Positions 1 to 64,000 of a stretch of 64,000 nt of DNA are shown piece after piece. The stretch is from Hypanus sabinus. Its lineage: Eukaryota. Each line of letters begins with the position of its first letter. Within the stretch, counting starts at the first letter, position 1. The DNA is taken from positions 153,140,001 to 153,204,000 of the forward strand of contig NC_082710.1 in NCBI RefSeq assembly GCF_030144855.1, read 5' to 3'. The notes below the pieces were generated by a model. The model had not been told where the DNA came from. It saw nothing but the letters and a program-made list of their open reading frames with translations, and did no database searches. The position numbers and the translations under genes were made by a program.

Positions 1-895
1 AAAATTAAGAGGGAACGGGAAAAAGAACTTCATTGTCTTATACCCACTGAGCAGTGGGAGAAAATTTTACAATTAGTCAATTCTTCTTCTATTTGTGCTA
101 AACATGCCCTAATACAATTTAAGGTTGTACATAGGGCTCATATGTCCAAGGATAAACTTGCTCGATTTTATTCTTATGTTAATCCAACCTATGACAGATG
201 TCATTCTGAAGTTGCTTCATTGACCCACATGTTTTGGTCTTGCTCTTGCTTGCAAAATTATTGGAAAGATATTTTCGGTACTATTTCAACAGTTCTGAAT
301 ATCAAATTGCAACCGCATCCTATTACTGCAATTTTTGGTTTACTAATGGTGGATAATAGTTGTTTATCCCCCTCAGCCCAGGGGATGATTGCATTTGTTA
401 CACTAATGGCTAGAAGATCTGTCCTATTGAACTGGAAAGAAATTAATCCTCCAACTATATTTCAGTGGTTTTCTCAAACTATTTCTTGTTTGAGTTTAGA
501 AAAAAAATTAGAAGTGTTGTCTTTGATCCTTCAGTTAAATTTGAAGAAACTTGGAGACCATTTATTCAACATTTTCATGAGTTAAACTGACTTTTCCTAA
601 ACCTTACTTTTATTATCCTTAATTATTTGGATGGAGGTGTGGAGTTATTGATGCTTCTGTGCATATTTGACATAATGCAATGGCCCATGTTGGTTATGTT
701 TTTTTTTTCTTTTTTTGTTTTTTTTTTCTTATTTACTCCATTTTTCATAATTACTATGAGTTTGGGAGGTTATTATATATGGATTATCATCTATTTGTAT
801 TTATACCTTAACCTATTAATTATGTACTCTGAAGCTCTCTGTATTCATGTTTTATTTTTGTTTGTTTACAATTAATAAAAAGATTTTAAAAGAAT
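1..895 (+). mobile_element. L1-clade LINE, 3' end (ORF2 C-terminus, T-rich 3' UTR, A-rich tail)
   Basis: ORF 142-585 has the L1 C-terminal motif DRC...SLTHMFWSC..L..YW; AATAAA plus A-rich tail at about 875-895; absent from the matching site of copy B. Confidence 0.75.
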
Positions 896-2218
896 CTTTG
901 AATCTGTTGCAGTGCTGGATTTCTGAACTGACCATTTACAACCAGAGCTGTGGCTTGCTGATGTCATGTTACTTTCTGATTCACAAAGTAATATTTGACT
1001 GACTGTTTCTTTGCTTTCTGGTTTCAGAATAAAGTGACCACGAGTTTCTCATCTTGTGAGCCTTCGACAGACCCATCATGTTGAAGAGTCTTGGCCCAAA
1101 ACTTTGACTGTTTATTTCCTTACATAGGTCCTGGTGTCAAGCTGAGTTCCTCCAGCTTTTTGTGTGTACATGTCCATCTTTCAAGGCTTTTCCTCTGTGT
1201 TCAGCTCCTCTTGGTAAACACACGCCCCACTTTGTCATTACATGCATCATCCTTCCCATGCTGGGATGAATTTTGACAGTTTGGTGTCTAGCTGACTCAT
1301 TATCCCAGGAAGTGAACTGGGGGTCCAGAGTATGGATGGTGTATGACAGCAAGACATAAGCGTGGGATCCAGCCTTTCTGCCCATCGAGATTGCCATTCA
1401 GTTATGGTTGATTTATTTTTCCCCCTCAAGTCCATTCTGCCTTCTCCCTATAACATTTAATGTACTTTCTCATCAAGGACTTCATCATCTCTGCTTTAAA
1501 TATACCCAAGTTACTTGACCTCCACAGCTGTCTGTGGGAATGTCTACAGCCAGAGTTTGGGGACCTGACTGTGGATAATGTGTGTGGCTGGAGCCAAGAA
1601 TGAAGTCTGGAACACCAGAGGGTGAACTATGAACTCTTTGCTTCACTTTTGCTTTGTTGCCAAGGTACTGTGCAGAAACACAAAATTTGTAGTAGGAAAA
1701 GGAATAACGACATACTGTTTGCAGACCATTAAGAAATTGGATCATGGAGAACCTGTTCCTGAATTGCTTAGTGAGGATTTTCAGACTTCTCGACATCATC
1801 ATAGTCTCTCCATTGCCAGCACATCCCATAATGTGGTAATCACCAAGTGTGGCCTAACCAATCTTGTAAAGTTGCAACATAATGTACCAACTTTTATATT
1901 CTGTGCCAAGACCCAGGAAGGTAACCCTGTCATGTGCCTTCTTCATCACTCTATGGATCTATGCAGCAATTTCAGGGAACATTTGTAGGGGAACCTAGTT
2001 GGGAAACATGTATATTATTCATGACTACTGACATTGAATTGGAGTTTCACTTTAAGAGGCTGGTCTGACACGAAGACATTACATAAAGAATTTTAGTGCA
2101 TTTTGGAGTTTAAAATGAGTGATGGGTTTCATTAAACATAAAATGCATCGCTTGGTTTTATTTGCAAAAGCCAACATTAGTGACTCCAAACAATCAGGTG
2201 ATTCCAGTGTTATTGAAC

Positions 2219-2530
2219 ATGTCAGGCAACACAGTAGGTTTGAAACTGCCAAAGTTTTTGGAGCAAAATGCTGTCACTTTTTTCATGCATGCTGAGGCCC
2301 AGTTTACTCTGCAAGAAATCACCACCGACGACACCAAATTTTACCATATGGTAGCATCGCTCAGCATTTCTACGGATACGAGAGTGGTGAGTCTGCTTGA
2401 ACATCCACCTGAACAAGATAACTACCAATTGCTGAAAAGTAACCTTTTACTGACTTTTGACTATCAGAGTCTGAACGTGCCAAACAATTGTTCGCCTTAT
2501 CCAGTCCCCAAATGTGAGGATGCCCGCAAC
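2219..2530 (+). mobile_element. Decayed LTR-retrotransposon gag fragment
   Basis: LKLPKF...F.HAEAQF...ITTDDTKFYH.V..L is typical of Gypsy/BEL gag N-termini. Confidence 0.6.
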
Positions 2531-2899
2531 TGTGAAACGAACAATGATGTGTCTGTGCTTTTATCATGTTCACTTTAGTATGAACACAAAGAAGTGATGC
2601 CTATTTTCTGCTTTGACAATTCCAGTACATTGGGACATCAGAGATCTGTGAACACTGTGAGCTTCAACTGCCAGGGTTGTCTGCTATTCATTATGGACAT
2701 CTATTCAAGGTGACACTTCCTCTGTGACATGTGCACAAGAGTATGTGCTGCCAGCATCACCTATTGATGAGAAGGCAAAGAGCTATGAAATCTCACTGGA
2801 GGCTGACCATGGCAGCAAGGTCCAGACTTAAAGGACACGACAGGTGACTTCAGCGGGTGATATTACACATGGGACGTTGTCCTGGCTAAACTGGCTAGA

Positions 2900-3110
2900 C
2901 ATCTGCTCAATATTGATTTCCTGTGTGTCCAAGGAAACTTACCTGAACACATTTGACAAACTCTATTCCATTCAGCCCTTTTATAGTATGGGAGTGTCAG
3001 TCAATATTTTGAAAATTAAATTCACATATTACCACACCTTGTGTTTCTTGCAACAGCGTGCAATCCCTCTACAAATCAGTTCCTGTAAAGCCTGCAGATC
3101 TTCTCCACTG
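2900..3110 (-). mobile_element. CR1 endonuclease fragment (second copy at about 12230-12420)
   Basis: Minus strand reads CKKHKV...FNFQNID*HSHTIKGLNGIEFVKCVQVSFL, matching the CR1 APE motif GDFNFPxIDW...EFVKCVQESFL. Confidence 0.6.
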
Positions 3111-4429
3111 CTGGGATGTAGCACAATGCAAACAGGAGGAGCAACATTTTATAGTCAGCCTGGGTTGGTTATAACTCAATGGCATGAATATTTCACCCTC
3201 AACATACTTTAATCCCGGTCCCCATATCCCTTTTTTTCGTACTTCTTCCTCTGACCTTCTGGTCCTCCCACTTTTTTCCTCTTACCCACACCCAACCCTA
3301 GCTTCTCACTCACCTCCATCCCCACCCCTCCTTTACTCATATATCGCCCTTCTTACTTCCCTCCATCAGGTTTCTCATGTACTCACATTGTCCTCTTCCA
3401 TATGTTTTTCTTTCCTCTTTCCTCTCTCTCTTTGTCATCCTCCATCTGTCATTTACCTGCCACTGTCTCCCAGCTGCAATTCCGCTCACCTGCTACCTGC
3501 TTATCATCTCATACCCTTCCTCAGTCCACCAGTTACCTTGAAGTCCCTTTTCCAATGACAAATTTCTTTAGTGAAACTGTTCCTCTTTTTCCAACGCATC
3601 CCTTCAATCTTACACCCATAACACCATTGAGCCATAGAGACAGGCCGGTTGTGGTTTGGAGGCTTGTGTGCCTCAGTCTTCTGAAGGTCTATGTTGTCTG
3701 GTTGCAGGGATTTATGTTTTGGTTCTTGGTAGGGTCACCATGCCAAACAGGTCAAAGGGTAGAGGACAGACAAAGAGTGGTCCATCGGTCCTCCAGGTTT
3801 GGGGTTTGGCTCTGGGATAATACCCCTGACTGGTAACACAAAATTGTTATGGAAACAGCAATTAAGAATCCTTCTGCTTTTGAGTGCGATGGTTCACCCA
3901 GGACTTCCTGGTGTCCTGGTTTCCTCCCTCAACTCAGTGATGTATAGGTTGTTGCATTAGTTGGCAACTGTGACTTGCCCCTTGTGTGTGAGTGAGCGGT
4001 ATGATCTGGAGTTGAGGGAGAAGGTGATAAGAATCTGGAGTGAATAAAATAACAACTTGCAGCAGCTAATTTACCTCCTGATCTGCCATGTCTTTGGAAT
4101 GAGGGAGGAGCACCCGGCAGATACCCATGGAGTCACAGGAGAAACATGCAATCTGCACACAGATATCACCCAAAATCAGAATTGAACCTGTGTCTACCAT
4201 TAAGCTGCAGGACTACCAGCTGCACCACTCTGCTGGTAGTGCCTTAACAGAAGAATAACAGATGAAAGTCCAATTATCCATAAATCTGATGCCCTCCCTC
4301 CTACACCAAATCCTTAGCCACAACTGTATAATCTTCCTATTTCTAGCCCCACTGGCAGGTGTTATATAGCAATCGTGAGATCACAACTTTGGAAGTCCTG
4401 CCCTTTAACTTAGCACCGAACTCCCTGAA

Positions 4430-5100
4430 CTCATTTCTATTTCTCTGACTACCAAATCCACTATCACCACAGCTCACATCGTCTTCCCCATTCTCTTATG
4501 AATCACAGAGCCAGACTAAGTGCCAGAGACATGACTACTGTGACTTTCCTCAACCTAGTCATTCCCCCACCCCCTCCAAAATATCCAAATTGGTATTCCT
4601 GTTGTTGATGGGAGATGGCCACAGGAGTACTCTGCACTGGCTGTTTAATCCCATTCCCTTCCTGACTGTCATCTAGTTTCCTGTGTACTGTGCCTTTGGT
4701 GTAACTACCTCCCTGTATTTTCTATCTGTCAACCCTCAGCTTTCCAAATGATCCGGAGTTCATCCAGTTCCAGCCCCAGTTCATTAACATAGATTGTTAG
4801 AAGCTGCAGCTGGGTGCACTTCTCATAGGTTTATTCATTAGGGATACTGGAGGTCTCCCTGCCTTCCCACATCCTGCAAGAAGAGGATTTCACTATCCTG
4901 CCTGTCCTCACTACTGTTTTAAATATAAAGAAGGAAAGAACAACAAATTGTTGGGAAAACTATCTACCTACAGCTCACTGAAGCTTCGAAGCTGAAACCT
5001 CAAAATCTCCATCCTAACAATCCACTCAAACGATGGCTGCTCCACTTGCCCCTGCCTTCATTTAGTTTGTTCTTGCAAATAATGCTGATGGCTGATTGGC
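4430..5100 (-). mobile_element. CR1 5' UTR/ORF1 fragment (second copy at about 14090-14756)
   Basis: Resembles the reverse complement of the CR1 ORF1 pieces at 46250-46620 and 29770-30050. Confidence 0.5.
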
Positions 5101-6236
5101 CGTAGCCCAAAACACCAAACTGCCACATGTCAATGCTTTATATACTCAATTGGCAAACGTAAGAGAGCAACATCTTCTCAGGCTTCATATCTCTGCTGGA
5201 AATATTCAAGATCGCTCAGTACCTGCAGAGAAAGGAAATATGCTTAGTTTCAGTAGAGCTGAAATAAGAGAGAAAGGTTAGGGTTAGAAAGGTAAAGCAT
5301 AGTAGGGACAGAGCTACTGATCCTTCAATCTCATGCTGACAATCGGTTAAAAAACTTGATGGATCTTCTGTGCTTTGATCTCCAGTGGTAAAGAAAATGA
5401 GAGGGGGAAGATTCGGGCAAAGAGTGAAAAAATATAGAATATAAGACCATAGATATAGGAAGAGAATTGGTCTATTTTGTCCTTCTGGTCTGCTCCATCA
5501 TCAAATCATGGCTGATTATTTTTGAACGCCATTCACGCTTCTTCTACCCAAAACCTTTCAACCCTTTACCAATCGAGAACCCGTCAAGCTCTGCCTTAAA
5601 TCCCTGAACAACTTTGCTTTCACAGCCCTTAGTGGAAACAAATTCCACAGATTCAGGCTGAAAAAACTCCTCCTCATTCCAGTATTAAAAAGAAGTCCCT
5701 TTATTCAGATATGTGCCCTCAGATCCTAGACTCTCCTGTTGATAAAAATATCCTCCCCATGTTCACTCAATCCAGACTTTTCAGTGTCCAGCAGATTTCA
5801 ATGAGATACCCCGCCTTCCACCCATCCTTCTGAATTTCCTTACAAGCCAATAGAGATCAAGCACTCCTCATATATTAAGGAGAGAAGGAAGAATATGAGG
5901 AATGAGGAAGAAAAGACAAGAGCAGGTGGTCAGAATTGGTTTTGAACCCAAGTAATGTAATCATTAAGTACTAAGGAAGGTCTAATCTGAGACTGTGACT
6001 GTGACTGAGACTGTCGTGTGGCCAAAGGGAGGGTGGTAGTGTGACACCCTCAGATACTGGGGGAGTACTACATTGTCAACGGGGCCATGAACTGTGGAGG
6101 GGCAGGGAAAAGTTGTGGGGTACTGAAAGAGGAGCATTGCACAGTCAGTGGACAGATACAATCTGTCGTCGGGGCGAGGTGCTTTGTTAGCTCTGGGGGA
6201 TGCAATAAAGAAATAGCACTCCATCAGCAATCAGTT

Positions 6237-9200
6237 ACATAGAAACACAGAAACATAGAAAATAGGTGCAGGAGTAGGCCATTCGGCTCTTCAAGTCTGC
6301 ACCGCCATTCAGTATGATCATGGCTGATCATCCAACTCAGACGCCTGTACCTGCTTTCTCTCCATACCCCCTGATCCCTTTATCCTCAAGGGCCATATCT
6401 AACTTCCTCTTAAATATAGCCAATGAACCGGCCTCAACTGTTTCCTGTGGCAGAGAATTCCAAAAATTCACCACTCTCTGTGTGAAGAAATTTTTCCCCT
6501 TCTCGTTCCTAAAAGGCTTCCCCTTTATCCTTAAACTGTGACCCCTCGTTCTGGACTTCCACAACATCAGAAACAATCTTCCTGCATCTAGCCTGTCCAA
6601 TCCCTTTAGAATTTTATACGTTTCAGTAAGATCCCCCCTCAATCTTCTAAATTCCAGTGAGTATAAGCCTCGTTGATCCAGTCTTTCTTCATATGAAAGT
6701 CCTGCCATCCCAGGAATCAATCTGGTGAACCTTCTTTGTGCTTACTCTATGGCAAGAATGTCTTTCCTCAGATTAGGGGACCAAAACTGCACACAATACT
6801 CTAGATGCGGTCTCACCAAGGCCTTGTACAACTGCAGTAGAACTTCCCTGCTCCTGTACTCAAATCCTTTTGCTATGAATGCCAACATACCATTTGCCTT
6901 TTTCACCGCCTGCTGTACCTGCATGCCCTCCTTCAATGACTGGTGTACAATGACACCCAGGTCTCGTTGCACCTCCCCTTTTCCTAATCGGCCACCATTC
7001 AGATATTTATCTGTTTTCCTGTTCTTGCAACCAAAGTGGATGACCTCACATTTATCCACATTAAATTGTATCTACCATGAATTTGCCCACTCACCTGACC
7101 TATCCAAGTCACCCTCCATCCTCTTAGCATCCTCTTCACAGCTAACACCGCCACCCAGCTTCATGTCATCCGCAAACTTGGAGATGCTGCATTTAATTCC
7201 CTCGTCTAAATTATTAATTTATATTGTAAACAACTGTGGTCCCAGCACTGAGCCTTGCAGTACCCCACTAGTCACTGCCTGCTATTCTGAAAAGGTCCCA
7301 TTTACTCCCACTCTTTGCTTCCTGTCTGCCAACCAATTCTCTATCCACATCAATACCATACCCCTAATACCGTGTGCTTTAAGTTTGCAGACTAATCTCC
7401 TGTGTGGGACCTTGTCAAAAGCCTTTTGAAAATCTAAATATATCACATCCACTGCCTCTCCCCTATCCACTCTACTAGCTACATCTTCAAAAAGTTCTAT
7501 TTTCACAAATCCATGCTGACTTTGTCCGATGATTTCACCTCTTTCCAAATGTGCTGTTATCACATCTTTGATAACCGACTCTAGCGTTTTCCCCACCACC
7601 GATGTCATGCTAACCGGTCTATAATTCCCCAGTTTTTCTGTCCCTCCTTTTTAAATAAGTGTGGTTACATTAGCCACCTTCCGATCCTCAGGAACTAATC
7701 CAGAATCTAAGGAGTTTTGAAAAATTATCACTAATGCATCCACTATTTCTTGGGCTACTTCCTTAAGCATTCTGGGATGCAGACCATCTGGCCCTGGGGA
7801 TTTATCTGCCTTTAATCCCTTCAATTTACCTAACACCACTTCCCTACTAACTTGTATTTCCCTCAGTTCCTCAATCTCACTAGACCCTCGGTCCCCTACT
7901 ATTTCCAGAAAATTATTTATGTCCTCCTTAGTGAAGACAGAACCAAAGTAGTTATTCAATTGGTCTGCCATGTCCTTGTTCCCTATGATCAATTCACCTG
8001 TTTCTGACTGTAAAGGACCTACATTTGTCTTGACCAATCTTTTTCTTTTCACATATCTATAAAAGCTTTTACAGTCAGTTTTTTATGTTCCCTGCCAGCT
8101 TTCTCTCATAATCTTTTTTCCCTTTCCTAATTTAGCCCTTTGTCCTCCTCTGCTGGACTCTGAATTTCTCCCAGTCCTCAGGTGTGCCGCTTTTTCTGGC
8201 TAATTTATATGTTTCTTCTTTGGACTTGATACTATCCCTATTTTCCCTTGTCAGCCACAGGTGCACTACCTTCCCTGGTTTATTCTTTTGCCAAACTGGG
8301 ATGAACAATTGTAGTTCATCCATGCCATCTTTAAATGCTTGCCACTGCATATCCACCGTCAATCCTTTAAGTATCATTTGCCAGTCTACCTTAGCTAATT
8401 CACGTTTCATACCTTCAAAGTTACCCTTCTTTAAGTTCAGAACCTTTGTTTCTGAATTAACTATGTCACTTTCCATCTTAATGAAGAATTCCACCATATG
8501 GTCACTCTTACCCAAGGGGCCTCACACGACAAGATTGCTAACTAACCCTTCCTCATTGCTCAATACCCAATCTAGAATGGCCTGCTCTCTAGTTGGTTCC
8601 TCGACATGTTGGTTCAGAAAACCATCCTGCATACATTCCAAGAAATCCTCTTCCTCAGCATCCTTACCAATTTGGTTCACCAAATCTATACATAGATTGA
8701 AGTCACCCATTATAAATACTGTCCCTTTATTTCAAGCATTTCTAATTTCCTGTTTAAAGACCCCCCCTAACCTCACTACCACTGTTAGGTGGCCTGTACA
8801 CAACTCCCACCAGCGTTTTCTGCCCCTTAGTGTTATGCAGCTCTACCCATATCGATTCCACATCCTCCAGGCTAATGTCCCTCTTTTCTATTGCATTAAT
8901 CTCCTCACTAACCAGCAATACTACCCCACCTCCTTTTCTTTCCTGTCTATCCCTCCTGAATATTGAATATCCCTGCATGTTGAAATCCCATCCTTGGTCA
9001 CCCTGGAGCCATGTCTCTGTGATCCCAACTATATCATATTCATTAATAACTATCTGCACATTCAATTCATCCACCTTGTTACGAATGCTCCTCGCATTGA
9101 CACACAAAGCCTTCAGGCTTGTTTTTACAACACTCTTAGCCCTTACAACCCGCGGCTCCGGAGCCGCATGCGACTCTTTCATCTCTGTGCTGCGGCTCCC

Positions 9201-10582
9201 CGTGGTTTGTTAGTTTTTGAAATGTAATTCGAAATTTGAAGATTATGGTGATCTTGTACAATCTAGGTAAAACGTTGTGGCGACCCCATTTCCTGGCACA
9301 TCCGAACTGGCTCACAATTAGCCACCGTTCCGGCTAAGGGAGATAGCCTACGGGGGTTTGTGAGTACGTGTCTTTTGGAGCAGCCACGCCCACGGGGGGC
9401 GTGTTGAGGGAGGCTTTAAAGCAAGGCTGTTTAGTTTGAATAAAGTTATCCTTGACTGCAGTGTCGTTATCTTAGCGCTGCGTGTAGCACACCGCCACAA
9501 CGTGTTTTTTATTGCTATTAATATACGTCACCACTGCCAATCCCTGACATCCACCAGTGCGCAATTTCTTTTAATTTTTCGATCGAAGGTAGGCTAACTA
9601 TGGAGTAACCTTCAACCCAACGTCTTTTTTATCGGAGTTCAAAATGTTTTTGTTGCATGCAGAAATGTAATTTCGTTTTCTCTGCAGAAGTTCATCAATT
9701 TCATAAATGTAATACATTATAGTTTGTTTATACATAGCATAAAGGCAAAAAAACCGTTGTATGCAGTGTTATTTCATTTTAAATGTCGAACGGGTTTTGT
9801 GGTTCCCAGTGTTTTCTTTTCTGTGGGAAATGGGTCCAAATGGCTCTTTCAGTGGTAATGGTTGCCGACCCCTGCCTTATACAATCATGTTGAAAAGTGG
9901 CCCTTTTTGCTTTTTGCCCTGGATTTGCCTGCCTGCCACTTTTACTTTTCACCTTACTACTTTTTGCTTCTACCCTCATTTTACACCCCTCTGTCTCTCT
10001 GCACTTGTCCCCATCCCCCTGCCACAATAGTTTAAAACCTCCTGAACAGCACTAGCAAACGTTCCCCCTCGGACATTGGATCCAGTCCAGCCCAGGTGTA
10101 GACTGTCCTGTTTATTCTGTTCCCAACTCCCCCTGAACTGGTTCCAATGTCCCAGAAATTTGAATCCCTCCCCCTTGCATCATTTTTCAAGCCACGTATT
10201 CATCTGAAACATCCTCCTATTTCTACTCTGACTAGCACGTGGTACTGGTAGTAACCCAGAGATTATTACCTTTGTGGTCCTACTTTTCAGTTTATCTCCG
10301 AACTTCCTAAATTCCCCTTGTAGGACCACATCCCGTTTTTTACCTATAACGTTGCTACCTATGTGTACCACAACCACTGGCTGTTCACCCTCCCAGTCCA
10401 GAATGTCCTGCAGCTGCTCAGAAGCATCTTGACCCTTGCACCAGGGAGGAAACATACCATCCTGGAGTCTCGTTTGTGGCCGCAGAAACGCCTATCTATT
10501 CCCCTTACAGTCGAATCCCCTATCACTATAGCTCTCCCACTCCTTTTCCTTCCTTCCTGTGCCGCAGAGCCACACATGGTGC
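6237..10582 (-). mobile_element. 5'-truncated CR1 LINE (SGNH-esterase ORF1 part, APE endonuclease, RT, 3' catagaaa tail), frameshifted
   Basis: ORFs with GDSTVRG (esterase), NARSIRNK/TETWL (APE), [13 protein letters not shown] (RT) and LYKALVRPHLEYCVQFW; flanked by ATCAGTT direct repeats at 6230-6236 and 10583-10589. Confidence 0.92.
9146..9874. mobile_element. Non-autonomous hAT (Charlie-like) DNA transposon nested in the CR1
   Basis: Right TIR GGTTGCCGACCCCTG at 9860-9874 followed by CCTTATAC; the left end retains only cctta + caacccgcggctc; the CR1 sequence is interrupted between these points. Confidence 0.7.
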
Positions 10583-11807
10583 ATCAGTTGCAACACATTG
10601 GCAGGGTGTAGTTCAGAGGAACACTGTATGTGTTTTTCAAAATTAGAAAAGTACTTTGTAAGTTCATTATCTACTACGAGTACTACAGTAAATGAGAAGT
10701 GTAGGGAACAGTCGCTTCAAATAGGTACAGAGGGGCTGCATCCTCATACACACCATATACTTGTGATACATGATCTCTTTCAGCCCACCGAAGTGACAGG
10801 CAGCTCGGAAACCTATTAGAGTGTGTCAACATTGGGATATTGCTTTGCTTTGTTCAACATTGGGATATTGCTTTGTTCTCACGTTTCCTCACTGGGATGG
10901 AAAATATCATGGTCTTTGGGCTCTTGTTAGTGGTGGAAGGTAGTGCTATAGTTCTAGAGGAAGAGGGTGAGCACACACAGTGACAACAATCTAAACACAT
11001 CCTGAACCTATTTACTACCCTGATCTAGAACCTGGCCTTGAAAGTACTTCCACTAATGGCCTATTTCCCCATAATCATTTTCCAGTTTATTTCACATCAA
11101 TGAAGACCATGGGGCAAACCTTTCCAATTTTGCTATGATTCCCAGAGATTCCTTCTTAAGTTTTGATTTCCCCTCCAACCCGGCCGATAACATTTGGTCT
11201 CAGCGTCCTGTGCTCCTGGTTCATGGATGTTGGTGAAGAGTAAGAATTTCAGGTTGTACACTGTATACATTCTCTGATATTAAATGGGCTCTTTATTTTT
11301 TAAAGAAAGCTTCCCTGCTGACTGTGCAGCTCACCAAGGTACGACAATCCTTTACCATGGCTCCACTGACCATACAGTGCTGAGCTGATACTTCCCAGCA
11401 AACAGCAGTTCTTTCACCCTGTAGAAAACTGATCTCATTCTCTTTTACCTCAATTTCCTTGCATATTCTAATTTTATCATTCTACTTCTTCTTTCCTCAT
11501 AATGTGGTTCATACTATGATACATTTCTTCTTTCTGGTTGCTCCTCTTTGTTTGCTATTTTGGGTGTTTTTGAACAGGGCACCTGCAGATAATGAATTCA
11601 GTTGAACTGAATAAGGCTGGACTCTTTTCAATTTTATGTTTTAAATTCTGTGTTTTTTACTCGTTTTTTGTTGTTGCTGTTTCTGCATGGAGGGAGGTGT
11701 TGATGTTTTTCTTTGAACAGTTTCCATGGTTTTCTTTGTTTTATGGTTGTCTGTGGAGAAGACGAATCTTAGGAACATATACTTATGCTTTGTTCATAAA
11801 TGCACTT

Positions 11808-14800
11808 TGAATCTGTTGCAGTGCTGGATTTCTGTACTGACCATTTACAACCAGAGCTGTGGCTTGCTGATCTCATGTTACATGCTTTAGTACAAACACA
11901 AAGAAGTGGTGGCTATTTTCTGCTTTGACAATTCCAGCTCATTGGGACATCAGAGATCTGTGAACACTGAGTTTCAACTGCCAGGGTTGTCTGCTATTCA
12001 TTATGGACATCTATTCAAGGTGATGTTTCCTGTGTGACACATGTCCACAACTGTGTGTGCTGACAGCATCGCCTATTGATGAGAAGGCAAAGAGCTATGA
12101 AATCTCACTGGAAGCTGACCATGGCAGCAAGATCAAGACTTAAAGGGCATGACAGGTGACTTCAGTGTGCGACATTACACACGGAACTTTGCCCTGACTA
12201 AAGTGGCCAGACCTCTACTCAATATTGATTTCTACCTGTGCAAGGAAACTTACCTGAACACATTTGACAAACTCTATTCCATCCAGCCCTTTTACAGTAT
12301 GGGAGTGTCAGTCAATATTTTGAAAATTAAATTCACATATTACCACACCTTATGTTTCTTGCAACAGCGTGCAATCTCTCTACAAATCAGCTCCTGTAAA
12401 GCCTGCAGATCTTCTCCACTGCTGGGATGAAGCACAATGCAAACAGGAGGAGCAACATTTTATAGTCAGCCTGGGTTGGTTATAACTCAATGGCATGAAT
12501 ATTTCACCATCAACCTACTTTAACCCCGGTCCTCATATCCCTTTTTTTCGTACTTCTCACTCTAATCTTCCAGTCCTCCCACTTTTTCCCTCTTTCCCAC
12601 ACCCACCCCTAGCTTCCCACTCACCTCCATCCCGCCCCTCCTTTACTCATATATCGCCCTTCTTACCTCCCTCCATCAGATTTCTCATGTACTCACATTG
12701 TCCTCAACCATCTGTTTTTCTTTCCTCTTTCCTCTCTCTCTTTGTCATCCTCCATCTATCATTTACATGCCACTGTCTCCCAACTGCAATTCTGCTCACC
12801 TTCCCTACCCGCCTATCATCTCATACCCTTCCTCAGTCCACCAGTTCCCTCGAGTCCCCTTTTCAATGACAAATTACTTTAGTGAAACTGTTCTTCTTTT
12901 TCCAACACATCCCTTCACTCTTACACCCATAACACCATTGAGCCATAGAGACAGGCCGGTTGTGGTTTGGAAGCTTGTGTGCCTCAGTCTTCTGAAGAAC
13001 TATGTTGTCTGGTCGCAGGGATTTATGTTTTGGTTCTTGGCAGGGTCACCTTGCCAAACAGGTCAAAGGGTAGAGGACAGACAAAGAGTGGTCCATCGGT
13101 CCTCCAGGGTCGGGGTTTGGCTCTGGGGTAATATCCCTGAGTGGTAACACAAAATTGTTATGGAAACAGCAATTAAGAATCCTTTTGCTTCTGAGTGCGA
13201 TGGTTCACCCAGGACTTCAATGACTGACAGTAGTGAAAACCGAGTAGAAGATACTGTCACGATGAAGGGAGCCTTGAATACCACCTGCAATGGAGAACCT
13301 TATTGCTGCCCTAAACGCAAGCAGTGTAACAGGCAGCAAGTATTCTCCTGAAGCCCCTCAGGTTTTCACAGTCATCCATAGATTAGGGGGAACTTACAAC
13401 AGTCAGTTAAATCAAACAGGGAACGTTTTTGGGGCAGGGCAGGAAATTGGAACATCCAGGGGTTGCAGACTTTTCAATGCAGACTCAACGAGGAGAGAGG
13501 AAGTGGAAGGGTCTCACGAGGTGTCTTCTGCAGAGAATTCAGACTTGCATGTTTTTCCTGTAACTCCTAGGTGTCCTGGTTTCCTCCCTCAACTCAGTGA
13601 TGTATAGGTTGGTGCATTAATTGGCAACTGTGACTTGCCCCTAGTGTTTGAGTGAGGGGTACAATCTGGAGTTGAGGGAGAAGATGATAAGAATCTGGAG
13701 TGAATAAAATAACAACTTGCAGCAGCTAATTTACCTCCTGAGCTGCCATGTCTTTGGAATGAGGGAGGAGCACCCGGCAGATACCCATGGAGTCACAAGA
13801 GAAACATGCAAACTGCACACGGATATCACCCAAAATCAGAATTGAACCTGTGCCTACCATTAAGCTGCAGGACTACCAGCTGCACCACTCTGCTGGTAGT
13901 ACCTTAACAGAAGAATGGCACACGAAAGCCCAATGATCCACAAATCTGATGCCCTCCCTCCTACACCAAATCCTTAGCCACAACTGTATAATCTTCCTAT
14001 TTCTAGCCCCACTGGCAGGTGTTACATAGCAATCGTGAGATCACAACTTTGGAAGACCTGCCCTTTAACTTAGCACCTAACTCCCTGAACTCCTTTCTAT
14101 TTCTCTAACAAATCCACTATCACCACAGCTCACATCATATTCCCCATTCTCTTATGAATCACAGAGCCAGACTAAGTGCCAGAGACATGACTGCTGTGAC
14201 TTTCCTCAGCTTAGTCATTCCCCCACCCCCTCCAAAATATCCAAATTGGTATTCCTGTTGTTGATGGGAGATGGCCAAAGGAGTACTTTGCACTGGCTGT
14301 TTAATCCCATTCCCTTCCTGACTGTCATCTAGTTTCCTGTGTCCTGTGCCTTTGGTGTAACTACCTCTCTGTATTTTCTATCTGTCAACCCTCAGCTTTC
14401 CAAATGATCCAGAGTTCATCCAGTTCCAGCCCCAGTTCATTAACATAGATTGTTAGAAGCTGCAGCTGGGTGCACTTCTCATAGGTTTATTCATTAGGGA
14501 TACTGGAGGTCTCCCTGCCTTCCCACATCCTGCAAGAAGAGGATTTCACTATCCTGCCTGTCCTCACTACTGTTTTAAATATAAAGAAGGAAAGAACAAC
14601 AAATTGTTGGGAAAACTATCTACCTACAGCTCACTGAAGCTTCGAAGCTGAAACCTCAAAATCTCCATCCTAACAATCCACTCAAACGATGGCTGCTCCA
14701 CTTGCCCCTGCCTTCATTTAGTTTGTTCTTGCAAATAATGCTGATGGCTGATTGGCCGTAGCCCAAAACACCAAACTGCCACATGTCAATGCTTTATATA

Positions 14801-17364
14801 CTCAATTGGCAAACGTAAGAGAGCAACATCTTCTCAGGCTTCATATCTCTGCTGGAAATATTCAAGATCGCTCAGTACCTGCAGAGAAAGGAAATATGCT
14901 TAGTTTCAGTAGAGCTGAAATAAGAGAGAAAGGTTAGGGTTAGAAAGGTAAAGCATAGTAGGGACAGAGCTACTGATCCTTCAATCTCATGCTGACAATC
15001 GGTTAAAAAACTTGATGGATCTTCTGTGCTTTGATCTCCAGTGGTAAAGAAAATGAGAGGGGGAAGATTCGGGCAAAGAGTGAAAAACAATAGAATATTG
15101 AGAGAGTGAAGATGAATAGAGTGGATATTAGACCATAGATGCAGGAACAGAATTGGTCTATTTTGTCCTTCTGTTCTGCTCCATCATCAAATCATGGCTG
15201 ATTATTTTTGAACGCCATTCACCCTTCTTCTACACAAAACGTTTCACCCCTTTACCAATCGAGAACCTATCAATCTCTGCCTTAAATCCCCGAACAACTT
15301 TGCATTCACAGCCCTTAGTGGAAACAAATTCCACAGATTCAGGCTGAAAGAATTCCTCCTCTTTCCAGTATTAAAAAGAAGTCCCTTTATTCAGAAGTGT
15401 GCCCTCAGATCCTAGACTCTCCTGCTGATAAGAATATCCTCCCCACGTTCACTCAATCCAGACCTTTCAGTGTCCAGCAGATTTCAATGAGATACCCCGC
15501 CCTCCACCCATCCTTCTGAATTTCCTTACAAGCCAATAGAGATCAAGCACTCCTCATATATTGAGGAGAGAAGGAAGAATATGAGGGATCAGAAAGAAAA
15601 GACGAGAGCAGGTGGTCAGAAATGGTTTTGAACCCAGGTAATGTAATCTTTGAGTACTGAGGAAGGTCTAATTTGAGACTGTGATGTGGTCATATGGGGG
15701 TGGTAGTGTGACACCCTCAGATACGGGGAGAGTACTACGCTGACAGTGGGGCCATGTACTGTGGAGGGGCAGGGAAAAGTTGTGGGGTACTGAAGGAGCA
15801 GCATTGCACAGTCAGTGGACAGATACCATCTGTCGTCGGGGAGAGGTGCTTTGTTAGCTCTGGGGAATGCAATGAAGAAATGGCACTCCATCAGCAATCA
15901 GTTGCAACACATTGGCAGGGAGTAGTTCAGAGGAACATAATATGTGTTTTTTTTTTAATTAGAAAAGTAGGTTCATTATATACTACAAGTACCACATTAA
16001 ACAAGGAAGGTAGGGAACAGCCCTTTCAAATAGGTAAAGAGGGGCTGCATCCTCATACACACCATATACTTTTGATACATGGTCTCTTACAGTCCACAGA
16101 AGTGACAAGCAGCTCGGACACCTATTACAGAGCTCTCTGTGTCAACATTGGGATATTGCTTTGTGCTCATGTTTCCTGCCTGGGGATGGAAAACATCATG
16201 GTCTGTAGGCTCTTGTTAGTGGGGGAAGTTAGTGCTATTGTTCTGGAGGAAGAGGGTGTGCACACATGGTGAATTGTTGGAATGGTGCCACTGAACTGCT
16301 TTCTCTTCCTCAAGAAAGAAATGAAATCAAGGTTCCCCAAGAAATAGGGAAAGTTCAGATTGTGCTAACTTCACCTATATTTTCTTATAGCTCAGGATAG
16401 TAGAAGCCTCTGGGTAAGGACATTCGAAACATGGTTCTGCACCTAATTTTATGCAGCAACAAATACTCTAGGGATATGGATACGGAGGGAAATGGACAGT
16501 TGACATTTCAAGTCAAGGTCCATCATCTGGATTTGATCCAAAATATTGACTCTCCATTTCCTTCCACAGATGCTACTTAACCCTTTGAGCTCCCCAAGGA
16601 GTTTGTGTGTGACTCCAGTTTCCAGCGTCTGCAGTCTCTTCTGTCCCCCTAGGTAGGGATCTGTTGTCTGAGATGCAGAGTTACATTTGCTGTGCACTAC
16701 CCACTGCACCCCACTCCAACCCCAGCTGAGTAATGGTACACAGGTTCCACCTACTCCACAGAGCAGATGAGGAAGAAGAATAGTTCTTAGCGTCTGCATG
16801 AGGAATTCAGAGCAAGTGATAGAGAAGTGTGATTGGATGGGCATGGGGCTGTGAAACCTGTGGAGGAATGGAGTTTAGACTGTTTTTGAAGGCCTGGAAT
16901 TTAGCAGCTAGAGCCTTGTGTTTGGACAAATGGCAGGGACTTAGATGGTAAAAGGAAAATCCCGAACCAAAGAAACACAGAAAAGTGCACTGGGAAACAG
17001 ACAGTCCTTGTTATTCCTCAACCTGGGGCTACGATGACTGGAAGTGACAGCAATATAAACACCTCCTGAATCTATTTACTACCCTGATCTTCTAACCTAG
17101 GCGTTAAACTACTTCCCCTAATGGCCTATTTCCCCATAATCATTTTCCAGTTTATTTCACATCAATGAGGACCATAGGGCAAACGTTTCCAATTTTGTTA
17201 TGATCCCCAGAGATTCCTTCTTAAGTTTTTGTTTCCCCCCAACCCCAATGATTACTTTAGGTCTCAGCCTTCTACTTATTAGACCATTTTGCTGCTATCT
17301 TTCCTATCTACTGCATCCTAGCCCCTTACAACTTTTCTTATCTCCCTTTAATATCCTGTGCTCC
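11808..17364 (+). repeat. Tandem segmental duplication, copy B
   Basis: Collinear with copy A; near-identical ORF pairs in the track (5096/14752, 3184/12495, 3402/12698, 5982/15616); carries extra segments at about 13219-13570 and 16270-17042. Confidence 0.9.
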
Positions 17365-17500
17365 TAAGAAGCAACTGCATCTGTTCAATTGTCCTCAAAA
17401 ACAGAAGTAGCTAGACTTTGCAGATCTCCCGTACACCCTCACTTGTGCTGTATCATTTGTGTAGTTCACCTAACATGTACCAACTTTACTTGTTGGGCAG

Positions 17501-17613
17501 GACTCAGTGAGCCCCATGGAGCAGGTCCCATACTACGGTTCATGGCTATGTTTGCAATGATTATTGAAGTGATGTAGAGGTACTGCTTAGAGTTAGCTGA
17601 GGCATTACTACAG
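17501..17613 (+). other. Paralogous terminal exon (G)LSEPHGAGPILRFMAMFAMIIEVM* of a probable upstream plus-strand class I-like gene or pseudogene
   Basis: About 77% identical to 37914-37838 over the coding part (18 differences in 78 nt counting the split codon); CTAAC branch point at 17470, AG at 17499-17500, TAG at 17575-17577, donor CAG|GTGGGT at 17614. Downstream homology runs to about 17900 and matches 37719-37624 and about 36710-36560. Confidence 0.55.
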
Positions 17614-20169
17614 GTGGGTAAACACAGATCCATTAGCTAATCCTCTTTTCTGTTGCAGTTTTGGACAACCAGTCTCATTTGTCGTTTGCAAATAAGTGTT
17701 TGGCACTAACTCAAGCACAGCTCTGAATACAGGGTGGAGCCTCAGCCTAGTTTGGTGATGAATGGCCACATATTTCAGTAAACTTAGTGTTGTGTCAGTG
17801 TGGAAACTTATTAGCTTAATCTTCCGCTGCTTTGCAATGCATCTTTTTACCAGTTTTAACTTTTCTTACATCTCATTCACAAGGTCTTATGTGAGATGAG
17901 TTGCTCTCCTCAGCTTTATCTAAAACATCGATATCATATATCAGACCATTCCTGTAAAGGGCTGTGGCCAAGGAAAGTCAGTCAGACAGAGCAGAGAAAG
18001 CTTTGCTGGGTGATTGGAAATATCTCATTGGAAGTGGGAATGCTGTGCACATTGGACACCCTAAAGTAATTCTTTCCTCAATGGCATTGCGAGTGTCCAA
18101 CATTTAGCTTAAAATATGAACAGAAGTCTCTGGCTAATGGAGCAATTTGGTTTGAGATAAGAGTTGAAAATATTTGAGAATCATAAAATAATTGTAGATA
18201 GATACATGAATATGCATGCGGCAACCCGTCTCTCTTTCTTGCTTCTGCCAAAGGAAGGTTCTTGCATTCTAATGATCTATCTCTCTCCCTCAATGCCGTC
18301 AGAGGATGGTGCCAGAGCAGGGTTAGTTTTTCTGGTGGGTCACTGTTTAGTTACTTGTTTGTGTGATAGTGGCACATATACATGCAGCAGTTTCTCAGGG
18401 GCTAATGAGAGGAGCTTTAATCTTTGTTAAAAGTGTTTTTATACATAGTAAAACTGTTCTTGACTCGAATAACTACAAGTGCAGCAGGTCTACTGCATCA
18501 GTGAGCTGCTCATTGTTTGGAGTAGTCGGCTGGGGTGCCATAAGTGCCAGCTGGTGGTTCAGAGAATGTGAGTTGGCCCATTGGGCTAAGGAAGTTAGGT
18601 CAGGCTGTTGGGCCAAGAGATGTCAGTCAGATCATCAGCCCAAGGGATTCGAGTGGAGGCACATGATCTGGATTGGGTTTGGGAGATCTGACCTGGGTGC
18701 AGACCACGCTGCTGCCTGCTACTTGACGGCATTGGAGTTGCTGCCTTCAAGATGACACAAAGATGTTGTGTCGTGAAATTGGCTGTATCCATGTATGGTT
18801 TGAATGACAATTAAATTTGATTTGATTTGATTTGGTCAGATTTTGATTTGATTTTGAATCGAGACAGCCTGCAAATAAGGAACACTGAGCTGAACTGAAC
18901 TATGTGTTTGATATTGTGTTTTATATTCTGTGTTTTTTGCTTGGTTTGTTGCTGTTTGTGTGATTTGTTTTTCTTTTGAGCATGGGGGGAGGCACACCCA
19001 ATGTTATTTTCTCTTTGAATATGTTCCCTGGTTCTTCTTTGTTTCAAGGCTGTCTGTGTGGGGAAGATGAATTTCAGGGTTGTATACTGCATAAATACAT
19101 TGATAATAAATGTACTTTAATTCTTTTAGAGTGAAAGGATGTGGATCATGTGAAGACAAATAGATTTAGTTTACTTTGGCATCATGGTCATCAGAGACAT
19201 TGTAGGCTGAACAGCCTGTTGCTGTGCAGTACTGTTCTATGTTCTAAAATCTAACACAATGATCATTTATTTCCCTGCATCATGTGTACCATTTGCTGTT
19301 ACTGGGCAATCTACAATGACAGAGATTTGCCTTTGCTATTGCCCTGTGATAACACTGTTTGGATGGGGGAACCAGTCATTTCCTTGCTATTTGAAGCTCG
19401 TGCCTTAGTACTCCAGAGATCCAGGTTCAATCTGATCTCCAGCATTGTCGGTGTGATTTTTTTTCACATTGTCCCTGTGACTGCTCAGAGGTTCCAGTTC
19501 CTTCCCCTATCCAAAACTTGGTCACTGTAAAGTTTTTCTGGTGTGTGTAGTAGAATCTGGGGGCAGTTGAGAAGTGTGAAGGAGAGTAAAATGGGATTGT
19601 GTACAGGGATAGATACTCAGCACAGGCTATGTAGGCTGAAGAAAGTGTTTCCATGTCCTGATGCAAGGGAAAGAACCCCATATGAAGAAGTGTCTGTCTT
19701 CACCTGATGTTTTTAAGAGTTCCTGCTCTGGCCCTTTGCCCTGTTCTGACTGAAACACAGGCTGTGATGGAGGGGCAATAGCAGACTGGAGACTGACCTG
19801 ACTGTGCTGATTACCTCTACAGGCATAGGGGGTCCCGAGGATTTGGAAAAATCCCTGTCCAGCTTCAAGTGACTAACAAAATGTACTCTCACCTTACTGC
19901 ATGAATGCTTGAAGCAGACATGGCATCTCTGTGTTATCCAGTGCTACCTCCCTGAGTTTGCGAAGCACCTAGGGGAGAGTTATTGGGGGAATATGCATGA
20001 TCCCAGCCCTGAATATGGTCCAGAGAGGGTCTGGGTTCAGCAAGTGCTTCAGTCCCACAGGTTGTTCTGAAACTTGAGGTAAGATCATCAAGTGCTACAA
20101 GTAATTTTTTTTTATTATCCATGTGATTTCTGCATTTAATGATCTTTTCAGATATACAGCTCCTCTAAG

Positions 20170-20540
20170 GCTTTAACCCCTTCCCTACGTGGGATGTCCA
20201 GGAATGTTTTGCCGTCCATTAATCCTGCTACAGTGTAGCCAAGTTGTGAAGTAGGAGTGGGGATATTCTATCTGTGAACAGCGGGATCCCACCCAGAGCA
20301 ATTAAATAATTACCAGATGCTTCTTAGCTGTGGGCTGAGGGGAACATTGGCCTGAATGTGGTGACAGCTCTCCTGCTCTTTAAAACATACTGTGGGATTT
20401 TCTACACCCGAGGTGCAAAGGAGGATTGGTCTAATGTCTTAACTGAAACACAACACCTTTGACAGTGTGGAAAACCGTCTGAACTGCTCTCTGATCGTGT
20501 AAAATTCCCCCAATACCAAGACTCTGACAAGCCACCTGTA
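20170..20540 (+). mobile_element. Old Deu-domain-type SINE remnant
   Basis: tgggattttctacacccgagg...ggtctaatgtcttaactgaaacacaacacctttgacagtg resembles the DeuSINE core as I recall it; not verified by search. Confidence 0.4.
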
Positions 20541-21362
20541 CTCTCTATGGGGGATGGGAGGTGACTTAGTAATGGTGTGAGAGAGCCATCAATAAAGTGA
20601 AATCTCAGCAACCTTTTCCCAGGCAATCGCCAATACCACCAGACATCATTTAAGGTGAATTGAGGGAAGTTTATGGAAGATGTCAGAAGTAGATTTTCTG
20701 AGACAGTGAATGGCGGGTGTCTGGAATGCATTGCTGGGGGTGGTGGTAGATGCTAATACAATGGGGATATTTAGAAGTCTTTTAGTTGGGCATATAGATT
20801 TAACAAAAATAGATGGTTTGATGCAGTACTAGGAGGAAAGATTAACACTGATCACACAGTACATTTATATCGGTCAAAACAACATCGTGGGCCAAAGGGA
20901 CAGTACTGTTCCATGAAACACAATTGCAGAAATATTGCTGAACTGCTCTCTAATCATGTAGCACAGCACCCCCCCCCCCCAAGGGTGCAGACATGCAATG
21001 CTGCAACATTGCCCCACTACCAAGTCTTTGATCATGCACTGCTCGCTCCGTGCAACAGTGCAGCTCACCAATGCCACAGTGCTCCCCTAGCACTGCACCT
21101 CTGACACTGCTGCACTCTCTCGGCAATGGTGGATAATTCACTTCTGAATGTGAACCAGTGCCATTGCTCCAGTGGTGGAGACCATCACTCCAGAGGTGCA
21201 GTGCTTCCGTGTTATGATCAATTTGGATTAGACCAGGTGAAAAGGAATTTCAATGGAATTAATCCCAAATCCATGTAGCCAGACCAACCATCTCCCAGCA
21301 CTCAAAGGGCAAAAAGCGTTGTGATCCATCTGTGCATGTTCAAAATGTTTGGATTTGACTTC

Positions 21363-21522
21363 TAGAAACATAGAAACATAGAAAATAGGTGCAGAAGTAG
21401 GCCATTCGGCCCTTTGAGCCTGCACCGTCATTCAGTATGATCATGGCTGATCATCCAACTCAGAACCCTGGAGCTTTCGCTCCATACCCCCTGATCCCTT
21501 TAGCCACAAGGGCCATATCTAA
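21363..21522 (-). mobile_element. Short CR1 3' stub, same family as 6237-10582
   Basis: Nearly identical to 6240-6400 (catagaaaataggtgcag..agtaggccattcggc). Confidence 0.8.
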
Positions 21523-24500
21523 CATAGCTCTGTTCTGTCTTCCCCAATCCATCTCTTCCCACTTCTTTTCATAACATCACTTAGCCATGGAGAGACTGGC
21601 CCTTCAGCCTGCTGAGTCTGTGCTAACACCCACACCCCAGATTTTCATACTCACTCACACACTAGGAGGAACTTACAACTGTTTGCTAACCTAACAAGGA
21701 ACATAAGGGACATTTCTTAGACAGGGAAGGAAACAGGGAGATCTGAGGAAAACCATTGTGGTCACAGATTTTGCACCAAAGCAAAACGAGGAGAGGAAGT
21801 TGTTGAGTTACACAAGGCACCTGCTCCAGATAATTCAGATTTGCTCGTTCTCCCTGTATGCCCTTGGAATTCTTCCTGGGTGGTTTGGTTTCTCCCCCCA
21901 TCACAATGATGCACAGGTAGGTGCATTAAATGGCAACTGTAAATTGCCACTAGTGTCTGGGTGAGGGGCAGAATCTGAGCAGAAGATTGTGATAACATGG
22001 GGAGCATGAAATAAAAATATAGAACTAGTAAAACTGGTTGCTTGCTGGCAGTGTGGACACTGGGCTGGATAGCCTGTTTCTGTCATTTTTTTTGATGTTT
22101 TGCTTTTCAAACAGGCATTCAGCTTAGTTGTCTCAGTTGAGTCTTTTTGCACAATTAGACTGGTAACTCCCTGTTGCTTTCCTGCACATAGACATAGACT
22201 CATACAGCACAGAACTGGACCCTTTGACCCACAAAGGTAATGCTGGCTATCAACCACCTATTTGCTCAAATCCTACACTGATCCCATTTTGTTTGTCACA
22301 CATTTCGATAATTTTCCCCAATTCCCACACATTAGAGACAATTTGCAGCAGCAAATTTATCTCCAAAGATGTTTTGTCTTTGGAATGTGGAGAGAAAAAT
22401 GATGCATTTGGGGGAATCTTGTGGGGTCACAGAAGTAAGTTGCAAACTCTTTGCTGACAGCACCAGAAGTCGGGATCAAACTTGGGTTTCTGAAGCTATG
22501 AGGCAGTGACTCTCCCTTGCACCACTTTGCTGGATGAGCTTTTCTGCAAGTGAGAGTGTTTTCTGAAGGTTGCACACAGAGTGACTAATAGACATTGGAC
22601 AGCACAGTGGGTGGAGGCAAAGCAGGAGTGAAGTGTGGGAGGTAGAGAATGTGGTTCACATAATGAGTGGGAGAGGTAGGGGAAAGTGAGTAGTAGAGGA
22701 GTGAGGGTGACATGTTCAGGACTGAAGGTGAGTGGTGCAGAGTAAAGGAGGTAAAGAGTGACAGTGCAGGAATGAGGGTAACTGTAAGGAGTGTGGGTGA
22801 ACATTGAGGGCAAGGCTTCAGGAGATGGAGGTCTACAGGAGAGTGAGGGATCTGAGGTATACGAGAATGAAGGATATAAAATTCATTGAAAATTTATTAT
22901 CTAAACTATATAAACTACATTTCATGTTACCATATACTGTACTAACTACAGATTCCTTTTCTTGCAGGCATGTAAGGGAAAGAAAGAAATACAATTTTTA
23001 AAATAAATAAATGAAGGAAACCTGACAAACAACCACTGTGGAAAAGAAGACAAATTGTAAATACAAAAAATACTGAGAACATGAGTTGTAAAGAGTCCTT
23101 GAAAGTGAGTCTGGAGCTTATAAAACCAGTTCAGAGTAGTGGTGAATGGTTATAATGCCAACTTAGGAGCTGATGGTTGTAGGGCAATAACTGTTTCTGC
23201 CCTGGTAATGTGAAGTCTAAGGTGTCTGTACATCCTACCCAATAGTAGTTGCAAGAAGACTGGATGGTAGGGGTATTTGAAGATAGATATGCTTTGTTTT
23301 AACAGCTCTCCATGTAAGTGTACTGTAATGGACTGGTCTGTATATACCACTTTCAGTAGACTTTAAAGCTACTGACCCTCTTCACCTCTGATCAGCTAAT
23401 AAGGACTGGCTTGTGAACCTCATGCTTCTTCCTCCTGTAGTTAATAATAAACTCTTTGGTTTTACTGATGTTGAGTGAGAGATTGCTATTGTTCTACAAG
23501 CTCCCAAATCAATCCCTCCCTTTCCAATCGTAAATAAATCCTGTTCCTTGGAATTTATTCTAAATGACTTCCCTACAACTCAGATAATGACTATCAGCCT
23601 CTAGTTACTTTGCACATTCCTGGTGCTCTTCTTGGGTAAAAGAACATTACGTATCCTCCAGCTCTCTGCTGCCTCACTGTGGCTAACAAAAATGAAAAAT
23701 TCTCCACTTGGCCCGAACTAACTCTAACTTTACTTCCTCTATTATCTGAAGATAGACCTTCTACCAATTTAGGACAGGATATCGGTTGTGGTTGAAACCT
23801 GGAAAGTATGGCACATTGGGGAAGAGGGAAGAATGTGGCAGGGTGGGTGGTGGGAACGGGACTACAGTAGGAGGAAGAACACCCGATGGATGGCGAAGGG
23901 AGAACGAATGGGGAGTGCAAGTGCACAGGGAAGGAAAGTCATGGCCATACAGCATGAAACAGGCCATTCAGTCCACCATGTCCATGTCAAGCAGTGAGTA
24001 ACCTACCTTATTAAACTGATCTTCCAACAATTGTTCCTTTGTCTTCTGCAGCTGGGAGATACACGTGTTTTGTCCAGATGCAACTTCAGTGCTGTCAGTG
24101 ATTCTGCTTCCAGAACTAACTGGCAATGTGTTCCAGATACTCACTGCTCTCTGGCGGAGAAGGTCATCCACTCTTTTCCCTATTACCCAAGTCAATCCCC
24201 TCAATAAATACCTGTGACACGAGGAGTACAGTCTTGTACTCTATTTATACACAATGCAATTTCAGGCCCCCTCAAACAGCCTCTGTCCCGGGGAGAACAA
24301 ACCCAGCCTCTCCAGGCTCTTCTCATATATCAGCCATTCTAGATGCACCTCTTCTCCATCCTCTATACTGTTCACAAATCCTTCTTGTAGTGTGGAACTG
24401 CACGCAGGCTCCAACACTCAAGAGGGAGGAGAGCGCACACGGCGCAGTCGACAGTGCATGAGGGAGGGTAGGGATGCATGAATGAACGTGGGAAAGCGTA

Positions 24501-24991
24501 CGGGGGTGGGGGAGATTTGGGGAAAGAGCGTGCGGGGTTAGAGTGTGCTTGGGCGGCACGGGGGCGCGTGCACGAATGAAGAACGCACACGTAGGAAAAG
24601 GGTGTAGGCAAGTGGGGGAGGGAGAGAGAAAGGTGCAGCTTGGGGAGCAATGAGTTTGCAGGGAAGTCCGCACTGGCGTCTGGCAGTGTGTTGTACGAAG
24701 AGCGGGGGCGCAAGACACGAGATCCGCAGAATCGAGTGGATAGAGCCTCGTGAGTGTACAGTCGCTAGAATTTAGAGCAGAATCTAAAATTCTGGGGGAT
24801 CTCGTGTGGAGGGAAGTGGACAGTCGACATTTTGGAATCTTATCTTTACTCTCAGTCCTTCACCTAGCTGGCTACCTGCCCTTTGACCTTCCAGTCTAGA
24901 GGAGGGATCTCGACCCAAAACGTCGTCTGTGCATTTCCCTCAATAGATGCATCCCGACCCGCTCAGTTCTTGTATCAGTTTTGTTTTACAG

Positions 24992-25071
24992 CAGGGGTTC
25001 CCAACCTGGGGTCCATGGGCCACTTGCTTAATGGTACTGCTCGATGGAATTAAAAGGATTGGGAACCCCTG
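24992..25071. mobile_element. 80-bp hAT-type MITE
   Basis: TIRs CAGGGGTTCCCAA / TTGGGAACCCCTG; imperfect target duplication ttttacag / ttttatacag. Confidence 0.75.
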
Positions 25072-25477
25072 TTTTATACAGTGGCTGGAGACGGTTTTTG
25101 GCGAGCATCTACTGGGAGGATCCTGGAAACCTGCCCAGAGACATGTCGGTGACTGGGTGTTGCTGCCTGCGCCCCCTTTCGCTGTCTGCACGTGTCCACA
25201 TCCTTACATGAAGAGGTTTGGCTCCGCACCCTGCCTCTGCACATCCTGTGCCTGGCCGGCTGTCTACCGCCCCACCTCCCTCCCTCCCTCTCTCCACACT
25301 CCGGAGCAGCGGCGGGGCTGTTTATTTCTGCAGGAAGATTTTTAATTACAGGAGTTCTTACTGGTTGTTCCTTGTAGAGAGCGCTATTTATCCCCGAATT
25401 GCCTCCGTGAATTTTATCTGCGCCCTCAGCAGTTTATTGGCAAACGAGTAGATTTGTCGAGGTGCGGTGACACCGCA

Positions 25478-25545
25478 ATGGAGAGTCGGAACGGACCGGG
25501 ATCGCTTCTTTTTACCATATTGTCTCTCTGCGGGAAGCCAGGCTG
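25478..25545 (+). pseudogene. Decayed paralogous leader exon (MESRNGPGSLLFTILSLC...)
   Basis: Aligns to exon 1 (reverse complement of 62073-62148) with an 8-nt deletion (tctgtcgc) causing a frameshift and the donor GT changed to GG (GGAAGG at 25546); read-through stops at 25562-25564. No plus-strand alpha-domain exons seen downstream. Confidence 0.8.
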
Positions 25546-37914: not shown

Positions 37915-40900
37915 CTGTCCACCAAGTAAAGATTGGTAAATTTATAAATTATGTTATTATTGTCACCAGTTACCAGATACAGTGGAAATACTTGTTTTGC
38001 ATTCTGTCCATACAGATCTTTACATCAGGATATTCAGGTTGTACAAGGGAAAGCAGTAACAGAATGTAAAGGAATGTATTACTTTTACAGAGGATGTGTG
38101 GTGCTGGCTGGCAATAAGATGCAAGATCAAATAAAAGTTAAACTGTGAGGTCAGATGTCCATCTTACTCTGTTTGGAGACTATTCAGTTTTCTTACACCA
38201 GCAAGACAGAAGTGTTCATTGATCATAGTAGTACATGCTTTCAGGCTTTTGTATCTTTTGCCTGATGGGAGCTGGGTGAAGTGGGGTGGGGGGGGGGGGG
38301 GGAGAATAATCCTTCTTCTTCTTCTTCCTTGAGTTTTTAAGGCAGTTGGCATCCACATTTTTGCCTTACTGCCATCTTCAGGATTTATGGTCCCTCATTG
38401 TCCATTCACTTGACTGCCTAAAGTAGTCTTTCCAGTCCCGTCACCGTCACCACTTTACTCCCCTACTCCTTCCCATATCTACTCTGTTCTGAATTGAATG
38501 TAAATGTCTTCCTTTTATTGCTCTATCGCAGTGCTGCTGCCACTATTGATTTATCCTTCTCCACACTATGCTCTTCCCTTCTGATTTTGAAAGTTTATTA
38601 TTGACCTCTACAAAACCTTTTTTGACTGCTGCTTTTGCCAGCTTATCTGCTGTCTCATTTCCCATAATACCCGAATGTGCTGGAATCCACATGAATGCAA
38701 TATTTTTGCCTTGTCTAGCCAGTCTTGAATTTGCAAACAGGATTTCATAAAGCAGATCCTGGTGTTCTCTAGCTGTACCTGCCTTAATGCTTGCAAGGGC
38801 CGATACAGAATCGCTACATATCACAAAATTACTACAGTCAACCTGCGCACTCTATTCTAGTGCTAATAGTATGGCAAACATGTGAACTGCATAAACACTC
38901 AAGCAATCCGGCGTGCTCTTGCTAATTTCCATTTGATAACTTGGCACAACAATTGCAGACCCTGTTGCACCCATTTCTGGATTCTTTGATCCATCCATAA
39001 AAATCTGTACGTCCTTGTATTTACATTCCCTATACCTATAATATTCACTGAGTATAGAAGCCGTTTTATTACTGCATTTAATCTGAAGCAATTCAAAATC
39101 TACAGAGCGATTTTCTACTACCCAGAAAGGTCTGACAGGCCACACCACACTTGGACAAAACTCTTTAACATATACACCCATTGTCATGATTCCAGTTGGC
39201 TGTTCCCCTTTAACACTTCTTTCTCCCTGATCAAGCCCCAATTTCAGTCAATTGCTGCTAGTTACCCAATAATTGTACACCTGGCTTTCATCAGAGACTG
39301 GGAAATAAATACGAGGACAACTCTATCACAGGTTGCCAGTTCATTGGTCAATTCTCCTATGATACTTTGTTCCCTGTTCTGATTAGAACCGTTAGTTCTA
39401 AGTTCTGCTCTAGTTTTTAGTGAGTCCCTGTGAATCCCGTCTCCTTATTAAGATTCCTCTGGTTTCCTGCTCTACGTTCAGGTCTACGCCAGCCTCCCCA
39501 ACTGAGTCGATGTGCCAGTGTCCTGCACTTGGGTTCTCCTCGGTCGCCCCTGTGTAACAGAACAAACTGACCAGAATGAACCCAGCGGACACGGACCCGG
39601 TGCAACAGGCCCTCGTTAGCCAGGGCTCCTGACTGGGCATACATGACCAACTACTCGGAGAAATCATGAAAGATCTTAGTGCCCTATCCGAGGATGTAAA
39701 GAAGGTCAGTGAGCAGGTTGACTGGGTATCCGCTCCCCTGACTCCGTCCCTTCCAAGAACCCAGTCTGACCAAACCGCACAGCCTGGGATGGCTACGCTC
39801 CTTGGCTTGGCAACACAATCACCTTGAGAGCCTTGCGTAACCGAACCAGAGCCCTACCCTGGGGACCTAGGGAATTGCCGGGTTTTCTTACTGCAGTGCT
39901 CTCTGGTTTTTGAGCAACAGCCATGTATGTACAGCTTGGACAGATTAAAAATTACGTACATCATGGGGATGTTAAGAGGGGATGCCTTAACATGGGCCAC
40001 CACGATCTGGGGCAACTGGCCAGAGGTCTGCTCCTGCATCTCCACCTTCATCTCCAAAATGAGGAAGGTTTCTGAACAGCCGTTTCGCGGGAAGGATGCC
40101 GCTAGGCGCCTTCTGACTCTCTGTCAGGGCTCGCGAAGCGTAGCAAAATACTCCGTAGAGTTCCGAACATTAGCGGCCGACTCTGGTTGGAATGACGAAG
40201 CACTACAATAAGTGTTTCGACTGAGTCTCTCTGACAAGATAAAAGATGAATTAGTGGCCAGGGATGACACGAACAGCCTGGACTCTTTGGTCTCTCTAGC
40301 CACCAGGGTAGATAATCAGTTTCGAGAACATCTGAGAGAAAAGACTGGTCACCCCGCTCCTCGGGTCATCCTACGGCCCACCTTACCATCTGCGGCCAGC
40401 CTCTCTTCCCCGTCCGCTCCTAGGGTAGCCCCCACTCCAACTGTTCTGGTGAATCAGACGACACTCCCTTCTGTTCCCCAAACCCAGATGCAGATCCAAG
40501 CTACTGTAACCTACAACCAACAGTCCCTATCCTTGTCTACCTTGATAGACTCCGGTGCTGAGGGGAATCTGTTGGATGAAGACATAGCTGCCCAGGCCAG
40601 AATTCCTCAGGAACCGTTGTCTACCCCTCTGGAAGCCCGGGCACTGGACGGAAGACTTCTGGCTCGAGTCACTCACCGTACTCCACCACTGTCTTTGATC
40701 CTCTCTGGGAATCATCAAGAGCAGGTACAATTTAGATAGATAGATAGATACTTTATTCATCCCCAAGGGGAAATTCAACATTTTTCCAGTGTCCCATACA
40801 CTTATCGTAGCAAAACTAATTACATACAGTATTTAACTCAGTATAAATATGATATGCATCTAAAATCACCCTCCCAAAAAGCATTAATAAATAGCTTTTA

Positions 40901-43900
40901 AAAAAGTTCTTAAATAGTTTACTAAAGTGCGTTGAGTGGTAACTTAAGCTCAGTCCTAACCCCGGCACTTTAACATGTCTTGCCCCTGGTGGTTGAATTG
41001 TAGAGCCGAATGGCATTGGGGAGTAATGATCTCTTCATCCTGTCTGAGGAGCATTGCATTAACAGCAACCTGCCGCTGAAGCTGCTTCTCTGTCTCTGGA
41101 TGGTGCTGTGCAGAGGATGTTCAGGGTTTTCCATGATTGACCGTAGCATACTCAGCGCCCTCCGCTCTGCCACCGACGTCATACTCTCCAGTTCTGAGCC
41201 CACGACAGAGTCCGCCTTCCTTACCAGCTTATTAAGACGTGAGGCATCCCTCTTCTTAATGCTGCCTCCCCACCACAAAGAAGAGGGCGCTCTCCACAAC
41301 TGACCGATAGAACATCTTCAGCATCTCACTACAAACATTGAATGTCGCCAGCCTTCTGAGGAAGTACAGTCGACTCTGTGCTTTCCTGCACAGGGCATCT
41401 GTGTTGGCAGTCCAGTCTAGCTTCTCGTCTAACTGCATTCCCAGATACTTGGTCCTAACCTGCTCCATACATTCTCCATTAATGATCACTGGCTCCATAT
41501 GAGGCCTAGATCTCCTAAAGTCCACCACCATCTCCTTGGTCTTGGACGTTGTCCCAACGTTCGGGCCCGGAACAAAACGACATCCCTGTGCCGCCTTCTC
41601 TCGCCGACTGTCCCCGCTGAATGAAACTACGACGTGGGGAACCGGGAGCTACTAGCGTTCAAACTGGCGTTGGAGAGGAGGCACTGGTTGGAGGGGGCGG
41701 AACACCCGTTCATCATCTGGACAGACCACAAGAACCTTGAATATATCTAGACTGCCAAAGGTCTGAAATCCCGCCAGGCCCGTTGGGCATTATCTTTTGT
41801 CCGGTTCAGGTTTTCCCTTACCTATCGTCCAGGGTCCAAGAACGGAAAGCCCGATGCCCTCTCCTGCCAATACATTTCCAAGAAGGACCTTCACAACCCC
41901 AAGACCATTCTTCCACCATCCTGTATAGTGGCTGCCCTCACCTAGGAGATTGAGTCCAGAGTCAAAGGCCCAAAGGACTCGACCCAGGCACCGGACTTCC
42001 CAATCGCCTCTTTGTACCCGATGCTGTTCGATCACAGGTTCTACAGAGGGGGCACACTTCTCGTTTTGCCTGCCACCCCAGAATCGATCGGACCTGACAC
42101 ACCTGAACAGGCATTTCTGGTGGCCCTCCATGGACTCTGACACCCATTCCTATGTTTCTGCATGTTCCGTCTGCGCCCGTGGAAAGGCCTCCCATCGGCC
42201 ACCTGCGGGATTACTCCGTCCCCTACCTGTCCGTGGGCGTCCCTGGTCCCACATCACTTTAGATTTTGTCACCGGTCTACCCTCTTCACATGGAAACACT
42301 GCCATACTGTATTGGACCGTTTCTCGAAGTCGGTGCATTTTGTAGCCCTTCCTAAACTACCTTCTGCACAGGAGACCGCAGACTTTCAAGTCACCCACGT
42401 TTTCCAATTTCATGGAATCCCTTCGGATATTGTCTCCAACCGGGGACCTCAATTCATTTCACAAGTTCGGAGATCCTTTTGTCGAACCCTTGGTGCCTCA
42501 GTTAGCCTGTCCTCCGGGTTTCACCCACAGACGAATGGGCAGACGGAGCACATCAACCAGGAGTTAGAGGCGGCATTACGTTGTAGACAGCCAACAACCC
42601 ATCTACCTGGAGCAACCATCTCGCATGGGTAGAATACGCCCACAACTCCCTGGTCAGCACCGCTACCGGAAAATCTCCGTTTGAAAGCTCTCTTGGGTAT
42701 CAACCCCTGCTGTTGCACACCCAGGAAGAGGAAACTGTGGTGCCGTCAGTCCAGGCCCATATACACAGGCGGAAGATCTGGCAAGACACACGCACGGCCC
42801 TGCTTCGCTCCGTCAACCTTAACCAAAAAATTGCCGACTGCCATCGTACCCCTGCTCCTGAGCATTGACCTGGGCAGATGGTGTGGCTCTCGTCCAGAGA
42901 CATTCTTCTCAAGAACAAGCCCAAGAAGCTTGCCCCCCACTTCCTGGGACCCTTTGAGGTTGAGAGCATTATCAATCCCACGGCAGTGCGGCTCAAACTG
43001 CCTACGTCAATGCAGATCCATCCTACATTTCACGTCTCCCAGTTAAAACCTGCTTCTGTCAGCCCCTTATGCCTTCTGACTGAACCCCTCCACCACCCCC
43101 TCCCCCCGGATCATCGACGACCATCAGGATTACACCGTCCAGCAGTTATTGGATGCCCACTGTTGTGGCAGGAGTGTCCAGTACCTGGTCAACTGGGAGG
43201 GGTACTGTCCAGAAGAACGTTCCTGGATCCCCCGCTCCTTCATCCTGGACCCCTCTCTCATTCGAGATCTCCATCGGGACCATCCAGAAAAGCCTGGGGG
43301 GGTCACCCGGAGGCTCCCGTTGAGGGAGGGATACTGTCATGGTTCCGGTTGGCCGTTCCCTTTAACACTTCTTTCTCCCTGATTTTTGCCCCAATTTCAG
43401 TCACTTGCTGCTAGTTTACCCAATTACCACACACCTGGTGTTCATCAGAGACTGGGGAACAAATACGATGGCGACATGATCAAAGGTTGCCAGTTTGTTG
43501 GTCAATTCTCGTGTGATACTTCGTTCCCTAGTCTGATTAGAACCGTTAGTTCTAAATTCAGCAGCAGTTTCTAGATAGTCCGTGTAGATCCCGTCTCCTT
43601 GTCAAGATTCCTCCAGTTTCCTGTTCTATGTTCAGGTCTATGCCAGGCTCTCCAACTCAGTCGATGTGCCAGTGTCCTGCACTTGGGGTCTCCTCAGTTG
43701 CCCCCCCCCCCACAACAGTAACAGGAACCTAAAGGGCAACATTTTAACCCATAGGGTGGTCAATTTATGGGTGCTAGAAGAAGTGGTTGAGGCAGACAAG
43801 TTAACATCTTTTAAAAGATACATCCAACAGTAGATGGATCTAAAGGGTTTAGAGAGATATGGGCCAGGATATATGGGAGTTTCTTGAAGGGGAATCTTGA

Positions 43901-46900
43901 TTGACAAAGGTGTGCTGGGCTGAAGGATCTGTTTCTCTGCTGCCAAATTTTATGAATCTATGACAATCAAACACTCAACAGCCAGGCAGTGACCACTTGA
44001 CAGTCAGGTCTTCCCCACAGTCCCAATTGCTTCTTAGTTGTTCTTTCTGTTGAGTTCCTATTGTGTTTCTTTGACCAACAGCTCAACTGTTTCTGTAACA
44101 GCTGGTGAGCAGAAGGAACAGATTTAATTTGAGTGGCAAAAGAGCATAGTAAATAATAACTGACAAAATGGAAATGGGATATGTTCTTAGAATTAAGAAA
44201 TTTTCAGGTGTGTGAGAAGAAGTGGGGCTACTTGAGCAAGTCTTTCAAAGTAGGGGACAGGGTGGTGAAGATAGCCTACAGGATGCTGGATTGCATTGAT
44301 CAGGGCATAGAATTCAAGAGAAGGGAACTAATAGTGTAGCTTCATGGTGGAGATCCTTGATTAGGTCTTTCAAAGAGTTAAATAGGGTGGTGAAGGAAGT
44401 GTACAAGATAACAATTATCAGTGCTTCGAATACAAGAGCACAGAAATTATGGTACAGCTTTATAAAACATTGGTGAGGCTACATTCTGAGTATTGTTTAC
44501 AGTTCTTGTCACCAGAGGAGAGGTAAGATGTGATTGAATTAGACAGAGTGCAGAGGAGATTCATCAGAATGTGGCTCAGATGGATTGGGAAGAGAAAATG
44601 GATACACTGGGTTTGTTTTCCTTAGATGGGAGGAGACTGAGGGTGGACCTGATGGAGTTATACAAAATTATTAGGGTTGTAGATAGGAAACACATAGAAA
44701 ATGTTGGAAGAATTTTTTTAAATATATATTAATTCTGTTATTGCACTATTTTCAAATCTGTTTAACATATATATATATATATACATTATAGTTGATTTAC
44801 TTATTTTATATTTCTTCTTTCTATATTATCATGCATTGCATTGTTCTGCTGCTGCTAAGGTAACAAATTTCACAACACATGCCAGCAACAATAAACCTGG
44901 TTTTAATTCTGAAGAATGCTGCAGGTTTTGCTTGCTGCAGTTTATGCTTCCATTTCATGTGTTTGCTTGAAATGTAGTAAACTTTTCCCCATAGTAAAGG
45001 TGCCTGTAACTCGAGGTAGGTTTAAGATAATGATTAAGAAGTTTGTAGGGAATCTACAGATGAATGCTTTCACCAAGGGGGTGTTGGAGTTGGGAATGGA
45101 CTGCGTGAGGAGATGGTGGAGGCAGAGACCCTCATAATTTTCAAGATGTATCTAGATGAGCACTTGACTCATCAAGTTAGAGAAGGGGACGGGTTGTGCT
45201 TTTGAGAACTAGAAGGTTTGCATGAATCAGGTAGGCTGAAGAGCCTCCTTCTCTGCTACATGAGACCATGAGCCACCACAGGCAGAATGAAGCAAATTCT
45301 GTACCGTATAATGACCTACCTCCCTTCACCACCAGTGCCTGTGTCAGGCTGCTGTGCTCGACGCGACAGGCATAGATGTTTGGGTTGTTGCCCTGCAGCT
45401 CAATGACTAGTTCCATCCAGTATGTATCATTGAAGTTCGGTAGCACGGTCACCTTGTAGCCCTCAGAAACAACCTGCCCATTCTTCAACCACGAGGCCTT
45501 GATAGCACGGGGGTAGAATGGAGTGATGATGCATGAGAGACTCTCGCCTGCAGTAGCTGTTGGCCTCCTTGTCGACACCTGAGCCTCTGGAGCAACTGGG
45601 GAAGAATCAAAGATTATGTCACCATCTCAACACAGGCTGATGTTACCTTACTGTTACAGGCTGAAGTTACAGTGTTCAATTTTGATATTACTCTCACATC
45701 CGTCACTACCTCAGAACGTGATCTTTCTCACTATTACACTCACTATCTGATCTGAAATCTGCCTCCCCAGACCAAGCTCATGCAGACGACAGACAGAGAT
45801 TACGTTCATTCATCTGACAGGTCCAGATCGAGGTCACAGGTACTGTTCCCAATCCAACTGTCATGCAATATCCCAAATTAAGATCATCTTCAAACTGCAA
45901 GATGGAGAATGTCCTCAGCACAGCGGTGGTGATGAGAAGGTCTCTCACTGCCCCTGATCGGGAGATCAGTCAATGTCTCGATTTGGGGGCGCCCTCACTC
46001 AAAGATTTGAAGTACATTAATTATCAAAGTGTGTATACAGAATACAACACTGAGATTTATCCTCCAATGCAGCAAAGAAACAAAGAGACACCAGCGAACT
46101 CCTTCAAAGAAAACATCAAACACCAAACATGCAAAGAGAGAACAGATTGCACAAACAGCAAAGTGAGCTAGCAACACATGGAATATCAAACATCTGAGCA
46201 GGAGTATTTCTGTTCTTAATTGTCCATTCCCCATCTGTTAGGGCATAATAGTGACAATGACTCCAGGGGCAGTGTCTTGTACTGTGTGAGAGATGTGAAA
46301 CATTCAGTGTCTCAGATAAACACACCTGCACCAGGTGTGTCAAGCTGAAGCTCCTCAGAGAATGTGTTAAGAAATTGGACCTGCAGCTCAATGACCTTAG
46401 CTTCATATGGGAGAAAGAGGAAGTGGTAGATAGGATCTACAGGGAGGTAGTCACCCTAGGTTGCAGAAGATAGATAAATGGGTGACTGTCAGGAGAAGGA
46501 GCCTGTGGACATTCCCCACAATATAGTGTGCCACTTTAAATACTGTTGAGGGGGACAACCTACCGGGGGTAACCATAGTGATCAGGTCTCTGGCACTGAG
46601 TCTGGTGCTGTGGCTCAGAAGAGCAGAGAGGTGAAGAAGACTGCAGTGTTGATAGCAGATTACATTGTCAGAAGAACAGAGACAAGATTCTATGGTTACT
46701 ATGGAGACAGCCGGATGTTATGTTGCCTCCCAGTTGCCTGGATCACAGATGTCTCAGATCAGGTCCATTGCATTTTCAGGAGGGAGGGTGAGCATCCAGA
46801 AATCTTGGTGCATATTGGCACCAATGACATGGGTGGAGAAGTTGAGGAGGTCCTGAAGAGAGATTTTAGGGAGCCGTGTAGAAAGCTGTAAAACAGGACC

Positions 46901-49900
46901 TCCAAGGTAGTAATCACTGGATTTCTGCCCATGCCACACACCAGTGAGGGGAAGAATAGTATGATTTGGCAGGTGTATGTGTGGCCAAGGAATTAGTGGA
47001 GAGGGCAGGGGTTCTCTTCTGGGTATGACCTGTACAAAAGGGACAGGTTACACCTGAACCCAAGGGGGCCCAATATCCTTGCATGCAGGTTTGCTGGAGT
47101 TGTTCAGGAGGGATTAAACTAATTTGACAGGGGGATAGGAACCTGAGAGATAGTGCTGAGGATGGGGTAGTTGGTTTATAAACAAATGAAATTTATAATA
47201 GGACTCGTAGCAAGGAGAGGAGGATGATAGGGCAAAATTGCAATCAACAGGATGAGTTGCAATGTAAAAAGTGGTCAAAATCAAAAATGGTGAATACAGG
47301 ACTAAAGGTGTTATATTTGAATGTGTGCAGTATATGGAATAAGATCAATGAAATTGTAGCACAGTTACAGATTGGCATGTATGATTTTGTGTGCATCACT
47401 GAATCATGACTGAAAGAAGATTATAGCTGGGATATTAGCATTCAATCATACCCATTGTTTCAAAAGGATAGGCAGGTAGGCAAAGGGGGAGGTATTGCTC
47501 TGTTGGTAAAAAATGAAATCAAATCATCAGAAAGGCGATGCAGGGTCAGAAGACATTGAATTATTGTGGGTACAGCTAAGGAACTTCAGGGGTAAAACGA
47601 ACCTGTTGAGAGTTTATACAGACCCCTAAAAAGTAATAAGGATGTGGTCTCCAAATGACAATGGGAGATAGAAACTGCATGCCAAAAGGGCAGAGCTACA
47701 ATAATCATGGGGGATTTCAATATGCAGGTAGATTGGGAAAATCAGTTTGCTGCTGGATCCCAAGAAGCGGAATTTCTAGAATGCTTGTGGGATGGCTTTC
47801 TGAAGCAGCTCATGGTTGAGTCCACTGGGGTATCAGCTATTCTGGATTGGGTGTTGTGCAATGAACCAGAATTGTTTACAAAGCTTAAGGTAAGGGTACC
47901 ATTAGGGGTAAGTGATCATAATATATTAGAATTCACCGTGCCATTTGAGAAGGAGAGCTAAAGTCAGGTGCATCTGGATTACAGTGGAGTAAAGGAATTA
48001 CAGAAGCATGAGAGAGGAGCTGGCCAAAATTGATCTGAAAAGAAGACTGAAAGGGATGATGGCAGAGCATAAATGGATGGAGTTTCTGGAAGCAATTCAG
48101 AAGGCGCAGGATATCTACAACCAATAGAGGAAGAAGTATTCCAAAGGCGAGATGACATAAGGCGGGTGGCTAACGAGAAGTCAAAGCCAACATAAAAGCC
48201 AAAGAGAAGGATATAATAGAGCAAAAATTAGTGGGAAGTTAGAGAACTGGGAAAGTTTTAAAACCCAGCAAAAGGCAACTAAGTAAATCATTAAGAAGAA
48301 AAAGATGGAAAATAAGAGTAAGCTAGCCAATAATAAAGAGGATACAGTAAGTTTCTATGGATAGATGAAGTGCAAAAGAGAGGTGAGGTTGGATTTTGGA
48401 CGGCTGTAAAGTGATGCTGGAGAAGTAGTAACTGGGGACAATGAAATAGTGGATGAATTGAGGAAGACACTAGCAGTATGCTGGAAGCTTGGCAGTGTCA
48501 GGGGAGCAGGTGTGTGTGAAGTTGCCTTTACTAGACAGATGTTTCTTGGGAAAATGAAAGGTCTTAAAGTGACCTGGACAGATGGTGTTAATGCCAGGGT
48601 TCTGTAAGAGGTGGCTGCAAAGATTATGGAGGCATTAGTAATGATCTTTCAAGAATCTTTAGATTCTGGAATCATTGCAGAAGATTGGAAAATTGCAAAT
48701 ATTATTATACTCTTCAAGCAGGGAGAGAACCAGAAGAAAGGAAATTATAGGTCAGTTAGTCTGACCTCAGTTGTTGGGAAGATTTTGGAGTTGATTGTTC
48801 AAGATGGGGTTTTGGGGTACTTGGAGGCACATGATAAAATAGGTCGTAGTGGACATAGTCTCCTCAAGGGAAGATCTGTTGGAATTATTTGAAAAAATAT
48901 CAAGCCGGATAGACAAAGTAGGATCAGTGGATGTTGTGTACTTGGATTTTCAGAAGGCCTTTGATAAGGTGTGACAGAGATAGAACAAGGAAAGAGGTTC
49001 TACTGAGGGAATTTGAGCAACTAGGGACCAAATTAAAAAAGCAGAACAAATAAGGTGGGAATCTCTAGATTACTACTGAGCCACTAGCAAATTGGCATAG
49101 GGTTTAGAAGATTAGAGAGTAAAGTGTGTGGCTGAAGGATTGGTATGGGAGAAGTAGGTTTGAATTCATGGGAAATTGGCACAGTATCGGAGAAGGAGGG
49201 AGCTGTACCAATGGGACAAGCTCCACCTGAAATGTGATGGGAACTGGATCCTAGTGAATCGCATAACAAGGGCTGTGCATAGGAATTTAAACTAAATAGT
49301 AGGGGGGATGAGTTCAACAGATTAGAAAAATATAGATAAAGTAAAAGAGAAAAGTGTGGATAAAGAAAATGAAAAATCAAAAGATAAAAAAGAGAAAAGT
49401 AAGAGTGGAGTAAAGAAAAGTCAAGTCCAAAAGAGAAAAAGATTACAAGATTTTAAAAGCACAATGAGTGGAAGGGCACTTTATCTGAATGCCAGTAGTA
49501 AGGAAAATGAGGTCTGTGAACTTTTGGCACAAATCAGTACAAAGGGGTATGATTTCATGGGCATTACAGAATTGTGGTTGCAGGGTGGAGAGGATTGGGA
49601 AGTAAATATCCAAGGATATCAGGTAATACGGAAGGATAGGGAGGAATGTAAGGGAGGTGGGGTAGCACTCGTAATTGAGGATCAGATCAGGGCGATAGTG
49701 AAAGACAATATATCTAATGAGCAGAATTTTGAATCCATCTGGGTAGAGATTAGGAATAGAAAAGGGAAAAAAAATCACTGGTGGAAGTTGTCTATCGACC
49801 ACTGAATTATAACATTACAGTGGCACAGGCAATAAACAGACAAATATCTGTAGCATGTAAGAATGGAACAGCAGTTATCGTGGCGGTTTTTAACTTGCGT

Positions 49901-52900
49901 ATAGATTGGGTGAATCAAGTTGATGGAGGCAGTATTAAGGATGACTTCATAGAATGCATCCATGATGGCTTTCTTGAACAGCATGTTAATAAACCTACAA
50001 GGGAACATGCTATCTTAGATCTGGTCCTGTGCAATGATCAGGTAAAATTAGTGATGTTTTAGTTATAAAAAGTGATCACAGTGTGATTGAGTTTCTCATA
50101 CAAATGGAGGACGCAATAGTTCGATCGAAAACCAGTGTATTATGACTAAACAATGGAAACTACAATGGATATAGGGAGGATTTGGCTTGTGTGGACTGGG
50201 ACCACAGACCATATGGTGGGAGGTTTGAGAAACAGTGGAAGATTTCCAAAGAGATCTTTCCATAGTGTTCAACAAAAATGGATTCCAGTCAAAAGTGGGG
50301 AGTAAGTAAGGGTGGGGAGAGCCAGCCTTGGATAACTATGGAAATGAAAGAAGGCATCAAACTAAAAGCTTATTTGTACAAATTTGCCAAGAGTAGTGGG
50401 AAACTGGAAGATTGGGAAAACTTTAAAAAGCAACAAAGAACCACTAAGTGAGCAATAATGGAAGGGAAGACAGATTATGAAACTAAACCAGCACAAAATA
50501 TTAAAACGGTTTGTAAAAGTTGTTATAATTATATAAAGCAGAAAGGGGTGGCTTAAGTGAACATTGGTCCCTTGGAAGATGAGAAGGGGGATTAATATTG
50601 GATAATGAGGAAATGGCAGAGGCTTTAGATCTATGTTGTGTCGGTCTTCACAGTGGAGGTGGAGGACACGTCTAACGTGCCAAAGACAGATGTTATGGAT
50701 GCGATGGGAGGCAGGAACCCTGATACAATAGCTATCACTGAAGAGGTAGTGCTGAGCATACTTGTGGGCCTGAGGATAGATAAGTCCCAGGGTACTGAAA
50801 GAAATGGCAGAAGTTATAGTAGAGGCTTTGGTGATAATTTACCAAAATGGAACAATAGAGTTGGGGGTAATGTATTAGCATGGATAGAGGATTGGTTGAC
50901 TAATAGAAAGAAGAGAGTTGGGATACCTGGGGGTTACTCTGGTTGTCAATCAGTGGTGAGTGATGTGCTGCAGGAGTCTGTGCTGGGCTTGAGACTGTTC
51001 ACGATATACATTAATGATCTGGAAGAGGGGACGAGTGTAGTGTATCTAAGTTTATGTACGGTGTGGAAGCATCCTGAAATTTGTCAATAAGGTCTAAGCA
51101 GGAACTCCTGACACCTGAAAACTGCTGAATTGCATGTATTTTAAGGTATAAAAGATCATACTTGTGCTCACTTTAGCAGAGTCTTTTACTGGGCTCTCTG
51201 TAGTCATGTAATTAAGTAATTGAACTGAATACTGGAGTCTGTGTCTTTGTTTAATCGGCAATAGTAAATTTCTGTGACACTCAGTGTAGAGGAGCATCCT
51301 TTTAAAATGGAGATCAGGAAGTATTTCTTTTGCCAGAGAGCAGTACATCTGTGGAATTCGTTGCCACAAGCAACTTGGCAGCTGTGGAGGCCACATCTTT
51401 AGGTATATTTAAAACAGAGATTGATAGATTATTTATGGTCATGACATGAAGGGATACGGGTGAAGGCAGGACTTTGGAACTGTGAGGGATAATAGAGCAG
51501 CATGATGAAATGGCAGAGCAGACTCGATGAGCCAAATGGCCCCGTTCTGCTTCTATACCTTATGGTTTTATCGAGTCAAGATGTATTCAGTTTAGTTCAG
51601 TGCCTTGCCACTAGCCAAATGCAGGCTGCAGAATCAGTCTTCACTGAAGTGCCCAGTGTACACTGATGCACCCTGATCAAACCGCTCAGAAACAGCAAAA
51701 AAAGGGGAACCAGAATCCAGAAACACATGAACCCTAAAGTTCCCCAAAATGAGTCACAACCATGAGCCTCACCGATCAATCTGCAATGTGTAACACAAGC
51801 CTCCTCCACTTTCCTCCAACCGCAGCTAGGAAAAGGGAGAGGAATAGCAGCCAAATGCAATAGATGGCACCAAACACCAGCCTGGCCTCCGCCCCCGGCC
51901 TCGTCCACTTCAACCTTGCTCAACGCCTCAGTCAGAGAGAAGCAATGGAGCCAATCATGGGCTCACAGTCCTCCTCCAGGCCGGCGGGCTGTACACTCCA
52001 ATCAACTCACTGTTTCAAATTAGATCCCTCATTACGCCAGGTGGGAAACCCCTAACCATTTTGTTTTGGGAGCTTCCTCTCTTTCCCATATCAGGGGATC
52101 CCTCTGCATCTCAGATTGGGAGCTTCCTTACTGTCCAGATCAGGAGATTCCTCTCTGTCCCAGATTGGGAACACCATCAATTTGCTAGATCATCAAATCC
52201 TTCAGTATCTCGAATCATGACAGCCCACACCATCTCAGTCTCAGAGCCCCATAATCGTCTCAGACTGAGGTATCCCTTATGTCGCTGAATTGGGAGTTCC
52301 TTCACCATTACAGTATGTCTCCCTTACCTTGCCTTTCAAATGTTTCTTTTCCAAGCTGAACTGCTCTTTGCAAGGACTGAATGCAGTTAATCTTGAACGC
52401 AGTCACGACAGTGAAATTGAGTTGATTCAATTGATTATTGAACGCTGCTAGGACACCAGTGCCAGTGCATTTCTCTTCGTTGATATCACAGCTGACCTCT
52501 CCGAGATCCGGGATGTTGAATCTTAGAATCGCATTGAACATACTTCCAGATTGTGTGCAGCCCCAGAGTCCCTGTATGTAGCTGAAGCCTGTAAAGCACC
52601 AACAGATTAATTAACATCAACAGCTGAAGCTTCCAACACTTAAATCTGATATCCATTTGGATAATGGTCTGCTAAATACGTAAATGCTATGTGACAAAGA
52701 GGTGCACAAAGTAGTGGGTCACAGTGAGGGACTGTGTACAGTTAAGGCTGAGAGCATGGGGTGACAGTGTACCATATAGAACGTTTGTCAGTGTGTGGCA
52801 CAGATCACAGGGTCTTGTGGAATCAGTAATCAATGTGAGCAACTGTCTACATGGCAGGATGGGGGGGAAAGTTTAAAGAGATTCAATTTGTCATCAAAGA

Positions 52901-55900
52901 ATGGCAATGTTTTCAAACGTACAGTGAAAAGCATTCGAATTGGTTACATCACAGCTGGTAGGTAAACGCTAAAGCCCTGAAAGACAAAAGGCTGAGGGGG
53001 TGGTGGACTCAGCCAGTCCCATCACAGGTACAGCTCTCCGCGTCGTTCAGGACATCTGCTGAAGGCAATATCCCAGGAAGACAACATCCATCATCTGGAA
53101 CCACACCCTCCCTATCACCCAGGACAGACCCTCATCTTGATGCTCCCACCAGGAAGGAGAGACAGAGGCCTAAGGCGAGCACTGTGAGGGTCAAGTTTTT
53201 TTTTACTTTTACAGTGCATTCAACACGATCCGCCCTGCTCTGCTGGGTGAGAAGCTGACAGTGATGCAGGTGGATGCTTCCCTGGTGTCATGGATTATTG
53301 ATTTCCTGACTGGCAGACCACAGTGCATGTGCTTGCAACACTGTGTGTTAGACAGGGTGATCAGCAGCACTGGGGCTCCACAGGGCACTGTCCTGTCTCC
53401 GTTTCTCTTCACCATCTACACCTCGGACTTCAACTACAACACAGAGTCTGGCCATCTTCAGAAGTTTTCTGATGACTCTGCCATAGTTGGATGCATCAGC
53501 AAGGAAGATGCGGCTGAGCACAGGGCTAAGGTGGGAAACTTTGTCACATGGTGCGAGCAGAATCATCTGCAGCTTAATGTGAAAAAGACTAAGGAGCTGA
53601 TGGTGGACCTGAGGAGGGCTAAGGCACTGGTGACCCCTGTTTCCATCTAAGGGGTCAGTGTGGACATGGTGGAGGATTACAAATACATGGGGATATGTAT
53701 CGACAATAAACTGGACTGGTCAAAGAACACTGAGGCTGTCTACAAGAAGGGTCAGAGCCGTCTCTATTTCCTGAGGAGACTGAGGTCCTTTATCATCTGC
53801 CGGATGATGCTGAGGATGTTCTACGAATCTGTGGTGGCCAGTGCTATCATGTTTGCTGTTGTGTGCTGGGGCAGCAGGCTGAGGGTAGCAGACACCAACA
53901 GAATCAACAAACTCATTCGTAAGGCCAGTGATGTTGTTGGGGTGGAACTGGACTCTATGACGGTGGTGTCTGAAAAGAGGATGCTGTCCAAGTTGCATGC
54001 CATCTTGGACAATGACTCCCATCCACTCCATAATGTACTGGTTAGGCACAGGAGTACATTCAGCCAGAGACTCATTCCACCGAGATGCAACACTGAGCAT
54101 CATAGGAAGTCATTCCTGCCTGTGGCCATCAAACTTTACAACTCCTCCCTCGGAGTGTCAGACACCCTGAGCCAATAGGCTGGTCCTGGACTGGTTTCCA
54201 CTTGGCATGATAAACTTATTATTATTTAATTATTTATGGTTTTATATTGCTATATTTCTACACTGTTCTTTGTTGGTGCGACTGTAATGAAACCCAATTT
54301 CCCTTGGGATCAATAAAGTATGTCTGTCTGTCTGTCTGTCTAAGGACCCACACCTCAGGTTCTGACAAGAGTTCCATGTCCAATACCAACTGGTTCTTTA
54401 ACCAACCAGAAAAACATTAACATGACCCTAGATTATATTTTCTCTCTTAATCTTGCACAAATATTGTCACATTTATTTTGTTGTATATTTTGCACATGTG
54501 CAGGTTGTGTATATTTATTTAAAATTGACTCCATGCTAACATGTCCTGTAATACAGACTTCTGCTGCTGCAAAACAGTAATTTTATGGCATTTGTACCCT
54601 GTGTACGTAAGCCTATGATCAGAAATAAACTTGAGCTTGAACATATGCAGAGTGCACAGTACAGAGATCATGTTGAAACACTGTGCATACAAAGCAGGGG
54701 GCACATCGAAGGACTCTGTCAATATGTGGGACAGAGCAGGAGCTCAGTGAGAATCTGCGCTGTACAGTCTGCGCTGAACCAGGTCCACTGCAGAGTTACG
54801 GTGGAGAATTGTGAAAGCAACGTGTTTGTATTCAGTGTCAATAAGCACAGAGTGTGCACCACAGCAGGTCTGGTCGCTCTGTGATGGTGAGGCTTTGGAG
54901 AAGGTGCAGAAGATGCTTACCAGATGCTGCCTGCATTGAACAGCATGTGCTATAACAAGAGATTGGACCAACTTGGGCTGTTCTCTGTTTTAAAGTTGAC
55001 AGCTGGTATCATGTTTCCCTCAGGATTAGATCAGTTTGGGATTTGATTATCAATATAATTAGTTCAGCAGAACTTTGTGGGCCAAAGGGCCTATTCCTGT
55101 GCTGTTGTGTTCTATGTTCTAATGCACGGAGTCCCAGCACCGAATTAGATCTGGAAAGTGTCACTGTGGCAGGTGACTAGGTAAGCCATGGACATCTTAG
55201 TTCCAAGCCATCTGAGACATTCCCAAGTCTGGAACTGGGGAGTAGGCTGAGGATTGGGGTTAGAGCCAGACAAGGCCTGTGTGGACAGTGGGTTTGATTT
55301 TCACTGTTTCTCTGAAGAGGTCAGTGGGGAATGAAGACTGGATAATCAGCTTATTTTCAAGGGTCAGAACTTAGCCAGATGATTAGGATGGAATTCTTGT
55401 AATTGGAGTTAAGGAAGGTAGAGAGCAGAATGGAGATTTGAGAGATTAGAAAGAGTGAAGGACTTTAAACTTGATACAACAAAATCAGATCCAATATAAG
55501 ATCAAGATATTAGCAATATGCAAGTCACTGTGATACTCAAAGGGCAGATACTCAAAGACACTCACTAAAGAGTGAGGTGAATTGCTGCAGATGTGACGAG
55601 AGGAACTCATGAAGGCTGTCGGTTATTTCTTTCTGTTCTTTCTGGTAGTCAGTCAATAAGCCATCTGCAATCCACTGGCGCTTGATTTCTACTTCACGGA
55701 GGGTGCTGTCATAGTAGTCAATCTGCAAGTCATCCAACATCCCAATCCTGAAGAAGGCTGGCAGTTCAGTAATGTTGATGGATTGGAGGTAGAAATACAT
55801 CAAGCTGTGTGAGCCTGAGTAAAATGAGAGAGAGAGAGAAAGAGAGAGAGAAGTGTCAGAAAACAACAAAGGATGTTCACAATTTCTAAGGCATAACTCG

Positions 55901-58900
55901 GAAGTTTGATGGCATACTCACCACTTGAATAGATTAATACACATTCAAGCAGACATCCGACCAGATCAGGCAGCCCCCCCCCCCCCTATTAGCTCCCCAA
56001 ACATGAACAACAAACACTACTAAAACATGCTTCACTGCTCTGGCTGTGTACAAAATCCTAAGCAGATACTCAGCGAAGCCAATCCAACAGAACAACCCAA
56101 ACCCCAGCACAAAGGAGGTCAAGGGCAGCAGGCAAACAGGAGCCCCAACACCCACTATAGGGTTGCTTCTAATTCAGAGGCAAACATACTGGAATATGTG
56201 TCCACCATGATAGAGAGGAAGCCAAAGTTCAAGGAGAAGCAAAAGAAATTTCCGGGGCACCAGTTTAGAAATTCTCATCATCACAGCAAAGGTGACAGAG
56301 AAAGAGGACAGAAAATTGGTCATGGAGTCCCACAAGAGGCAGAGTGGGAGGATTAAAAGTAAAGATAGTTGTGTGAGTCTGTAGGTGGATCAGACATTTG
56401 TGAGTGCACTGAGGGTAGGAAAGACTTAGATATGCCCTGTATGAAGAGGAGAACAGGCTAGGAATTGGGAGCATCGAAAATGACAATTTCCAGTTCGGTC
56501 TGAGTGCAGGGAGCAGCACCAATACAGTGATCAATGTAAAAGGAAAGGAGCTGAGTGAGGGAGCCCAAGTGGGATTGAAACTTAGCACTCATTTCAAGAG
56601 GACTAGAATATAAAAGCAAAGGTGTAATGTTTGACTTCATAAAGCACTGGTGAGGCCTCATGTAGAGTATTGTAAGCAGTTTTGGAGCCCGTATCTTGGG
56701 AAGGATGTGCTGAAACTGGAGAGGGTTCAAAGAAGGTTCATCAAAATGATTCCAGGATTGAAAGGTTTGTCACATAAAGAGCATTTGATGTTTCTAGGCC
56801 TCTATTCACTAGAATTCAGAAGAATGAGGTGGGACCAAATTGAAGCCTGTCAAATGGTGAAAGCCCTTGACAGAGTGAATGTGGATAAGATGTTTTCAAT
56901 GGGGGGAGAGTCTAAGACCAGATAACAGTCTCAGAATAGAGGGGTGTCCTTTCAGAACAGAGATGAGGAGGAATTTCTTTAGTCAGGGAGTGGTGAATCT
57001 GTGGGATTCTTTGCCACAGGCAACTTAGCAGCAGTGGAGTCCAAGCCATTATGTATATTTAAGGCAGAGTTGATAGATTCTTGATTGGTCAGGACATGAA
57101 GGGATACAGGGAGAAGGCAACATATTGGAGCCGAGAGTAAAATTGACGTAGCAGAGCAGACTTGATAGACCAAATAGCCTAGTCTGCTCCTATATCTTAT
57201 GGTTTTATGGTACAACACTGTCACAGGTATCCAAGTGCAGAAGAGATATTCCAGAATGCTTCCTGGATTAGAGGACATAAGAATTGAATTAAATTGAATT
57301 GACTTTATTACTTACATCCTTCATATACAAGAGGAGTAAAAATCTTTGTCTCTGTTCAAGTGTGCAATGTACAATTATAATTATTTATTATAAATATTAT
57401 GTACAACAGGATAGTCAATATAACAGAAATACAGTTGTGTCTGCATGAACTAAGCAGTCTGTTGGTCTGGTGAAAGAAGCTGTCCTGGCTCTCATACTGT
57501 GGTACCATTTTCCAGATGATAGCAGCTGGAACAGTTGTAGTTGGGGTGATCCGTGTCTCCAATGATCCTTTGGGCCCATTTTACACACCTGTCCTTGTAA
57601 ATATCCTGAATAGTGGGAAGCCCACATCTACAGATTTGCTGGGCTGTCCGCATCACTCTCTGCAGAGTCCTGTGATTAAAGGACGTATAATTCCCATACC
57701 AGGCTGTGATGCAGCCAGTCAGGATGCTCTCAATCGTGCCTCTATAGAAAATTCTTAGAATTTGGAGGGGGCCATACCAAAGTCCTTCAACCATCTGAGG
57801 TGAAAGAGATGCTGTTGTGCCTTTTTCACCACACAGCCAGTTCATAAAAACCACGTGAGGTCCTTGGTGATGTGTATGCAGAGGAGAAGTTGTTCTCTGG
57901 AGTAGCAGAGACTGAGGGAAGATTTCATAGATGCTTATAAGATTACAAGACCATCCCAGGGTCAAAATATCTAACACTACAGGGCATATACTTAAAGCAA
58001 AAGGGAATAAGTTCAGAGGATATTTGTAGGGCAATGTTTATTTTACACAGAGTGGTCAGTGATGAAATCAGCCGTGAAGGCTGGTGGTGGAAGCAAATAC
58101 CACAGAGGTATCTAAGAAACACTTAGAAAGGCTCAGGAATTGCAGAGAATGGAAGGATTTGGACATTGGCAGAAGGGTTTAGATTAGTTAGGCATTTAGT
58201 TACTGGTTTAATTAATTTGGCACAACATCTTGGGCTGAAGGGCATATCCCTATTCTGCACCGCCCGGTGCTGTAATCCCAGAGAAAGATATCATAGGATT
58301 CTCCTGGTTGCTCTGAATTCCTCCCACACCCCAAAGATGGGTGGATTGGTGGGCTAATTGGTTGCTGTAACTCACCCTAAGATGTGTGTGAGTGGTCGAA
58401 TCTGGGAAGGTGTTGATGCGAATGAGGGAAGAATAAGTTTAGATGAGTGTAAAGGGGTGGTTGATGGACCCAAGATGACTGTACTGACTCTGCAGAAGAA
58501 TCACTTTCTTTAAAATCTTGATATTACTGACTAGCTGCATCATAACCTGATACAGAAACTACAATACACAGAAGACAAGAGCTGCAGAGAATGGTGGACG
58601 CTACCTGATCCACCACGGGCACATCCTTCCCCAACACTAGCAGTATCTACAGGAGGCACTGCCTCAAGAAGGCAGCATCTACCATCAAGGATTCTCACCA
58701 TCTACATCATGTTCTTCAACCAACCTGCGCAATCCTAACCCTACATCAGCAATGCAACACTACAGACTGCCTCTTGCACCTTTAAGACCATAAGACATAG
58801 GAGCAGATTTAGGCTATTCAGCCCATTGAGTCTTTCCCGCATTTCATTTTGGCTGAATCCGGATCTCACACAACCCCATACACCTGCATTCTCGTCATAT

Positions 58901-61900
58901 CTGACCATCAGGAAATGATCAACTTCCGCCTTAAATATATGCACAGACTTAAGAGTCTGTGGCAGAGCATTCCACAGATTTAATGCTCTCTGGCTGTACA
59001 TTAAAAAAAATACTCCTCCTTACCATTGTTCTAAAGGGACACCCCTCAATTTTGAGGCTGTGCCCTAGTTCTAGATACTCCCACCGTAGGAAACATTCTC
59101 TCCACATTCACCCCAACAAGGCCTTTCAACATTCAGTAGGTTTTAATGAGATCACCCCACATTTTTCTAAACTCCAGTGAGTACCTGGGCAAGCTCCTCT
59201 CTCATGCCTCTGTAATTCCCTTTATTCCATTACAATACTGATACATGTGACTTATGCTTCTCCCTCTCAAACTACAGTAAGAATTCAATCATATTTTGAT
59301 CACTGTCTCCTAAGGAATCCTTTATGTTAAGCTCTCTGATAAGATCTGGGTTATTACAGCATATCTGTAGATGTGAACTTCCCACTATTCAGGACATTTA
59401 CAAAGACTGATGTGTAAAAAAGGCCCGAAGGATCTTTAGGGACCTGAGTCACCCCAACCACAAAATGTTCCAGCTGCTACCATCTGGAAAATGGCACCAC
59501 AACATAAAAGCCAGGGCCAAGAGGGACAGCTTCTTTCACTAGGCCATCAGACTGCTTAATTCATGCCTACACAACTGAATTTCTATGTTATATTGCCTAT
59601 CTTGTTGTACATACTATTTATGATAAATTACTATAAATTAAACATTGCACATTTAGATGGAGATGTAACATAAAGATGATGAAGGATGTAATTAATAAAG
59701 TCAATTCAATTCAATACACGTCACCCAATCTATGATAGCCTTTCCCTGAGTAGGCTCAAGCACAAGTATTCTCTGACCCTATGTCACCCTTTTCTAGAGA
59801 TGTAATTCCAACTCTTACCAACAGAGTCACACCACTGCCTATGCCATTTTGCCTGTCCTTTCGATACAAAGTATATCCCTTGACATTAAGCTCCCAACTT
59901 CGGCCTTTTTTCAGCCACAGCTCCGTGATCCCCACAATGTCATTGAGACCAATCTCTAATTGCGCCACGAGTTCATCCACCTTATTACAAATGCAACACC
60001 TTCAGTGCTGCGTTCTTCACCCTTTTGAATTTTGCCTCTGTGGTATAATTTAACTCCTTGTTCTGTCCGCAATTGTACCCAATCATTGTCTTGTCCTTCC
60101 TTACATTCATGTTACACCAATCATCTTCTTGTAAACCTGCTGGCTCATCCTCAGCTCCATCATCCTGGTTTCCATCCCCCTGCCATATTCATTTAAACCA
60201 TTCCCAAAAGCTCTAGAAAATTTACCTGCAAGAATATTGGTCCCCCTTGAATTCAAATGCAACGTGACCTTTTTCTACAGGTCTCACCTGCCCCAGAAGA
60301 GGGCCCAATTATCCAGAAATCTGAATCCCTCTCCCCTGCTCCAATTCTTCAGCCAGACATTTACCTGCCACCTCATTCTATTCCTATCCTCATTGTCATG
60401 TGGAACAGGCAGCAACCCTGAGATTACTCCTCTTGAGGACCTGCTATCTTCTTAACTCCCTATATTCTTTTTACAGGACCTCGTCCCTTTTCCTTCCTAT
60501 ATCATTGATACCAATATGTACCACGGCTTCTCTCTGCTCACCCTCCCTTTTCAGGGTATTGTGGACGCATCCAGAAATGTCTCGGACCCTGGCACCTGGG
60601 AGCCAAACTACCATCTGTGTTTCCCTTTTGCATCTACAGAATCACCCATCTGTCACCTTGCCTACAGAATCTCCTATTACTGCAGACATCCTCTTCAGTT
60701 CCCGACCCTTCTGATCCACAGGGCCAGACTCAGTGCCAGAGGCACAACCACTGTTGCTTCCCCACGTACTGTTGCAGCTGGGCATCTCTGATAGTGTTTT
60801 ATTTGCTCTGATGTCTCAGTCTGCAGTTGTTTTTGTTCATTGACTTTGTGTATTGTCATTCTGTGTTTTCCCTGAATATGCCTGCTTGTAATGCTGTTGC
60901 AAGCAAGATTTGCATTTTATCTATATCTAGCCATTCTTATGCATATGGAAATGAATTTGACTGAACATAACCTAAAATCTGCCTGAACATCCTAAATTCC
61001 CTGCTACCTAAGGTAACTGAAACTGAGCAATATTGTTCTTTGTGATTTATTGCTCCTATTTCTTCTGCTTCCTTTTTCATCATATTTCTGTAAGCAGCCA
61101 GTGCAGGCACAGAACACTGTCCCATAGTCTGCCATGTGTAAACATACTGACTAACCACCCCAACACCAGAGATTTGATAAACTCGCCACTCATGTCCAGT
61201 GCCAATTGCCTCCACTTCCTGCAGCATCATTCGCCATGAGCGGTGTTAACCTGGCGATTCACTTGAGAGAGGCCTTTTATCAAACCTCCCAGAAGTCGTT
61301 GTACATAACATGCATCGATGTTCTCTCAGTCTATGACCACAGCAATCACCAAAAACTTAGAGCCAACTCTTGATGCATTTTGAAAATAGGAAGAAAAACT
61401 TCTGACAACAGTCAACAGGTCAGGCAGTATCTGGGGGAAAGAGGAACTGTTAATGTCTCAAGTTAAAGACGGAAAGCTCCGCAGTTCCAATAGCATGCAA
61501 GGACAGAGAAATAAAACTAATGTTTAAGGGCCAAGATGCAAACTTGCAACAGTTGGGGTAGCATCTGTTGAGAGACAAACAATAAATGTTTCAGATTCGG
61601 GAGCCTGAGTCAGAACTTGGAATGAGAGAAATCAAGTTAGTTTTTGTTAGCAGAGAAGTCATTCACACATAAGGCGCAAAAAGCGGCCACTCGGACCGCT
61701 ATGTGGGCGCAGACCCTTAAGGAATGGGTAGAACAGGGTTATTTCTATGGTATTGTAAAACAGACTGCAACTTGGCAGTTAAGGGATAGTTAAACTCATA
61801 TTAATTACTTTAATGTGATGCCTCTGTTAAGATTGTGGGACTTTCCTCTTTGGAAACTGGCGACAATTCCTACCCACCGGTGAAACATATTCAAGGATCA

Positions 61901-62148
61901 TTTTGCCCCGAGTTTATCGACTCCAGAAATGTCGCAAGAGTGAAATAGAACACAGGAGTGCGATGAGTTCGTCTTCCCGTCTAATGCAGCCACAGCCAGG
62001 AACTCTGAAAGATTTAAAGGTGAGTTTCCCGACACAACCCCCGACCATCGCCGTCACATACCCTCGCCTCACCTGTCTGGCTTCCCGCGACAGAGCAGAG
62101 AGAGAACGCGGTGACAAGGAGCGACACCGGTCCGGTCCAACTCTCCAT
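37838..62148 (-). CDS. Non-classical MHC class I-like heavy chain gene, 5 coding exons (62148-62073, 55814-55566, 52588-52328, 45595-45320, 37914-37838), predicted 312 aa; lineage not assigned
   Basis: All exons are bounded by AG/GT, every intron is phase 1 as in MHC class I genes, and the spliced frame (76+249+261+276+77=939 nt) is open. Domain order is leader-alpha1-alpha2-alpha3-hydrophobic C-terminus. Exon 5 is less certain than exons 1-4. Confidence 0.88.
38310..39181 (-). mobile_element. I/Nimb-clade LINE RNase H fragment
   Basis: [16 protein letters not shown]...[20 protein letters not shown]; (gaa)n tail near 38310-38330. Confidence 0.75.
39182..43723 (+). mobile_element. Decayed Gypsy chromovirus-like LTR retrotransposon (LTRs 39182-39559 and 43335 to about 43720; gag, protease, RNase H, integrase, chromodomain; RT missing)
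   Basis: TG...CA LTR pair, purine tract before the 3' LTR; [15 protein letters not shown] (gag), LIDSGAEGN (protease), TDHKNLEY (RNase H), [14 protein letters not shown] and HPQTNGQTE (integrase), QYLVNWEGY (chromodomain). Confidence 0.9.
40734..41544 (-). mobile_element. Rex1-type LINE 3' part nested in the Gypsy pol region
   Basis: (GATA)n tail at 40734; [13 protein letters not shown]...RLYFLRRL and [10 protein letters not shown] motifs. Confidence 0.85.
45320..45595 (-). CDS. MHC class I-like exon 4, alpha3 Ig C1-set domain (VAPEAQVS...[21 protein letters not shown]...[10 protein letters not shown])
   Basis: Acceptor ttcttccccag|TTGCT, donor GGAG|GTAGGT; 276 nt; C1 motifs LxC, FYP, WLKNG, YxCxVxHxSL. 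Confidence 0.95.
46180..48980 (+). mobile_element. Decayed CR1 LINE (ORF1, APE, partial RT)
   Basis: VHIGTND (esterase), [36 protein letters not shown]. Confidence 0.8.
49000..51570 (+). mobile_element. Second decayed, internally deleted CR1 plus a CR1 3' end
   Basis: LYLNASS...ITELWLQG...GGGVAL; [18 protein letters not shown]; CR1-type 3' UTR at 51280-51570. Confidence 0.75.
52045..52170. repeat. Degenerate ~24-bp tandem repeat (cagattgggagcttcctctctgtcc-like), 4-5 units, in intron 3
   Basis: Recurring agattggga / agatcagga ... ttcct units. Confidence 0.45.
52328..52588 (-). CDS. MHC class I-like exon 3, alpha2 domain ([11 protein letters not shown]...[20 protein letters not shown])
   Basis: Acceptor gctttacag|GCTTC, donor CAAG|GTAAGG; 261 nt; conserved Q-x-x-x-GC (Q96/C101) and C164...GKETxER C-terminal motif. 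Confidence 0.92.
53205..54341 (+). mobile_element. 5'-truncated Rex1 LINE, relatively young (one stop splits the RT)
   Basis: [32 protein letters not shown]; AATAAA followed by a (TGTC)n tail. Confidence 0.88.
55566..55814 (-). CDS. MHC class I-like exon 2, alpha1 domain (GSHSLMYFY...LQQFTSLF)
   Basis: Acceptor after a (CT)n tract (ttttactcag|GCTCAC), donor TTTA|GTGAGT; 249 nt; class I motifs GSHSLxYFY, G-x-LDD, YYDS, QW. Confidence 0.93.
56400..57230 (+). mobile_element. CR1 3' fragment
   Basis: [15 protein letters not shown]...LERVQRRF motif in ORF 56650-56925. Confidence 0.75.
57280..57890 (-). mobile_element. Rex1-type LINE 3' fragment
   Basis: [19 protein letters not shown] in ORF 57492-58034; (TTGAA)-like tail at 57280-57300. 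Confidence 0.7.
59740..60780 (-). mobile_element. CR1 ORF1/APE fragment
   Basis: [10 protein letters not shown]...VGITELWL...YRKDRQ in ORF 59756-59980. Confidence 0.65.
62073..62148 (-). CDS. MHC class I-like exon 1, signal peptide [25 protein letters not shown](G)
   Basis: ATG at 62148 in context gcaATGG, hydrophobic leader, donor CAG|GTGAGG at 62072, phase 1, joins in frame to GSHSL of exon 2; lies in CpG-rich sequence; a homologous copy exists at 25478. Confidence 0.85.
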
Positions 62149-62560
62149 TGCGACGACTCCTCGCATCGACTGAACCCTGATCGTTAGTCAGTGAAGTGCT
62201 GAGGGTGGAGTTAGACTCACAGACGCGGATTGAGGTAAACAGGGTTATTACAGGTGCAGCCAATAGCTGAAAATCCTTCTTCAGAAATGGACTGTGGACG
62301 CAGCGGAGAGTCGACTGATCGCGCGAGGAAGCGGAGCCAAACCGCTTCCAGCAGAGTTGCATCAAATCCAACGAGCGGAGATTTCAGGAACCTCGAGGGA
62401 AACCTCAAAGCCCGAGGGAAGCTGCTCAGCACAAACCTTCACCAGTCACTGGGTAAAACAAAACTTCTAGAGGAAATCGGCGGGCCAGGCGGCAGATGTG
62501 AAGGGAAAAGCTGGTTAACACAAAATGTCCACTGTCCATGTCCCTCCACAGCTGCGGCCA
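62149..62560 (-). promoter_or_regulatory. CpG-rich promoter/5' UTR of the class I-like gene with an inverted CCAAT (Y-box-like) motif at 62260-62264
   Basis: Directly upstream of the leader ATG; ctATTGGctg on the minus strand about 110 bp upstream of the ATG; blockwise homology with 24800-25477. Confidence 0.55.
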
Positions 62561-62732
62561 GACCCGCTGATTCATAGTCATACTTCATGAAACAGGACTG
62601 AATGGGGAATGATCACAGAATAGGGTTCTTCCGCCATTGGACAGGGAGTGGCCAGGTTCTCTGAGAGAGCCCCTCAATTATTCTAGTAAAGTTCCCCCAC
62701 CCCAGGGTCTCCCACCATCACTGACCTTATTA

Positions 62733-64000
62733 TGTATTATGAGAGTATTCGTATGTATTGTGTATTATGAGAGTGCGTATGACGTCAGAACGCTGGTTTT
62801 GTAAAATGCAAGTCTGGTGAATAAACGTTTGTTTATTTGTTTAATATACTGCGGTGTCCGAGTCACATTAATGCTACATGGTGTCAGAAGAAAGCGAAAA
62901 GGAAAGGGAAGAGAAGACACGTAAAAAGATGTCACAGTTACAGCCACCGTCGAGTTTAAGCCTACGAGGTAATATTGCTGAGAATTGGAAGGTATGGCTC
63001 CAGCAGTTTGAGCTGTTTTGCACCACTAGTGGCGTAGATGACAAGACGGAGAAAGTGCAATGTGCTACGTTTCTGCATGTGGCTGGAGCAGAGGCAATAA
63101 AGGTTTGCAACACGTTTGTCTTCCAAGAGGGTGAGCGAGTTACAACTGAAGTGTTGAAGAAAAAGTTTCAGGATTACTGCGAGCCGAGAGAAAACCTACC
63201 GTACATTCGCCACGTTTTTTACGAGGCCTCAAGGACCGACAGAGACTATAGACGCCTACGTAACAGATTTGAAGAACAAGGAAAAAAACTGAATTCGGAC
63301 AACTACATGATTCTTTAATACGCGACAGGATTGTATGCGGCATATGGGATGATCGTGTGAGAGGCAGGCTAATGAGAGAGGCGGAGCTTACATTGGAAAA
63401 AGCGATTGATATGTGCCGTCATGTCAGGTTAAAATGCTTAATGAAGAGACTGAAGTATACAAAATAAAAGCTGTGAAAACTGACAAGAGTAGGACAAAGC
63501 CAGCTCCACAATATAATCAAAAGGAAGTTAACTGCAACAGATGTGGTTATAAACATGGATACAGAAAATGTCCAGCCTTTGGTAAGAAATGCAAATTTTG
63601 CAGAAAGAAAAATCACTTTGCAAAGATGTGCAAATCGCAGGAGCAAGCAAGGAAAATGCATGCTGTGGAACAGAGTGAGTGCAACGGTGACATGTTCATT
63701 GGAACAATTGAAGTGGAACAGGAGGTATGCATCAAGAATATTGATAATACAGAGATGGATGTTGAAGATGAATGGACTCAAGATCTGATAATAAACAGGA
63801 GGAATGTGATATTTAAGCTTGACACTGGGGTGAAGTGCAATGTAATGTCAGCAGAAACATTCTACTCACTGGACATCAAAGGAAAACTTGGAAAATCCAC
63901 CTGCAAGCTTGTTGGATATTTTGGCCACAAGACAGCATCATTGGGAAAGAAAACACTCACCTGTGTGTATAAAGGACAGAAAGGATAGAGTGTGAGATTG
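62733..64000 (+). mobile_element. Gypsy-type LTR retrotransposon 5' part (short LTR about 62733-62878, PBS 62879-62890, frameshifted gag, protease); continues beyond the window
   Basis: ...CA followed by TGGTGTCAGAAG PBS; gag GNIAENWKVW.QQF; zinc knuckles CNRCGYKH...CPAFGKKCKFCRKKNHFAKMC; KLDTG protease motif. Confidence 0.85.

Follow-up and report, generated by a model that had tools for sequence, protein, structure and literature searches.

What does an MHC class I-like molecule hold in its groove when the residues that grip the ends of a peptide are largely gone, and does it belong to a known lineage? Both questions are raised by positions 52328-55814 of the stretch analysed here (the window), 64,000 nucleotides from the Atlantic stingray, Hypanus sabinus. 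A sequence-only reading had proposed two exons of a non-classical class I gene in this interval, with a groove that might suit a lipid.

The gene and its lineage

Both exons lie exactly where they had been placed, on the minus strand, in phase 1 and with AG/GT borders. They are the alpha1 and alpha2 exons, that is the ligand-binding half, of a five-exon gene (Table 1). When joined and translated, the five exons give a product identical to the RefSeq protein XP_059825169.1 (P0144; Hypanus sabinus, 318 aa), provided that the leader exon ends at 62073. The interval is part of an intact, already annotated Atlantic stingray UFA gene, and all five exons have good splice sites. The leader opens with an ATG at 62166-62164, carries a second in-frame ATG at 62148 and is followed by a GT donor at 62072-62071. 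Another leader candidate, near a 13-G run (~55925-56050), was dropped since its frame is broken and no contig covers it.

Table 1. Exons of the UFA gene and the repeat fragment in its alpha1-alpha2 intron (positions in the window).
Feature	Position	Strand	Evidence
Leader (signal peptide) exon	62073..62166	-	tblastn with relatives' leaders; sequence
Alpha1 exon, 249 bp, phase 1	55566..55814	-	PDB 8gm8 E=9e-14; Pfam MHC_I 27.8 bits
LINE reverse-transcriptase 3' fragment, stop-interrupted	53200..54180	+	ORFs; Pfam RVT_1 7e-10
Alpha2 exon, 261 bp, phase 1	52328..52588	-	PDB 8gm8 E=2.4e-8
Alpha3 exon, 276 bp, Ig C1-set domain	45320..45595	-	Pfam C1-set 5e-13; PDB 8gm8 1.7e-21
Terminal coding exon, stop TAG 37840-37838	37838..37914	-	Sequence; tblastn 100% to relatives' tails; joined model check

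The exons were queried separately in the PDB sequence and Pfam searches. The Pfam MHC_I score of alpha1 is slightly below the 28.3-bit cut-off, and the alpha2 exon alone has no Pfam match and was identified through the PDB sequence search instead. Seven codons shorter than a classical alpha1, the alpha1 exon encodes Y7, Y59 and an N-I-T sequon, and its R84 region is deleted. The alpha2 exon encodes the equivalents of C101 and C164, an N-F-T sequon, a helix that is 3 residues shorter and an extra cysteine pair, C148/C155, in which C155 replaces W133. The C-terminus is short and hydrophobic and has no cytoplasmic tail. The LINE fragment does not contribute to the gene product; repeat depth over it is very high in all runs. 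The window also contains relic leader and tail exons, and a run of N at 29003-29133.

To which class I lineage the gene belongs, known or new, had been left to a tree. The best PDB sequence match for all three domain exons is 8gm8_A (titled 'shark nonclassical MHC class I, UFA'), which for alpha2 is the only significant one. With an AlphaFold model as query, Foldseek placed 8gm8 first (E 1e-25, TM 0.90), and VIA-align over 48,161 chains likewise put this UFA structure at the top (Z 24.6, rmsd 2.0 Å, 253 residues); the runner-up was shark UGA (9CH4; Z 24.0), with all remaining chains at Z <= 22.1. In the ML tree XP_059825169.1 falls inside a UFA clade supported at 100/100; UGA-like sequences are sister to it at 100/97, with UAA and bony-fish class I branching outside the UFA + UGA clade. 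The protein thus does not group with classical UAA, the outcome that would have counted against the sequence-only reading. The tree was built without named UBA, UCA, UDA and UEA sequences, and the UFA label is taken directly from the PDB title. We conclude that the gene is a member of UFA, a known shark and ray nonclassical MHC class I lineage, and not a new lineage. UFA maps to an MHC-linked class Ib cluster together with UDA and UEA (PMC10751288).

The stingray protein and nurse-shark UFA (8GM8) have in common the domain order, the loss of peptide anchors, the deletion of the R84 region and the additional pair of cysteines, one of them at the W133 position. The short, hydrophobic tail without a cytoplasmic part recurs in full-length shark UFA orthologs. 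The two proteins are nevertheless distant: identity is only 35/29/47% in alpha1/alpha2/alpha3, the stingray alpha2 helix lacks 3 residues, and most pocket residues are not identical. Shark UGA (9CH4), a near-equal fold match, is 25-26% identical to the model in structure-based alignments. The UGA-like sequences compared keep K/R146, W147, Y171 and W133, end in a transmembrane segment followed by a cytoplasmic tail, and score 97 bits against Pfam MHC_I versus 28 for the stingray protein. With classical shark UAA the gene shares the exon plan, phase-1 introns, C101-C164, Y7, Y59, a C1-set alpha3 and, towards the end of alpha2, a GKET motif, whereas identity per domain is 31/13/28% (alpha1/alpha2/alpha3), the stingray helices are shorter, and the stingray protein has no transmembrane segment plus tail.

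Peptide-end anchors and the groove

Anchor equivalences were read from a MAFFT alignment with Triakis classical UAA. Positions were carried over to shark UAA from HLA-A2 numbering, a mapping that is approximate near positions 148-158. Nine residues secure the peptide ends in classical class I, and of these the stingray protein retains only Y7 (Y38 of the precursor) and Y59 (Y88), in line with the sequence-only reading, which had called Y59 probable. R84 is among 6 residues missing from the end of the alpha1 helix, T143, K146 and W147 are replaced by F164, Q167 and L168, and Y159, W167 and Y171 by A178, S186 and A190, so that seven anchors are lost and the whole F-pocket end is gone. C101 and C164 are retained as C125 and C183. 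The equivalence at Y159 hinges on gap placement, as a HMMER alignment to rat RT1-A shifts the helix gap and pairs Y159 with F. The string NNQLNQL, given earlier for the T143/K146/W147 segment, is indeed there as residues 165-171, with F164 as the T143 equivalent. Since the identical anchor pattern is common to all sharks, skates and rays of the UFA clade, it is ancient and maintained. The description of the gene as non-classical is borne out, and so is the loss of its anchors.

Both helix strings quoted in support of hydrophobic helices are found in the protein, and for alpha2 the description stands: the hydrophobic fraction of this helix is 0.54 versus 0.34 in UAA, and its charged fraction 0.06 versus 0.34. 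It does not stand for alpha1, where the fraction (0.32) equals that of UAA. MHC helices normally show periodic hydrophobic residues, whose presence alone has no diagnostic value, and the argument from helix hydrophobicity is weak for alpha1.

At 34 canonical pocket positions the hydrophobic fraction, an alignment-based and not a geometric measure, is 0.52 here, 0.41 in UAA and 0.64 in nurse-shark UFA. Several replacements are small or greasy (R97>G, D116>F, T73>F, G74>L, Y159>A, Y171>A), and other positions are still polar or charged (R24, D34, Q63, H77, Q80, E123, Q146, N163, S167). Only ~7/34 positions are identical to the solved nurse-shark UFA. The 3-residue deletion in the alpha2 helix, common to one batoid subgroup, removes a conserved F/L at position 156 that is present in sharks, and could narrow the groove.

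These shortened helices (alpha1 by 7 residues, alpha2 by 5) raise the possibility that the groove is closed and that this UFA protein has no ligand, acting instead at the surface as a ligand or receptor in the manner of MIC/ULBP, HFE or FcRn. Such a molecule would fit the residues missing from the end of the alpha1 helix and from inside the alpha2 helix, and also the several polar pocket positions. The fold comparisons point the same way: by VIA-align, FcRn (Z 22.1) and HFE (21.8) match the model as well as chicken CD1-1 (22.1) and human CD1d (20.4) do, CD1 being no better than FcRn, HFE or H-2K, and the ULBP6 and MICB platforms fit it at rmsd 2.9 Å. However, UFA, reported to bind lipid, is the nearest structure, clearly so in sequence and by a small margin in fold; pocket positions keep a hydrophobic or small residue throughout the 31 UFA sequences compared; and the changes of Y159, Y171 and R97 to A, A and G enlarge the cavity rather than fill it. 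We therefore regard an empty, closed groove as unlikely.

The candidate ligand

The UFA binding region has been described as CD1-like on unpublished data (PMC10751288), and structure and mass spectrometry, cited as a personal communication, suggest that the lipids held by UFA resemble those of human CD1d (PMC12562908). The stingray protein matches the CD1-like description, with two of the nine anchors kept and, by alignment, a more hydrophobic pocket lining than UAA. UGA is likewise described as CD1-like (PMC12562908). Our literature search found no paper citing 8GM8 or 9CH4. As the UFA lipid reports rest on unpublished data, the lipid reading of the stingray protein draws its support from homology, and its identity to the solved nurse-shark structure is only 29-35% across alpha1 and alpha2. 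The earlier guess of a lipid ligand is supported in that it fits a known family reported as lipid-binding. By this homology, the groove of the stingray UFA protein probably holds a lipid or another hydrophobic, non-peptide ligand.

CD1 presents lipid ligands in amniotes. Like its shark relative, the stingray protein would pair with beta2-microglobulin and be attached to the cell surface through its short hydrophobic tail, probably by a GPI anchor. With a groove unable to clamp peptide termini, it would carry such a lipid or hydrophobic ligand and present it to T or NK-type cells in the way CD1 does. The likeness to CD1 and EPCR concerns this proposed working, namely a class I-like platform that holds lipid tails without peptide clamps. 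As to CD1 orthology, no CD1 chain appears among the PDB sequence matches of alpha1 and alpha2, and Pfam MHC_I_3 has no match to XP_059825169.1. Unlike CD1, the stingray protein has no cytoplasmic tail and hence no tyrosine endosomal sorting motif; EPCR differs in having no alpha3 (Z 15.8), whereas the stingray gene has a C1-set alpha3 exon.

Some nonclassical class I molecules present peptides or lipopeptides without the usual end clamps, and chicken YF1*7.1 binds acylated amino acids and lipopeptides. Foldseek ranks entries of YF1*7.1 carrying N-acylated ligands among the best matches of the model, whose overall fold is closer to class I than to CD1, and the retained Y7 and Y59 would also suit this mode of binding. 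With seven of nine end anchors lost, including the whole F-pocket end, and an alpha2 helix nearly devoid of charged residues, we nevertheless think peptide or lipopeptide presentation quite improbable for the stingray protein.

UFA copies in rays

UFA has been called single- or low-copy (PMC12562908), and shark species gave one match each. This does not hold in the stingray: H. sabinus has five distinct UFA genes, all on one 187-Mb record and each with an ortholog in the red stingray (Hemitrygon akajei), and Mobula birostris has at least five. The difference in copy number in rays is no ground for excluding the gene from the UFA lineage. The five H. sabinus copies differ mainly in alpha2, and the gene in the window keeps the conserved alpha2 form and both disulfides. 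Its 1:1 red stingray ortholog is 95% identical overall. Spliced contigs in two runs (presumed RNA) connect alpha1 and alpha2 precisely at the predicted GT..AG. In their variants they agree with the Hemitrygon akajei ortholog; they are evidence for that ortholog or for an allele related to it and cannot be attributed with confidence to the H. sabinus copy.

The genome has five paralogs, the window contains relic exons of the leader and tail types, and most of the alpha2 nucleotide differences listed against the ortholog alter an amino acid; on these grounds the gene might be seen as a redundant duplicate drifting to loss of function, its anchor losses reflecting relaxed constraint and not a new ligand. 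We consider this very improbable, given five intact exons with good splice sites, the closely similar 1:1 ortholog, spliced into RNA with alpha2 included, an anchor pattern common to the sharks, skates and rays of the clade, and the retention of both disulfides.

It is conceivable, if doubtful at present, that stingrays and devil rays expanded a normally single UFA into an isoform family (of five members each in Hypanus and Hemitrygon and of five or more in Mobula), with leader, alpha3 and tail near-identical, alpha2 at ~50% identity and disulfides lost in some copies. Such a family would be a counterpart of human CD1a-e, its members serving differing lipid classes or receptors, and the gene in the window would be the ancestral-type isoform.

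As the gene is already annotated and its lineage already known, the finding is confirmatory, adding a ray member to UFA. Together, UFA and UGA are evidence for lipid-presenting CD1-like molecules in the earliest jawed vertebrates. What is modestly new is the copy number: in Myliobatiform rays UFA forms a multigene family whose members diverge chiefly in the alpha2 half of the groove, a point absent from the published remarks on single or low copy number. The ray UFA copies form a concrete panel of naturally varying grooves on which ligand range can be tested.

The window gene and its lineage

The two exons at 52328-55814 (minus strand), both phase 1 with clean AG/GT borders, belong to a gene of five exons. 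Joined in a script, these five gave 318 residues identical to P0144, the Hypanus sabinus RefSeq protein XP_059825169.1, named "MHC class I-related gene protein-like". Since the spliced product matches this entry exactly, the H. sabinus UFA gene in the window is real, intact and previously annotated. Its Pfam MHC_I score (28.1 bits) lies marginally below the 28.3 cut-off, as does that of nurse-shark UFA (26.8 bits). The introns are rich in repeat debris, and a LINE reverse-transcriptase fragment lies within the alpha1-alpha2 intron.

Exons of the UFA gene and other features of the window
Feature	Position	Strand	Remarks
Leader (signal-peptide) exon	62073-62166	-	tblastn with leaders of relatives
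Alpha1 exon	55566-55814 (249 bp)	-	phase 1, AG/GT; begins with the class I hallmark G-S-H-S-L-M-Y-F-Y
Alpha2 exon	52328-52588 (261 bp)	-	phase 1, AG/GT; cysteines in W-G-C and I-N-C; ends L-G-K-E-T-F-E-R-Q
Alpha3 exon	45320-45595 (276 bp)	-	C1-set domain, downstream of alpha2
Terminal exon	37838-37914	-	codes solely for a short hydrophobic stretch and stop
LTR-retroelement remains	40212-43414	+	within the long alpha3-to-terminal-exon intron; aspartyl protease and integrase core domains
Decayed UFA leader exon and upstream region	25466-25545	+	~78% identical to 62040-62300 (-); 8-bp deletion in signal-peptide coding part; donor GG instead of GT; not followed by alpha1-3 exons on its strand in the window
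Second short hydrophobic terminal exon	17497-17574	+	opposite strand to the gene; 54% protein identity; no alpha3 exon upstream within the window
13-base C run (G on gene strand)	55967-55979		intron 1, ~150 bp upstream of alpha1 exon; adjoins a strong-looking, unused GT donor; covered by no contig
131 N	29003-29133		assembly gap or mask

Contigs of two sequencing runs span exactly the alpha1 and alpha2 exons and lack the intervening 2,977 bp, with the junction at the predicted GT..AG; one of them continues 561 bases further. They differ from the window at S105T, L85S, G83A, S130N, F132V and R137K, in each case carrying the residue of P0131, the Hemitrygon akajei ortholog. The contigs speak for a spliced transcript that includes alpha2 and comes from the ortholog or from an allele very like it; for the window's copy they are no direct proof. 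RefSeq annotates putative 231-residue isoforms for several UFA paralogs of H. sabinus and H. akajei (P0110, P0132, P0001), in which alpha2 is skipped and alpha1 joined to alpha3.

The lineage had been left open by the sequence-only reading. In separate searches of PDB sequences with the individual exons, 8gm8_A was the top match for all three (alpha1 9e-14, alpha2 2.4e-8, alpha3 1.7e-21) and, for alpha2, the sole significant one. This entry is titled "Crystal structure of shark nonclassical MHC class I, UFA", and its chain matches P0163 of the nurse shark Ginglymostoma cirratum. Foldseek with an AlphaFold2 model of P0144 (pLDDT 79) also ranked 8GM8 first. VIA-align of the model against 48,161 representative chains gave Z 24.6 for UFA (rmsd 2.0 A, 253 residues) and 24.0 for UGA (9CH4, whose title ends "... 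UGA"), above a plateau of FcRn (22.1), chicken CD1-1 (22.1), HFE (21.8), H-2Kd (21.6), ZAG (20.6) and CD1d (20.4); EPCR scored 15.8. An IQ-TREE analysis covered 40 proteins, the groups compared being UFA, UGA-like, UAA and bony-fish class I sequences. It placed P0144 in a clade with 100/100 support that also holds P0163 and eight further sharks, each with a single sequence; two UGA-like sequences are sister to it (100/97). Clustering with classical UAA, named beforehand as an outcome that would contradict the sequence-only reading, was not what the ML tree gave: UAA and bony-fish class I fall outside the UFA/UGA-like grouping. The gene is a UFA member, and this lineage was already known.

Two further features are shared with the lineage. 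Almost every UFA sequence, 8GM8 included, conserves an extra cysteine pair, C148 and C155 in P0144; C155 takes the place of W133, a residue otherwise invariant, and the model places both cysteines on adjacent strands of one hairpin. A hydrophobic C-terminus without a tail is common to every full-length UFA member of A1, our MAFFT protein alignment.

Groove residues and the lipid-ligand reading

Alignment A1, to Triakis UAA and other class I, reproduced the loss of peptide anchors proposed from the sequence. P0144 keeps Y7 and Y59, R84 falls within a 6-residue deletion at the alpha1 helix end, and T143/K146/W147/Y159/W167/Y171 of UAA read F/Q/L/A/S/A; only Y159 varies with gap placement, being F in the HMMER alignment to rat RT1-A. 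None of the 31 related sequences from sharks, skates and rays has R84, and all 31 carry non-classical residues at 143, 147, 159, 167 and 171, while classical and bony-fish class I in the same alignment retain the anchors. Anchor loss is therefore common to UFA relatives and not private to the H. sabinus gene.

The claim of hydrophobic helices held for alpha2 but not for alpha1. The alpha2 helix has a hydrophobic share of 0.54 (0.34 in UAA) and is almost without charge (0.06 versus 0.34), whereas the alpha1 share of 0.32 equals that of UAA. By alignment, hydrophobic residues make up 0.52 of the 34 canonical pocket positions in P0144, compared with 0.41 for UAA and 0.64 for the crystallised shark UFA; space-making or greasy changes, with approximate position mapping, are R97>G, D116>F, T73>F, G74>L, Y159>A and Y171>A. 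PMC10751288 regards the antigen-binding part of UFA as CD1-like and assigns the gene to a class Ib cluster of the MHC, alongside UDA and UEA. According to a personal communication in PMC12562908, the crystal structure and mass spectrometry point to lipid binding by UFA and UGA, with lipids comparable to the ligands of human CD1d. The lipid reading of the H. sabinus protein rests on homology; a putative lipid ligand is supported by likeness to a protein whose lipid binding is reported, not yet fully published.

Copy number and alpha2 divergence in rays

UFA and UGA have been termed single- or low-copy (PMC12562908). Word searches with one stingray paralog and one shark member as queries found one UFA per shark and per skate species, a single multi-isoform gene in Narcine, two copies in Pristis, at least five in Mobula birostris, and five each in Hypanus sabinus and Hemitrygon akajei, paired 1:1. 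The stingray paralogs are 90-100% identical in leader, alpha3 and tail, 73-81% in alpha1 and only 49-55% in alpha2; between orthologs, alpha2 identity is 84-95% (at least 91% in four of the five pairs). Three paralogs share a 4-residue deletion and lack the extra pair's second cysteine; C164 too is gone from one of the three. In an alpha2-only tree these three paralogs sit on a long stem (0.31, support 99). The window gene's alpha2 is nearer to those of Mobula and Pristis (62-71%) than to its own paralogs, and this gene is the conservative UFA form among the stingray paralogs. The pattern reflects either fast evolution after duplication or the persistence of old alpha2 types while the rest of the gene was homogenised; under both readings, it is chiefly in the alpha2 half of the groove that the paralogs have diverged. 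With gene and lineage already known, the multiplication of UFA in rays with alpha2 divergence is the single, modestly new point.
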